A program made the position numbers and the translations under genes. From positions 743 to 64,742 of the forward strand of contig NZ_JBEBUX010000005.1 of NCBI RefSeq assembly GCF_040393045.1: DNA of 64,000 bases, read 5' to 3'. Each line of letters opens with the position of its first letter. Positions within the stretch are counted from its first letter, which is position 1. The stretch is from Pollutimonas bauzanensis (GTDB taxonomy: Bacteria > Pseudomonadota > Gammaproteobacteria > Burkholderiales > Burkholderiaceae_B). The notes below the pieces were generated by a model. It had not been told where the DNA came from and searched no databases. It was given only the letters and a program-made list of their open reading frames with translations. Below, in pieces: positions 1-64,000 of the stretch.

Positions 1-339
1 AGGTGCGCCCAGAATGACGGTTTCACCGGTGTCTTTCTGGATTTGGTCCATCAATGCAATGACGGTGCCATTGCTGAAAAGTTCACCCATGATCCAGCTT
101 CCCAACATGGCAACACGTAAGGAAGGTGAGTACGTCTTGCTTTCTGGGTCGAACGTAATGTAATTGCTGGCGCTCAAGCTTCTGAGTAGCGCAAGTACGC
201 TGGACATCGGGTAGCCGAGCTCTGATGCTATCTCGGTCAGATTCAACGGTTTTTGACGTAGCGCGAAGAGCTCGAGTATGGCAACAACTCTGTCTGCCGA
301 TTTTACGGTTGCTACTTTTGTCGGACTGGGCGAAGGCAT
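1..339 (-). CDS. IclR-family transcriptional regulator, N-terminal 113 codons (gene continues past the left edge)
   Basis: Own reverse-strand translation from ATG at 339: MPSPSPTKVATVKSADRVVAILELFALRQKPLNLTEIASELGYPMSSVLALLRSLSASNYITFDPESKTYSPSLRVAMLGSWIMGELFSNGTVIALMDQIQKDTGETVILGAP. This is an IclR-type winged-helix HTH plus the start of the effector domain. The frame stays open to base 1, so it is absent from the ORF track. It replaces the listed 83..481 ORF, which is another frame of the same strand. Confidence 0.8.
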   Translation of the reverse strand, partial: MPSPSPTKVATVKSADRVVAILELFALRQKPLNLTEIASELGYPMSSVLALLRSLSASNYITFDPESKTYSPSLRVAMLGSWIMGELFSNGTVIALMDQIQKDTGETVILGAP

Positions 340-449
340 TGAGGCTGGTTTCCGCGTGACAATTCAAGGCTGCAGGCATCATACACGCCTCCTGGCTCTC
401 GCGAGAAAGCCAGGATTTCATCATGACAGGGCCAGCGATGGCTGAAATA

Positions 450-1430
450 CTACATCTTTTGCAGGTTAGAGCTTTTGGCAACCCGCTTCCACATATCCAT
501 TTCTTTCACAGCCCTGTTTTTGGTTTCCGGACCGCTGCGCCAATCCACGATATCGCCTTGGTGCTCGACCTTGGAAATCATGGAGGGATCGGACATAACA
601 GCCTTAACGGCTGCCTGTATCTTTTTCTCGATATCTAACGGCAAACCGGCGGGTGCGACCAACGCGGTCCAAACCATAGCGTTCTCGGAAAATTCCTTCA
701 GGGCCGGATTTAGCTCAGACACAAGAGGCAAGTCGGGAAGCTGTTTAATTCGCGTCACACCAGTGGCCGCAAGGGGTTTGAACTTTCCCGCTTCGATGAG
801 CGGCACCGAGAACGAAGGCGCGAATGTGCCTAGATTCAACCGGCCGGCGAATAAGTCGCTGACCGTATCCGAATTGCCTTTGTAGCGTACCGGCAGCATA
901 TCTATTTTCAATGAGTCGGTAAACAATGCGCCAGCCACGAGCGAAACGTTACCTACGACGGCATAAGACACGCTCCCCGCTTCCTTGCGACTATCCTTAA
1001 TAAAATCGTCCAGGGTCTCGCGTTTTTCATTTTTTCCTGTGACGAAAACATACGGATACGCGCTCATGGAGGCGATATAAGAGAACTCCTTTAGCGTGTC
1101 AATCGGATACTGCGCGTCAATTGCCGGTGCAATGCTCAATAGCCCATTGGTGGTAAAGAACAATGTATAGCCGTCTGGCTTGCTTGCAACCACTTCGCGC
1201 GCAGCGATGAGGTTATCGCCACCCGCCTTGTTCAGAACAGTCACGACCTGTCCAAGCGTGCTTCCCAGCCGCTCAGCCAGCAATCGTGCCATCGCGTCTG
1301 TCGGTCCGCCTGCCGAAAACGGCACAATCATTTTGATTGGCCTGTCAGGGTAATTGCTGGCCAAAGCAGGATGAATGAATGCCACTAGCGTAGCAGTGGA
1401 AAAGAATGCGTTTCTAATCAAACGTTTCAT
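450..1430 (-). CDS. Bug-family (TctC-like) periplasmic solute-binding receptor of a tripartite tricarboxylate-type transporter
   Basis: ORF 450..1508 trimmed to ATG 1430, which is preceded by GAGGAG. Signal peptide MKRLIRNAFFSTATLVAFIHPALA. YPDRPIKMIVPFSAGGPTD motif typical of Bug/TctC receptors. Confidence 0.85.
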   Translation of the reverse strand: MKRLIRNAFFSTATLVAFIHPALASNYPDRPIKMIVPFSAGGPTDAMARLLAERLGSTLGQVVTVLNKAGGDNLIAAREVVASKPDGYTLFFTTNGLLSIAPAIDAQYPIDTLKEFSYIASMSAYPYVFVTGKNEKRETLDDFIKDSRKEAGSVSYAVVGNVSLVAGALFTDSLKIDMLPVRYKGNSDTVSDLFAGRLNLGTFAPSFSVPLIEAGKFKPLAATGVTRIKQLPDLPLVSELNPALKEFSENAMVWTALVAPAGLPLDIEKKIQAAVKAVMSDPSMISKVEHQGDIVDWRSGPETKNRAVKEMDMWKRVAKSSNLQKM

Positions 1431-1529
1431 GCGTGTCTCCTCGCTTTTCTTTCTGATAGATGTAAATACGTTAACGAAACCAAGTCCGCCACCTGTGTGC
1501 CAGAGCACTATGAGGCGGCCTATGGGATA

Positions 1530-2321
1530 TCAGATGCCCTTGAAAACCGGCTGGCGTTTCTCCTTGAATGCGCTCATCGCTTCTTGATGATCTTCGGTCG
1601 AGAACAGCACTGCCATGTGAGACGAAACCTGCTCCAGGTGGGTGGCAATGTCCATATTCAAACCCTGGAGCACCGCCTTTTTCATCATCCTGATAGCCAA
1701 CGGCGGCCCCGCCGCAATTTGCCTGGCCATTCGATAGGTTTCATCCATTAGTTGATCATCTGGCACCACCTTGTTGACAAGCCCGATACGTTCGGCTTCG
1801 TTTGCGTCGACAAACCGCGCTGTCCATAGCAGCTCAAGCGCCCGGGGCAGGCCAATAAGGCGCGGAAGATACCAGGCTCCGCCATCACCGGCCATGATGC
1901 CGATACGCACGTAGGTTTCCGCAAACCGTGCGCTTTGGGCGGCAATCCTGATATCGCCCATCAACGCCATATCCATCCCTGCACCAGTAGCCACGCCATT
2001 CACAGCTATTAATACTGGCTTATCCAGCGTCGACATAATCAGCGGTATCCGATGCACGCGGTCGGCAAGTGAATGCTTACGCATGATCGGCGTTTCAGCC
2101 TTTTTACGTTCGCTCATGCCGTTCACATCACCTCCGGAGCAGAAGGCGCGACCCGCGCCTGTCACAACAATGACCTTGACGTCACTATTTCGTTGAGACT
2201 CCATAAGGGCATCGGCCCAATCCTCCAGCATTTCCGTCGTAAATGCGTTGAGCTTATCCGGACGATTCAGGGTGATGGTGGCAATGCCCTCATCAATAGA
2301 AAAAAGTAATTCTTCACTCAT
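1530..2321 (-). CDS. Enoyl-CoA hydratase/isomerase (crotonase) family protein
   Basis: ORF 1530..2405 trimmed to ATG 2321 (MSEELLFSIDEG). ITLNRPDKLNAF and VVTGAGRAFCSGGD crotonase motifs. Confidence 0.85.
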   Translation of the reverse strand: MSEELLFSIDEGIATITLNRPDKLNAFTTEMLEDWADALMESQRNSDVKVIVVTGAGRAFCSGGDVNGMSERKKAETPIMRKHSLADRVHRIPLIMSTLDKPVLIAVNGVATGAGMDMALMGDIRIAAQSARFAETYVRIGIMAGDGGAWYLPRLIGLPRALELLWTARFVDANEAERIGLVNKVVPDDQLMDETYRMARQIAAGPPLAIRMMKKAVLQGLNMDIATHLEQVSSHMAVLFSTEDHQEAMSAFKEKRQPVFKGI

Positions 2322-2337
2322 TGATTTGTTCCTTGAC

Positions 2338-3420
2338 TTAAGAGAACGTATGCGCGGAAGGCGCCGTGACAAAGCTCCATAGTTCATTTTCCGACAGCGC
2401 CTCAAGCTGGGCGCCGAGCCAGGCGGCCCAATAACTCTCGGATCCGAACTCTTCTCGCCAGGACAACAACCGGCGGGTAGTCAGGTGCAGACTATGTTCG
2501 TGTGTAAAGCCCATCGCCCCATGCACTTGATGCGCGATAGCGCACGCCAAGGATGCGGCCTCGCTGCACCTGATCTTGGCCATGGCGACCTCTGCAAATG
2601 CAACGTTGGAAGCACTTGCGTGAGAAGCCGCATCGGCGGCGGCGGTGGCGCTAGCCACCTGGGCAGCCATTTCTGCAATCTGATGCTGAATCACCTGAAA
2701 CTTGGCAATGGGCCGCCCGAACTGTTCTCGTTCTTTTGCATAGCCAATCGTCATTTCGAGCGCCCTTTGTAAAGCGCCGGTCATTTGCATGCATCTGAAG
2801 AGAGCGCCCTCGAAAAGAAGGCGGCCCTGTTCCTGAATGGCGGGACGCACACATTCCTCAGCAATATGGACTTTTTCATACTCCAAGGTGTCACGGGGTT
2901 CCCCGGCAAGATTGGATTGTTGACGGTTTACTTTGCCCTTAGGAAGCAGCACGAGAACAGGTCCGTCTTGAGTGCTGGCTGATACGACAACCCCCTCACA
3001 ATGCCTGCCCCAGGCCACTCGGGCGACCGAACCATTCACGATGTAGCCGCCGGCAGCCGAGCGGTCCAATTTAATTGCAGGGTCTGTCGCAAGAATGCTT
3101 ACGCCCAGCGGCACGTTCTCATCGAACGGTATGCCGTGACGCATAAGCGCACGTTGTGCCAAATAGGTTTCGACCAGTGGCAGCGGTACATTGAAGCGGC
3201 CCGCCTGGCGTGCCAGCATGCTTAAAGAGGACAACGGCAGGCCTTGCTCTCCGGGTTCGGTTTCCATGACAGCAGCCGAAACCAGGCCGATATCCCCCAT
3301 ACTTGCCCAAGCTTCAGACAGCCAATGCCCCTCTTCCACACAATCAAGCGTTTCCCTCGTGCACAGGTCAAGAAAATACCGCTCCGCGCTATCGTTTAGC
3401 ATTTGATCTATGTCGTTCAT
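2338..3420 (-). CDS. Acyl-CoA dehydrogenase-family protein, probable partner (non-canonical) subunit
   Basis: C-terminal ACAD helices (GYAKEREQFGRPIAKFQVIQHQIAEM, VHGAMGFTHEH). No S/TExxxGSD flavin motif in the middle domain. Its ATG overlaps the stop of the upstream ACAD gene (ATGA). Confidence 0.75.
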   Translation of the reverse strand: MNDIDQMLNDSAERYFLDLCTRETLDCVEEGHWLSEAWASMGDIGLVSAAVMETEPGEQGLPLSSLSMLARQAGRFNVPLPLVETYLAQRALMRHGIPFDENVPLGVSILATDPAIKLDRSAAGGYIVNGSVARVAWGRHCEGVVVSASTQDGPVLVLLPKGKVNRQQSNLAGEPRDTLEYEKVHIAEECVRPAIQEQGRLLFEGALFRCMQMTGALQRALEMTIGYAKEREQFGRPIAKFQVIQHQIAEMAAQVASATAAADAASHASASNVAFAEVAMAKIRCSEAASLACAIAHQVHGAMGFTHEHSLHLTTRRLLSWREEFGSESYWAAWLGAQLEALSENELWSFVTAPSAHTFS

Positions 3421-4574
3421 CGCAACTCCAGCCCTTTTGCAATAATCCCCCGCAGGATTTCCTTGGTGCCGCCTCGTATCGAATACGCCGGGGCATATAA
3501 GGTCGAGTATCTGAGCGCCTCATTGAAAGGATCATTCTCGGGAAATGTTGAGCGCAACTCTTCGGGGAATAATGTGCGGGCTGCCTCGGGTATGTCTTGC
3601 TCAAAACAAGTACCCAGATCCTTGACCAGTGCCGCTTCGGTGTGTGGCGTAATTCCGTTTTCCAACATTCCTGCGATCGAGCAGGACATCTGATGCATCG
3701 TCCACAGACGCGCTACTAGGCGGGCAACGGTATCCCGCCTCGTTTCAGAGGGAAATTTTTTGAGTTTTCCAGTCATGCCGGACAGCACATGGTATGTGCT
3801 CATCCATCGATCAGGGCCGCTGCGCTCATATACGAGTTCATTCGTGACTTGCTGCCAACCGTTGCCGATGGTGCCTATCACCATGTCATCAGGAACAAAC
3901 ACATCCTCGAAAATGACTTCATTGAAATCGTGCTCGCCTGCCAGGTTGATTATCGGACGCACTGTAATTCCGGACCAAGAAAGATCGACCAAGAACTGGC
4001 TCACGCCCTCCCGCCGAGACTCTCCGCGCGGACCAGTGCGGGCGAAGAGAATCATCATGTGCACGCGGTGCGCATTACTTGTCCATAATTTGCTGCCGGT
4101 AACACGCCAGCCCCCGTCCACCTTGGTCGCTTTCATGCGGATGGATGCGAGATCGGAGCCGGAGTCTGCTTCACTCATGCCGATACAGAAATAGCACTCC
4201 CCTTTTGCAATTTCAGGTAAGAACTTTTCGCGTTGTGCCTTGGTGCCAAACTTCAGCAACAAGGGGCCGCTTTGTCGATCGGCCACCCAGTGCGCGCGAA
4301 CTGGCGCACCGGCTGCCAACAATTCTTCGGTAACGACGAATCGCTCTATGGCGCTACGTTCGTGACCACCGTACTCACGGGGCCACGTCATTCCTATCCA
4401 GCCTTTGCGGCCAAGCGCACGACTGAAATCGGAACTGGGTTCTGCCCAGCCGTATGGCCCCGGCTTGATGCGCCCAGCGCTTTTCTCTTCTTCTATGAAT
4501 GCCCTGACTTGTCGCCTGAGATCCAGTAGCTCTGGGGCTTCGTCATATATTAAGAATTTTATTAGTTCGGTCAT
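3417..4574 (-). CDS. Acyl-CoA dehydrogenase
   Basis: GMSEADSGSDLASIRMKA flavin/substrate motif, LWTSNAH, C-terminal IRGGTKEIL. AAGGAG precedes ATG 4574. Confidence 0.85.
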   Translation of the reverse strand: MTELIKFLIYDEAPELLDLRRQVRAFIEEEKSAGRIKPGPYGWAEPSSDFSRALGRKGWIGMTWPREYGGHERSAIERFVVTEELLAAGAPVRAHWVADRQSGPLLLKFGTKAQREKFLPEIAKGECYFCIGMSEADSGSDLASIRMKATKVDGGWRVTGSKLWTSNAHRVHMMILFARTGPRGESRREGVSQFLVDLSWSGITVRPIINLAGEHDFNEVIFEDVFVPDDMVIGTIGNGWQQVTNELVYERSGPDRWMSTYHVLSGMTGKLKKFPSETRRDTVARLVARLWTMHQMSCSIAGMLENGITPHTEAALVKDLGTCFEQDIPEAARTLFPEELRSTFPENDPFNEALRYSTLYAPAYSIRGGTKEILRGIIAKGLELR

Positions 4575-4621
4575 GCGCCCTCACTCCTTTGAGATGGGGC
4601 GAATGGTAGCGTAAACGCTGC

Positions 4622-4657
4622 ATATGAATAAACTATTTATTCATATAGGTGAATAAA
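4622..4657. promoter_or_regulatory. Candidate operator in the divergent ACAD / CoA-transferase control region
   Basis: Perfect 11-bp inverted repeat ATATGAATAAA-cta-TTTATTCATAT (4622..4646), plus a third half-site GTGAATAAA at 4649..4657. It lies 48-83 bp upstream of ACAD ATG 4574. Confidence 0.45.
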
Positions 4658-4838
4658 AATATCGTGCAAAGCATGTATATGAAACTTATTTGTCCTATAT
4701 ATCTATTGAGGTCAGATACTTTTAATCCGCGGCTTTTGTTTTTCAATGGGTTTGCGCAGTAACATTTTCAACATTACCCGAGTAAATAATACATATATAC
4801 TATTTAAAACCATGTACATATTAATTTCGGAGAAGACA

Positions 4839-6044
4839 GTGCAAGCCAATGCGAACAATGATGAAAGCCTGGAAGCCGCCAAGCGCCAACCAACATGCAA
4901 AGGTCCCCTGGATGGCATCCGCGTAGTGGATTTGACTTCGGTGGTGCTGGGCCCTATCGCAACCCAGCTATTCGCGGACTTCGGCGCCGACGTAATAAAG
5001 GTCGAGGGGCCCGCTGGTGACATCATTCGTTCCAATGGAGCATCACGTACTAAGGGTATGGGGTCAATCTACCTATCGCTGAATCGGAACAAACGTTCAA
5101 TCGTGCTTGATCTCAAAAACGAAAAAGATAAAGCGATTTTGCGTGAGCTGATCGGCAAAGCCGATGTACTCGTGCACAATATGCGCGTCAAGGCCATTGA
5201 GAAACTGGGCTTTGGATACGAGACTGCCAAACAACTGAACCCCGCCCTTGTTTATTGCGTAGCAACAGGATTCGGTCAGGATGGCCCCGATAAAGACAAA
5301 CCAGCATTCGACGACATCATCCAGGCCTCATGCGGCTTTGTCGGCATCAGTTCCCTGGGTAAGGAAGCGCCGGAATACTCTCCGAACCTGATCGCCGACA
5401 AAACTGTCGGCCTGTATATGGCAAACGCGGTCATGGCCGCACTGGTTCACCGTGGACGTAGTGGCAAAGGCCAATACGTAGAAGTGCCCATGCTTGAGAC
5501 CATGGCGTCCTTCGTGCTGGCTGAACATATGGCAGGACTCTCATTCCCAGACAGCAATGAACCTGCCGGTTATAAACGAATCATTAACGGCGGCCGCCGG
5601 CCATACAAGACTAAAGATGGCTGGATTGGTGTTCTGCCCTATACGGAAAAGCATTGGCGCGCATTTTTCAGCGCGGTGGACAAGGCTGAACTGATTGAAA
5701 CGTTCGACATTGCAGACAGAGCGAAGCGCAATGCACGCATCCAGGAAATTTATGCAGCGCTGGCTTCCATCACCCCCTTGAAAACCACAGCCGAATGGGT
5801 CGGTGTCTGCACGGATTTAGACATCCCTGTAACCCGTATCTATAGCCTGGACGACCTGCCGGATCATCCGCATTTGAAAGCAGTGGGGTTCTTCGAAGAA
5901 AGCGACCACCCCTCTGTGGGGCAAATTCGACAAGTCAGACCCGTTACGCGTTTCAGTGAAACGCCACTTTCCATATACAGGCACGCACCTGAGCTGGGTG
6001 AAAATACACAAGAGATTCTAGAGGAGCTTGGGCGCTGTATATGA
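4839..6044 (+). CDS. Family III CoA-transferase (CaiB/BaiF type)
   Basis: PLDGIRVVDLTSVVLGPIATQLFADFGADVIKVE N-terminal signature. The ORF opens at 4746, but GGAGA followed by GTG at 4839 is the best-supported start; ATG 4812 is an alternative. Confidence 0.8.
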   Translation: MQANANNDESLEAAKRQPTCKGPLDGIRVVDLTSVVLGPIATQLFADFGADVIKVEGPAGDIIRSNGASRTKGMGSIYLSLNRNKRSIVLDLKNEKDKAILRELIGKADVLVHNMRVKAIEKLGFGYETAKQLNPALVYCVATGFGQDGPDKDKPAFDDIIQASCGFVGISSLGKEAPEYSPNLIADKTVGLYMANAVMAALVHRGRSGKGQYVEVPMLETMASFVLAEHMAGLSFPDSNEPAGYKRIINGGRRPYKTKDGWIGVLPYTEKHWRAFFSAVDKAELIETFDIADRAKRNARIQEIYAALASITPLKTTAEWVGVCTDLDIPVTRIYSLDDLPDHPHLKAVGFFEESDHPSVGQIRQVRPVTRFSETPLSIYRHAPELGENTQEILEELGRCI

Positions 6045-6808
6045 GCGACTCAGTAATCAAAACAGCTGCCAGGGTCTTTGAGGTCTTGGAATACATGCGG
6101 AGCATGCGACGCAGTACCACCGTTCGCGAGATCTCGGAGGAACTCGGCTATCCGTTATCTAGTGCGCAAATGCTGCTCAAAAGCATCGCACAGCTCGGGT
6201 ATTTGCGATACGACGCACGCAGGCGCGCCTATCTGGCAACGCCAAGGCTGGCACTGCTCGGTGATTGGGTACTAGAAGGGATGGCAATGATGGGGGTCAA
6301 TTCGCAAACGCTTGAAGAGATCGTCAAGGAAACAGGCTTGACCGCCATACTGGGAGTAGAAAATGATATCTATGTTCAGTACACCCATGTTGCCATAGCC
6401 GGACGCGGCCCCGCCCAATACAGGGTTCAACCCGGAACGCGCCGCCTGCTATGTATGTCCAGCCTCGGCTGGGCTTTGCTGTCAAAAGAAAGCCGAGATC
6501 ATGTAAGCCGGATTGTGAGCCGCACCAACAGCCGCTTGAGCGGCACCGGGCAAGACGTTTCGCTTCTCGAAGTCGAGACCCATATACATCAGGCCGCCAC
6601 GCACGGCTATGCCTATTCACAAGGAGTCACGAACCCCGACAGGGCGATGATCAGTGTCGTGACGAAAGCGGACGAGGCAGGCATGCGCTACGCAGTCGGG
6701 ATCAGCGGGGCTCTGGAAGAAATCAGCTCGCGACAGGATGAAATTGTCAGCCTCCTCAAAGCACGCATCGTCGCCCCCGAAGACGAGGGCCGCGGACTTA
6801 AAGCGTAG
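6041..6808 (+). CDS. IclR-family transcriptional regulator
   Basis: N-terminal HTH (AARVFEVLEYMRSMRRSTTVREISEELGYPLSSAQMLLKSI) and an IclR-sized effector domain. Its ATG overlaps the CoA-transferase stop (ATGA). Confidence 0.85.
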   Translation: MSDSVIKTAARVFEVLEYMRSMRRSTTVREISEELGYPLSSAQMLLKSIAQLGYLRYDARRRAYLATPRLALLGDWVLEGMAMMGVNSQTLEEIVKETGLTAILGVENDIYVQYTHVAIAGRGPAQYRVQPGTRRLLCMSSLGWALLSKESRDHVSRIVSRTNSRLSGTGQDVSLLEVETHIHQAATHGYAYSQGVTNPDRAMISVVTKADEAGMRYAVGISGALEEISSRQDEIVSLLKARIVAPEDEGRGLKA

Positions 6809-6830
6809 GAGAGCCGGCTTCGCATGCGTG

Positions 6831-8381
6831 CTACGTCTTTTCCGTCTCGGCTGTTTTCCAAAGGTCCACCAGCTTCAATCTTTGCACCTTCCCTGACGGC
6901 CCCTTGGGCAGCTCGTCTACGATGCGGATCTCCCGAGGCGCCTTGTAGCGGCCCAAGGCTTCACGACAATGGGCCAGCAGAGCTTGCGCATCGACTTGAA
7001 AGCCGGGCTTGAGCGTAACGGCGGCATAGATTTCCTGGCCGTAGTCGGCATCCGGCAGCCCCACTGCAGCGGCCTCCAGGACAGCAGCATGGGCGAGCAA
7101 GACTTCATCAATCTCACGCGGTGCGATGTTCTCGCCGCCCTTGATGATCAATTCCTTGATACGGCCGGTGATGATGAAATAGCCCTCGCCGTCGCGATAG
7201 CCCAAATCGCCGGTGCGTAACCAGCCCTCGGCATCGAAAGCTTTAGCTGTTTCTGCCGGATTATCGAAATAGGCCTGCATAACGTTGGGACCGCGTAGCG
7301 TCACCTCACCAATTTCCCCGTCTGCCGCCTGCCCGCCATCCTGCCCGATGATACGGGCTTCGACGCCGCAAGGCAGTCCTGGCGAACCATAGCGTCGGCC
7401 GTCCAGGTCTTGCGGGTTGCAGAAGATGACTGAGGCAGTTTCGGTCATGCCCATGGCTTCGATAATAGGAATTCCGAAGCGGCGCTCGAAAGCCTGATGG
7501 TGCTCGACAGGCAGCGGTGCGGAAGCCGATCGGCCAAACTTCACGCTGGAATGCAAACCATCGGAAGCATCGGGTTCGGCGTTGAGCAAATAGGCAATGA
7601 TGGTGGGAACCATGTTCAGCCAGGTGCACTGATAGCGGTCAACCATTTCCCACCAGCGGCTGGCGCTGAAACGACGCGGCATGACGATGCTGCCGCCCGA
7701 GACGAAGGGAGTCAGGGTGGCAATGACCTGGCCGTTAATATGATAGAGCGGCAAAGCAGACAAAACCCTGTCGCCCGGCCCCAGGCCATGCCAGCCAGCC
7801 ACCGAGCGCGCGCCATGCAACAAATTCGCATGGCTCAGCGGCACGCCCTTTGGTGTGCCGGTCGTTCCCGAGGTATACATCAGCAAGGCCATGTCATCCG
7901 GACCCGGCACTTTAGGAGTAGCAAGAGGTGGACCGTCCAAGGCAAACTGGTCCGCATCCGGATCGACCTCGATCACTCCAAGAAGGCCGCGGTCACTTGC
8001 TATTTCAGGCAGCACCTTGTGCACTGAGGCGGACAGTTCCGCACAAGTCACCACGACACGCGCGCCGCTATGGCGCAGGCAGTGCAGCAACTGTGATGGT
8101 GTGGCCAGCAGATTCAGAGGCACGATGACATGACCGCTGGCCATAGCGGCAAGGAAAATCAGGCCGGCCTGCATACCATTGGGCAAAAGCATGGCAATGC
8201 GGTCACCCGCTTGCAAGCCGTGGCCCGCTGCCCATCGCGCGAAGCGTTCGGTTTGCAGTGCCAGCTCGCCGTAGCTCAGCCGGACATCGGTTTCCGGAGC
8301 AATCAGCAGCAGTGCTTGCGCCTGTCCTTCCACGTGTGCATGCAACAGCTCATGCAACGTCTGAGCAGTGTTTTGCGTCAT
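6831..8381 (-). CDS. AMP-dependent acyl-CoA synthetase/ligase
   Basis: LMYTSGTTGTPKGV AMP-binding motif, GYRDGEGYFIITGRIKELIIKGGENI, C-terminal PKGPSGKVQR. Confidence 0.9.
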   Translation of the reverse strand: MTQNTAQTLHELLHAHVEGQAQALLLIAPETDVRLSYGELALQTERFARWAAGHGLQAGDRIAMLLPNGMQAGLIFLAAMASGHVIVPLNLLATPSQLLHCLRHSGARVVVTCAELSASVHKVLPEIASDRGLLGVIEVDPDADQFALDGPPLATPKVPGPDDMALLMYTSGTTGTPKGVPLSHANLLHGARSVAGWHGLGPGDRVLSALPLYHINGQVIATLTPFVSGGSIVMPRRFSASRWWEMVDRYQCTWLNMVPTIIAYLLNAEPDASDGLHSSVKFGRSASAPLPVEHHQAFERRFGIPIIEAMGMTETASVIFCNPQDLDGRRYGSPGLPCGVEARIIGQDGGQAADGEIGEVTLRGPNVMQAYFDNPAETAKAFDAEGWLRTGDLGYRDGEGYFIITGRIKELIIKGGENIAPREIDEVLLAHAAVLEAAAVGLPDADYGQEIYAAVTLKPGFQVDAQALLAHCREALGRYKAPREIRIVDELPKGPSGKVQRLKLVDLWKTAETEKT

Positions 8382-9835
8382 CGTCCAAACCTCGCGAAGA
8401 AAGCGCCGAATATTTGCGTTTCGGTGGGCACATTGACAGGTATCGGATACACCACTCGGGTGGTGTTCAGATACTGCCGGTAATCCATGTTGGCCGAAAA
8501 ATTATTGCCGCCCCAGGTGCCGCAACCCATAGATAGCGAGAATGGCAGGCCATTTTCAAAACTCCCGCCAGTCGCCACGGTATGGGGCTGATTGACGATA
8601 ACGCGGGCAACCGGCAAGGCCTGCGCCAGGTGCCTGGCCTGCTCATCAGCCTGATCCGGATCAATATGCAGACTAACGGAATGCCCAGCCCCCTGATAGG
8701 CATAAATGGCATCCACGATTTGCACCGCATGGTCGCGGTCACGGCTGCGATACAGCGTCAGGACGGGGGACAGTTTCTCTCCCGAAAAAGGATGGTCCGG
8801 CCCAAAGCCATCTTCTTCCACCACTAGCGCCTTGGCGCTGGCAAGCTCGGGCCGCTGCAACCCTACGGCGGTAGCGATGACATCTGCCGACTTGCCGGTG
8901 AGTGTCCCCGACAACCTGCCTTCAGGCCACATCGCAGCTTGCAGCACCGTTTTTTCATCCGGCTCCAGCAGTATTCCGCCCTGCCTGGCAAACTCCTGGA
9001 TAAAGCGGTCAGCCACGGACTCGTCGACGACGACGCTATTTTCGGATGAGCAACTGGTGGCGTTATCGAAAGTCTTGGACAGCATGATGCGTTCGGCCGC
9101 GGCCTTCAGGTCGGCGCTGGCGTCGACGATGCTGGCCACATTGCCCGCCCCTACCCCGAAGGCTGGCGTTCCGCTAAGGTAGGCGGCACGCACGTTGGCT
9201 TGGCTGCCGGTGGCCACCACCAGGTCAGCCTGCATCATCAGCGCATGCGTCAAAGCCTTGGACACAGGCGTCGGCAACATCTGCACCAAGCCCTCGGCCA
9301 GGCTGCGATCCAGACCGATACGCTCCAGCTCGTCGTGAATGTAGCCCAGCAGCATCTCACACGTCCCCACCCCTTTCGGGGAAGGAGCCACGATCACGGC
9401 ATTACGGCATTTCAGGGCGTTAATGATTTTGTTGGCGGGCGTCGCCCCCGGATTGGTGGATGGCGTAATGGCAGCCACCACCCCGACCGGCCGGGCAAAC
9501 TCGACCAGGCCAAGCTCCGGATTCTCGGACACGACCCCCACCGTGCGGGCGCGCTGCAAATCCCGCAATAGACCCAGCGTCTTGCGATGATTCTTGGTGA
9601 TCTTGTCGGCCACATTACCCAAGCCGGTGTCGCGCACCGCCCTCTCGGCAAGCTTGCGGTTGTGCTCCGGCTCCATAATGGCCCAGCCGCATGCCACCGC
9701 CAGATCATCTGCCTGGGACTGGGTGTAGTCGTTGATGGCTTGCTGGGCGCGACGGGCACGCTGTATTAAGGCGGCTACCTGCGCCATGGCCTCGTCGTCA
9801 GTACGTAGGGGTAGATTGCCCGTTGATGTCTGCAT
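8378..9835 (-). CDS. CoA-acylating aldehyde dehydrogenase (EutE/PduP/AdhE N-terminal type)
   Basis: AAITPSTNPGATPANKIINALKCRNAVIV and FDNATSCSSENS (catalytic Cys region) match the acylating ALDH subfamily. Its stop overlaps the ligase start (ATGA). Confidence 0.75.
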   Translation of the reverse strand: MQTSTGNLPLRTDDEAMAQVAALIQRARRAQQAINDYTQSQADDLAVACGWAIMEPEHNRKLAERAVRDTGLGNVADKITKNHRKTLGLLRDLQRARTVGVVSENPELGLVEFARPVGVVAAITPSTNPGATPANKIINALKCRNAVIVAPSPKGVGTCEMLLGYIHDELERIGLDRSLAEGLVQMLPTPVSKALTHALMMQADLVVATGSQANVRAAYLSGTPAFGVGAGNVASIVDASADLKAAAERIMLSKTFDNATSCSSENSVVVDESVADRFIQEFARQGGILLEPDEKTVLQAAMWPEGRLSGTLTGKSADVIATAVGLQRPELASAKALVVEEDGFGPDHPFSGEKLSPVLTLYRSRDRDHAVQIVDAIYAYQGAGHSVSLHIDPDQADEQARHLAQALPVARVIVNQPHTVATGGSFENGLPFSLSMGCGTWGGNNFSANMDYRQYLNTTRVVYPIPVNVPTETQIFGAFFARFGR

Positions 9836-9871
9836 AATAAAAATACTCCTATCCTTGTGTCTCGATTGCCC

Positions 9872-10909
9872 TCAATCGAGTTTGATGTTGGCGTCCTTGG
9901 CCAATGACGACCATTTGCTCAGCTCTGTTTTAACGATACTATCCAACTGCGCCGGTGTACTGCCTACTGCCTGCGCACCTTGTCCAAGCAGTTTCTCTTT
10001 GATCTCCGGCTTCTTCACCGCAATCGAAATCGCCTTGGAAAGGCGGTCTATGATGGGTTGCGGCGTCTTGCCGGGCACGAACATGGCATACCAGGAGTCG
10101 ACTTCAAAATCGGCGACCCCGGACTCTTGTACCGTGGGAACGTCTGGAAACATCGGGCTGCGGGTTACTGTCGACACTGCCAGCGCTTTCAAACGCCCCG
10201 TCTTGACGAAGCCGGCAGCGGCGGGAATAGATACCCATAACAGAGGAATCTGATTACCCAGCACGTCGTTAACGGCCGGCCCCCCGCCGCGATAGGGGAT
10301 ATGCTGCATTTTTGTATTCGTGCGCAAGCCCAGAAGCTCACCCGCTATATGACTGGGCGACCCATTACCCACCGACCCGTAAGAAAGCTCGCCCGGCCTG
10401 GCTTTGGCTTCCCGGAGTAATTCGGCGATATTGTTAGCGGCAAAGGCGGGATTGGCGACCAGTATCTGCGGCAATGACGCCACTAACGAAACCGGCGCAA
10501 AATCGTTGGCGGTGTCGTAGTTCAGCTTTTTATAGACAGCAGGGTTGATAGTATGGGATGACAACGTGAACAACACGGTATATCCGTCAGGTGCGGCCCG
10601 CGCCACAGTTTCCGTACCTATCATCCCTGCGGCGCCGCCTCGATTCTCGATAACGACGGTCTGACCCAGTTGCTTGCTGAGATCTTCCTGGATGATGCGA
10701 GCAATAATATCGGTACCCCCACCCGGCGGATACGGCACCACCATGCGTATTGGGCGATTGGGCCAATCATCGGCAGCCTTCGCCACTGGCGCCACAGCCG
10801 TTAACCCTACTGCCACAGCTAATGGCCAGACCATTCGGAACCATGCTGCCGGTTTGCTTAAGGTACTGCCCCTGCCTGATACTCGACTGTGCAACATTGA
10901 AATTGACAT
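9872..10909 (-). CDS. Bug-family (TctC-like) periplasmic solute-binding receptor
   Basis: AGGAGA precedes ATG 10909. Signal-like N-terminus ending AVAPVAKA. WPNRPIRMVVPYPPGGGTD motif. Confidence 0.85.
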   Translation of the reverse strand: MSISMLHSRVSGRGSTLSKPAAWFRMVWPLAVAVGLTAVAPVAKAADDWPNRPIRMVVPYPPGGGTDIIARIIQEDLSKQLGQTVVIENRGGAAGMIGTETVARAAPDGYTVLFTLSSHTINPAVYKKLNYDTANDFAPVSLVASLPQILVANPAFAANNIAELLREAKARPGELSYGSVGNGSPSHIAGELLGLRTNTKMQHIPYRGGGPAVNDVLGNQIPLLWVSIPAAAGFVKTGRLKALAVSTVTRSPMFPDVPTVQESGVADFEVDSWYAMFVPGKTPQPIIDRLSKAISIAVKKPEIKEKLLGQGAQAVGSTPAQLDSIVKTELSKWSSLAKDANIKLD

Positions 10910-10967
10910 CGTTGTCTCCTTGCGGGTGGCGCCGCCTTCCTGACGGCTGATCGTTAACTTATTGTTG

Positions 10968-11783
10968 TCATGCCTTGCTCATACTCTTGGTGTTGAAAAC
11001 AGGCACTGGCGCGATGGCGCCAGGCCGATATCCTAATAATGCCGATGTCGACGCGGCAGCCTCGTTCAAGGGTGCAATCAGCTCAGGCAGACGTTCCGCG
11101 CTCGCCCGAATACTGGGCAGGCTGATGCCCAGCGCACCTACTACCTGACCGCGGCCATCGAACACGGGCGCGCCCAGCCCCGAGACATCTTCGCGCCATT
11201 CGCCGCGATTCAAGGCGTAGCCTTGCTCGCGCACCTGCAGAAGGTCGTCCAGCAATGCGCCGTGCTTGAGATGACTAAAGGCCGTATACGACTGCAACGC
11301 AGGCACGGTGCTGCGCAACCAGGCCAAGGCCTGCGCCTTGTCATCCGGCAATGCATAGGCAAGCAATACCTTGCCGCTGGCTACGCACTGTGCGGGTGCC
11401 CGGCCGCCAATATGCGAGTAGGCCGCCACAGGCTGAGGGCTATCAATTTTGTCGAGATAGACCACCTGATCGCCGTCCCGCACGACTAAATGAATGGTTT
11501 CCAGCGTAGCCGTGGCTAGCGCCGCCATAGGCTGATGGGCAACATGGCGGATATCCAATGTGCCTACAACCTTGGACCCCAGCTCGAACAGCCGCAAACT
11601 GGCCTGATAACGCGCATCGGTAGACTGCCGCGCATAGCCCAAAGCCACCAGTGTTTTCAAAGTCCGGTGTGCGTTACTGGGCACCAGCGAGAAAGCCTGC
11701 GCCACATCCGATACGCTGCATGGCGTAACGGAGTTGACCAGGAACTCCAGCACCGACAATCCTTTGACTAATGTTTTATCCAT
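10968..11783 (-). CDS. IclR-family transcriptional regulator
   Basis: MDKTLVKGLSVLEFLVNSVTPCSVSDVAQAFSLVPSNAHRTLKTLVALGY HTH region plus an IclR effector domain. Confidence 0.85.
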   Translation of the reverse strand: MDKTLVKGLSVLEFLVNSVTPCSVSDVAQAFSLVPSNAHRTLKTLVALGYARQSTDARYQASLRLFELGSKVVGTLDIRHVAHQPMAALATATLETIHLVVRDGDQVVYLDKIDSPQPVAAYSHIGGRAPAQCVASGKVLLAYALPDDKAQALAWLRSTVPALQSYTAFSHLKHGALLDDLLQVREQGYALNRGEWREDVSGLGAPVFDGRGQVVGALGISLPSIRASAERLPELIAPLNEAAASTSALLGYRPGAIAPVPVFNTKSMSKA

Positions 11784-11793
11784 ATTCCAAATA

Positions 11794-11810
11794 ATAGAAT
11801 GTGATTCTAT
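11794..11810. promoter_or_regulatory. Candidate operator just upstream of the IclR gene 10968..11783
   Basis: ATAGAAT-gtg-ATTCTAT, perfect 7-bp arms, starting 11 bp upstream of the ATG. Confidence 0.4.
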
Positions 11811-11924
11811 ATTTAGTATAGACGTGTTTTAGGAAGAGGTAAAGAAAGATCGTTTATTGGATAGCGGGCGGGTGCCCACGCGGGGCGGACTCATGGTCTA
11901 TCACTGCAGTGCGATTTTCACTGC

Positions 11925-12521
11925 TCAACGCAGCCGTCGAGAGCCGTCGGGGTAGAACTCCTGGGCCGCACCCGCTGCGCCCGCTGCATCGAATTTTTTC
12001 TCGGAAACAAGGTTGCCATTGGCATCGTAAATTACCTCTGCTTTCAGCTTGCCCTGTTCGTTATAGAAGCGATGCAGACCCACGCGCCTGAACTGCCCCT
12101 GCATGACACCCGAGGCCACCGGCAGACCCAAATCGGAAAAATGCTCTACATAGTTTCCGGGTGGCCCTTTGGGGTCGCGCACAGTTTGATTCACATGTTT
12201 TTCTCGTACTTGCCCGTTCATATACCAGAAGGTAGCCCGCATCTGCGTGCCGCCCAGAAAGACCTGTTCACGCAAGGGTGTTCCCTCTAGCGACCATTCG
12301 CGCTCGGTGGCTTCCAGCCCTGCACTGCTACGTTTTTCCAGAACCTCGTATATCAGTTGCCCATTCGGCGCGTATTCTTTGCGCTGTTCGCCGCCAGAGA
12401 TTTTTTGAATCACCGTCTGCCCTGCAAGAGCGGTATTGACTTCGGCACTGACCATGCCAGGCAGGAGGATGAGGGCCACGGCCAGGATTAAGGTTTTGAC
12501 ATGCATGCGGATGAAGTCCAT
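11925..12521 (-). CDS. Secreted MORN-variant (YwqK-like) repeat protein
   Basis: Signal peptide (HVKTLILAVALILLPGMVSAE). Repeated Y/F-x-x-N/D-G-x-L units (YAPNGQLIYE, FWYMNGQVRE, FYNEQGKLKAEVIYDANGNLVSE, FYPDGS). Alternative start at ATG 12506. Confidence 0.6.
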   Translation of the reverse strand: MDFIRMHVKTLILAVALILLPGMVSAEVNTALAGQTVIQKISGGEQRKEYAPNGQLIYEVLEKRSSAGLEATEREWSLEGTPLREQVFLGGTQMRATFWYMNGQVREKHVNQTVRDPKGPPGNYVEHFSDLGLPVASGVMQGQFRRVGLHRFYNEQGKLKAEVIYDANGNLVSEKKFDAAGAAGAAQEFYPDGSRRLR

Positions 12522-12590
12522 TGGCTATGCTGTTGAAGCAGTCAATATACTCAAAGATGCTTTATTTGCGCGAAAAAAGACGAATACTTG

Positions 12591-13469
12591 TCATAGATGA
12601 TCATTACGCACATCCAGCGCGTCACGCAAGCCATCGCCGATGAAATTGAAGCTGGTCACTGCAATGGTGATCGTGATGCCCGGTACGATGGCCAGCCATG
12701 GCGCGGTCGCCAGATATTGCTGTGCGCCGTTCAACATATTGCCCCAGCTTGGCAGTGGCGGCTGGATTCCGTAGCCGAGGAAGCTGACATAGGCTTCGAG
12801 CAGGATAGCGCGTGCCACAGTGAGGGTAGCGGCCACAATGATCGGGCCCATGACGTTGGGCAGAATCTCGCGAAACATAATGTGGCGGCTGCTTAGCCCC
12901 AGCATCAGTCCTGCCTGTACGAACTCCCGCTCGCGTAGGGAGCTCACTTCGGCCTCGACGATACGGGCGACCTCCATCCAACTTGTGACTGCAATGATCA
13001 CCGTGATCATTGTCGGGCTGGGCTTGAGCAGTGCGGCAAGCGCCAGCACGAGGAAAATCGAGGGAAAAGCCAGAAAGGCATCGACCATCCGCATCAGCGT
13101 GGCCCTCAGCCAACCGCCGCGATAGCCCGCAATCACGCCTACTGCGGTACCGATGATGGTCGAGAGGATCATGGCCGAGAAACCGACCAGAAGCGAGATA
13201 TTCCCGGCCTCTAGCAATCGCACAGCCTGGTCGCGGCCCAGAGGGTCGGTGCCCAGGTAATGTTGCCCAGTAAGGGGCGGAGCGAAGCGCGCGCGCAGAT
13301 CGATGTAAAGCGAGTCGTAAGGCAGAAGCCAAGGACCCACGATACAAGCCAGCGTCAGTGCTGTAATCATGAAGATACCGACCAGGGCCAGACGATGGCG
13401 GGCGAACCGGCGCACGGCCCGGCTCTGCCACCAGCGACTGTGGTCCGACGATGCTGCAATAGTGGTCAT
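12591..13469 (-). CDS. ABC transporter permease (DppC/OppC type)
   Basis: ORF 12591..13553 trimmed to ATG 13469, which is preceded by AGGAGA. Multi-pass membrane protein with a BPD-transport EAA-like loop (VEAEVSSLREREFVQAGLMLGLS). Confidence 0.85.
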   Translation of the reverse strand: MTTIAASSDHSRWWQSRAVRRFARHRLALVGIFMITALTLACIVGPWLLPYDSLYIDLRARFAPPLTGQHYLGTDPLGRDQAVRLLEAGNISLLVGFSAMILSTIIGTAVGVIAGYRGGWLRATLMRMVDAFLAFPSIFLVLALAALLKPSPTMITVIIAVTSWMEVARIVEAEVSSLREREFVQAGLMLGLSSRHIMFREILPNVMGPIIVAATLTVARAILLEAYVSFLGYGIQPPLPSWGNMLNGAQQYLATAPWLAIVPGITITIAVTSFNFIGDGLRDALDVRNDHL

Positions 13470-13491
13470 AACAGTCTCCTGATTAAGGGGG

Positions 13492-14442
13492 TCAGGCAAG
13501 GCGGATGCGTGGATCAACCGTCGCCACGATGACGTCGGCGATGAGGTTTCCAAGCAAGGTCAAAATGGCGGAGAGCATCAGGAGCCCCATCACCACCGGA
13601 TAGTCGCTGTAACCAAGGCTGTCGAGAAACAGCCGCCCCATTCCGGGCCAGGTGAAAACAGTCTCGGTTACCAGCGCGCCGCCGAGAATGGTGGGCAGTT
13701 GCATTCCCGCCAGCGTGATCATAGGAAGCAGCGCATTGCCCACCACATGCTTCATCACGACTCGGCGCTCTCGCAACCCCTTGGCCCGCGCAGTCTTGAT
13801 GAAATCCTGGTTGATCACGTCAAGCGTGGCCGAGCGCATGTAGCGGCTCCAGGTAGCGATATTCACCAGAGACAGTACGAGGCTCGGCAGGACAAGGTGA
13901 TGCAGGTAGTTCAGCACCGACTGATCGCCGATCGTGTACATGTTGCCCGCAGGCACCCAGCCGAGCTTTAGCGAAAATACATAGATACCGACAAGGCCAA
14001 ACCAGAAGGTCGGGATCGAAAGCGCAATCATGGCGCCGATGGTAGCGGCGTAGTCGAAGCCCGAGTAACGGTGCGTCGCGCCACGAATACCTATCCACGT
14101 ACCGATGGCGATGGAAATAGCGGTCGATGATCCCATCAGCAACAGCGTGGCGAACAGATGTCGACCGATCACTTGTATGACAGGGACGCCGTCGCGAAAA
14201 GAAGTGCCCCAGTCTCCTCGCAACATTTGCCAGGCCCAGTCAAAATATCGCAGCAGCAGCGGTCGATCGAGGCCAAGCTGACGGGTCAGGCGTTCGATGT
14301 CAGCCTGCGTCATGCTGGCATCCAGCGCGAATTGCGATAACGGACCGCCAGGGATCATGTTTAGCACTGTGAAGCCGATGATCGACACGATCACCAGCAG
14401 GATAATGCTCTGCCACAGGCGATTAAACAGAAATCCGGCCAT
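13492..14442 (-). CDS. ABC transporter permease (DppB/OppB type)
   Basis: MAGFLFNRLWQSIILLVIVSIIGF N-terminus and DFIKTARAKGLRERRVVMKH EAA loop typical of DppB/OppB. Confidence 0.85.
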   Translation of the reverse strand: MAGFLFNRLWQSIILLVIVSIIGFTVLNMIPGGPLSQFALDASMTQADIERLTRQLGLDRPLLLRYFDWAWQMLRGDWGTSFRDGVPVIQVIGRHLFATLLLMGSSTAISIAIGTWIGIRGATHRYSGFDYAATIGAMIALSIPTFWFGLVGIYVFSLKLGWVPAGNMYTIGDQSVLNYLHHLVLPSLVLSLVNIATWSRYMRSATLDVINQDFIKTARAKGLRERRVVMKHVVGNALLPMITLAGMQLPTILGGALVTETVFTWPGMGRLFLDSLGYSDYPVVMGLLMLSAILTLLGNLIADVIVATVDPRIRLA

Positions 14443-14511
14443 TCAGCCCCCCATCGGGATTACAGAACTTTGAAAACCCGGGCGCTGCGATTACCCGGGG
14501 TGCGTACACGA

Positions 14512-16176
14512 TCAGGCCTTACGGGACCAGCCCGCCGCATTCCAGGATTCGGTGCGGGTGTTGCTGTTGCTGACCACTCCCTTGACGTCCGACTTCCAGC
14601 CTTGGACGGAATTCTCCGAAAAGAGGGGCAGAAAGGGTAGATCGGCGCGAACTGTCGCCTGAATTTCCTTGTAGATCTCGATCCGGCGTGCTTGATCGAA
14701 GGTGCGCGCACCTTCTTCCAGCAGCTTGTCCACACGCGGATTACTGTATTGCGCGGTGTTCGAGCCCCGTCCGCCTTTGACGCGAATCGCACCGGTATGG
14801 AAGCGGTTGAATACGTCGGGATCCGCCCCAACCAGATAATTGATGCCCACCACAACCGAGTCGAATTGCGACAATGTCCAGAAATCACCCCAAATCACCG
14901 CTGCGGGCAGGTTCGAGATGGTCATCTCGACGCCGATGCCCTTCAGCGTCTGCTGGATGAATTGCTGCAGTTGTTCGCGCAGATGGTTGCCCGTCGTGGT
15001 CGAATTGGTGAACGCAAGCCGCACGCCATCCTTGGCACGGATTCCGTCACGCCCTTTCACCCAACCTGCGCCATCAAGCAGCTTCTCTGCCTTCTCGAGG
15101 TTGAACTCGTGCTTGGGCAGGTCCTTGTTGTAGTAGATCGAGCCGCGCGGCATGTAGGATTCGACCGGTTCGGGTAGACCGTAGTAGAGCGCATCGATGA
15201 TCGCCTGCTTATCAATGGCCGCATAGATTGCCTGGCGCACTGCCAGATCCTTGAAAACAGGGCGTTCCAGATTGAGGTAAATCTGTTCGACGGCCGGCGC
15301 CGGTTGCAACTGAACCACCCGGTTTTTCAGCGTCTTCGCCTCAGCATAATTGTCGGGAGTAATGTATTGGCGTCCCACAAGATCGATGTCGCCGCTCTTG
15401 AACTGGGTATAAAGTACCGTCAGGTCGGGGATATATTTGAAGACCAGTTGCTCGATATACGGGCCTTCGCCATGGTAGTCGCGATTGGCGACCAAATTAA
15501 TATGGTCGCCCGCAACGCGGCTACCCCATTTGAATGCGCCAGTACCGATAGGCGCTTGATTGAAGGCGGCGGCGTTCTTGTCTGCCTCGGACTCGAGCAC
15601 GTGCTTGGGAACGATGAAAGTTTCCGTCAGGAAGGAAAGATAAGGCGCGAAAGGCTCTTTCATTCGCCAGGTCAGCTCAGTCGGCGAAACCACCTTAATG
15701 TCGTGTACGAGGTTGTGTCCCGTTGTGCGCCAGCTACGGAAGTTGGGATCGACGATCAGCTCAAGCGTGAACTTCACATCTTCGGCTGTCAGCGGCTTGC
15801 CGTCATGCCATTTCACATCATCACGCAACTTCACGCGCCATTCCAGACCATCGGCGGAAAGCCCGCCATTTTTTTGGTTCGGTACTTCCGTGGCCAGATT
15901 TGGCACGATGGAACCGTCCGGCATGGTTCGGAACAATGCGTCGAAAATCGAGAAATGGAGGCCATCATCGACTTCGATCTTCAGCATCAAAGGGTTGAAT
16001 ACGGTCGGCTCTTGCGATAAACCGACGATGACCCGGCCAGAAGGTGCTGCTGGTGGGGTTTGGGCAAACGCGGGCTTGCCCAGCAAATACGGAGCAAACA
16101 GACTCGCTGCACCGGCAACACCCATAATCTTCAGGGCTGAACGGCGGGTTGTCTTCGAAATAATTTTGTCAGTCAT
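14512..16176 (-). CDS. ABC transporter substrate-binding protein, family 5 (peptide/opine/nickel type), Tat-type signal
   Basis: AAGGAG RBS. TRRSALKIMGVAGAASLFAPYLLGKPAFA twin-arginine-like signal. Size and pattern of family 5 solute-binding proteins. Confidence 0.85.
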   Translation of the reverse strand: MTDKIISKTTRRSALKIMGVAGAASLFAPYLLGKPAFAQTPPAAPSGRVIVGLSQEPTVFNPLMLKIEVDDGLHFSIFDALFRTMPDGSIVPNLATEVPNQKNGGLSADGLEWRVKLRDDVKWHDGKPLTAEDVKFTLELIVDPNFRSWRTTGHNLVHDIKVVSPTELTWRMKEPFAPYLSFLTETFIVPKHVLESEADKNAAAFNQAPIGTGAFKWGSRVAGDHINLVANRDYHGEGPYIEQLVFKYIPDLTVLYTQFKSGDIDLVGRQYITPDNYAEAKTLKNRVVQLQPAPAVEQIYLNLERPVFKDLAVRQAIYAAIDKQAIIDALYYGLPEPVESYMPRGSIYYNKDLPKHEFNLEKAEKLLDGAGWVKGRDGIRAKDGVRLAFTNSTTTGNHLREQLQQFIQQTLKGIGVEMTISNLPAAVIWGDFWTLSQFDSVVVGINYLVGADPDVFNRFHTGAIRVKGGRGSNTAQYSNPRVDKLLEEGARTFDQARRIEIYKEIQATVRADLPFLPLFSENSVQGWKSDVKGVVSNSNTRTESWNAAGWSRKA

Positions 16177-16222
16177 GAGACGATCTCCTTTATACAGCCT
16201 TGTTGATACCGCAATTACTCAG

Positions 16223-17893
16223 TCACGCTGCTCTTCTGGCCTGTTCTTTGCCCGGTATGGCAGCGACCAACTCCCGGGTATAGGCGGACTTCGGGGCGAG
16301 AAATATCTGCGAAGGCGGCCCTACCTCGACGAACTTACCCTTTTGCATCACCGCAATCTCGTCACAGATCTGGCTGGCCACACGCAGGTCATGGGTAATG
16401 AAGACCATCGACACACCCGTCTCGCGCTGCACTTGATCGAGCAGCTTCAGAATCTGTGCCTGAATCGAGACATCGAGCGCCGAGACGCACTCATCGGCTA
16501 CAAGCAACTTCGGCTTGAACATCAGCGCGCGGGCTATGCCAATGCGTTGGCGCTGTCCACCCGAGAATTCGTGCGGATAGCGCCGAAAGGCGCCGGCATC
16601 GAGACCGACATGCGACAGCAGCGCCATCGCTTCTTCGCGGGCCTGAGCGTATGCCATGCCATGCGCCACCGGACCGACGGTCAGGATATGGCCAACGGTC
16701 GAGCGCGGATTGAGCGAGGCAAAGGGGTCCTGGAAGATCATCTGGATTTTCGGACGCAGAGCGCGGAAAGCACCCTCCGCCATCTGGGCAATATCGGTGC
16801 CCTCGAAGAGGATGCTGCCGCTATCGCTTTTCATCAACTTGATCAGCAGTCGCCCAAGTGAAGTTTTGCCCGAACCGCTCTCACCCACCACGCCAAGCGT
16901 TCGGCCGGGTTTCAATTCAAAGGAGACGCCGTCGACCGCCTTGCTTAACCGTTCGCTGCGTAGAAGACGGCTGCCGCTGCTATAGGTCTTGACCAGATGC
17001 TCGACCTTGAGAATCGGTGTCGTTGAGGTTTGCGGCAACACCCGGTCGATGCCGGTCAACTCCGGCACCGATGCGATCAAGCGCTTGGTATAAGGATGCT
17101 CTGGGTCTTTCAGCACCTTGTCGGCAGAACCTTGCTCGACGATTTTGCCCTTTTCCATCACGACGACGCTGTCTGCGATCTCCGCGACCACGCCGAAGTC
17201 GTGAGTGATGAACATGACGCTCATTCCCTTGCGACGCTGGATATCGCGGATCAGGTCCAGGATCTGTGCCTGCGTGGTCACGTCGAGAGCAGTGGTGGGC
17301 TCGTCTGCGATCAAGACCGCAGGCTCCATTGCCAGCGCTATCGCAATCATTACCCGCTGTCGTTGCCCGCCTGACAGACGGAATGGATACTGGTGATACA
17401 TCAATGAGGGCTCCGGCAAACCGACCTCGGCCAGAAGCTCGAGGCTGCGGTCCTTGCGGCTCTCTGCTGTACCTTCACCGTGGGCCGCCATTGCCTCGGC
17501 AATTTGCGCTCCCACTGTCATCAAGGGGTTCAATGCCGAAAGCGGGTCCTGAAAAATCATGGAGACAACTCGTCCACGCAGACCTCGCAGGTATTCAGGG
17601 TCGGCATCGATGATCTCGGTATCGATCAGTCTGATCGATCCTTCAGTCACGCGGATCACCTTGGGCAGCAGACCCATGATCGCATTGGCCGTCACCGATT
17701 TTCCCGATCCCGATTCTCCGATGATGCAGAGTATTTGCCCTTTCAGAAGATCGAAAGAAATTCCGCTGACAGCATGGGCACGCTCCATACCGGGCGGCAG
17801 ACTGACGGATAGATCGCGCACCGAGAGCATCGCTGCGGAGGCTGCCATGATACTTGCCGGTATAGAACCCACAGTCCCCTCCTGTCGTGTCAT
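16223..17893 (-). CDS. ABC transporter ATP-binding protein, fused double ATPase (DppD-DppF type)
   Basis: Two Walker A motifs (GESGSGKS twice), two LSGGQRQR signatures and two Walker B motifs. GTG 17872, preceded by AGGAGG, is a plausible alternative start. Confidence 0.9.
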   Translation of the reverse strand: MTRQEGTVGSIPASIMAASAAMLSVRDLSVSLPPGMERAHAVSGISFDLLKGQILCIIGESGSGKSVTANAIMGLLPKVIRVTEGSIRLIDTEIIDADPEYLRGLRGRVVSMIFQDPLSALNPLMTVGAQIAEAMAAHGEGTAESRKDRSLELLAEVGLPEPSLMYHQYPFRLSGGQRQRVMIAIALAMEPAVLIADEPTTALDVTTQAQILDLIRDIQRRKGMSVMFITHDFGVVAEIADSVVVMEKGKIVEQGSADKVLKDPEHPYTKRLIASVPELTGIDRVLPQTSTTPILKVEHLVKTYSSGSRLLRSERLSKAVDGVSFELKPGRTLGVVGESGSGKTSLGRLLIKLMKSDSGSILFEGTDIAQMAEGAFRALRPKIQMIFQDPFASLNPRSTVGHILTVGPVAHGMAYAQAREEAMALLSHVGLDAGAFRRYPHEFSGGQRQRIGIARALMFKPKLLVADECVSALDVSIQAQILKLLDQVQRETGVSMVFITHDLRVASQICDEIAVMQKGKFVEVGPPSQIFLAPKSAYTRELVAAIPGKEQARRAA

Positions 17894-18158
17894 GATCGCT
17901 ATAAAAAATTCAATATATATTAAAAATCGTAGCTAGGTCTATTTAAATCGGTTTTCCAGAAAAATATGACAAAACCGGCTCATTTCTGCATTAATATGCT
18001 TTTTATTATGGATTTTTCGACGAAATGAATATTCGTCAGACGAGATAGATACTACTTCTTGCGAGAGACCCAACATGTTTATGTTGAAAATTTCTCAAGA
18101 ATATTTCATTATATTGTTTGATCGTTATTTTCTGTCAATAGGGAATTTCAGCACCAAC

Positions 18159-18782
18159 ATGCGAAGAGACATAGAACCGCGTTTCACCGCCACGCCATCC
18201 TCGGGGGCTCCCGAATTTCAGCTTGGCGCCAACCTTCGGAAGCTGCGCAAACAGAGGGGCCTATCGCTCCAGAGCCTCGCGCAGGCCTCGGGAGTCTCGG
18301 TGGGGATGATCAGCCAGGTCGAGCGCGGCATCGCCAATCCATCGATGCGGCTTCTGACCTCTCTGCGGCGAGCACTGAACCTCACTATGCAAGAGCTGTT
18401 CGGCGAGACCGGGAATGAAACACCCTTGACCGATGACCCGCAATTCGTGCGCCGCCGTGCACAGCGCCCGGTGATCGATTTGGGCATGCTGCACAAGGAG
18501 CTTCTGACACCACCAGACCGCCAGAACCTGCAAATCATGATTCTGCGGCTGGAGCCAGGTGGTGAATCCGGAGGGAAGGCCCTCAGCTATCCGGCGGAAA
18601 AAGGCGGGCTCGTCCTGTCAGGCAAGGTAGTCCTGAGCGTCGATGATGTGGCCGCCGAACTGGAGGCGGGCGACAGCTTCGTCTTCGACAGCACCCGACC
18701 GCATTCTCTGCGCAACACCAGCGACACATCGACAGAAGTTCTGTGGATCATCGGGGCGGTACAGTTCGACCGCCACCTCTAG
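18159..18782 (+). CDS. XRE-family HTH regulator with C-terminal cupin domain (PuuR-like architecture)
   Basis: ORF 18075..18782 trimmed to ATG 18159. LRKLRKQRGLSLQSLAQASGVSVGMISQVERG HTH. C-terminal cupin strands (GESGGKALSYPAEKGGLVLSGKV...GDSFVFDS..PHSLRN). Confidence 0.8.
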   Translation: MRRDIEPRFTATPSSGAPEFQLGANLRKLRKQRGLSLQSLAQASGVSVGMISQVERGIANPSMRLLTSLRRALNLTMQELFGETGNETPLTDDPQFVRRRAQRPVIDLGMLHKELLTPPDRQNLQIMILRLEPGGESGGKALSYPAEKGGLVLSGKVVLSVDDVAAELEAGDSFVFDSTRPHSLRNTSDTSTEVLWIIGAVQFDRHL

Positions 18783-18811
18783 CCCCTTCACCGCAACAAG
18801 GAAAATCCGTC

Positions 18812-20119
18812 ATGCAATCGTCCCGAATTGCCGAAAAGAGTACCCCCTACTGGTGGGAAGCCGCGCCGGTTCAGCCTCTGCCCGAACAGCCACTGGCGAA
18901 ACAGGTGGATGTGGTCATCGTCGGTGCGGGTTATGCCGGGCTGACTGCGGGGTTAATGCTCGCACGGGCGGGCCGTTCGGTCGCCGTACTGGACAAGATG
19001 AACCCTGGCGAAGGCGCCTCGTCGCGGAATGGCGGCATTACCAGCGGCAACATTAGGCTGAGCTATGCCGAGCTGGTACGGAAATACGGCGAAGAGCACG
19101 CCAACGCCATCGAGGCCGAAGGCAAAGCCGCGCGCGAATTCATCTATGAGTTCATCCGCACCGAGGGCCTGGATTGCGATTTCAACCTGACTGGTCGCTT
19201 CTACGGCGCCATCGGCAAGGAGCAATACGAGACGATGGCCCGCAGCGCAGAGAAGCTGCAAAAGACCCTTGGCGTCGAATCCTATGCGGTCCCTCATGCT
19301 GAACAGCGCCAATATCTAGGCACTGATTACTATCGCGGCGGCACCGTACGCATGGACATCGGCGGGCTGCATCCGGCGAAATACCATGCCGAAATCCTGC
19401 GCATCACGCTGGCGGCAGGCGTCACCGTGCACTCCGATACAGCGGTGAAATCCATCACCAAAGACGCGACAGGCTTTCGCGTCGAAACAGCGGCGGGCAC
19501 GATTACCGGCCGACAGGTGCTGATCTGCACCAATGGCTATACCGATGACTCCGATCCCTGGCTACGCCGTCGTCTGGTGCCGGTGCGCAGCCGCATCATC
19601 GCTACCGAGGAACTGCCGGCCGAGCTGATGGCGAAGCTAATGCCGCGCAGGATGATGTGTGGTGAGAGCAAGGTTCTTGGCTATTACTACCGCCCTTCTC
19701 CGGATGGGAAACGCATCCTGCTGGGTGGCCGCGATGGTTCACAAAGCGGCGACCCGGCGGCACCGACCGTCATGCTGCGGAATGGACTGATCAATCTTTT
19801 CCCCGAGCTCGCCGATGTGAAGATCAGCCACAGCTGGTTCGGCAATGTTGCCATGCACCGCGACATGCTGCCACGGATCTTCGAACACAACGGCCTTACC
19901 TATGCGACCGGCTTTTGTGGCTCTGGCGTCGTCTGGGCGCCCTGGATCGGCAGCCGCGCGGCACACAAGCTCTTGGGCGACGATGAGCAGAAATCCGCTT
20001 TCGATTTCCGGCCCATGTCTTTCATCCCGCTCTATGCCGGCCGGCCCTATTTCATGCCCGCCTTCATCCAGGTGTACCGGATGCAGGACCGTATCGCGCT
20101 GGCACGCGCCACTCGCTGA
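18812..20119 (+). CDS. FAD-dependent oxidoreductase (DAO family, PuuB/OrdL-like)
   Basis: ORF 18743..20119 trimmed to ATG 18812 (AAGGAAAA upstream). STPYWWEAAP...VDVVIVGAGYAGLTAGLMLARAG dinucleotide-binding N-terminus. Confidence 0.8.
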   Translation: MQSSRIAEKSTPYWWEAAPVQPLPEQPLAKQVDVVIVGAGYAGLTAGLMLARAGRSVAVLDKMNPGEGASSRNGGITSGNIRLSYAELVRKYGEEHANAIEAEGKAAREFIYEFIRTEGLDCDFNLTGRFYGAIGKEQYETMARSAEKLQKTLGVESYAVPHAEQRQYLGTDYYRGGTVRMDIGGLHPAKYHAEILRITLAAGVTVHSDTAVKSITKDATGFRVETAAGTITGRQVLICTNGYTDDSDPWLRRRLVPVRSRIIATEELPAELMAKLMPRRMMCGESKVLGYYYRPSPDGKRILLGGRDGSQSGDPAAPTVMLRNGLINLFPELADVKISHSWFGNVAMHRDMLPRIFEHNGLTYATGFCGSGVVWAPWIGSRAAHKLLGDDEQKSAFDFRPMSFIPLYAGRPYFMPAFIQVYRMQDRIALARATR

Positions 20120-20149
20120 ACCCCTTTTTTGATTCAGTAAGGATGTCCG

Positions 20150-21076
20150 ATGACCCTCCTCATGCTTTCCTACCCCGAGCGCGTCGAGGTTTTTCGCCGC
20201 GCCTTCGCCCGTGACCTGCCACAAGTGCCCTTCGTCAGCGATGCGGCGCAGGTCGACCCGCTCGAGGTGCGCTATCTGATAACCTGGAATTACCCCGAGA
20301 ATCTGGCCGAGCGCTACCCCAACCTCGACGTGATTTTTTCGGTTGGGGCGGGAGTCGATCATATGACCCAGGCGTCGATCCCGCCAGGGGTGAAGCTGGT
20401 CCGCATGATCGAAAGCGGCCTGACCAGCCTGATGCGGGATTATGTCGTGATGAGCGTGTTGGCTCTGCATCGCCGTCTGCCTGCCTACATCGAGCAGCAA
20501 CGGCGCCGCGAATGGATCAATCTCGAATTCACGTGGGCTGACCAACGCCGCGTCTCGGTTCTGGGCCTTGGAGAGCTCGGACAGGCCTCGCTTCAGGCGC
20601 TCAAGCCTTTCGGTTTCCGTCTGGCAGGATGGAGCCGCAGCCCGAAAGAGATCGAAGGTATCCACTCGTATCATGGTCCCGAAGGGCTGACGGCGATGCT
20701 GGCTGAAACCGACATCCTGATCTGCTTGCTGCCGCTGACCGCAGAGACCCGGCATATCCTGAATGCCGACCTCTTTGCGCAGCTGCCACAAGGGGCCTCA
20801 CTGGTTCAGGTGGGCCGGGGCGGACATCTTGATCAAGAAGCGCTACTGGCAACGCTCGATGCCGGACATCTGGAAGCGGCATTCATCGATGTGACAGATC
20901 CCGAGCCGCTACCCTCCGACCACCCGCTCTGGTCGCACCCGAAGGTGGTGCTAACGCCGCATGTGGCCGCACATACCCGCGCCGAAAGTTCAGCCGAAGC
21001 CACCATTGCCAATCTGCGCCTCATCCTTGCAGGTGAAGCACCGAACGGACTCATCGACTTCCAACGCGGATACTGA
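20150..21076 (+). CDS. D-2-hydroxyacid dehydrogenase family protein (glyoxylate/hydroxypyruvate reductase A-like)
   Basis: VSVLGLGELGQA NAD-binding loop, GRGGHLDQEAL, DVTDPEPLP, TPHVAAHT catalytic His region. Confidence 0.8.
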   Translation: MTLLMLSYPERVEVFRRAFARDLPQVPFVSDAAQVDPLEVRYLITWNYPENLAERYPNLDVIFSVGAGVDHMTQASIPPGVKLVRMIESGLTSLMRDYVVMSVLALHRRLPAYIEQQRRREWINLEFTWADQRRVSVLGLGELGQASLQALKPFGFRLAGWSRSPKEIEGIHSYHGPEGLTAMLAETDILICLLPLTAETRHILNADLFAQLPQGASLVQVGRGGHLDQEALLATLDAGHLEAAFIDVTDPEPLPSDHPLWSHPKVVLTPHVAAHTRAESSAEATIANLRLILAGEAPNGLIDFQRGY

Positions 21077-21180
21077 GCCGCATCGCGCAACAGCGTTTGC
21101 CATCCCCCGTTAACAGGCAAGAACCTAATTTAGCTTCAGTAAATGAGGCCATGTCGGCCAACCCCGCAGCAATCAAGCAG

Positions 21181-21212
21181 GCAAAGAAAAAGCCCTGTCA
21201 AAAAACAGGGCT
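21181..21212 (-). terminator. Rho-independent terminator downstream of tRNA-Ser
   Basis: Minus strand: AGCCCTGT-TTTTTG-ACAGGGCT, a perfect 8-bp stem, followed by TTTTTCTTTGC. Confidence 0.75.
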
Positions 21213-21228
21213 TATCTTTAAAAACTAC

Positions 21229-21321
21229 TGGCGGAGACGGAGGGATTCGAACCCTCGATGCGGGTATAAGCCGCATGCTCCCTTAGCAGGGGAGTACCTT
21301 CAACCACTCGGCCACGTCTCC
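21229..21321 (-). tRNA. tRNA-Ser (anticodon GCU)
   Basis: The reverse complement reads GGAGACG-TG-GCCGAGTGGTTGAAGGT-A-CTCCC-CTGCTAA-GGGAG-(long variable arm CATGCGGCTTATACCCGCATC)-GAGGG-TTCGAAT-CCCTC-CGTCTCC-G-CCA. The cloverleaf was folded by hand: class II tRNA with encoded CCA. Confidence 0.9.
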
Positions 21322-21479
21322 GAAACAGGCCGCCATTCTAGCACGATAAATCATCATATTTTCTGGAACCCCATGCTAGAAGTCCAGAATCAGAAAATTT
21401 TGGCATAAAACAGCGGTTTAAAACAATACTACGGAAAAAATTACAGCAATTTATCGTACAGCCTGGTCAAAATCACCGA

Positions 21480-22751
21480 TCAAATTTTGTCTTCGTCGGG
21501 GCTTTCCTTGTCAAGGCCAAAAGCCTTGTGAAGCGCGCGCACGGCCAATTCCATGTACTTGTCGTTGATGATGACCGACGTCTTGATTTCGCTGGTGCTG
21601 ATCATTTGGATGTTGATGCCCTCTTCCGACAAGGTGCGGAACATCAGGCTGGCAACGCCCACGTGGCTGCGCATGCCGATACCGACAATGGACACCTTGC
21701 ATACATTGTCGTCGGATACGATTTGACCGGCGCCAACGGCAGGCCCGATCTGATTGGTTAACAGATCGAGCGTACGCGCAAAGTCGTTGCGGTTAACGGT
21801 AAACGAAAAGTCGGTCGTGCCTTGCACTGACTGATTTTGCAAAATCATGTCGACATCGATATTGGCCGCGGCGACAGGACCAAGAATCGAATAGGCCACG
21901 CCCGGGGTGTCAGGGACGGCTAGCAGGGTAACTTTAGCCTCGTCACGGCTGAAGGCGATGCCCGATACAACGGCGGCTTCCATTTTTTGATCTTCCTCGA
22001 AAGTAATAAGGGTGCCCGAAGCCATTTCTTCTTCGAGCGGAATCAGCGGATCTGTCAGCGAGGACAATACCCTGACTGGCACGCGGTATTTGCCAGCGAA
22101 CTCAACCGAGCGGATTTGCAGGACTTTGGACCCCAGCGAGGCCATTTCCAGCATTTCTTCAAACGAGACCACCGTCATGCGCTGGGCCTGAGGCACCACG
22201 CGGGGATCGGTGGTGTACACGCCATCGACATCAGTAAAAATAAGGCACTCGTGGGCCTTGAGCGACGCGGCCACGGCGACAGCCGAGGTATCCGAGCCAC
22301 CCCGCCCAAGCGTCGTTATATTGCCGTCTTCGTCGACACCCTGAAAGCCGGTCACAATGACTACACGGCCTGCATCGAGATCGGTGCGGATACGCACGTC
22401 GTCGATCGACTTGATACGGGCTTTAGTAAACGATGAGTCGGTACGCACAGGAACCTGCCAGCCTGTATAGCTGCGAGCGGCCACGCCTTGAGACATCAAC
22501 GCCATGGCCAATAGCGAACTGCTGGCCTGTTCGCCGGTGGAAGCCAGCATATCAAGCTCGCGCGGATCGGGCTGCGGCGAAATTTCTTTTGCCAATCCCA
22601 ATAGCCGGTTCGTTTCACCCGACATGGCTGAAGGAACGACAACGACCTGGTGGCCGGCCGCATGCCATTTAGCCACACGCCGGGCGACGTTCTGGATGCG
22701 CTCAACCGAGCCCATGGACGTGCCGCCGTACTTATGAACAATCAGGGACAT
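21480..22751 (-). CDS. lysC: Aspartate kinase
   Basis: ORF 21480..22982 trimmed to ATG 22751. MSLIVHKYGGTSMGSVERIQNVARRV N-terminus, GGSDTSAVAVAA, two C-terminal ACT-like repeats. Confidence 0.95.
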   Translation of the reverse strand: MSLIVHKYGGTSMGSVERIQNVARRVAKWHAAGHQVVVVPSAMSGETNRLLGLAKEISPQPDPRELDMLASTGEQASSSLLAMALMSQGVAARSYTGWQVPVRTDSSFTKARIKSIDDVRIRTDLDAGRVVIVTGFQGVDEDGNITTLGRGGSDTSAVAVAASLKAHECLIFTDVDGVYTTDPRVVPQAQRMTVVSFEEMLEMASLGSKVLQIRSVEFAGKYRVPVRVLSSLTDPLIPLEEEMASGTLITFEEDQKMEAAVVSGIAFSRDEAKVTLLAVPDTPGVAYSILGPVAAANIDVDMILQNQSVQGTTDFSFTVNRNDFARTLDLLTNQIGPAVGAGQIVSDDNVCKVSIVGIGMRSHVGVASLMFRTLSEEGINIQMISTSEIKTSVIINDKYMELAVRALHKAFGLDKESPDEDKI

Positions 22752-22881
22752 CTTATACTCTGCATTAAAGGGACACTGCCTTGCGCTCTGAACGGACCGG
22801 CGCTGAAACCAGGCACACAAAGTCCAATATTTTAACGGTTTTCGGAACTGTTGTTTTCCGGCCAGCGTAACGCGCTTGGGA

Positions 22882-23916
22882 TCACGCCCCCTGCCCTGTA
22901 TCCAGCCAGACACGACCCCTGGTGCAACGCACCCATACCGAGCCATGTTTGACCTGCATTTGTCTGTCGTGGCCCATCGCATGCAGGCCGCGCAATTGCT
23001 TCATGATGTCGAGCAAACGCGCTTCGGTGGGCATGCGTACGCCGTGCAGCGAAAGCCAGTAGCGCAACACCAGGGCCTGCCGGGCGACGGACAACAAACG
23101 CCAGGCGGCAAGCGAAAAGCTGATACCGTCAGGATCGGGCGCCAGCCCTGCAAAGTCCTGCGCTGCAACTTCATCCAGCACTTCCTGAACTTGAGCGCTT
23201 TGGCGAGCGTGGCGGGTGACAGTCCCCTGCCAGCCCGGCCAACGCTCGTTCAATGCCGGAACCAAGCGCTCGCGCACTGCGGCGCGGGTATATTTGTCGT
23301 CAGCATTAGTTGGGTCTTGCACGGGTCCCCAACCGCTGATCAGAAAAAACTGACTTGCCTGCGCCAGGATGTCCGCGCGATCAACCGCCAGCCATGGCCG
23401 CAAATACGTTACGCCCTGGCGATGCGTTACATCCGACATGGCCGCCAGGCCGCCAGGCCCGGAGCCGCGCAGTAAGCGAAGAATAACGGTTTCTGCTTGG
23501 TCATTGCGATGATGAGCCAGCAATATATGCTGCAACGCCATGCGTTCGGCCAGTTGTCCAAGGGCGTCATAGCGTGCATCGCGTGCTGCCGACTCAATAC
23601 CTGCACTCGACGCTGTATCCACTCGCACGACCAGGCTGTGACACGGCACGCCCAGCCACTGGGCCAGATCATGCACATGTGCCTGCCACCGCTCTGCCGG
23701 CGCTTGCAAGCCATGGTGAACATGAAAGCAATGCAATTCCAGATTGCGGCGACGGGCAAAGATAGCCGCATGCACCGCCAGCATGGCGGAATCGGCGCCC
23801 CCGCTTAATGCGACCGCAATGCGGCGAGGCGGTTGCGGCAAGCCCGCAAGGCTGCGGCCTATGGCCTGCAGCAGGTCGGGCGAACCGAACCCGCTCCAGA
23901 ACGCATCCAGGGACAT
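22882..23916 (-). CDS. tilS: tRNA(Ile)-lysidine synthase
   Basis: PP-loop motif IAVALSGGADSAML. Size and position between accA and lysC. Confidence 0.85.
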   Translation of the reverse strand: MSLDAFWSGFGSPDLLQAIGRSLAGLPQPPRRIAVALSGGADSAMLAVHAAIFARRRNLELHCFHVHHGLQAPAERWQAHVHDLAQWLGVPCHSLVVRVDTASSAGIESAARDARYDALGQLAERMALQHILLAHHRNDQAETVILRLLRGSGPGGLAAMSDVTHRQGVTYLRPWLAVDRADILAQASQFFLISGWGPVQDPTNADDKYTRAAVRERLVPALNERWPGWQGTVTRHARQSAQVQEVLDEVAAQDFAGLAPDPDGISFSLAAWRLLSVARQALVLRYWLSLHGVRMPTEARLLDIMKQLRGLHAMGHDRQMQVKHGSVWVRCTRGRVWLDTGQGA

Positions 23917-23924
23917 GGCGGGCG

Positions 23925-24890
23925 CTAGTTAAGCGTTTCCTGAAAACGACCGTAAGACATCAGGCGCTGCACACGATGCGCAACCAATTGCTGGGCATTC
24001 ATACCCGACAACTGACGCAAGGAATCCGACAGTGCGCGGCTAAGCTGGCGCGCCATCATGACCGGATCGCGGTGGGCCCCGCCTACTGGCTCGTTGACCA
24101 CACGATCGATCAGACCCAGGTCTTTAAGGCGAGGCGCAGTAATCGCCAGGGCTTCAGCCGCGGTGGATGCCTTGTCGGCGCTGCGCCACAAAATAGAGGC
24201 GCAACCTTCAGGAGAAATCACCGCATAGGTGGCGTATTGCAACATCATCACAACGTCGCCAATAGCAATGGCCAGCGCCCCGCCCGAACCGCCTTCGCCA
24301 ATGATAGTGGCGATAATAGGCACTTTAAGTTCGGCCATGGCATAGAGGTTGTGCCCGATCGCCTCGGATTGGCCACGCTCTTCAGCCCCGATACCGGGAT
24401 AAGCCCCCGGTGTATCGACGAAGGTAAAAATAGGCAGCTGGAATTTTTCGGCAAGACGCATCAGGCGCAACGCCTTGCGATAGCCCTCAGGCCTTGGCAT
24501 GCCGAAGTTACGCATGGCGCGTTCCTTCGTGTCACGCCCTTTTTGGTGACCAATAATCATGCATGGCGTGCCATTGAACCGTGCCAGGCCGCCAATAATG
24601 GCCTGGTCATCGGCATACATGCGGTCGCCGTGCAGCTCGTGGAAATCAGTGAAGATTTCCCGGACATAGTCCAGGGTATACGGACGTTGTGGGTGCCGTG
24701 CGACCAGCGCGGTCTGCCATGGCGTAAGCTTGGAATAAATATTCTTGGCGAGCGTCTGGTTCTTTTGTTGCAAACGTCCGACCTCTTCCGAAATATCTAC
24801 GGCAGAATCGGTCTGAACAAAACGCAGTTGCTCGATCTTGTTTTCGAGCTCGGCAAGAGGTTGTTCAAATTCCAGGAAGGTATTACGCAT
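23925..24890 (-). CDS. accA: Acetyl-CoA carboxylase carboxyltransferase subunit alpha
   Basis: [24 protein letters not shown]-terminus, [34 protein letters not shown]. Confidence 0.95.
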
Positions 24891-24926
24891 AAGTGCTTGG
24901 TATCCAGATTAGAGCATTCACTTTGT

Positions 24927-25574
24927 TTAGTACTGAACAGCCGCCGGATCAAGGCTACGCCATAAGTACCAAGTGGCCACCGTGCGCCATGGGGCCCAGG
25001 CCTGAGCGACTTCCCGTGCTTCGAAGCGCGAAACGGGCTCACCACTAAAGTAGTGTAACGAAATTGCCTTGAGTAGGCTCGAATCATCCAAAGGAAGGAT
25101 GTCGGGCCGCTGCAGGTTGAAGATAAGAAACATCTCGGCGGTCCACCTGCCTATGCCCCGAATAGCGCATAGATCGGCGATGACCGCTTCATCGTCCATG
25201 TTTTTCCATAAGGCGGGCTTGACCTTTTTTTCGGAAAAATGGGTAGCGAGGTCAAGAATGTATTCTGACTTGCGCTTGGACAAACCCGACAATCCACTGT
25301 CGGTTTCAGCCAGCTTAAGCACTGATCGCGGCGAAGGATATCGCCCGCAAGCTTCAGTGAACCGGTGCCACATGGCATCGGCTGCTTTAACCGAAATTTG
25401 GTGCCCCACAATCGCCCGGGCAAGCGTAATGAATGGCGTTGCAGAAGGCGCCAGCCATTCGGACTTATGCCGCGGAATCAGTTTTTTAAGGATGCGATCG
25501 CGCCCCATAAGCTGCGCGGAAGCCTCGTCCCAAAATACGGGTTTTTCTTGATCAAGGATGGGATTTTCTGACAT
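24927..25574 (-). CDS. DNA-3-methyladenine glycosylase II family protein (HhH-GPD)
   Basis: AGGAGG RBS. HhH-GPD motif LCAIRGIGRWTAEMFLIFNLQRPDILPLDD. Confidence 0.8.
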   Translation of the reverse strand: MSENPILDQEKPVFWDEASAQLMGRDRILKKLIPRHKSEWLAPSATPFITLARAIVGHQISVKAADAMWHRFTEACGRYPSPRSVLKLAETDSGLSGLSKRKSEYILDLATHFSEKKVKPALWKNMDDEAVIADLCAIRGIGRWTAEMFLIFNLQRPDILPLDDSSLLKAISLHYFSGEPVSRFEAREVAQAWAPWRTVATWYLWRSLDPAAVQY

Positions 25575-25584
25575 TGATAGCCTC

Positions 25585-27033
25585 CTAGGCGCGACGCCAT
25601 TGCGTCACACCGCCGGCCTTGTCTTCAAGTTCGATCCCGTTCTCCTGCAGTTCGGTGCGAAGGCGATCAGCCTCGGCGAAGGCTCGATCTTTCTTCGCCG
25701 CAGCACGGGCGGCGATCAAGGCCTCGATTTGGTCGTTCGATAACGTTATAACTGCTGTGTGGCCGCGCTGATAGCGGCTGGCCGACTGCAGGTATATGGC
25801 TGGGTCGGCTTGCAACAAGCCAAGCAATCCGCCTAGTGCCCGCATCAGGCCCGACGCCTGACCGGAGTGGCTGCGATTGGCTTCGGACGACAGCTCGAAC
25901 AATGCAGCAACGGCACCCGAAGTATTGAAGTCATCGTCCATGGCGGCGCGAAAAGCTGCCGCGCTGGGGTGATCCCAATCGATCTCGGCGTGAACGGCCG
26001 GCACGTTATGCAGCGTCTGGTACAAGCGATCCAAGGCGTTCTGGGCATCCAGCAGATTGTCGGGTGCGTAGTTCTGTGGACTGCGGTAATGATTGCGTAC
26101 GATGAAAAACCGCAACATTTCGGCTTCGCGTGGATTGGCCTGATAACTGGCCTGATCGTCGGACAAACCGGAATCGGCAGCGATAGTGGCCCGTATCGTG
26201 CTGAAATTGCCCAGGGATTTCGACATTTTGTCGGCATCGACCATCAGGGGCCCGCAATGCATCCACACCGACGCCAGCGTTCCACCGAAAGCGCCTTCCG
26301 TTTGGGCGATCTCGTTCTCGTGATGCGGGAACTTCAGGTCCGGGCCGCCGCCGTGAATATCCAAAGGCAACCCAAGCAAGGCTTTGCTCATGGCCGAGCA
26401 TTCAATGTGCCAGCCAGGACGTCCCATGCCATAAGGCGACTCCCATTTGGATTCCGGCGGCTCGTCGGCCTTGGCTGTTTTCCATAAAACAAAGTCCAGC
26501 GGGTCGCGCTTACTGCTTGCTACAGCGACGCGCTCTCCGGCGCGCAAGTCATCGAGCGATTTACCCGAAAGCTTCCCGTACCCGGCAAAACCGCGCACCG
26601 AAAAATTCACATCGCCGTCGTCCGACTGATATGCGAGTCCGTTGTCTTCAAGGCGCTTGATGATGCCTAGCATTTCGCCCACATGATCCGTGGCCAGGGG
26701 CTCGGCGTCGGGGGCTGCAACACCCAGCGCGCGCTCGTCGGCGTGCATGGCATCGATATAAAACGAAGTCACTTCGTTCAAGCGGCGGCCGCTTTGCACA
26801 GCCCTGCGTATGATTTTGTCGTCGATATCGGTGATATTGCGCACGTAATTGACTTTATAGCCACTAGCCCGCAGCCAGCGCTGCACGATGTCGAAGCTCA
26901 CCAACATGCGCGCATGTCCAAGATGACAAAAATCGTAAACCGTCATGCCGCATACATACATGCGCACCTGACCAGGTTCTACGGTTTTCAGTGGCTCTTT
27001 GGTGCGGGAAAGGGTGTTATAAATGTGCAGCAT
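25585..27033 (-). CDS. cysS: Cysteine--tRNA ligase
   Basis: ORF 25585..27078 trimmed to ATG 27033 ([15 protein letters not shown]). [15 protein letters not shown] (HIGH region) and KMSKSLGN. Confidence 0.95.
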
Positions 27034-27245
27034 GTGCGGTAAATATCTATAAATGAGTACGATTGCGGGCCGGATCAATACAGATCCGGTTGCAGTAAAC
27101 TGGGTGCTATGTTCAAAGCATGGCTAAAATGGCGGTCGATAAGTATAGCAAGCGGGCAAAACAGGCGCTGCGCCGATCGGGCTGATTTCTGATTTAACCT
27201 TGATGCTATCCACCAACGCAACCCTTACATATAGGTGCATAACCT

Positions 27246-28016
27246 GTGTTTCGAATTACTTGCCGTGTAGCAGCGATCGCCCTTATTGCAGGCGGGCTGT
27301 CAATACAAAAAGCCGGCGCCCAAACTCCGGCGCCCGGCCTTGAGCCAAACGCCGATCTTACCGCCACACTGGACGCCGGTCCAGATGCGAAAGCATTTAG
27401 CAATGAATCCGGTGGTGTTTTCGTGCAGTTCGACCAGCAGGTATTCGCTGACGACAGCAAACTGTTCAACGATCCTCCTCCCACAGAAGGCGGCTGGAAG
27501 GGCTTGGCCAATTTGCTCGAAGCGCTGACCCCCAGCGTCGACACGGAAATCCCCCTTACCGCATCCGAGATCACAAGCAGAATCTCGACCATGCTGGACA
27601 ACGGCGAATATCAGGAAGCGCTTAATGTCATCGAAAAGCGGACCCAGCAATATGAAGCCACAACCAACCTGGGCACCGATGTACAGTTGATGTTCCTGCA
27701 CGGCCGGGCACTTGCCGCGCTAGGCCGGCAGGACGAAGCAATAGACATTTACATCAACATGACCACGAAATATCCGGAGCTGCCCGAGCCCTGGAATAAC
27801 CTGGCGTCGGAATATGTTAAACAAGGCAAGCTGGAAATGGCGCAAGATGCCTTGACGATGGCGCTGGCAGCCAATCCCAACTACGGCACGGCCAAGGCCA
27901 ATCTGGGCGAAGTTCAGCTTATGCTGGCCCAACGATCCTTTCAGGACGCCGCCCGAATGGGTGTCGGCGGCTCGCAAAGTAAAGCCGATGCTACTGCCGA
28001 TGTCCTGAAAAAATAA
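27246..28016 (+). CDS. Secreted tetratricopeptide-repeat protein
   Basis: GTG start. Signal peptide (AAIALIAGGLSIQKAGAQ). TPR-like helical repeats (YQEALNVIEK, GRQDEAIDIYINM, QGKLEMAQDALTMALAANPNY). Confidence 0.7.
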   Translation: MFRITCRVAAIALIAGGLSIQKAGAQTPAPGLEPNADLTATLDAGPDAKAFSNESGGVFVQFDQQVFADDSKLFNDPPPTEGGWKGLANLLEALTPSVDTEIPLTASEITSRISTMLDNGEYQEALNVIEKRTQQYEATTNLGTDVQLMFLHGRALAALGRQDEAIDIYINMTTKYPELPEPWNNLASEYVKQGKLEMAQDALTMALAANPNYGTAKANLGEVQLMLAQRSFQDAARMGVGGSQSKADATADVLKK

Positions 28017-28040
28017 TTCACCGGGAATATTATCTACACC

Positions 28041-28688
28041 ATGTCCTCACTTTCACTTCTTACTCGCACGTTTAGCCCAAGGCTGCGTGTTTTCAGCCTT
28101 GCTTGCGCAACATCTCTGGCACTCTGCCTTGGCGGTGCCGCACAAGCCGCGTCTTCAACCCCTACTCAAGGTAAACCTATGAGCACAACACCCAACGTAA
28201 AACTGCAAACCAACCATGGCGATCTGGTAATCGAGCTGAATGCCGAAAAAGCGCCTAAAACCGTCGAAAGCTTCCTTACCTACGTCAAAGAAGGCTTCTA
28301 TGACGGCACGGTTTTCCACCGCGTCATCAATAATTTCATGGTTCAGGGCGGCGGTTTCGATGCCACCATGAAACAAAAGCAAACCCACGCTCCTGTCGAA
28401 AACGAAGCCAACAACGGCCTCAAGAACGACCGTTACACGCTTGCTATGGCACGTACGTCCGACCCGCACTCCGCTACAGCTCAGTTCTTCATCAACGTAG
28501 CCGACAACGACTTCCTGAATTTCACCGCTCCAACGCCTAATGGCTGGGGCTACACCGTTTTCGGCAAGGTCATCGAAGGCACTGAAATCGTAGACAAGAT
28601 CAAGGCTGTGAAAACCGGCAACAAGGGCTTCCACCAAGACGTTCCCGTCGAAGATGTCATTATCGAGAAAGCCACGATTGTTGAATAA
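28041..28688 (+). CDS. ppiA: Peptidyl-prolyl cis-trans isomerase, cyclophilin type, with signal peptide
   Basis: Signal peptide ending [21 protein letters not shown] cyclophilin core and [10 protein letters not shown]. Confidence 0.9.
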
Positions 28689-29448
28689 GATACCGCTGGC
28701 AGGTACTGTATGGATTGCCTCGGATATTCATCTGGGGCCGAATACACCTGCCACTGCCAGCGCGTTTCATCTATTCCTGGACAAGGCATGCGCGCAGGCG
28801 GATGCCTTGATTTTATGTGGCGACATCTTCGATGCCTGGATAGGCGATGACTTCGCGTTTTCCGAACCGCCCGACTGGCTGTCGCAAACATTAAGCAAGC
28901 TTTCCACGGTATCCGGAACCATCCCCTTATGGCTGGGGCGCGGCAACAGGGATTTCCTGATCGGCCCTATGCTTACCCAACACGTCGGTGCGCAGCTTCT
29001 GCCCGATACGGTATGCCTGAATACCGATTACGGCCGGGTTCTGCTTTCGCATGGTGACGAGTACTGTACTGCCGATCCAGGATACCAACGCTTTCGGCGT
29101 ATTGTCCGCAATCCGCTAGTGCAAAAATTGTTTATGGGCCTGAGCTTGAAGCTGCGGCGCGGTATCGCCGACTGGGCAAGGCAGCGCAGCACAGCTGCGA
29201 ATCGCTATAAATCACTCAGCATCATGGATGTCAGCCAGCCTGCCATTGAACAAGCTTTCCGGGATTCCGGTGTTGCCACGCTGGTGCATGGACACACACA
29301 CCGCCCTGCCGTTCACCAACTGAATGTAGACGGACAGTCACGTCAACGCATTGTCCTGCCCGACTGGGACTACGACCATGAAGCTGCCCCACGCGGCGGC
29401 TGGCTGGCAATAGACCGCAGCGGCGCAGCTTTGCATCAGCTTCCCTAG
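28654..29448 (+). CDS. lpxH: UDP-2,3-diacylglucosamine diphosphatase
   Basis: Metallophosphoesterase motifs [34 protein letters not shown]. The start is uncertain: ATG 28654 overlaps ppiA by 35 nt, and TTG 28679 and TTG 28682 are alternatives. Confidence 0.88.
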
Positions 29449-29451
29449 GCG

Positions 29452-31173
29452 TCAGGCCTCGAAATCCAACTGCAGTTGCGCAATGTGATCGCGCTGACGC
29501 ACTTGCACCCGCTTCGCAAGACGACTCAGCAGGTATGCCGTCAGGTGGGCGGTCGCCTCGGGATCGTCGAGCAAGGCGTCGGGACTAGGCGCGGTAGTCT
29601 TGGCGACGGGCAATGCGACCCCCGAATAAACAAACGTGACCCGCAAGGCGTATTCATCAAAACGGGTTTTGACTTCCAGCCATGGTTCGTCCGGTGAAAT
29701 TCGACGGCTATGGGCCAGGAGATCGAAAGCCTGCCATACAGCTTGCTCGGCGCGCTGTACGGCGTCGCGACGGGCGCCCCACAAGCGCCCCTGATTCTCC
29801 ATGAAAAGATTCAGGTCGTCGGCGGTGGTCGCATCAAGCGAAAACCGCTGTGTCGTGCGGCGTGAGGCCCCAAGGCGAAACAATATGGTCAGTACCAGGG
29901 CGATCAGGGTACCGTTGGTGACGCCCGCCAGCGCCATGAACCCGGCCAGGGGCGGATGTTCAATGCCCGCGACAATATACTGATGCGACACGCCCACGAT
30001 CAGCCCCACACCCAGCGCCAAAGAACGGCGGTCGTCCAGCATGCGCGAAGCCACAAGCTTCAACCCCGCCATTAGCAGGAAAGCGGAAAGAAACAGCAGC
30101 AAGGCCGCAATAACCGGAGCCGGTACCGCCAGCCACAGTACGATCAGCTTGGAGCACAGTGCCGTAATGAGCAGGAACGCCGCTACCCAATAACCCAGGT
30201 AACGGCTGGCGCTACCCGATGTCGCCGCCAACCCTACCGCTCCGCCGCTGGCGGTTTGCGGCATGGCGTTGATGAAAGAGGCGAACACATGTGTCAGCCC
30301 TTCGGCGCGCAGCCCCCTGCCATAGGCCTTCAAGTCAGGCTTGTGCCAATCCGCATCCGCGGTTCGTTGAGCGACGGTTTGCGTGCCTATCGACATTAGC
30401 GACATCGCCAACCCCATCAACATATAAGGCCACACCATATTCCAGTCAAACGACCAGCCAAATGCGGGCAAGTTGGGAATACGTACCCACGGCGCCGCCT
30501 GGATATAGCGCACACTGTCGGACGACAGCATGCCCAGCCCTGCGGCCAACGCACTGCCTGCCAATAAGCCCAGCAGAGTCGCAAACAGCCGCACACGGGA
30601 TTTCAGCCAGATATTGCAAAACACCATGACGAACAAGGTAAAAGCCGCGACCATCAGTTCCATGTTGGTGGCCCCCGCAGCGCCTTGGACATCGAACAAC
30701 AGCTTAAGCCCCACCTGTCCCGTGGCAACTCCGGTAAGCATCACTGCCAGACCGGCGATTTCGACCGTAAAAATACTGCGCAGGCGTGTAATACAGGTGC
30801 TAAGCAGCAATTGGGTCAGACCGGTCACGCAGACCATGCCATAGGCCAGCGGCATGCCTCCAGAGCTGCTGCTGGCCAGGAACATAACGGCAAAGACTGT
30901 GGGCGTCGCCTGCAAGGGGTAGTAATAGCCCGAGCCGATTCCCCAGCGGTTAAGCGTTTGCAAGAGTATGGACAAGGCGCAGGCAATCAACGACGCGCTG
31001 GCAATGTCCAGATAACCGCCGCCCCCGAGATGCGTGGCGCTGTCGTGCACGAAAAGATTGGGAACGACAAGAAGCGCGCCCAAAAATGCGATTTGCTGCA
31101 AGGCCAGGCCCAGTGCGGCAGAAATCGGAAGCTTATCGTTGACCCAGAAAAGAATGGATTCCGGTTTGCGCAT
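29452..31173 (-). CDS. NCS2 (xanthine/uracil/vitamin C permease)-like membrane transporter with a ~140-aa C-terminal cytoplasmic extension
   Basis: ALGLALQQIAFLGALLVVPNLF and LIACALSILLQTLNRWGIGSGYYYPLQATPTVFAVM resemble NCS2 signature regions. There are about 12-14 hydrophobic segments, followed by a soluble tail of unknown fold. Confidence 0.65.
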   Translation of the reverse strand: MRKPESILFWVNDKLPISAALGLALQQIAFLGALLVVPNLFVHDSATHLGGGGYLDIASASLIACALSILLQTLNRWGIGSGYYYPLQATPTVFAVMFLASSSSGGMPLAYGMVCVTGLTQLLLSTCITRLRSIFTVEIAGLAVMLTGVATGQVGLKLLFDVQGAAGATNMELMVAAFTLFVMVFCNIWLKSRVRLFATLLGLLAGSALAAGLGMLSSDSVRYIQAAPWVRIPNLPAFGWSFDWNMVWPYMLMGLAMSLMSIGTQTVAQRTADADWHKPDLKAYGRGLRAEGLTHVFASFINAMPQTASGGAVGLAATSGSASRYLGYWVAAFLLITALCSKLIVLWLAVPAPVIAALLLFLSAFLLMAGLKLVASRMLDDRRSLALGVGLIVGVSHQYIVAGIEHPPLAGFMALAGVTNGTLIALVLTILFRLGASRRTTQRFSLDATTADDLNLFMENQGRLWGARRDAVQRAEQAVWQAFDLLAHSRRISPDEPWLEVKTRFDEYALRVTFVYSGVALPVAKTTAPSPDALLDDPEATAHLTAYLLSRLAKRVQVRQRDHIAQLQLDFEA

Positions 31174-31189
31174 AGGTCGCAGCCAGCGC

Positions 31190-31879
31190 TTAAATAACCG
31201 GCATCAAATGCAAATCGTTCCCGGCGGTCTTCCACAAATCGCCGGTTTCAATATCGAACCACCAACCGTGCAAGGCCAGCTTACCGGCATCGACACGTTC
31301 CTTGACCCAAGGATATGTCAACAGGTTATGCAAAGAGCCCGTCACCGCCGCCCGCTCTACCAGGCCGGGATTTTCTTTGAGCAGGTCCAGAGACACCTTC
31401 TGGCGAATGCCGGATTTGTCGGGATTCAAATACAGCTCGGTAGCGTTCATGGCCATCGACACCCAATCGCCCACAAACTCTCTATCGATAGGATGGCCAT
31501 CCGCCGCGGCCAGCACGGCCTTGATGCCGCCACAGCTGGCATGCCCCAGCACGATGACGTGATCTACGTCCAGGTCGCGGACCGCATATTCAATGGCCGC
31601 TCCGGTACCATGCAGGCCGGCACCCTGTTGATAGGGTGGGACCAGATTAGCGATGTTGCGTACGGTGAATAGCTCGCCCGGACTGGCCTGCAGCAATACA
31701 CCGGTATCAACGCGAGAGTCGCAGCACGAGATGATAAGGGTGGCGGGCGCCTGGCCCTCAGTAGCCAGCTTATGCATCATTTCCGGATCGCGTTCGTAGA
31801 ACTCGGTGCGAAAACGGCGCACGGCGGCTTCGAAATGCGAAATATCCCGAAGGGCGGGCTGGCAACACGCTGCAGTCAT
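31190..31879 (-). CDS. Beta-class carbonic anhydrase
   Basis: Zinc-ligand motifs ISCCDSRVD and VLGHASCGGI. Confidence 0.9.
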   Translation of the reverse strand: MTAACCQPALRDISHFEAAVRRFRTEFYERDPEMMHKLATEGQAPATLIISCCDSRVDTGVLLQASPGELFTVRNIANLVPPYQQGAGLHGTGAAIEYAVRDLDVDHVIVLGHASCGGIKAVLAAADGHPIDREFVGDWVSMAMNATELYLNPDKSGIRQKVSLDLLKENPGLVERAAVTGSLHNLLTYPWVKERVDAGKLALHGWWFDIETGDLWKTAGNDLHLMPVI

Positions 31880-31957
31880 AATCTGGTCTCTTGAATGAGG
31901 GGTCAGGAAATCAAGTGAGGGATTATAACTGCATGCTTCAAAATTTAACGCATTAAA

Positions 31958-32839
31958 TTAACGCATTACAAGCCAGACAAGGACCACACATCCAAGAGCA
32001 ATGCGATACCAGGCAAAAGGCCGGTACGTGCGCTTGGACACAAAACTGAGCACTGCCCGTACAACCAGAAGCGCGCTGAAAAAAGCGGCCGCGAAACCGA
32101 TGACTATGGCTTCGGTCTGGGCGCCGGATAACGCGCCGCTATTACGATACAGGTCGTATACAGTCGCTGCCAACATAGTCGGCATAGCCAGAAAAAACGA
32201 AAATTCCGTAGCGGTTTTTCGTTGAATTCCCGCCACCATCCCGCTGATAATGGTAGCCCCGGAACGCGAGGTGCCTGGCACCATCGCCAGACATTGCGCA
32301 AACCCGACCACCAGCGCCTGCTTCCAGGTAATCTGTTCGAGCGTCAAGGCAGTCGCGTTTTGCGACGCCATGCTGTCGTCGCCTTGCGCCGCCGCCAAGT
32401 TAGCCGCACCGTGCTTGGCATATTGCGGCTTTCGCTCTACCCATAGCATGATCAAGCCCCCCACAATCAGGGTAACGACGAAAACGCCAGGATTATGAAA
32501 AAGCATCTTGATGTATTTGATCGCCAAGGCGCCAATAACGGCGGCCGGCAAAAAGGCAATGATCAGGTTGCGTGTAAACAAGACCTCGCTGCGTTGGCCG
32601 GTCAGAGTGCCATGTATCAGTTGCCACAAGCGTGCACGAAAGATCCAGATGACGGCCATGATGGAACCGAACTGGATAACGACTTCAAACACTTTGTCGT
32701 CGCCGGAAGAAAAGTTCATCCAGTCGCCTATCAGCAACAAATGGGCTGTACTGGATACAGGGATGAATTCGGTGAAACCTTCTATCAGGCCCAGAAACAG
32801 GGCTTTAAGCAAAAACCAGGTACTTTCAGTCATACTCAC
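31958..32839 (-). CDS. uppP: Undecaprenyl-diphosphate phosphatase
   Basis: [15 protein letters not shown] and [11 protein letters not shown] motifs, eight hydrophobic segments. Alternative start at ATG 32833. Confidence 0.92.
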
Positions 32840-34406
32840 TCGCGTCGTTGATATCTTCGTTCGGATGGTAGGTGCGCTCGATTTGTACCGACGCTATGCG
32901 GCGGCCATCCAAGCGCAACACCGTGAATGTAAAAGTGGCGTGCGCCTGCTTGAGTTCGCAACTGTCGCCTGCCTTCGGCAGATGTCCGAACCGCTCAAGC
33001 AAGTAGCCAGCCAGTGTCGAATAACCTTCCTCGTCGTCCACCAAATCGTCTGTATTCAGAAGCAGTTCAAGATGGTGCAAATCGGCCGCGCCGTCGACCC
33101 GCCAGCGATTGTCATTTTCAATAACAATATCGGGCGTTTCGTCTTCATCGGGGAACTCACCGGCAATCGCTTCGAATACGTCGATAGGCGTGACCACGCC
33201 CTGAATGGCGCCAAACTCGTCTGTCACCAACACCAATTGCCCGCGTGAACGCTTGAGCGTGTCCATCAGGCGCAGCACCCCTATGGACTCATGCACGATG
33301 ATGGGATCGCGCAGTCGCGACAGCCTGATGCTGCCTTGAGTAATCAGATCGGCAATCATTTCCTTGGCGCGGCCGATACCGATGACTTCATCCAGCGAAC
33401 CGCGGCAAACGGGGAAGAAACTGTGCGGCGCCTTGGCGATCTGCTCGCGCAACTCGCTGGGGTCGTCGTCCAGATCCAGCCAGGACACATCAGTGCGCGG
33501 TGTCATGATGGAATTGATGGATCGGTCGGCCAGGGTAAGCACGCCGCTGACCATATAGCGCTCTTCATCCCCGAACACTTGGGCAGGGGCCTCGCTATCC
33601 TGCTGCGGATGCTCGGGGCCCATTAGTGGACGCTTGCCCAGCATGCGCAGCACACCTTCGGCAGTCCGCTCGCGCAGTGGCCGCCTGGTGTCCACCTTCC
33701 GCATGTTGCGCCTGGCCACCTGGTTAAGCATTTCGATTGCGACGGAAAAGGCAATCGCGGCATAAAGATAGCCCTTGGGAATGGGGAATCCAAAGCCTTC
33801 CGCCAACAGCGAAAAACCAATGGTCAACAAAAAGCCCAGACATAGGATAACCACGGTCGGATGGGCATTCACAAAGCGCGTCAATGGCTTGGAAGCCACC
33901 AGCATAATGCCGATGGCGATAGTCACGGCCAACATCATGATGGCCAAGTGGTCGACCATACCGACTGCCGTAATTACCGCGTCAATCGAAAACACAGCGT
34001 CAAGAATAACGATTTGCGTAACGATGACCCAGAAACTGGCATGCATGCGCGAACCGGAAGCATGAGCAATCCGCCCTTCTACACGCTCGTGCAGCTCGAG
34101 CGTTCCCTTGAAGAGCAGGAAGAAGCCGCCCACGATAAGAATCAGGTCCCGTCCGGAAAAGCTCAGGGGGCCAAGGAAAAACAGCGGATCGGTGAGCTTG
34201 ATCAGCCATGACATGACTGACAGCAGCGCCAGCCGCATCAGCAATGCCAATGACAGCCCTATCACGCGCGCCCGGTCGCGTAAGGCCGGCGGCAGTTTCT
34301 CTACCAGAATGGCAATGAAAATCAGATTGTCTATACCCAGCACAATCTCGAGAATGACCAAGGTCAGCAGGCCGACCCAAGCGGATGGGTCCAGCATCCA
34401 TTCCAT
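32826..34406 (-). CDS. TerC-family membrane protein with CBS pair and CorC/HlyC C-terminal domain (YoaE-like)
   Basis: [16 protein letters not shown] TerC motif, then CBS and transporter-associated domains. The track start 34409 is TTG; ATG 34406, preceded by GGAG, is preferred. Confidence 0.85.
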
Positions 34407-34483
34407 CAAGAAACTCCGAAAGACAAGCAGCTACGCTAAAAACTAAGCCGGGTGCGTGTGGCGCATCCGGCCTAGCGTGGCGA

Positions 34484-35275
34484 TCAGTCCTGCAGATGGC
34501 CCAGCATTTGGGTAAAGATCTTGGGGGTGGCTGCCAGAACACTACCGCTTTGCATCCAGCCCTGTTCGCCGTCGAAATCGGCAATCAGGCCGCCCGCTTC
34601 GAGTATAAGCAATCCGCCCGCGGCCAGATCCCATGGCTTGAGATTGACGCCGCAGTAGCCATCGATACGTCCCGATGCCACGTACGCCAGGTCAAGGACG
34701 GTTGAACCAAGCCGGCGCGCTGCAGCGCACTCGGATAGCATGCTGGAAAAGCGCGTGTTTGCCGCCACCGCGCTTGCCGAACCGGGAACGTGCGCCCCCA
34801 GCAAGGCATCGTGATAGCGCGTCTGGCCCGACACGCGAACGCGCCGGTCATTCATGAACGCGCCGCCGCCGCGCGTAGCGGTAAACAGTTCATTGCGGGA
34901 CGGATCATAGATAACGGCCTGGGTGACCTGACCACGCTGCGCCAGCGCAATTGACACAGCGTAGATAGGCAAGCCGTGTATAAAATTGGTAGTGCCGTCC
35001 AGAGGGTCGATAATCCATTGAAAATCGGCCTGGGCATCCAGCTTTTGCCCCGCCGCCAGGTGCGTGCCGGACTCTTCACCCAGGAAACCATGGTCCGGGT
35101 AAGCAGTGCGTAAAATATCGATTATGGCTTCTTCAGCGGCATGATCCACTTCCGTGACATAATCCTTGGGCCCTTTGCGTGCCACTTGCAGGCGTTCCAA
35201 GTCGAGACTGGCTCGGTTGATAATGGCGCCAGCACGGCGTGCCGCCTTGATGGCGGTATTGAGCATCGGGTGCAT
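34484..35275 (-). CDS. suhB: Inositol monophosphatase family protein
   Basis: FLGEESG, WIIDPLDGTTNF and KPWDLAAGGL motifs. Confidence 0.9.
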   Translation of the reverse strand: MHPMLNTAIKAARRAGAIINRASLDLERLQVARKGPKDYVTEVDHAAEEAIIDILRTAYPDHGFLGEESGTHLAAGQKLDAQADFQWIIDPLDGTTNFIHGLPIYAVSIALAQRGQVTQAVIYDPSRNELFTATRGGGAFMNDRRVRVSGQTRYHDALLGAHVPGSASAVAANTRFSSMLSECAAARRLGSTVLDLAYVASGRIDGYCGVNLKPWDLAAGGLLILEAGGLIADFDGEQGWMQSGSVLAATPKIFTQMLGHLQD

Positions 35276-35382
35276 AAAATTCCGTAGTAAACAAAAAAAC
35301 TGTCAGTGCCTGGCAAAGCCAAATTCGACCGCCTTCATAGGCAAAAAATCAGGCAATAAACATAAGATTCCCGCTATTTTAA

Positions 35383-36177
35383 ATGACTCAGACATTTTCC
35401 TCAGAAATGATCAATGCTTTCCCCCGCGTTCGGTTCATTATGGTGCGCCCCAGCCATCCCGGAAATGTAGGTGCGGCCGCCCGCGCCATCAAAACCATGG
35501 GGTTTCAAGACCTGTGTCTGGTCGCCCCCCGATTCCCTGATGTGCAGGACCTGCCGGAGGCGCAATCACTGGCCAGCGGTGCGACCGATGTCCTGGCTGC
35601 GGTAAGTATCGTACCAACATTGGAAGAGGCCCTGGCTTCTGTCACGATGGCATTCGCCCTGACAGCCCGTGCCCGTATGATAGGCCCTCCGCCCTGCGAT
35701 ATTCGCGAAGCAGCCAATATCAGTTGCAACCATCTTCAACAAACGCGTAATAAAGTTGCTATTGTGCTGGGGACAGAACGCTCGGGGTTGACCAACGACG
35801 ACATCGCATTGTGCCAACGCATTTGCCATATTCCGGCGAATCCGGAATATAGTTCGTTGAATGTCGCGCAAGCACTGCAACTGGCGGCGTGGGAACTGCG
35901 TTACGCGCTTGCCAGTGCCGCATCGCTGCCATTGCTGCCAAGCACCGAGGGCCAACCGGAAACCGGCGACGAACCCGCCCCAAGCGAGAAAGTGCAGGCG
36001 CTGATGGTCCACTGGGAACAAGCCTTGATAGAAGTCGGCTTCCTGGATCCGGAACACCCCAAAAAATTGATGCCGCGCATGCGCCACCTATTTGGCCGCA
36101 ATGCGCTCACCCGGGATGAGGTGGATATGTTGCGCGGCTTGTGCACCGCCATGATCAAGACAGCCAAGAACCGTTAA
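35383..36177 (+). CDS. trmJ: SpoU/TrmH-class RNA 2'-O-methyltransferase (TrmJ-like)
   Basis: RFIMVRPSHPGNVGAAARAIKTMG, VLGTERSGL and IPANPEYSSLNVAQA motifs. Divergent from suhB, as in many proteobacteria. Confidence 0.8.
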   Translation: MTQTFSSEMINAFPRVRFIMVRPSHPGNVGAAARAIKTMGFQDLCLVAPRFPDVQDLPEAQSLASGATDVLAAVSIVPTLEEALASVTMAFALTARARMIGPPPCDIREAANISCNHLQQTRNKVAIVLGTERSGLTNDDIALCQRICHIPANPEYSSLNVAQALQLAAWELRYALASAASLPLLPSTEGQPETGDEPAPSEKVQALMVHWEQALIEVGFLDPEHPKKLMPRMRHLFGRNALTRDEVDMLRGLCTAMIKTAKNR

Positions 36178-36184
36178 CCGCAAC

Positions 36185-36223
36185 GGGCCAGGCCTTGCAC
36201 GCAAGCGCGCCAAGGCCTGGCCC
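36185..36223. terminator. Strong hairpin between convergent trmJ and scoB (possible bidirectional terminator, no U-tract)
   Basis: GGGCCAGGCCTTG-cacgcaagcgcgc-CAAGGCCTGGCCC: perfect 13-bp stem, 13-nt loop. Confidence 0.4.
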
Positions 36224-36232
36224 GGTACCAAT

Positions 36233-36871
36233 TTAGCCAGCCACCAGCTCCAGCCCTGTCAGGCGAGACAGCTCTTCAATACCGGCGCCGGACATATCGT
36301 CAATCAGCACCACCTGCCCGTCCTTAATGTCGAAGACCGCCAGATCGGTATACACGCGCGACACGCAGCCAATACCCGTCAGCGGATATGTGCAGCGCTC
36401 CACTAACTTGCTTTGCCCATCGCGAGTCAGCAGTTCCATCAATACGTACACCGACTTGGCGCCCGTAGCCAAGTCCATCGCGCCACCGACTGCTGGAATG
36501 TCATCGGGGCCGCCCGTGTGCCAATTGGCCAGATCGCCGGTGCGCGACACCTGAAATGCCCCCAGCACGCAGATATCCAGGTGGCCGCCACGCATCATGG
36601 CAAAGGAATCGGCATGATGAAAGTAAGCGCCCCCTGCAAGCAAGGTAACAGGTTGTTTGCCGGCATTGATCAGGTCTGGATCTTCCTTGCCTGGTTCGGG
36701 AGCCGGCCCCATGCCGATAACGCCATTTTCGCTATGCAACATGATCTCGCGATCGGCAGGCAGATAATTGCCAACTTTCGTCGGCAAGCCAATGCCGAGA
36801 TTGACGACGCTGCCCTCGGGGATATCCCGGGCCACGCGGGCAGCCATTTGGTCTCGATTCAAACGATTCAT
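36233..36871 (-). CDS. scoB: 3-oxoacid CoA-transferase subunit B
   Basis: ORF trimmed to ATG 36871, which overlaps the subunit A stop (ATGA). LHSENGVIGMGP (SENG catalytic Glu motif). Confidence 0.9.
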   Translation of the reverse strand: MNRLNRDQMAARVARDIPEGSVVNLGIGLPTKVGNYLPADREIMLHSENGVIGMGPAPEPGKEDPDLINAGKQPVTLLAGGAYFHHADSFAMMRGGHLDICVLGAFQVSRTGDLANWHTGGPDDIPAVGGAMDLATGAKSVYVLMELLTRDGQSKLVERCTYPLTGIGCVSRVYTDLAVFDIKDGQVVLIDDMSGAGIEELSRLTGLELVAG

Positions 36872-37539
36872 TTTTCCGCTCCCACGGCCACTACACGTTG
36901 TACGAAAAGGCCAGGCGTCACAATGCATTCTGGATCCAGCGCGCCTAGTTCAACGATCTGCTCAACTTGCGCGATGGCGACGCGCGAAGCCGTCGCCATG
37001 ATGGGGCCGAAATTTCGCGCTGTCTTGCGATAAACCAGATTGCCCCAGCGATCGGCGCTCAGGGCTTTGATCAAGGCATAGTCCGCCTCTATGGGATATT
37101 CAAGAACATAGTCGCGGCCGTTGATGTTGCGCTGCTCTTTGCCCTCGGCCAGAAGCGTACCCGCCCCGGTCGGCGTGAAGAACCCGCCGATACCCGCGCC
37201 ACCGGCACGTATGCGCTCAGCCAGATTGCCTTGAGGAACCAGTTCCAGCTCGACCTTGCCTGCGCGATACAACGCATCGAACACATGGGAGTCGGCTTGC
37301 CGGGGAAACGAGCAAATAATCTTTCGCACCTGCCCGGCGGCTAATAGTGCAGCCAAACCGGTATCGCCGTTCCCGGCGTTGTTGTTGATGATGACCAGGT
37401 CTTTCGCCCCTTGGTCAAGCAGCGCATCGATTAATTCTTTGGGTTGACCGGCCAGCCCGAAACCACCCACCATAATGGAAGCACCGTCGGGCACATCAGA
37501 CAATGCTTCACGCAAACTATTAAAAATCTTGGAAATCAT
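36868..37539 (-). CDS. scoA: 3-oxoacid CoA-transferase subunit A
   Basis: IMVGGFGLAGQPKELIDAL, and GGFFTPTGAGTLLAEGKE typical of family I CoA-transferase A subunits. Confidence 0.9.
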   Translation of the reverse strand: MISKIFNSLREALSDVPDGASIMVGGFGLAGQPKELIDALLDQGAKDLVIINNNAGNGDTGLAALLAAGQVRKIICSFPRQADSHVFDALYRAGKVELELVPQGNLAERIRAGGAGIGGFFTPTGAGTLLAEGKEQRNINGRDYVLEYPIEADYALIKALSADRWGNLVYRKTARNFGPIMATASRVAIAQVEQIVELGALDPECIVTPGLFVQRVVAVGAEK

Positions 37540-37577
37540 GCAGTGTCCATTTCCTTAAACATTACAAAACGCGCCAT

Positions 37578-37603
37578 TGAAAAGGCCGGCCAAGAGGCCG
37601 GCC
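37578..37603 (-). terminator. Candidate rho-independent terminator after the Bug gene 37661..38653
   Basis: Minus strand: GGCCGGCC-TCTT-GGCCGGCC followed by TTTTCAATGG (short U-tract). Confidence 0.55.
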
Positions 37604-37660
37604 CAGGCTGTGAGCAGCTACTTACTACGGCTGCAATGCCGAACTATGCAAGCCCGCGCC

Positions 37661-38653
37661 TTAATCTACTGTCGCGCCGGAAGCCTTAACGACTTTGGCC
37701 CAGCCATCGACTTCAGCCTTGATGAAGTCACCGAATTCGGCTGGCGTTGTCTTGGCCGGCACTGCGCCCAGATCAGCCAGGCGTGCCTGGACATCAGGCT
37801 TGGCCAACGCGGTCTGGATGATACCGTTCAGTTTGTTCACGATATCGTCAGGCGTACCTTTAGGGGCAATGATGCCGAACCATGACGATACGTCATACGT
37901 CGGGAAGCCTGATTCCTGCATGGTGGGCAGATCAGGAGCCGTGCTGGAACGATCGGCTGTCGTGACTGCCAAGGCGCGTAACTTGCCGGCTTCCACATGA
38001 GGCCAAGCCGATGGCATGTTGTCGAACATGTAGTCGACTTGGCCGCCGATCAGGTCGGTAATGGCAGGCGAGCTGCCTTTGTAAGGAATATGCGCTGCAT
38101 CGATATCCGCCAATTGCTTGAACAATTCCCCAGCCATGTGGATGGAGGTGCCGCTACCGGACGAAGCAAAGTTCAGCTTGCCTGGGTTGGCCTTGGCGTA
38201 CTCGACCAATTCCTTCACTGACTTGACAGGTACCTTGGGATTGACCACCAGCACATTGGGCACTTTCACGCCCAATGAAATGGGTGCGAAATCCTCGACC
38301 AGATCAAAGCGCAAGTTCTTGTAAAGGGTTTGGTTAATGGCGCTGGTAACAGCTACCATGTATAGCGTATAGCCATCCGGCTTGGCGCGCGACACCATTT
38401 CCGTCGCGATATTGCTGCCTGCACCAGGACGATTTTCGACTACAACCGGTTGCCCAAGCGCGTCGCCAATTTCTTTGCCTAATATACGGGCTATGACGTC
38501 GGTCGTGCCGCCAGCGGAGAAACCAACGATCAGACGGACCGCGTGGTCAGGGTAGGCGGCCGAGGCGCTGCTTGCGAAGCCAAGCGAGCCGGCAACCAGC
38601 AAGCTAGCGGCAATAGCCTTGGCGCTAAAGGTAAATTTGGAACGAATTGACAC
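37661..38653 (-). CDS. Bug-family (TctC-like) periplasmic solute-binding receptor
   Basis: ORF 37661..38752 trimmed to GTG 38653, which is preceded by GGAGGA. Signal peptide ending ASSASA. YPDHAVRLIVGFSAGGTTD. Confidence 0.85.
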   Translation of the reverse strand: MSIRSKFTFSAKAIAASLLVAGSLGFASSASAAYPDHAVRLIVGFSAGGTTDVIARILGKEIGDALGQPVVVENRPGAGSNIATEMVSRAKPDGYTLYMVAVTSAINQTLYKNLRFDLVEDFAPISLGVKVPNVLVVNPKVPVKSVKELVEYAKANPGKLNFASSGSGTSIHMAGELFKQLADIDAAHIPYKGSSPAITDLIGGQVDYMFDNMPSAWPHVEAGKLRALAVTTADRSSTAPDLPTMQESGFPTYDVSSWFGIIAPKGTPDDIVNKLNGIIQTALAKPDVQARLADLGAVPAKTTPAEFGDFIKAEVDGWAKVVKASGATVD

Positions 38654-38673
38654 TATGTCCTCCAGGATTTTAA

Positions 38674-38692
38674 GTGTCCAACACATGGACAC
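38674..38692. promoter_or_regulatory. Candidate operator in the divergent Bug / IclR intergenic region
   Basis: GTGTCCA-acaca-TGGACAC, perfect 7-bp arms. It lies between Bug start 38653 and IclR start 38756. Confidence 0.4.
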
Positions 38693-38755
38693 CCCTATAA
38701 TAACCAAAGCATTTTCCGATACAACGCGACTTTCGCCAACACAAGCGTACATACC

Positions 38756-39523
38756 GTGGACACTTTAGAAACTGACAACGCAGGTTCAGGCCCCAGAACC
38801 CTAAGGCGCGGCCTGCAGGTTTTGCGCACATTACAAGACAATCCCGATACTGGCTTAAGCGTTACCGACTTGGCACGAATGACGGGTTTGCAGCGCCCCA
38901 CCATTTATCGGCTGCTGGCGGCCCTGGTCGAGGGCGGCTTCGCCAAGACAGTAAGCGGGACCAAACGCTTCATGGCCAATGAAAGCGCCATACTGCCCAA
39001 TATCGAGCAAGACCCGCGCATAGAGCTCGCTTTTCCGGTTCTGCAAAGGCTCGCAACCCTTACCGGGGACGCCGTCTTCCTGGTAGTGCGCGATGGGCAT
39101 GAATCGGTCAGTTTATGGCGCGAAATCGGTGCATACCCTGTGCAAATATTGGCCACCTTCGCTGGAAAACGCCAGCCCCTGGGCGTGGGATCGGGCGGTA
39201 TGGCCTTGCTGGCCAAGCTCAGCGATGAAACAGTAGAAGAAATCATCGCCAGCAACAGCAATCGAATCGAACAGTATGGCGGCATGACCACACGAGAAAT
39301 GCGGCAACTGGTGCTCAACACGCGTACACGCGGTTATTCGGTCGTTGGAAATTATGCGGTACGCGGCGCGCTAGGAGTCGGCTGCGCCTTATGCGATGCC
39401 AAAAAAAATCCCTATCTTGCGATTAGCGTTACCGCCATTACCGACCGCATGCCCGCCAGCCGGCAACGAGAAATAGCCCTTCTTATACAAGATGGGCTAA
39501 AAACCATTGCCGATAGAATCTAG
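38756..39523 (+). CDS. IclR-family transcriptional regulator
   Basis: GTG start. LRRGLQVLRTLQDNPDTGLSVTDLARMTGLQRPTIYRLLAAL HTH plus an effector domain. Confidence 0.85.
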   Translation: MDTLETDNAGSGPRTLRRGLQVLRTLQDNPDTGLSVTDLARMTGLQRPTIYRLLAALVEGGFAKTVSGTKRFMANESAILPNIEQDPRIELAFPVLQRLATLTGDAVFLVVRDGHESVSLWREIGAYPVQILATFAGKRQPLGVGSGGMALLAKLSDETVEEIIASNSNRIEQYGGMTTREMRQLVLNTRTRGYSVVGNYAVRGALGVGCALCDAKKNPYLAISVTAITDRMPASRQREIALLIQDGLKTIADRI

Positions 39524-41037
39524 ACTATCGCTTCACTGTCGGATAGCTGCGCTTCACCATCCAGCGGATAAATAGGACGACTCAAATTCCTGAACGGGAA
39601 TAAGGCGTAGTCGGAGCTGCATACGCCAGGTCCACCAACCAGCACCACATGCCTGGCCAATGGACCGAACCCCGCCCGGAAATGTTGACGAGACTTGATC
39701 AAGACATATTTCTTGGCGGCCGGATCAACGCCTGCATGCGTGAAAACGCCAGTATCGTAAGGTTCTTGCGGCTTTTCAGAAACAAAGATCAGCACTCCTT
39801 CGGACTCAAGCACGGCGGTACGGCCCAGGCTCAGCAACATGCCGGTAAACATAGGCCCGGTTACCCGATAGTTGCCATCGGTAATATTCACCACCTTGCC
39901 CGTCACCCTCAAGGGCTCGCCGGCAAGGTCAAGCGCCGGCATATCTGTTTTTCCGCCCAGATCAAGCGTGACGTCAGCACCGATTCCCGCTTGTATCATT
40001 TGCTCGACCGCAGCCGGATCCCATATCGGACCAGCCACGACATCCTCGAGCCCTTGTTCTATTACCTCACGCAATACCGCCATGACGTCAGTCGTACCGC
40101 CAGCACCGCAATTGTCCCCGTGATCCACCAGCACTATTGGCCCTTCGGCAAGTTGCTTAGCCGCAGCAATTGAGTCTGCCAAAGGCTCTGTCGGAAAAAT
40201 AAAATCGTCTCGGCGCGCCCAAGCCAGTTCGCTGAGTTCATCAAGCAAAAGCAAACCTTGCTCGCGCTTGCTTTTGTCTACGACAAGAACAATGGACAAT
40301 CCCACATGAGGAATATCGGCTAATGGAAACCCGCCGAATACGGATGCGTTCAACACTTCGCCATTGGCCTCGGCCGCCATCGCCCTGTCCATGATGTCTT
40401 TCATAGGCTGCAGCGCTGGTGTCTGCCTGAGCATATGCGTAAGCATGGGCAAGCGGCGCCACAAGATGGTCGGCTCAACCTCTTTCTTTAATATGGCTTG
40501 CAATGTTCTGCCTGCGCGCTCTCCGGTCTGATAGACGTCAATATGCGGATAAGTGCAATAACCGGTGATCACCGTGGCGTTATCGATCAAATCAGGGCTG
40601 AAATTGGCGTGGAAGTCCAACGCGACGATGACCGGAACTGATTCGGGCAAGATAGCCCGGATACGCTTGAGCAGCTCACCTTCGGCGTCCGGGTAGCCTT
40701 GCGCCACCATAGCGCCATGCAGATCCAGCAACACCGCATCACAGCCTTTTTTTACACAGGCCAGGATAGACTCAACAATCGATTCAAACGCTTCGCGAGT
40801 CACCGTGCCGCTAGGCACGGCATTGGCGACAATGGCGAAATCCACCTCGGCGCCCAGCTTGTCAGCAAGATCCAGATAAGCAGCCGCCGCGCTATTGGTA
40901 TTTGCGCATGAATTGCGAGCTTCATCGCCATAGGCCGGGCCATTTTTGCCTGTGCCGCGACAAAACGATGCCAGTTCGGTGGGCAATGGAGAGAACGTAT
41001 TGGTTTCATGGCGGACCAGCGCAACAACCACTTTCAT
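39520..41037 (-). CDS. M81-family metallopeptidase (MlrC-like)
   Basis: MKVVVALVRHETNTFSPLPT N-terminus and overall length match MlrC/DUF1485 plus the MlrC C-terminal domain. Confidence 0.75.
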   Translation of the reverse strand: MKVVVALVRHETNTFSPLPTELASFCRGTGKNGPAYGDEARNSCANTNSAAAAYLDLADKLGAEVDFAIVANAVPSGTVTREAFESIVESILACVKKGCDAVLLDLHGAMVAQGYPDAEGELLKRIRAILPESVPVIVALDFHANFSPDLIDNATVITGYCTYPHIDVYQTGERAGRTLQAILKKEVEPTILWRRLPMLTHMLRQTPALQPMKDIMDRAMAAEANGEVLNASVFGGFPLADIPHVGLSIVLVVDKSKREQGLLLLDELSELAWARRDDFIFPTEPLADSIAAAKQLAEGPIVLVDHGDNCGAGGTTDVMAVLREVIEQGLEDVVAGPIWDPAAVEQMIQAGIGADVTLDLGGKTDMPALDLAGEPLRVTGKVVNITDGNYRVTGPMFTGMLLSLGRTAVLESEGVLIFVSEKPQEPYDTGVFTHAGVDPAAKKYVLIKSRQHFRAGFGPLARHVVLVGGPGVCSSDYALFPFRNLSRPIYPLDGEAQLSDSEAIV

Positions 41038-41060
41038 AGAAATTCCTGATTATCCTGAGA

Positions 41061-42041
41061 TTATTGTTTTTCCAGCCCGGAAGCCTCGACCAGCTTGCCG
41101 TAGCGGACTGTTTCTTCCAACAAGAACTTCTTGCTGTCTTCGGGGGACGTCATGACCGGTGCGTAGGCCAGCAAGTCCAGCGCCGTGATGAAATCCTGTT
41201 CCTGCATGCCTTCCTTGATAGCGGCGTACAGCTTATTGATGACGTCTTGAGGCGTACCTGATCTGACCACTACCGATAGATTCGAGCGCACTGTCAAGTC
41301 TTTGGTGTTGTCATAGTCTTGAGTGACGGCAGCGGGAAACTCTTTCAGAGCCTGCGACTGCAAAACGACGACAGGTTTGACTTTGCCGGCCCGTGCCTGC
41401 GAAATCGACGAACCCACGACGTCCAGGTGGGCATCTGTCTGGCCACCGATAAGATCGGTGACGGCAGGAGGCGAGCCGCGGTAGGGAATAATTTCAAAGT
41501 CGAAATTATTTTTCTGGCGCCATTGAGACAATGCCAGGTATGCCGCGCCGCCTATCGTGTTCACGCTGATGGACGCCTGGCCGGGATGGGTCTTGATGTA
41601 TTGCTTGAGTGAATCGAAGTCCTTGTGCTTGCCATCTTGCTTGACGATCAGCCAATGGGGATACGTATTGACGACGGTGACAGGCGTAAAGTCTTTATCG
41701 CCGTCATAAGGAATTTTCTTCATCAGAAAACCATTGATATTCAGCGTGTTGTCGCTTGCCATGAAAAGCGTATAGCCTTCTGGCGGATCTTTCAGAACAG
41801 AAAGCACGCCTGGTATGGTCGCGCCGCCCGACACATTTTCGACTACAGCCGGTTGGCCCAGCTTGTCGCTGATTTTCTTGGCAACCAGACGCCCCATGAT
41901 GTCTGCCGACCCGCCCGCAGGGTAAGGAACGACCACTTTAAATGGCTTATTGGGCCAATCCTGTGCTTGTGCCGAAAGAGGCAGCGCCATGGCGACCCCC
42001 AGCCATACCGCCGCACGCAACAATTTACTTATTTGCTTCAC
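41061..42041 (-). CDS. Bug-family (TctC-like) periplasmic solute-binding receptor
   Basis: ORF 41061..42113 trimmed to GTG 42041, which is preceded by CAGGAG. Signal peptide ending PLSAQA. WPNKPFKVVVPYPAGGSAD. Confidence 0.85.
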   Translation of the reverse strand: MKQISKLLRAAVWLGVAMALPLSAQAQDWPNKPFKVVVPYPAGGSADIMGRLVAKKISDKLGQPAVVENVSGGATIPGVLSVLKDPPEGYTLFMASDNTLNINGFLMKKIPYDGDKDFTPVTVVNTYPHWLIVKQDGKHKDFDSLKQYIKTHPGQASISVNTIGGAAYLALSQWRQKNNFDFEIIPYRGSPPAVTDLIGGQTDAHLDVVGSSISQARAGKVKPVVVLQSQALKEFPAAVTQDYDNTKDLTVRSNLSVVVRSGTPQDVINKLYAAIKEGMQEQDFITALDLLAYAPVMTSPEDSKKFLLEETVRYGKLVEASGLEKQ

Positions 42042-42253
42042 TGACTGACTCCTGTCCACTTTCCTCGTTGATATTGTCTCGCCCTGCCGGCGCAGATACC
42101 GCGCCAAAACCACTTATGTGTCCTTGCATGTACCCAACAGCGAGAGGCTTGAAGTCAGTATATAAACGCGACTATGCAATGTCTAATATATAATTAATCT
42201 AATAACGATACACAAAATATATAGATAAATATGCACGAAACAGGGATGCAACA

Positions 42254-43147
42254 ATGGATACCCATCGCCTTCATTGCTTTGTGACTGTTGTGGAAGTCGG
42301 CAATCTTTCCAAAGCGGCCGCCAAGTTGCACATGACGCAGCCTCCCCTCAGCATTCTGATACGCAAACTGGAAACTGAGCTCAAGGTCACGCTCTTTGAT
42401 CGCATCAGCAATCGTCTGGTGCTGACCGCAACTGGGCAGCTTTTCTACCGGCGCGCCAAAGAACTGCTTGCATCTATGCAGGCGCTCACCAGGGAGCTGC
42501 AGGAAAGCGACAACGGATTGCGCGGCACGGTCGCGGTGGGTTGCTCCACCGCCGCCAGTCTGTTCATTATTCCAAAGGTCATAGAGCAGATACAGGCCCA
42601 AGGGCTGGATATAAGTGTCCAGGTGCACGAAGGCGCAACCCCGCATCTGGTTGAGCAGCTGCGCAATCAACGTCTGGATGTCGGTATCTGCCGTACGGAG
42701 TACAAGGCCGAAGATCTGCAGACCATGACGCTTTATACCGAGCCCTTGCTTCTGGCTCTGCCTGCCAGTCATCCGCTTCTGGCGAAGCAACAGATTCTTC
42801 TGCAGGATCTGAAAGACGAGCGCTTCCTCATGCATGTGTCGCCTTTAGGGCGAGGCATTTCGGATCTGCTTATTGAGTCATGCCAACTCAGCGGCTTTTC
42901 GCCGCAGGTGATCTATTGGGGAATAGAAACCTTGCCTATGCTGCTTATGGCGGGAAAGGGGCTGGGCATCACCTTCGCTCCAAAAAGCTTTGCACAGCTT
43001 CCCTTCCGGAATCCCCTGAAATTCGTGGAGATCAAGCAACCAAAACTCGAAACACGGCTCAGCCTTATCACGCAAAAAAATCGGGTTCAATCGGCTGTTG
43101 CCCGGCGGTTCCTCGAGATCACGACGCAGGTCATCAATCAGTTGTAG
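42254..43147 (+). CDS. LysR-family transcriptional regulator
   Basis: MDTHRLHCFVTVVEVGNLSKAAAKLHMTQPPLSILIRKLE HTH plus a LysR substrate-binding domain. Confidence 0.9.
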   Translation: MDTHRLHCFVTVVEVGNLSKAAAKLHMTQPPLSILIRKLETELKVTLFDRISNRLVLTATGQLFYRRAKELLASMQALTRELQESDNGLRGTVAVGCSTAASLFIIPKVIEQIQAQGLDISVQVHEGATPHLVEQLRNQRLDVGICRTEYKAEDLQTMTLYTEPLLLALPASHPLLAKQQILLQDLKDERFLMHVSPLGRGISDLLIESCQLSGFSPQVIYWGIETLPMLLMAGKGLGITFAPKSFAQLPFRNPLKFVEIKQPKLETRLSLITQKNRVQSAVARRFLEITTQVINQL

Positions 43148-43958
43148 CCGCCTGCACCACGCGCAAAGGAATCGGTGGATTCAAGCCCGCGCGACCAAGC
43201 ATCGCCACGGCATTGCGATACAAATCAAAACGCAGATCCCAATAGCGGGCGGAATCGACCCAGACCCGCATATTGATGATGATGGTGCTTTCGCGGTATT
43301 CCGTCACCATGACTTCGGGCGCCGGATCTTTCAAGACGAACTCATGGCCCTCGATAAGATTTCGCAATTCCCCCAAGGCCAATTCGATATCGTCGCCGTA
43401 GCGCACACCGACTTCCACATCCAGACGACGTGTGGCGTTGCGGCTGTAATTGATAATGGGGTTGCCCCAGACCAGGCTATTGGGCAAGGAAAGATGCACA
43501 CCATCAAACTGAATAAGGCGCGTCAGGAAAAGCCCGACTTCGGCCACCGTGCCATCGCCCTTGCCCACCACCGAAATATATTCGCCCGCACGCAAGGGAC
43601 GCAAGGCCAGCAGCATGATGCCCGCCGCTATGTTCTGCAGCGTGCCTTGCAAAGCCAGGCCGACAGCCAAGCCAGCCGCGCCAAGCACGGCAATAATACT
43701 GGCCGTCTGCACCCCAAAACGGGCGAGCACTGCCACAATTACAAAAATACGTATCGCCCACACCGTAACGGTGTAGACCATGGGCACAATTGTGGGATCT
43801 ATTTTCGTGGAACGCGCCGCCAGCTTTCGCACCGAGCGGCCCACAAACGAGGATACTGCCCAGCCAATTATCAGGATCAGGATTGTGAAGAGCACATTCA
43901 GCGCAAAGTATTCGATGCCCGGCATCGTTGCAGCAAAATCCTTGACTTGATCGAACAT
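43134..43958 (-). CDS. Mechanosensitive ion channel family protein (MscS type)
   Basis: ORF 43134..44051 trimmed to ATG 43958 (AGGAAGA upstream). Three N-terminal TM helices, pore helix ASIIAVLGAAGLAVGLALQGTLQNIAAG, beta-domain GDGTVAEVGLFLTRL. Confidence 0.85.
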   Translation of the reverse strand: MFDQVKDFAATMPGIEYFALNVLFTILILIIGWAVSSFVGRSVRKLAARSTKIDPTIVPMVYTVTVWAIRIFVIVAVLARFGVQTASIIAVLGAAGLAVGLALQGTLQNIAAGIMLLALRPLRAGEYISVVGKGDGTVAEVGLFLTRLIQFDGVHLSLPNSLVWGNPIINYSRNATRRLDVEVGVRYGDDIELALGELRNLIEGHEFVLKDPAPEVMVTEYRESTIIINMRVWVDSARYWDLRFDLYRNAVAMLGRAGLNPPIPLRVVQAATTD

Positions 43959-44007
43959 ATTCTTCCTATAAAAGCGTTGAAAATAACACCCGCACACCAT
44001 ACACCAG

Positions 44008-44030
44008 TTATCCACGGCAATTGTGGATAA
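44008..44030. promoter_or_regulatory. Inverted pair of DnaA boxes (copy 1 of a 23-bp palindrome)
   Basis: TTATCCACG-gcaat-TGTGGATAA. The right arm is the reverse complement of the consensus TTATCCACA; the left arm has one mismatch. Confidence 0.6.
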
Positions 44031-44179
44031 GCTGGAGGACAACTTGGGCACTACTGAAACAAGACCTTTTATATCAAGCCACTATACAAGCTGGATGAAA
44101 ATGGTCCAAAGCGCGGGACTTGTAATAATTGTATGGGTTTTACGCAAAAATAGCCGGTCGATATACCCACAAATCCAAG

Positions 44180-44188
44180 TTATTCACA
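44180..44188 (+). promoter_or_regulatory. Single DnaA box
   Basis: TTATTCACA fits the relaxed consensus TTWTNCACA. Confidence 0.45.
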
Positions 44189-44220
44189 CGATAAAGCCAG
44201 CGGCAGCGGCCAGGGCAAAG

Positions 44221-44243
44221 TTATCCACGCCTAATGTGGATAA
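44221..44243. promoter_or_regulatory. Inverted pair of DnaA boxes (copy 2 of the 23-bp palindrome)
   Basis: TTATCCACG-cctaa-TGTGGATAA. The flanks are shared with copy 1 (AG...GC). The two copies are 213 bp apart. Confidence 0.6.
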
Positions 44244-44343
44244 GCGCAGGGAAAACTCTTTGATTACATGAAATAACTATGTAATAACAAAGACTTGCGA
44301 TCCTTGCTCGATAACTGGCCATCTGCTTTCACATACTTGACCC

Positions 44344-44490
44344 CTACGGCGTCCGCCCACTAATCAGGCGTACCAGAACCATGATGATCGCCACCACTAT
44401 CAATATGTGAATAAAGCCTCCCACGGTATAGGAGGTCACGATTCCCAATAGCCACAAGACAATAAGAACGACTGCAATCGTATAAAGCAT
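44344..44490 (-). CDS. Small (48 aa) two-helix membrane protein, Lmo0937-like family
   Basis: Own translation; too short for the ORF track: MLYTIAVVLIVLWLLGIVTSYTVGGFIHILIVVAIIMVLVRLISGRTP, stop TAG at 44344. The pattern matches the widespread Lmo0937-type mini-proteins as I recall them. Confidence 0.65.
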   Translation of the reverse strand: MLYTIAVVLIVLWLLGIVTSYTVGGFIHILIVVAIIMVLVRLISGRTP

Positions 44491-44663
44491 AGGCTTACCC
44501 TTCTTGAAGTTTTTAATTTACGCTTCCGCAGCGAATTGCTGTTCGCCGAAGATAGGCGATGCTTTTTTCAGCAAACAACGTGCCACAAGACAGGCTGCTT
44601 GCTGTCGGCACGCCGCTTGCTACATCCCAAGAGACCCCTTTTGGTCGTTTTCAAGGAGATCAT

Positions 44664-45137
44664 ATGAAAAAGCTATTCGCAATCGCAGCCTGCTCCGTCC
44701 CCCTTCTCATAGCGCCTTCCGTCTTCGCGCAAACGACGCCCGCGCCCGGTGCCGACCCCACAACTCCCAAGAGTGATGGAGGTACTGCTCCAGCTACCCC
44801 ACCAATGGGCACGCCCCCAGCCGCGCCGGCTCCTAGCACGTCCGACAGCGCGGCAATGACGGAAGCCGTCACCGGCGTGAGTGTGAAAAGCGCCATCATG
44901 GGCAAAACCGTGTACAACGAGAAGGACGAGAAGGTCGGCGAAGTTACCGATGTGGTACTCGCTTCGGATGGCAAGGCAGCCTTTTTCATTATTGGAGCGG
45001 GCGGCTTTCTTGGCTTGGGCTCGCACGATGTAGCGATTCCGTTCGATAAGGTCACACAATCGAACGACAAACTGCTGCTGCAAGGCTATACCAAAGACCA
45101 GCTGAAAGCGCTGCCCCAGGTAAAGGTCGAAAAATAG
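44664..45137 (+). CDS. Secreted PRC-barrel domain protein
   Basis: ORF 44559..45137 trimmed to ATG 44664, which is preceded by AAGGAGA. Signal peptide MKKLFAIAACSVPLLIAPSVFA. Pro/Ala/Thr-rich linker. PRC-barrel-like C-terminus (GKTVYNEKDEKVGEVTDVVLASDGKAAFFIIGAGGFLGLGSHDVAIPF). Confidence 0.7.
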   Translation: MKKLFAIAACSVPLLIAPSVFAQTTPAPGADPTTPKSDGGTAPATPPMGTPPAAPAPSTSDSAAMTEAVTGVSVKSAIMGKTVYNEKDEKVGEVTDVVLASDGKAAFFIIGAGGFLGLGSHDVAIPFDKVTQSNDKLLLQGYTKDQLKALPQVKVEK

Positions 45138-45147
45138 CGGCGGCGCG

Positions 45148-46275
45148 ATGAACGCCCTGCCGAGCTCGCCTGGCAAAGGCCAAGGCACTGTAGTGGTGTA
45201 TCCGGCTCGCGAAAATGAACCTGAGCACGAAAAACAGGTGCATTTCGGACTGGGCAGACGTATTGCCCAACTACTCGGCCTGCAATTCGGTGGCCAGTAC
45301 GAGCCGGAGCGCCGCTACCCCGGCCGCCTGTATTTCATTCCTAGCGACACTCTTATCGGCATGGAATTTGCGCGCGGCCTGGGCATAGCATCGGAGGATG
45401 ACCTCTTTGGCGGGGTCGCCTCTCATCCATTCATTCCGACCAAGGCCATAAGCCACGCTTTGTTGAGTCCCGATGCCGTTGCGCCGGCCGGATGGTCATC
45501 CGAATTCGGCCGCTTGGTCCAGGAAGCCGTTCTGCAAGGTTTTACCAGCTTCAGCCTGGACGATGCTCATGAAGCGGGCAAGCGCCTGCTTCAATACGGA
45601 CCTTTGCGAATCAAGCCTGTCCATGCCACCGCTGGCCGCGGTCAGGTTCTTGTGTCCGACCTGGACGAACTTGCCCTCGCATTGAAAGCGCTGCCGACGG
45701 ATCGCCTTGCCGACTGCGGCGTAGTATTGGAAGAGCATCTTGAAGAGGTGAAAACCTATAGCGTCGGACAGGTGCGCCTGGCAAAGCTCGTCGCGAGCTA
45801 TGTAGGCACCCAACACCTTACCCCCGATAATCATGGGGAAATGGTGTATGGCGGATCCGATCTTATCGTGGCGCGGGGAGGTTTCGACGCATTGCTCGAA
45901 GCGAACCTGCCGCTGGACTTCCAGACCGCTATCGCAAAGGCGCGGCTTTACGACCAGGCAGCATCGCAGTGCTTCACGGGATTCTTTGCCTCACGACGCA
46001 ACTACGATGTGGCAAGCGGACTGGACAGCCAAGGTAAGCAGCACTATGGCGTACTTGAACAATCCTGGCGAACCGGCGGGGCCAGCAGTGCGGAGATCGC
46101 CGCTCTTGAAACCTTTCACGCCCAAAACCAGACTCAGTTTGTGCGCGCCCGAACTTTGGAGATTTTCGGCCAGCAATCACAACCCCCTTCGCATGCCGTA
46201 GAAACATTCCACGGGGAGGACAAGGATCTTGGCCTGATCCGCAAATATGTAATGGTGGAACCCTATGGGAACTAG
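45148..46275 (+). CDS. Uncharacterised protein, ATP-grasp-like (DUF3182-like)
   Basis: No recognisable named enzyme. LRIKPVHATAGRGQVLV, VVLEEHLEE and LEQSWRTGGAS resemble ATP-grasp nucleotide- and metal-binding elements. Ten-nt gap to the upstream gene. Confidence 0.5.
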   Translation: MNALPSSPGKGQGTVVVYPARENEPEHEKQVHFGLGRRIAQLLGLQFGGQYEPERRYPGRLYFIPSDTLIGMEFARGLGIASEDDLFGGVASHPFIPTKAISHALLSPDAVAPAGWSSEFGRLVQEAVLQGFTSFSLDDAHEAGKRLLQYGPLRIKPVHATAGRGQVLVSDLDELALALKALPTDRLADCGVVLEEHLEEVKTYSVGQVRLAKLVASYVGTQHLTPDNHGEMVYGGSDLIVARGGFDALLEANLPLDFQTAIAKARLYDQAASQCFTGFFASRRNYDVASGLDSQGKQHYGVLEQSWRTGGASSAEIAALETFHAQNQTQFVRARTLEIFGQQSQPPSHAVETFHGEDKDLGLIRKYVMVEPYGN

Positions 46276-47023
46276 CAGTACTGCTGTGGAAATCGTTGTA
46301 GAAGATGAACACATTGCCGGCACCTTCCTGGCGCCGCGATCCCGGGTGCCCGGCGTACTCTTCGTCCACGGATGGGGCGGCAGCCAGGAACGCGACCTGG
46401 ACCGCGCCCGTGGCATTGCAGGGCTGGGATGCGTGTGCCTTACCTTTGACTTGCGCGGCCACGAAAAAGGTTCGGCCCGCCAACAAACCGTCACGCGGGA
46501 CGAGAACCTGCGCGACATCATCGCTGCTTATGACCGCCTGGTACAACACCCCGCGATCGACACGTCGTGCATTGCCGTGGTCAGCACCAGTTATGGCGGC
46601 TACCTGTCGACCATACTGACAACACTACGGCCCGTAAAGTGGCTATCGCTACGTGTTCCATCGCTGTATCGGGACGCAGAATGGACAGTACCCAAGCGCC
46701 AACTGAATCGTGAAGATCTAGCCGTTTACCGCGGCGCGCCCATCACACCTGAAGAAAATCGGGCACTGGCGGCGTGCGCCGCCTTCACTGGCGATGTGCT
46801 GATCGTCGAGTCGGAGCATGACCATCTCGTCCCCCATGCCACCATCATGAGCTACCGTGCGGCATTTCGTAACTCGCACTCCCTGACACACCGGGTCGTG
46901 GATGGCGCCGACCACGCACTTAGCCAAAAGGCCAGCCAGCAGGCATACACATCCATCCTGGTCAGTTGGGTAACGGAGATGGTCATCGGTGCTCGCATGG
47001 GTACCAAGTCAGAAGTCGCTTAA
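46265..47023 (+). CDS. Alpha/beta hydrolase family protein
   Basis: GVLFVHGWGGSQERD, nucleophile-elbow-like VVSTSYGGY, and acid/His region VESEHDHLVPH. The start overlaps the upstream gene by 11 nt. Confidence 0.7.
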   Translation: MGTSSTAVEIVVEDEHIAGTFLAPRSRVPGVLFVHGWGGSQERDLDRARGIAGLGCVCLTFDLRGHEKGSARQQTVTRDENLRDIIAAYDRLVQHPAIDTSCIAVVSTSYGGYLSTILTTLRPVKWLSLRVPSLYRDAEWTVPKRQLNREDLAVYRGAPITPEENRALAACAAFTGDVLIVESEHDHLVPHATIMSYRAAFRNSHSLTHRVVDGADHALSQKASQQAYTSILVSWVTEMVIGARMGTKSEVA

Positions 47024-47087
47024 GATTAAGATTAAGAGATTCATTTTTCACCATTGATTTCTTCCCGCCGGCCCCCATGTGCATTAA

Positions 47088-48083
<996 letters not shown>

Positions 48084-48101
48084 TCGGCAGCAGCCTGGCG
48101 A

Positions 48102-48130
48102 GGCGTCTACAATAGTAGACGCCGTTTTTC
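48102..48130 (+). terminator. Rho-independent terminator after the LLM oxidoreductase gene
   Basis: GGCGTCTAC-aata-GTAGACGCC (perfect 9-bp stem) followed by GTTTTTCG. Confidence 0.8.
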
Positions 48131-48162
48131 GCCGCCCCGGCCTATAGAGCGGCGATTGCTTC

Positions 48163-48933
48163 GTGAGTACGCCAACTATGACAGAAGAAAGCTCCATCGC
48201 CTCCCGCCTTGCCCAAGTCCAGAGCAGGATAAGCGACGCCGCCGTGCGGGCCGGACGCATGCCCGACTCAGTCAACCTCCTGCCCGTCAGCAAGACATTC
48301 GGCGAAGAAGCTATACGGGAGGCCGTGCGACTTGGCGTACGCCGCTTTGGTGAAAACAAGGCGCAAGAAATCCGCAGCAAGTACGAACCCTTGGCCGACT
48401 GTGGCATTGATTGGGTAATGATAGGCCACCTCCAGACCAATAAAGCCAAGGATATTGCGCGCATGGCATCTGAAGTGCAGTCCCTGGACCGCATGGAACT
48501 GGCCATCGCCCTGGACCGACGGCTGCAACAGGAAGGGCGTGCCATAGACGTTCTGGTACAAGTAAAGACATCGACCGAGCCCAGCAAATACGGCTTGCCG
48601 CCAGAAGAGCTGAATACATTCCTGCGCCGCCTGTCGCAGGAAACACCCACCTTGCGTGTACAGGGTCTGATGACTCTTGCTATCAATGTGCCAAGCCAGG
48701 AGGCTGTGCGCGCGTGTTTCCGTAGCCTGCGCGAATTGCGTGACCAGGCGCAAAACGAGGCGATCGAAGGCATAGCCCTGAGCCGTTTATCCATGGGTAT
48801 GAGCGGCGACTTTGAAATCGCCATTGAAGAAGGCTCTACGGAAGTGCGTATCGGCACGGCCATTTTCGGCGGCCGCATTTACGGCGACGATTACTACTGG
48901 CCTGAAGATAAGCAAGCCCAAACACCGGATTAA
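48163..48933 (+). CDS. yggS: YggS-family pyridoxal-phosphate homeostasis protein
   Basis: LLPVSKTFGEEAIREA (PLP lysine), GHLQTNKAK, LSMGMSGDFEIAIEEGSTEVRIGTAIFG. GTG 48163 or ATG 48178 as start. Confidence 0.88.
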   Translation: MSTPTMTEESSIASRLAQVQSRISDAAVRAGRMPDSVNLLPVSKTFGEEAIREAVRLGVRRFGENKAQEIRSKYEPLADCGIDWVMIGHLQTNKAKDIARMASEVQSLDRMELAIALDRRLQQEGRAIDVLVQVKTSTEPSKYGLPPEELNTFLRRLSQETPTLRVQGLMTLAINVPSQEAVRACFRSLRELRDQAQNEAIEGIALSRLSMGMSGDFEIAIEEGSTEVRIGTAIFGGRIYGDDYYWPEDKQAQTPD

Positions 48934-48986
48934 GACAATTTGAGCACGCTCCCCGAAACCATCTGCGTGTAGAGCGTGGCGCCCCT

Positions 48987-49943
48987 ATGGTCATGAACCG
49001 CGCTCCATCTGCCCCCCCGATAACGGTTGCCCGAAAGCCCAATACGCCATTGAGCAACTACAAAATGTCGGACCGCTCCGAACATGACGACTTCGGCATC
49101 CGGGACGAACGCTCCGCGTTGCCCAACCTTGCTGCGCACCGACATGAATACTTCCAAATCCATGTGCAGCTGGAAGGCACAACCCAGCACGACATAGGCA
49201 ATGTGCGCAGGATCGTGGAACCGGGCACCGTGTGCTTTATCCTTCCCTTCAAGGCTCACTTCATTCCCACTGTCGCCAACAGCCGCTATTACATCTTAAA
49301 TGCGGGACTCAGCTATCTGCTGCCTTCGCTGGATGTCGACATATCGAATCTCGAAGACACACCCATTGAGCGCGCACCCGAACTGGCACCGTTTTGCTTT
49401 CAAGAGCAACTCGACTTCAAGCTTGACGGGCCCGCGTTCGCCCAGATTGAAGCGTTGTGCCGTGACATCGCTGCAGAAGATGCGCGCCGGGGCAATGGCT
49501 CGGCCATCCTGATACGCGCATATCTGCTGCAGCTAATAGGAATCGTCTGGCGTCAGCATGGCGAAGACCTCGCAGCGCTTGCGGCAATGCCGGTCTCGGG
49601 TCTGGGACGCAAGCAGGCGCTGACGCGGCTGCTCGCATTCCTGAAAGATCGGCTGCATGAGCCGATCTCATTGACGCAGGCTGCATCCGCCATTCACCTA
49701 TCGCCGGCGTACCTCACACGTTTACTCAAACGCGAAACCGGACAGACGTTCGTCCAGTACCTTACCGCTCGCCGCATATCCCTAGCGCGAGAACTGCTCC
49801 TGCATACCAACCTTTCGATCAAGGAAATTGCTTCGCGTTGCGGGTTCATGGATGAGGCCTATTTTGGCAGGCGGTTCCGTTTATACGAGAAGACCAGCCC
49901 TACCGCTTTTCGCCGCGGACTGCAGAAAGCCGAACTCAAATAA
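48987..49943 (+). CDS. AraC-family transcriptional regulator
   Basis: N-terminal cupin-like sensor (HRHEYFQIHVQLEG). C-terminal double HTH (LTQAASAIHLSPAYLTRLLKRETGQTF...IKEIASRCGFMDEAYFGRRFR). Alternative start at ATG 49065. Confidence 0.85.
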   Translation: MVMNRAPSAPPITVARKPNTPLSNYKMSDRSEHDDFGIRDERSALPNLAAHRHEYFQIHVQLEGTTQHDIGNVRRIVEPGTVCFILPFKAHFIPTVANSRYYILNAGLSYLLPSLDVDISNLEDTPIERAPELAPFCFQEQLDFKLDGPAFAQIEALCRDIAAEDARRGNGSAILIRAYLLQLIGIVWRQHGEDLAALAAMPVSGLGRKQALTRLLAFLKDRLHEPISLTQAASAIHLSPAYLTRLLKRETGQTFVQYLTARRISLARELLLHTNLSIKEIASRCGFMDEAYFGRRFRLYEKTSPTAFRRGLQKAELK

Positions 49944-50076
49944 TCAACAACTGGCGTATGCGCAAATTTGTCCGGCTTTAGGGCAAGTTATCCTCTAACG
50001 GCCACCTCGTCCTTTCGTGCACCATGACGTATACCCTGCACCGCTTCCCAGTGCAGGCAAAATCGAAAGGATATTT

Positions 50077-50799
50077 ATGAATCAGTCTGCCGTTGCGCAA
50101 GGCGATATCGCCGCGTTGCCGCTCCCTATCGTGTCGCCGGCAACCGTACAGGTCGTCGGACGTGAACAGCCGTTCACCGTACGCCGTGTGTACTGCGTCG
50201 GTCGCAACTATATCGAGCACATCCGCGAAATGAAGGAAGGCGATGAACGCGACCCTCCCTTCTTCTTCCAAAAACCCACAGATTCCGTCGTGATCGACGG
50301 ACAGGTGCCTTACCCGTTACTAACCGAGGACTTCCAGTTCGAGTTGGAGCTTGTCGTGGCAATCGGGCGCACACCCGACGCCGACCTTCAAGATCCCCTT
50401 GCTTCGGTATTGGGCTACGCCGTGGGCCTGGACATGACGCGGCGCGACCGTCAACGTGAGGCGTTTCGTGAGGGACGGCCATGGGAGGTGGGTAAATCAT
50501 TCGATTGGTCAGCACCTTGCGGGGTGATCATGCCAGTAGAAACAGGGGGGCATGTACTCGAAGGCCCCCTAACCCTGGACGTCAACGGCGAACCGGCCCA
50601 ACAGTCAGTACTCGAAAAAATGATCTGGAATGTCCCCGAAATCATTGTGCAACTGTCGCGCCAATATCGATTGATGCCAGGGGATCTGATCTACACAGGA
50701 ACACCTGCCGGTGTTGGCGCCGTACAGGTAGGGGATAAATTGCGAGGGCGCATTGCCGACCTTCCGGAACTGAACGTGACGATTATCGAAACACGTTAA
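50077..50799 (+). CDS. Fumarylacetoacetate hydrolase family protein
   Basis: ORF 50017..50799 trimmed to ATG 50077. VYCVGRNYIEH, ELELVVAIG and DLIYTGTPAGVG motifs. Confidence 0.85.
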   Translation: MNQSAVAQGDIAALPLPIVSPATVQVVGREQPFTVRRVYCVGRNYIEHIREMKEGDERDPPFFFQKPTDSVVIDGQVPYPLLTEDFQFELELVVAIGRTPDADLQDPLASVLGYAVGLDMTRRDRQREAFREGRPWEVGKSFDWSAPCGVIMPVETGGHVLEGPLTLDVNGEPAQQSVLEKMIWNVPEIIVQLSRQYRLMPGDLIYTGTPAGVGAVQVGDKLRGRIADLPELNVTIIETR

Positions 50800-50830
50800 T
50801 CCATACACCATCACCCAAAGGAGAGACAAA

Positions 50831-51811
50831 ATGAAAAAACGGACATTTCTTAACACGCTTGTATCTGCTTTACTGTTCAGTGGGCTCATCGGCAGCGCAC
50901 AGGCAGCCACCGATTATCCTTCGCGCCCGGTCACGATCATCGTGCCCTTTGCCGCAGGCGGAGCCAGCGATCTATTAGCTCGGCAATTGGGCAAACAGCT
51001 CTCAATGAAATTAGGCCAGCCCTTTGTCATCGAGAACCGCGCCGGTGCCGGCGGTACTGTCGGAGCACGTTTGGCGAGCAGGGCCACCCCTGACGGCTAT
51101 ACGCTCGTGATGGGAACCAACGCATCGCACGCCATTGCCGCAACCACCCATCGCAACCTCAGCTACGACCCGCTAAAAGATTTCGACGCGATTTCTCTCG
51201 TGGCCAATGTGCCACAGGTCATGGTCGTTCATCCATCAGTACCAGTGTCTAACATCCCCGAACTGATCGAATATGCCAAGAGCAATCAAGGGCAATTGAA
51301 TTTCAGTTCTGCAGGCATCGGCACGCCCGGGCACCTTGGCATGGAACTGTTCAAAATGCTGACTGGGGTCGAGATGGAACACGTGCCATTTCAAGGCGGA
51401 AATCCTGCACTGATCGCAGTGACGGGTGGTCAAGTCCAAGTGCTGGCTGACAATGTCAGTTCTGCATTGCCACAAGTGAAAGCTGGCAAAGTGAGGCCGA
51501 TCGGCGTCACATCTGCCCACCGTTCAACGGCGCTACCGGATATACCAACCATTGCAGAGCAAGGGGTAACCGGCTTCGAATCAGGATCATGGTTTGCGCT
51601 GTTTGCCCCGGCCGGCACGCCTCCCGAAATTATCAGCAAACTCAATGCTGAGGTGGGATTGGCTCTTAAAGATCCTGTTTCACACGAGACATTGTCGGCA
51701 CAAGGGGCTGAACCCGCACCCGGCACCTCCGATGAACTACGTGAACTCATTCGAGACGATATAAAAAAGTGGAGCGGCGTCGTCCAACGCATTGGCCTAC
51801 AAGTGGACTGA
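50831..51811 (+). CDS. Bug-family (TctC-like) periplasmic solute-binding receptor
   Basis: AAAGGAGAG RBS. Signal peptide ending GSAQA. YPSRPVTIIVPFAAGGASD. Confidence 0.88.
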   Translation: MKKRTFLNTLVSALLFSGLIGSAQAATDYPSRPVTIIVPFAAGGASDLLARQLGKQLSMKLGQPFVIENRAGAGGTVGARLASRATPDGYTLVMGTNASHAIAATTHRNLSYDPLKDFDAISLVANVPQVMVVHPSVPVSNIPELIEYAKSNQGQLNFSSAGIGTPGHLGMELFKMLTGVEMEHVPFQGGNPALIAVTGGQVQVLADNVSSALPQVKAGKVRPIGVTSAHRSTALPDIPTIAEQGVTGFESGSWFALFAPAGTPPEIISKLNAEVGLALKDPVSHETLSAQGAEPAPGTSDELRELIRDDIKKWSGVVQRIGLQVD

Positions 51812-51960
51812 GGAAGCCATAAAGTAAAAGCCCTGGCGGGCGCGCGCACTGCATGCCCGCCCAGGATCCGCCAAGTGTTCATTTCTGGAGTGCCGCCGAC
51901 CGAATACTGGTAGTCCACTACAATAGGAGTCCTTGCAGACCGACAATATATTGATCGTTA

Positions 51961-54603
51961 ATGGAAAGACCAGATATCAGCACACACACACCGATGATGC
52001 AGCAGTATCTTCGCCTAAAAGAAGAAGCAGGTTCGCACCTGCTGTTCTACCGCATGGGCGATTTTTACGAAATGTTCTACAGCGATGCCGAACGCGGCGC
52101 GCGCGTGCTCAACCTGACGCTGACCAAGCGCGGTACATCCAACGGTGCACCCATCCCCATGGCTGGCGTGCCTTTCCACGCGATGGAAGGCTATCTGGCT
52201 CGGTTGGTTGCACAAGGTATATCGGTCGCCATATGTGAACAGGTCGGCGATCCGGCAACCAGCAAGGGACCGGTAGAGCGCAAGATCATGCGCATCGTGA
52301 CGCCGGGCACACTGACCGACGAAGCGTTGTTGCCCACCAAGGCGGATCGCATGATCGCCGCCATCTGGAACGGGAAGATCAACAGAACAGAGCGTACAGG
52401 CCTGGCATGGATGAACCTGGCCAATGGCGAATTCAAAGTCAGCGAATGTTCGCCCGACATGATGGAAACCGAGCTGCACCGCATCGGCCCGGCCGAGCTG
52501 GTATGCGCGGAAAGCAGCCGCATCGGCCATAACACGGGCATCGCCATAAGCGCCATCCCCGACTGGCATTTCGAAGCCGACGGCGCGCACGATGTACTGC
52601 AAAAGCATTTTGCGGTGGATTCCCTGGCGAGCTTTGGCTTGTCTGACTTGCCGGTGGCAAGTTGCGCGGCCGGCGCCCTGCTGCGATATGTCAGCCGCAC
52701 GCAAACGCAATCTTTGTCGCACATCCAGACCATACGCGTCGACCACGCGGGCGGCTATGTCGTGCTGGATCCGGTTACCCGCAAAAACCTGGAACTGACC
52801 GAAACCATCAGCGGCGAAGATAGCCCTACGCTGTTTTCCACGCTGGATCATTGCGAAACCCCCATGGGTAGCCGGCTGCTGCGCCGGTGGCTGCACCATC
52901 CGCTGCGCGACAATGCGCCTGTCCTGGCACGCCAGCAAGTCATCTCTGTGTTGTTATCGCCGCCGCCCAGCGGACAAGCCTTTAATGCCGAAGCACCGCT
53001 GGATACCTTGCGTCAGATGCTGGACCGCTACCCCGACCTGGAACGCATCGCCACGCGTATTGCAATGCGTTCGGTTCGGCCGCGCGAACTGGCCAGCCTG
53101 CGTGAAGCTTTGGCGCTGTTGCCTGCGGTATCTGATCACTTAAAGCAATCCTTTCACGCTGAGTCGATTCTCGCTCCATTCATACAAGCCATCGATATCG
53201 ACCCGAATATCGCGGGCCTGCTGCATCACGCTATCGATCCCGAACCTGCGTTAATGGTGCGCGAAGGCGGTGTGATTGCGCCTGGGTATGACGAAGAGCT
53301 GGACGAACTGCGGCGTCTTGCCAGCGACAGCGGTGAATTCCTGCTTGAGCTCGAAGCGCGCGAACGCCAGCGTACAGGCATTACCAACTTGCGTGTCGAG
53401 TTCAATCGAGTGCATGGGTTTTACATCGAAGTTTCACGCGGCCAGGCAGACAAAGTACCCGCCGATTACCGCCGGCGCCAAACACTGAAAAACGTCGAAC
53501 GCTACATCACCCCTGAATTGAAAACCTGGGAAGACAAAGTATTGTCTGCCAAGGACCGCAGCCTGACACGTGAAAAATATCTGTTCGAAATTCTGCTTGA
53601 TGAGTTCGCACTGTATGCGCCTGCACTTTCGCAATGTGCCTCTGCCCTGGCTGAAATCGATGCCCTCGCCGCGCTGGCCAAGCATGCCCAATTGAATAAC
53701 TGGATTGCACCGCAACTATCCGACAACAATGAAATCATCATTGAAGCGGGTCGCCACCCCGTCGTCGAGCACAGCATCGAGCGGTTCACGCCCAACGACT
53801 GCGAACTGGGTCCGCAACGGCGCATGTTGCTGATCACCGGCCCCAATATGGGCGGCAAGTCCACCTACATGCGGCAGATAGCGCTGATTGCCTTGCTGGC
53901 CAGGACAGGCAGCTTTGTTCCCGCCAACACGGCCAGCGTTGGCCAGATCGACAGGATATTCACGCGTATCGGCGCTGCCGATGACTTGGCAGGCGGACGC
54001 TCCACCTTCATGATGGAAATGACAGAGGCCGCTGCGATCCTGTCTGCCAGCACGCCGCAAAGCCTGGTGCTGATGGATGAAATCGGCCGAGGCACATCCA
54101 CCTATGATGGCTTGGCTTTAGCCTGGTCCATTGCTTATCGCCTGCTGACCCACAACCAGGCGCTTACTCTGTTTGCCACGCATTACTTTGAAATCACGCG
54201 CCTGCCCGCTGAAGCGCCGGCGGCGGCCAACGTCCATCTGGCCGCCGCTGAATCCCCCACCGGAATCGTGTTCCTGCACGAAGTCCAGGCAGGGCCGGCC
54301 AGCCGCAGCTATGGGATCCAAGTAGCGCAACGCGCCGGCATACCCGCTGCAGTAATCCGCCACGCCAGCAAGGAGCTATCGCGGCTAGAGGCCCAAGGTG
54401 CGCCTACTCCCCAATTGGATTTATTTTCGGCAGGCGCCGAGACAGAATCCGACACGATCGGCGATCTGTACCCGGATGCTGTCGATACCGACCAGGAAAC
54501 CGAGTCGGCATTACAATCAGCGCTTGCCGCGATTGACCCCGACCAGCTCACGCCCCGTGAGGCTCTGGATGTGTTGTACCGTTTACGTAAAGAGCATTTA
54601 TGA
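51961..54603 (+). CDS. mutS: DNA mismatch repair protein MutS
   Basis: [19 protein letters not shown] mismatch-binding motif, Walker [22 protein letters not shown]. Confidence 0.97.
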
Positions 54604-55784
54604 AGATCGATCAGCCCCTCACTTTGTTGGGCGGCATCTCGCCTCAGCACTTCATGCGCGAGTATTGGCAGCGCAAGCCTTTATTAATACGCCAGGCCAT
54701 CCCGGGGTTCAAGCCATCGCTATCCATTGCCAACATCAAGCAACTGGTCAAGCGTGAAGAAGTCGAGTCGCGCCTAATATGGCAAGATGAAAACGGCTGG
54801 AACATGAAGACCGGCCCTTTCGATCGCCTCCCTGCCGCCAGCAAGCCAAACTGGTCGCTGTTGGCGCAAAGCGTAGACTTGCACGATGATGCGACCGCAG
54901 CGCTGATGCGGCAATTTCGCTTCATATCCGACGCGCGGCTGGACGATGCCATGATCAGCATTGCCACCGACGGTGGCGGCGTAGGCCCCCACTTCGACAG
55001 CTACGACGTTTTTTTGCTGCAAGCCCACGGCCAGCGACGCTGGCGCATCAGCCAGCAAGAAGACCTGACACTCGAACCCGGCCTGCCACTGAAAATTCTT
55101 CAAAACTTTCAAGCTGAAGAAGAGTTCGTGCTGGAACCCGGCGATATGCTGTACCTGCCTCCCCATGCCGCACACGACGGCGTGGCAATAGGCAATTGCA
55201 TGACCATTTCCATCGGCTTTCGCGCACCCACCCTGGCTACACTGGCCTGTGGCATGCTGGAAACAGCCAACGACCAGATTCTCGCCAACCTCGGCGATCT
55301 TGGCGGCTTGTATGCCAATCCCGTCATTCCAGGCCCGTCGCTATCCGCGACATTCAAGGATCCGGACACAGACGCCACCACCACACCGGCTGCACTGCCT
55401 GATACCTTGCTCAAGGCAACGGTCGACGCCATCGCCAAAGTCAAATTCGACAAGCACTTGGCGACCCGCTTCCTGGGCCAATGGCTAACCGACCTGCCGG
55501 CCAATGCGTATTTCGAGCCCGGCAACGAAGACCTCGATTTAACGGTGGCAATGCCGACCACAGGCAAACTGGTACTGGATCGTTGCACCCGGCTGATGTA
55601 TCGCGACAAGCAATTATTCATCAATGGCGAAGTCGCCCCTATCCCCGCATCATCCCGTTTGCGCCAATTGGCCGACGCACGCGAATTGCTGTGCGGAAGC
55701 GATAAGGCGACAAAACTGAAGCAAAAAGAGTTACGAATGTTGAATGAATGGCAGTTGGAAGGATGGCTGCACCATATCGACTAA
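54600..55784 (+). CDS. JmjC/cupin-family oxygenase, ribosomal protein uL16 arginine hydroxylase (RoxA/YcfD)-like
   Basis: [30 protein letters not shown]-terminus like Ycf[19 protein letters not shown] (HxD iron ligands) with a distal His in PPHAAHDGV. Confidence 0.75.
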
Positions 55785-55876
55785 AGCGCTAAAAAACCAA
55801 AAATCGAAATGAACGTAAGCACAAAATAAAAAAATATTGAGATAAAAGACTGAAATCCATATAACTCATTCACTGC

Positions 55877-55912
55877 ATAAGCTTATAAGTAATTAAGAAA
55901 TAAGAAGCTTAT
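55877..55912 (+). promoter_or_regulatory. Repeated ATAAGCTTAT / ATAAGAAGCTTAT motif in the AT-rich cysJ upstream region (candidate LysR/CysB-type site)
   Basis: ATAAGCTTAT at 55877..55886 (a 10-bp palindrome) and ATAAGAAGCTTAT at 55900..55912. These lie 60-100 bp upstream of the cysJ ATG. Confidence 0.3.
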
Positions 55913-55973
55913 CGTTCGTCCCAGCCAGCAAGCTACTTAGAATGGTCCAATCCTGAACCATATTGAGTACGCA

Positions 55974-57767
55974 ATGCTGGCACCTTCCTACTTGCCCGAA
56001 TCCAAACACAAGCTGCTTACCGAGCTCACAGACGGCCTGGAATCCAATGCCTTAAGCTGGCTATCCGGATACTTCGCGGGCGTTGAACAAGGTAGACAAG
56101 GCCAGCGCAGCGCCCCGCCGGCCATCAGCGCGGTTGCGGCTCCCAGCACTGCCAAACAGCTGACCATCGTGTACGGCAGCCAAACCGGCAACGCCAAACG
56201 CATTGCCGAAACACTGGCGGAACGGATCACGACGCTAGGCCTGAACGCACGCCTGGTGCGCGCCGACCGATACACCACGCGCGAACTCAAAGACGAGCAT
56301 CTGCTGTATATCGTCATGAGCACCCAGGGTGAGGGCGACCCGCCCGATGATTCCCTGGCCTTCGTCGAATTTCTGAACAGCCGCCGCGCACCCAAGCTTC
56401 CGCAGTTGAAATATGCCGTCCTTGGGTTGGGTGATTCAAGCTATCCATTGTTTTGCGGCATCGCCCAAACTATCGATACGCGGCTGGCAGAACTAGGCGC
56501 CCAACGGATCCATGATTTGGGTACGGCCGACCTGGACATTGAAACTGTTGCCCTGCCCTGGCAGGACGCCACAGTCGCGCTGGCTCAGAAAACACTGAAA
56601 CAAGCCGATGTCCCTAGCGCCAGCGTCACGCCCCTGCATCCCAAAGCCGCCAAAGTTTCCCGCGACCAACCTTTTCTGGCCGAGTTGTTGCTGAATCAAC
56701 CTGTCACAGGCCGTGGCAGCGATAAAGACGTGCGGCACCTTGAAATTTCGCTGGAAGGCAGCCAACTGAGCTACCAGCCAGGCGACGCGCTAGGTGTATG
56801 GCCTCGTCAATCGGCCGCGCTGGTTGACGCCATCATTGCCGAGTTGAAACTGGATGGGGACGAAGTCATAGAGATCAACAAGGTAACGCACAGCGTGAAA
56901 GAGTGGTTGACTCATCATCGCGAGCTGACCCAACTGACCAAGCCCTTCTTGATCGCCCATGCGGAACTGGCAGCCAGCGACGCCCTGAAAGCGCTATTAC
57001 ACGCTGATGCCATCGACACGCTGAAAGATTTCCTGGGATCACGGCAACTCATAGACGTGCTCAAAACCTATCCCGCCAAATGGACAGCGCCAAATTTGGT
57101 CAAGACGTTGCGGCCCTTGACCCCACGGATGTATTCCATTGCCTCTAGCCAGAGCACTGTCGAGTCCGAAGTCCACCTGACATTGGCCAATGTTGCCTAC
57201 GAGTACGAAGGTGAAGACCGTTGGGGTGTAACGTCCAACTTCCTGAGCCAGCTTGCCGAGGGCGATAAATTACCCATTTTCATCGAAGAAAATACACGCT
57301 TCCGCTTGCCTGCCGACAACTCGCGCGACGTGATCATGGTCGGTCCAGGCACCGGAATAGCGCCATTTCGCGCCTTTGTCCAGGAACGCAGCGTCAACGA
57401 CGCCACCGGCCGCAACTGGCTCTTCTTTGGCAATCCGCATTTTTCTTCCGATTTTTTATATCAAACCGAATGGCAACGCGCCTTGCAAGACGGCGATCTC
57501 AACCGGCTGGATCTCGCTTTTTCTCGCGACCAGGCCGACAAAGTCTACGTACAGCATAAATTGCTTGAGCAGGCCGCCGACGTATATGATTGGCTTCAAG
57601 GCGGTGCGCATCTGTATGTATGCGGCGACGCCACACGCATGGCCAAGGATGTACACCAGGCGCTGCTGCGCATTGCGCAAGACGAGGGCGGCCTGGATGA
57701 AACCCAGGCCAAGGAATGGCTGGATGATTTGGCTGCACAAGGCCGCTATGCCCGCGACGTTTACTAA
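55974..57767 (+). CDS. cysJ: Assimilatory sulfite reductase (NADPH) flavoprotein alpha component
   Basis: Flavodoxin domain (IVYGSQTGNAKRIAETLAE), FAD/NADPH domain (RMYSIASS, GPGTGIAPFRAF, C-terminal GRYARDVY). Confidence 0.95.
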   Translation: MLAPSYLPESKHKLLTELTDGLESNALSWLSGYFAGVEQGRQGQRSAPPAISAVAAPSTAKQLTIVYGSQTGNAKRIAETLAERITTLGLNARLVRADRYTTRELKDEHLLYIVMSTQGEGDPPDDSLAFVEFLNSRRAPKLPQLKYAVLGLGDSSYPLFCGIAQTIDTRLAELGAQRIHDLGTADLDIETVALPWQDATVALAQKTLKQADVPSASVTPLHPKAAKVSRDQPFLAELLLNQPVTGRGSDKDVRHLEISLEGSQLSYQPGDALGVWPRQSAALVDAIIAELKLDGDEVIEINKVTHSVKEWLTHHRELTQLTKPFLIAHAELAASDALKALLHADAIDTLKDFLGSRQLIDVLKTYPAKWTAPNLVKTLRPLTPRMYSIASSQSTVESEVHLTLANVAYEYEGEDRWGVTSNFLSQLAEGDKLPIFIEENTRFRLPADNSRDVIMVGPGTGIAPFRAFVQERSVNDATGRNWLFFGNPHFSSDFLYQTEWQRALQDGDLNRLDLAFSRDQADKVYVQHKLLEQAADVYDWLQGGAHLYVCGDATRMAKDVHQALLRIAQDEGGLDETQAKEWLDDLAAQGRYARDVY

Positions 57768-57778
57768 TCAGGATTTTC

Positions 57779-59479
57779 ATGAGCACTACCCTCTCGCACC
57801 TTGAACAGGTCAAAGCAGATAGCCGCCATTTGCGCGGCACCATCGAAGCAGGCTTGAATGATCCTGTAACCGGCGCGATCAGCGACGACGACAACAAACT
57901 GCTTAAATTCCATGGCAGCTACCAGCAGGACGACCGCGATATCCGTGACGAACGGCGCAAGCAAAAGCTGGAGCCGGCCTACTCATTCATGATTCGCGCC
58001 CGCCTTCCCGGCGGCGTCATTACGCCTGCCCAATGGCTGGCCTTCGACGACCTGGCATCGACCTATGCGGGCCGGGGTTTGCGCATTACCACGCGGCAAA
58101 CCTTCCAATGGCATGGCGTCATCAAGCGCGAACTGAAAGCCACGATGCAAGCCATACACAATGCCATGGCAACCACCATCGCCGCCTGTGGCGACGTCAA
58201 TCGCCAGGTTGTCAGCTCCGTCAACCCCCTGCTTTCCAGCCAGCACAAGCTAGTGCAGGAATGGACCCAGAAGCTGTCTGACCATTTCATACCCCGTACC
58301 CGGGCTTATCACGAGATATGGCTCGACGGCGAAAAGATCACGGATGAGCCCGAAGAAGAGCCTATTTACGGCGACACCTACTTGCCCCGTAAATTCAAAA
58401 TGGGCATCGCCATTCCCCCAACCAACGATGCTGACGTGTTTGCGCAGGATCTGGGCCTGATCGCCATTATCGAAAACGGTCTGTTGCAAGGCTTTAACGT
58501 CGCCATCGGCGGCGGCATGGGCGCCACGCACGGCGACGACACCACCTACGCCCGCCTGGGCAGCCTGATAGGGTTTGTTCCGCCAGAACAGCTTATTCGC
58601 GTAGCCGAAGGTGTCGTCACCTTGCAACGCGATTACGGAAATCGCGAACAACGCCAGCACGCCCGCCTGAAGTACACGCTGGATCATCGCGGCCTGGACT
58701 GGTTCAAGGCCCAGCTCGAAGAACGCATCGGCTTCACATTGCAGCCAGTACGCCCTTACCACTTCGACCAGAATGGCGACCGCTATGGCTGGTCCCAAGG
58801 CGAAGATGGCCAGTGGCATCTTGGCTTGTACATCGAGTCGGGAAGGCTGTGGGACCATGAAGGCAGCTTGCAACAAACCGGCGTGCGTGAAATTGCCAAG
58901 ATACTTAAAGGCGAGTTCCGTCTAACCTGTAACCAGAATCTTGTCATCTCCAATGTTGCCACGGAAGACCGGGCTCAAATTGATGAATTGGTAGCCCGCT
59001 ACGGCCTTGACGGCTATATCAATCAAAGCGGCATACGACGCCACAGCATTTCCTGTGTTGCCCTGCCCACTTGCGGCCTGGCCATGGCCGAAAGCGAACG
59101 CTACGCGCCCATTCTGCTGCCCAAGCTGGAAGCGCTGCTGGCTAAACACGGCTTAACCGACGCCCCTATTCTGCTGCGTCTTTCGGGATGTCCTAATGGC
59201 TGCTCTCGTCCCTATCTAGGGGAAATCGCCTTGGTGGGACGAGCTCTGGGCCGCTACGACCTGCGCCTGGGGGCTGACTTTACAGGCGAACGATTGAATA
59301 TCTCGTATCGCGAAAATATTGCCGAACCAGAGATACTCAGCACGCTGGATGGCTTGTTTGATGCTTATGCCAAGAATCGCCAGACGGATGAAAAATTCGG
59401 AGACTATCTTGTACGCAGCAAAACCATACCTGCTCCGTCACAACGCCTGATACCTATTGTTCTTGATAGCGTCACCTGA
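57779..59479 (+). CDS. cysI: Assimilatory sulfite reductase (NADPH) hemoprotein beta component
   Basis: [12 protein letters not shown]. Siroheme/4Fe-4S cysteine clusters [13 protein letters not shown] and [10 protein letters not shown]. Confidence 0.95.
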
Positions 59480-59484
59480 ATCCG

Positions 59485-60918
59485 ATGCGATTATTTCCTT
59501 TATTTGCCGATCTTAAAGGCCGCCGTGTGCTCGTCGTAGGGGGCGGGGCCGTCGCCGAAAGAAAAGTAAAAAGCCTGCTGGCTTGCGGTGCTGCGGTAAC
59601 CGTTGGCGCACCCGAAGCAACAACTGAACTGCAACAACTACATGAACAAGACGTCATTCAATTTATACCGAGGGGCTTTGAGCCCGACTGGCTGAATGAC
59701 ATCTGGCTAGTGGTAGCAGCCACCGACGATAAAGCCACTAACAGGCTGATTGCCGGGCTCGCTACTGAAAAGCGGCTGTTTATCAATGTCGTTGATGATC
59801 CCGAGCTTTCCACCTTTCAGGTACCGTCCATCGTAGACCGCTCCCCATTGACGATTGCCATATCATCATCGGGACATGCCCCCGTGCTGGCACGCCGTGT
59901 TCGCGAGCGCATCGAAACCCTGTTCGATCACTCTCTGGGACCGCTGGTAGCATTGGCCGCCAAATACCGCACTGCCATACGGCAATCACGGCCCAACATG
60001 CGAAGCCGCCGGGAATTCTATGACTGGCTGCTGGATGGTCCCGTAGCCGGCGCCTTGCGCCGACAACAACCTCTCCTTGCCGAGCAGTCGCTGGAAAAAG
60101 AACTCGCGCAAACGCCGACGCCAGCAAAGGGCAAGGTCGTCCTGGTGGGCGCAGGTCCGGGCGACCCGGGCTTGCTTACCTTGCATGCCTTGCGCGCCCT
60201 GAACGAAGCCGACATCATTCTTTACGATCGATTAGTCAGCCCCGAAATACGCGAACTGGCGCGTCGCGACGCCACTCAGATATGCGTCGGCAAAACACCG
60301 GGTGAGAATCACCACGCGACCCAGGAGCGCATCCACCAACTAATGCTTGAACACGCCAGCAAAGGTCTGTTTGTCGTCAGGCTCAAGGGCGGCGACGCTT
60401 TTGTATTCGGCCGCGGCGGTGAAGAACTGGAATTCTTGCGTCAGCACGAAATTGACTACGAAGTGGTACCCGGCATTACAGCCGCCATGGCCTGTGCCGC
60501 GTATGCGGGCATCCCCCTGACCCATCGTGATCACGCCCAGTCCGTACGATTGAGCACGGCGCACTTCAGCAAGGATACGACCCCCGAAGACTGGGCGGCC
60601 TTGGCTCGGGAAAAACAGACCTTGGCTTTCTATATGGGCATCAGCCAACTTGACTGGCTACCCGGCCGCCTGATCGCACACGGCCGCGCGGCCGACACGC
60701 CTTTCGCGCTAATAGAAAACGGCACTCGCATGAATCAGCGAGTACTGCATGGCAAACTGGATGAATTGGCGGTGCAGGCCAGGCAACATGATTTCAAGTC
60801 GCCGTCGCTGCTATTGATAGGTGAAGTGACTGCGCTGGCGCCAAAACTGCAATGGTTTGGCACCAGCATAGCCAGTCAGGAAGTTACTTCGCTTCCATGT
60901 GAGTCGACAGCACTGTAA
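59485..60918 (+). CDS. cysG: Siroheme synthase (precorrin-2 dehydrogenase / ferrochelatase / uroporphyrinogen-III C-methyltransferase)
   Basis: N-terminal Rossmann [14 protein letters not shown]-terminal SUMT domain [16 protein letters not shown] and [18 protein letters not shown]. Confidence 0.92.
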
Positions 60919-62017
60919 GAATACGTTTGGCAGTGCCAGTATTCTGAACCTGGCCGTTCTGGTCAAGAACGGTCACAATCGAACCTGAACCTTGATCGGC
61001 AACATGAATGCGGTACGGTGTTGCCGCAGCCGTGTTTTTGCCACCGAACAAACGTCCGATAATGTTCTGCTGTTCGATTTTATCGCCCGAGTCGCTATCC
61101 AGATAACGAATGAAATAATCGCCAGAGGAACGATCGCGGTCATCAACAGCAAAACCAGCGCTATCAATTGCGACGCCTACGCGGCGCCATGCCCGGTCAA
61201 AAGATTCACCCAAAGTAATTGCAGCCTGCTGGTCATCAGACATTTGCGTGATCTGGGGCTGGTCGGCATCTTTTTCAGCCTGCGCCACCTTGTCTTGGGC
61301 AGTCTTGACATCAGTACCCAGGAAAACCATCAAGCGCGCCAGCATGGCAGCGTTCAGGCCCGGATCTTCTTTACCGAATATCCATTTGAATGCAGCGCCG
61401 TCCGGCGTGGGTGTTTCGACCATTTGCTGATGGCTGATATAGACTTCAGTCTTGCCATTGACGCGTTCGACTCGTGTCCGGAAACGCTCGCGCTCGCCGC
61501 TATCGAATACCTGATCGATAATGCTGCCCAGTGCGCTGCGAATCCAGCCTTCTGGAATCTTCGCGCGGTTTTCAGCCCAGTCGGTTTCCATCAGGCCTGT
61601 ACGAGGGTCTTGCGAATGCAGTGTAAAACCTTGGTCACCCCAGAACTCGACTATTTTTGGATACACCGTGTCAGCGGGCTGGTCGACCACCAGCCAACGA
61701 ATATCGCCATCACGCATGACCGATACACCGCTGGTTTCGGGAAGCACACCGCTACCCGTGGCGTTTTGCTGGGCCTGCTGGTTTTGCTGATACTGGCTTA
61801 ATGTAGCCGTGCCTTCAGGGGCGCGGAAATGGGCGTCCCGGTTAGCTTGTGTGAGATCGGGAGGAATGCTTAACGGGTCACCCGCGACGGTACTTTTGTA
61901 GTCAACCGATTCTTCGCTGCCCATCAGTTGGTTCATGGCCGAGCAGCCCGACAACAGCAACACACTCAAGCTTAGTGTAAAGCCGACACAGCGTTTGTTC
62001 ATACGCATATTTATCAT
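60884..62017 (-). CDS. bamC: Outer membrane protein assembly factor BamC (NlpB) lipoprotein
   Basis: Lipobox LLLSGC. Immediately downstream of dapA (TAAATG junction), as in many proteobacteria. Alternative starts at 62008 and 62002. Confidence 0.8.
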
Positions 62018-62920
62018 TTAGATCAAGCCCACTTCTTTTAACGAGTTGCGCACCACGCTGTGATACTGCTCGTGCAGGGAGGTTAAAGGTAAGCGATAGC
62101 CCAGTTTGGTCAGGCCCATTTCGGCCACGGCCCATTTAACGGGTATCGGATTGGATTCGACAAACAGTACTTTATTTAATGTACCCAGTTTTGCATTAAG
62201 CTGACGCGTCAGGGCCACGTCGCCGTTTACGGCGGCAACGCACAATTCGTGCATAAGCCTGGGCGCAACGTTGGCCGTAACCGAAATATTGCCACGACCA
62301 CCCAACAGCATTAACGCCGCCGCCGTGGCGTCGTCGCCGCTGACCACAGCGAAGCCGGCAGGCGCATCACGCACCAGCAAGGCACCGCGCGCGATATCGC
62401 CAGTGGCGTCTTTTACACCGATAATGCCAGGCACCTGGGCCAAGCGCAGGATCGTGTCGTTGGACATATCTGCAACCGTGCGGCCTGGCACGTTATACAA
62501 CACAGAAGGCAAGTCAACCGCTTCGGCGATAGTGCGAAAGTGCTGGTACAGGCCTTCCTGGCTGGGTTTATTGTAATAGGGCACCACCGACAGCCCGGCC
62601 TGCGCGCCGACTGCCTTGGCATGTCGGGTAAGGTCTATGGCTTCGGCAGTGGAGTTCCCGCCAATACCCGCGATAACGGGCAAACGTCCAGCGGAGTGTT
62701 CGACAGCGACCTTGATCAGTTCTGCATGCTCTTCGACATCGACTGTGGGCGATTCGCCCGACGTGCCAACCACCACCAAAGCGTCAGTGCCCTCGGCTGC
62801 ATGCCAATCGATCAGTTTTCGATAGGAGTCAAAGTCCAGGCTGCCATCGGGATGCATGGGTGTGACCAGGGCAACCATGCTGCCCTGAAGAATTGAAATC
62901 GCAGAATCCGCGTTTGCCAT
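62018..62920 (-). CDS. dapA: 4-hydroxy-tetrahydrodipicolinate synthase
   Basis: [19 protein letters not shown], and GVKDATGD (Schiff-base Lys region). Confidence 0.95.
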
Positions 62921-63002
62921 AATAGGAATGATCTCCTCGAACTCACCAAAATGGTGAACTTACCTAAATTAACCTACAAGTTTACCGGATAAGCGTTGGA
63001 GT

Positions 63003-63653
63003 TTATAAGAACCAATTAACAATTAACTGGCCGAACGCCAACAAAGGTTGCAGGACCGTCCAAAGAATCCCGGTCAACATCAGAATTATCAATATAACGA
63101 TGCCATAAGGCTCGATCTTGGAATATTGCCACGCCATGCGATCCGGCAGCAGGCTGAATACAATGCGCCCGCCGTCCAGCGGTGGCAAAGGCACCAAATT
63201 CAAGGCCATCAGGATCAGGTTCACCTGTATGCCGGCTATGGTCATTTGCACCCAGAAGTCGCTGGATGTCGCCCCCGTTTCAGCCAGGATACGCAAACCT
63301 ATCGCCCAGATAACGGCCATGACCAAGTTCGATGCGGGCCCAGCCAAAGCGACCCACAGCATGTCGCGTTTAGGACGACGCAGGCGGCTCCAGTCGACAG
63401 GCACCGGCTTGGCCCAGCCAAACAGCAAACCACCACCGCCCAGCAGCTTGGTGCTGAACAAGAGCACCAAGGGCACCACTATCGTGCCCATGGGGTCAAT
63501 GTGGCGTATAGGATTCAGGCTGATACGCCCCGCTTGCCAGGCAGTAGGGTCGCCGAACATTCTAGCCACGTATCCGTGCGCTGCTTCATGCAAGGTAATC
63601 CCGAACAGGACCGGCAAAGCATAAATAGTAATAGCCTGTATCAGTGATTCCAT
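63003..63653 (-). CDS. Site-2 protease (M50) family membrane metalloprotease
   Basis: LHEAAHGYVAR HExxH motif within a TM helix. Multi-pass membrane protein with a distal PLPPLDGG motif. Confidence 0.8.
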   Translation of the reverse strand: MESLIQAITIYALPVLFGITLHEAAHGYVARMFGDPTAWQAGRISLNPIRHIDPMGTIVVPLVLLFSTKLLGGGGLLFGWAKPVPVDWSRLRRPKRDMLWVALAGPASNLVMAVIWAIGLRILAETGATSSDFWVQMTIAGIQVNLILMALNLVPLPPLDGGRIVFSLLPDRMAWQYSKIEPYGIVILIILMLTGILWTVLQPLLAFGQLIVNWFL

Positions 63654-63732
63654 AAGTTTCCGCGCAAATACTCACCCGCACCACGGGCAGGCCAATATGA
63701 AGTAAGGCCGTAAAACAGCAATATAGTTCGCT

Positions 63733-64000
63733 TTATGCCAGGCCAAGGGCGGAAAGATCGCCTTGGCCACGCCGCACGACTTCCGGCGCTTCGCCAGTCA
63801 GGTCGATAACAGTAGTAGGCTGAAGCGCGCATGCCCCGCCATCGATGACGGCGGTCAACTGGTTGGCGTAACGATCAAAAATGACTTGGGCATCGTTCAG
63901 CGGTTCGTCTTCATCTTCGGGGATCAAGGTGGTCGACATCAGGGGCGAACCAGCGGCTTCAATCAGGGCCAACGTCACACGGTGGTTGGGAACCCGTATG
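63733..64000 (-). CDS. L-threonylcarbamoyladenylate synthase family protein (TsaC/YrdC/Sua5), C-terminal part; gene continues past the right edge
   Basis: ...HRVTLALIEAAGSPLMSTTLIPEDEDEPLNDAQVIFDRYANQLTAVIDGGACALQPTTVIDLTGE matches the YrdC-domain C-terminus. The frame remains open upstream of the GTG listed at 63978. Confidence 0.75.
   Translation of the reverse strand, partial: IRVPNHRVTLALIEAAGSPLMSTTLIPEDEDEPLNDAQVIFDRYANQLTAVIDGGACALQPTTVIDLTGEAPEVVRRGQGDLSALGLA

Follow-up and report, generated by a model that had tools for sequence, protein, structure and literature searches.

We found that the intergenic gap upstream of an MscS-family mechanosensitive channel gene (mscS) in Pollutimonas bauzanensis carries two tandem units of ~90 bp, each composed of DnaA boxes and an IHF-like site. 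On balance, and by a modest preference, we read this gap as a DARS-type DnaA regulatory locus. Judging from the comparisons below, its most likely function would be to control replication timing in the chromosome of this betaproteobacterium of the family Alcaligenaceae. The DARS features present in the window (the whole 64-kb stretch of DNA that was analyzed) are opposed boxes I and II separated by 5 bp, a full-consensus box II, a weaker box I, and an intergenic, non-oriC site. DARS is a known kind of element; what is specific to this family is the arrangement in tandem modular units, the per-unit IHF-like site, and the variable copy number.

The gap was singled out in a preliminary description because of two 23-bp palindromes, and we reproduced both their coordinates and their sequences. 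They are TTATCCACGGCAATTGTGGATAA at 44008-44030 and TTATCCACGCCTAATGTGGATAA at 44221-44243, 213 bp apart, with AG/GC flanks common to both (plus strand 44006-44032, AGTTATCCACGGCAATTGTGGATAAGC, and 44219-44245, AGTTATCCACGCCTAATGTGGATAAGC). Each copy contains a perfect TTATCCAC-N7-GTGGATAA palindrome; two perfect palindromes were observed in the 64-kb window, against 0.07 expected by chance at ≤3 mismatches, and the two copies resemble each other over 39 nt. There are four occurrences of the octamer TTATCCAC in the 64-kb window (1.1 expected), all of them inside the two palindromes, in agreement with the earlier statement that the window holds no further strings of this kind. The arms are indeed DnaA boxes: both units have a box II with 0 mismatches and an inverted box I with 1 mismatch, in the order TTATCCACA-N5-CGTGGATAA. 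There is no window-wide enrichment of such boxes, as 12 9-mers within one mismatch of TTATCCACA were counted where 9.0 +/- 2.9 were expected; six of the 12 lie between 44008 and 44414.

The other elements of the preliminary description were also recovered from the gap itself. A fifth, relaxed box had been claimed between the palindromes, and TTATTCACA was found there (Table 1). It falls in a ~88-bp segment that the window shares with its closest relative, L004, alone, and is probably accessory. A sixth box, the one-mismatch TTATTCACA, lies at 44406-44414 on the minus strand, within the 48-aa gene. The AT-rich stretches with a repeat are present as described, with TGTAATAA at 44121 and 44280, and the gap has 43% GC compared with 56% for the whole window. 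An Rfam scan of 43000-45500 returned no known RNA family at E≤1, so no known RNA family accounts for the conserved gap. A consensus scan for promoters and terminators gave nothing above shuffle expectation.

Table 1. Coordinates of the candidate DARS-type element, its putative parts and its flanking genes in the window
Feature	Position	Strand	Remarks
MscS-family mechanosensitive channel gene (274 aa)	43134..43958	-	100% identical to Pollutimonas bauzanensis protein
DUF5670 membrane protein gene (48 aa)	44344..44490	-	3' end towards element
Whole element, two tandem putative DARS-type units	44008..44297	-	Architecture common to 24 units at 11 Alcaligenaceae loci
Unit A box II, TTATCCACA	44235..44243	-	Perfect DnaA box consensus; identical in L004-L007 and L132
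Unit A box I, TTATCCACG	44221..44229	+	Inverted relative to box II; 5-bp spacer 44230-44234
Unit A box III position, TTTTCCCTG	44247..44255	-	Direct, 3 nt upstream of box II; degenerate 5/9 match
Unit A IHF-consensus-like 13-mer, CAAGTCTTTGTTA	44285..44297	-	1 mismatch to YAANNNNTTGATW; starts 54 bp upstream of box II
Unit B box II, TTATCCACA	44022..44030	-	Perfect consensus
Unit B box I, TTATCCACG	44008..44016	+	Inverted; 5-bp spacer 44017-44021
Unit B box III position, TTGTCCTCC	44034..44042	-	6/9 match, 3 nt upstream of box II
Unit B IHF-consensus-like 13-mer, TAGTGGCTTGATA	44072..44084	-	1 mismatch; starts 54 bp upstream of box II
Lone relaxed DnaA box, TTATTCACA	44180..44188	+	Without partner box

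Read along the minus strand, the two units have the same orientation at their 213-bp distance, with unit A distal and unit B proximal to mscS. Unit A reads TTTTCCCTG-cgc-TTATCCACA-ttagg-CGTGGATAA-ct and unit B reads TTGTCCTCC-agc-TTATCCACA-attgc-CGTGGATAA-ct. An alignment of 15 units gave a module of ~90 bp, which in the window has the order IHF-like site, ~18 bp, a weak box III', 2 nt, a weak box III, 3 nt, TTATCCACA, 5 nt, and the inverted CGTGGATAA. At the box III position of both units, the TTnTCC half is conserved in relatives and the CACA half is missing.

Next, we compared the units with the E. coli DARS loci. The literature describes the DARS core as three DnaA boxes, I to III, spaced identically in DARS1 and DARS2; box I faces the other way from II and III, the I-II gap is 5 bp, box II has the full consensus, and all three boxes are called crucial in E. 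coli. We confirmed this published geometry on the MG1655 sequence. DARS1 reads TAATACACA-tgg-TTATCCACA-ggaat-AGTGGATAA-ct and DARS2 reads TCTTACACC-atg-TTATCCACA-gaaag-CTGGGATAA-ct, and a second DARS2 triplet, TTCTTCACA-act-CTATCCACA-gaaaa-GGTGAATAA, follows 316 bp downstream and points the same way. At the level of sequence, the geometry of the window units is identical to that of the E. coli DARS core, and box III alone is degenerate. The degenerate box III (5/9 and 6/9) counts against a DARS, though box III of E. coli DARS2 also matches the consensus at only 5/9.

DARS1, in the bioD-uvrB intergenic region, has the same core spacing and perfect box II as the window units and likewise lies just upstream of a gene start. 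Box I has one mismatch in both, reading AGTGGATAA in DARS1 and CGTGGATAA in the window, and CT comes next. However, DARS1 consists of one core flanked by a stimulatory stretch of approximately 50 bp and does not require IHF, whereas the window has two units with IHF-like sites. DARS2 lies upstream of mutH. Here too a box III position is followed by 3 nt, TTATCCACA, 5 nt and an inverted weak box I, a second same-orientation triplet is nearby (316 bp in E. coli, 213 bp in the window), IHF-type sites lie between the triplets, and the site is intergenic and not an origin. At DARS2, IHF stimulates the reaction, and IHF and Fis sites are found at fixed distances from the core. The window units differ in that each is accompanied by an IHF-like site at the constant offset of -54, that the Fis consensus GnnYAnnnnnTRnnC has no match between the two units, and that box III is without its CACA half. 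Furthermore, the neighbors are mscS and DUF5670 rather than mutH, and relatives have anywhere from 1 to 6 units.

Boxes III and II alone are not diagnostic of DARS, because E. coli DnaA generally binds double boxes consisting of a weak box, 2-3 nt and a perfect box, as seen by ChIP-seq. The III-II part of the window units is of this generic form, with TTATCCACA as the perfect box; transcriptional double boxes, in contrast, are without the inverted third box. As a control, we examined the ChIP-bound sites polA, purH, datA, nrdD, nrdA and oriC/mioC for an inverted box 5 bp downstream. At this position DARS1 has 1 mismatch and the two DARS2 triplets have 3 and 2, whereas the double boxes of polA, purH, datA, nrdD, oriC R4 and mioC have 5-9. 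In the nrdA stretch, no double box passed the filter. The contrast among ChIP-bound sites indicates that the head-to-head box at 5 bp is DARS-specific in E. coli.

Comparison with the orthologous gap of relatives, which the preliminary description had suggested, showed that the DnaA-box units are conserved and that the rest of the gap has diverged. The gene order PRC-barrel, DUF5670, gap, mscS is kept in relatives. In L004-L006, 24-33 of 35 positions of the box blocks are identical to the window, compared with 33-70% identity over the remaining gap in the same three. In the direction of mscS, relatives carry AGTTGTCC-N4-GC-TTATCCACA-N5-CG[G/T]GGATAA-[C/G]T, usually twice. The invariant half of the palindrome is the exact DnaA consensus and the inverted half is weaker, TTATCCACG or TTATCCCCG; box I in relatives is mostly CGGGGATAA, with 2 mismatches. 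Units upstream of mscS were also found in Candidimonas, Pusillimonas, Paracandidimonas, Alcaligenes and a second Pollutimonas species, and in Candidimonas humi and Alcaligenes aquatilis the MscS orthologues with units share as little as 64-65% protein identity.

The number of units, counted with a relaxed scan, is variable. Upstream of mscS we counted two units in L004-L006 (spacing 125-213 bp) and in Candidimonas humi (117 bp; MscS 64% identical), three in Alcaligenes aquatilis (122-152 bp), and one each in P. harenae, Pusillimonas SM2304 and Paracandidimonas. Bordetella petrii has two units (118 bp) and Bordetella trematum six (123-190 bp), and in both the array separates the 3' end of an FMN reductase gene from that of a convergent dodecin or PepSY gene. 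Genes at the GC-rich loci L058, L075 and L110 were assigned by tblastn and ORF listing. The mscS orthologue in the contig that carries the Alcaligenaceae bacterium SJ-26 protein (L130) has no unit, and its neighborhood is different.

Two further features are kept within the units. An IHF-like match (≤1 mismatch to YAANNNNTTGATW) is placed exactly at -54 in 17 of 24 Alcaligenaceae units, against a chance of about 0.8% per unit for any of 40 offsets, and as these units share ancestry the counts describe conservation and not independent events. The 13-mer of unit A has 10-13 of 13 bases identical in relatives, and the offset of the unit B site is unchanged in L004, L005 and L006. Box III' reads TARTCAAAR in unit A and TAGTGCCCA in unit B. 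Each subtype is conserved across genera, and therefore the duplication is old, with both copies maintained.

We considered whether the palindromes instead belong to an unrelated regulator, such as the neighboring LysR- or IclR-type protein, or to a selfish repeat that resembles DnaA boxes. The palindrome is perfect and repeated, as an operator or repeat might be, and a LysR-type gene lies directly downstream of mscS in the window. However, the neighboring regulator changes, being LysR-type in the window and L004 and IclR-type in L005-L007, L132 and L133, while the motif stays; on this basis the operator of a neighboring regulator was rejected. The conserved half-site is also the exact 9-mer DnaA consensus, and the three-box layout is shared with DnaA-bound E. 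coli DARS sites and with Proteobacteria in unrelated contexts. For a selfish repeat, the distinct A and B subtypes conserved across genera are unlike what a recently spreading repeat would show. We regard an unrelated operator or repeat as very unlikely.

The preliminary description had also raised a DnaA-controlled promoter of the channel gene. In such a case DnaA would be a transcription factor, with unit B as an operator at the mscS promoter and unit A cooperating by looping, as 213 bp is about 20 helical turns, and channel expression would be tied to the replication cycle. Unit B ends only 50 bp upstream of the mscS ATG, which fits a promoter site and counts against a DARS. The units remain upstream of mscS in five genera, most DnaA-bound double boxes in E. 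coli are promoter sites, and DARS1 itself is upstream of uvrB. However, the spacing between unit B and the start codon is not kept (50 bp in the window, about 200 bp in L005), the unit number ranges from 1 to 6, and the SJ-26 orthologue has no unit at all. The inverted box at 5 bp was absent from the E. coli transcriptional DnaA targets examined. Furthermore, in B. petrii and B. trematum the units are flanked on both sides by the 3' ends of convergent genes, which indicates that the element is not bound to a promoter. Promoter control is thus weakened to a possible secondary role, and as the main function of the units it appears unlikely.

The preliminary description had further left the choice between a DARS and a datA-like locus. 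A datA-like negative element, acting as a DnaA sink or hydrolysis site, would delay rather than promote initiation. Like the gap, datA is a non-origin DnaA box cluster with an IHF-type site, and it needs both IHF and the box cluster; here, an IHF-like site is found in most units and the boxes are dense, with at least 8 in 290 bp in the window and about 24 in 750 bp in B. trematum. A dense tandem arrangement of boxes and IHF sites could suit titration, or ATP hydrolysis as at datA, equally well. However, the essential datA boxes all point in one direction with the IHF site between boxes 2 and 3, whereas the IHF-like site in the window is outside the box cluster. The E. coli datA double boxes are also without an inverted partner at 5 bp, and the best-conserved feature of our units is a head-to-head pair at DARS spacing. 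Of the two suggestions, the datA half therefore fits less well, and we consider it improbable. The DARS half agrees with the box orientation, the 5-bp spacer, the perfect box II, the weaker inverted box I and the position of the degenerate box 3 nt upstream.

We then scanned one genome per species, 185,579 species genomes in all, for TTATCCACA-N5-CGKGGATAA. At least 120 stretches matched, where by our own estimate roughly 35 would be expected by chance for the full genome collection, and the matches listed are overwhelmingly from Proteobacteria. The flank, which the search pattern left unspecified, holds a DnaA box 3 nt upstream of box II in most of the 115 non-redundant listed sites (T at -9 in 69, C at -7 in 73, A at -6 in 91, C at -5 in 94 and A at -4 in 87), and a fainter further box is present at -23 to -15 among the same sites. 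The IHF-like site at -54 is absent from the wider proteobacterial matches listed, a subset of which has one near -110; the -54 feature is therefore specific to Alcaligenaceae.

Neighboring genes of the listed matches were tentatively named by reading representative sequences. Among these matches, those of Alteromonadales and Photobacterium neighbor uvrB, as DARS1 does in E. coli, a uvrC-pgsA context is found in Alphaproteobacteria, and a priA context is found in Aquabacterium, Thioalkalivibrio, Sulfuriferula and Thiobacillus. In Pseudomonas, the listed matches lie with genes for a Lon-like protease and a Cho-like protein, with two cores about 510-520 bp apart. A few listed matches from Firmicutes and Actinobacteria have a dnaA context, and several genomes among those listed have two separate core loci. 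Taken together, we tentatively propose, with somewhat more doubt than confidence, that Alcaligenaceae regulate DnaA through a DARS array of 1-6 tandem units, each with an IHF site and four boxes, and that the core is pan-proteobacterial (alpha, beta and gamma) and lies beside repair and restart genes. The repair and restart neighbors meant are uvrB, uvrC, priA and the cho-like gene, with mutH in E. coli.

The gap had first been put forward as a candidate replication origin at a switch in gene orientation. A chromosomal origin of the dnaA-distal kind would fit a DnaA box cluster in an AT-rich gap with an orientation switch nearby, and head-to-head pairs also occur upstream of dnaA in some Firmicutes among the matches listed. 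However, the switch is not at the gap. Both flanking genes, mscS and DUF5670, are on the minus strand, so the boxes lie between two same-strand genes, and the divergent point is at 44491-44663, one gene to the right. By crude gene calls, the left side has 36 genes, of which 23 are on the minus strand, and the right side has 15, of which 12 are on the plus strand. In addition, dnaA, dnaN, gidA and parAB are not found near the gap, and the Alcaligenes aquatilis array is at about 1.34 Mb of the 4.32-Mb complete chromosome (record coordinates).

GC skew gave the same answer. On the plus strand the left side of the gap has a skew of -0.039 and the right side one of -0.062, and the skew is negative in 59 of 63 2-kb windows, with four at or just above zero (5-7, 13-16 and 24-26 kb). 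Over the 64 kb, the 2-kb windows show no skew switch at 44 kb. The third-codon-position skew of plus-strand genes is -0.115 on the left and -0.184 on the right, and that of left-hand minus-strand genes is about 0. We split this skew into coding-strand and replication terms, and the replication term was negative on both sides, which means that the right-hand genes are head-on to replication and not co-oriented with a fork leaving the gap. An oriC at the gap was rejected on the unswitched skew and the position of the cluster between co-oriented genes, and we consider an origin here extremely improbable.

For the DARS-type reading, a mechanism can be outlined by analogy with E. coli. DnaA would occupy box II first and would then recruit further protomers, one to box III in head-to-tail and one to box I in head-to-head arrangement. 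The latter contact, between AAA+ domains, may loosen the nucleotide pocket so that ADP is released. Apo-DnaA would then leave the DNA and rebind ATP, yielding more initiation-competent ATP-DnaA. An IHF-type bend at -54 may gate the reaction or enhance it, in the way that IHF acts at DARS2. For P. bauzanensis itself, we infer DnaA and IHF binding and ADP release from these sequence comparisons.

In the literature searched, experimental proof of DARS-mediated DnaA reactivation comes from E. coli only, and we found nothing there on DARS in Alcaligenaceae or other Bordetella-family bacteria. That literature places predicted DARS candidates elsewhere mainly in close gamma-proteobacterial relatives and Vibrio. 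The primary DARS paper, by Fujimitsu et al. in 2009, reportedly lists predicted candidates in other species. If our broader proposal is true, DNA-catalyzed nucleotide exchange on DnaA would be ancestral to Proteobacteria and not an enterobacterial speciality, and it would be tunable by the number of units. That the core lies next to genes of repair and restart in other classes may point to a broader connection between DNA repair and the licensing of replication. For the Alcaligenaceae, a family that includes the Bordetella pathogens, the element offers a concrete fragment for asking whether the ADP/ATP cycle of DnaA works alike outside the enterics, and the variable number of tandem units would provide a natural dosage series.

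The ~88-bp segment lying between units A and B contains a lone TTATTCACA box together with one copy of TGTAATAA. It is found only in the window and in its closest, syntenic relative (L004), and is missing from further relatives (L005–L007). The extra one-mismatch box within the DUF5670 gene (see table) may be either a chance occurrence or an accessory site. In unit A, the region of box III' and the IHF-like site together form an imperfect inverted repeat with arms CTCTTTGATTACAT and ATGTAATAACAAAG. Read on the opposite strand, the box III' sequence, AATCAAAGAGTTT, differs from the IHF consensus at a single position, so there may be two IHF-like sites in this unit, facing in opposite directions.

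Features of the window and of two comparison loci
Feature	Location	Strand	Remark
Inter-unit segment	window, about 44100-44190		~88 bp
Inverted repeat of unit A	window, 44256-44292		imperfect
Extra DnaA box TTATTCACA	window, 44406-44414	-	1 mismatch; within DUF5670 coding sequence
881-aa ORF, mutS candidate	window, 51961-54603	+	7.7 kb right of element
Six tandem DARS-type units	L110 (Bordetella trematum LMG 13506), 4742-5486		same orientation throughout; spacing 123-190 bp
ygdT (b4610)	L129 (E. coli MG1655), 3331-3477		annotated 48-codon ORF

The six-unit array of Bordetella trematum occupies a ~900-bp gap that an FMN-reductase gene and, on the other side, a PepSY-type membrane gene both face with their 3' ends. 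Among the matches listed, Pseudomonas and relatives have two DARS-type cores about 510–520 bp apart (loci L009, L021, L026, L032, L053, L059, L078, L089, L092, L094, and L109). The pair lies downstream of a gene for a ~819-aa Lon-like protease and near UPF0114/YqhA-like and Cho-like (GIY-YIG) genes, all identified by eye only. In the two complete genomes, of 4.33 and 4.21 Mb, the pair sits at 0.89 and 1.31 Mb, respectively. Also among the matches listed, the same three-box core is directly upstream of a UvrC-like gene, with a pgsA-like gene next, in Alphaproteobacteria (L012, L025, L034, L063, L088, L098, L108, L119, and L120), and directly upstream of a gene for a PriA-like primosome/replication-restart helicase in Thioalkalivibrio, Burkholderiales, Thiobacillus, Sulfuriferula, and Aquabacterium (L043, L079, L091, L095, L103, and L118). 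In the papers searched, we found no description of the alphaproteobacterial DARS-type position upstream of the UvrC-like gene.

In E. coli, the start ATG of ygdT directly precedes DARS2 box II, so the DARS2 core is annotated as coding sequence. The E. coli DARS loci flank the repair genes uvrB and mutH. The 881-aa ORF of the window is probably mutS, and the syntenic relative has a Pfam-annotated MutS at the matching position. Unlike the E. coli repair genes, however, this candidate is not adjacent to the element; its presence is nonetheless noteworthy, given the repair genes at the E. coli DARS loci.
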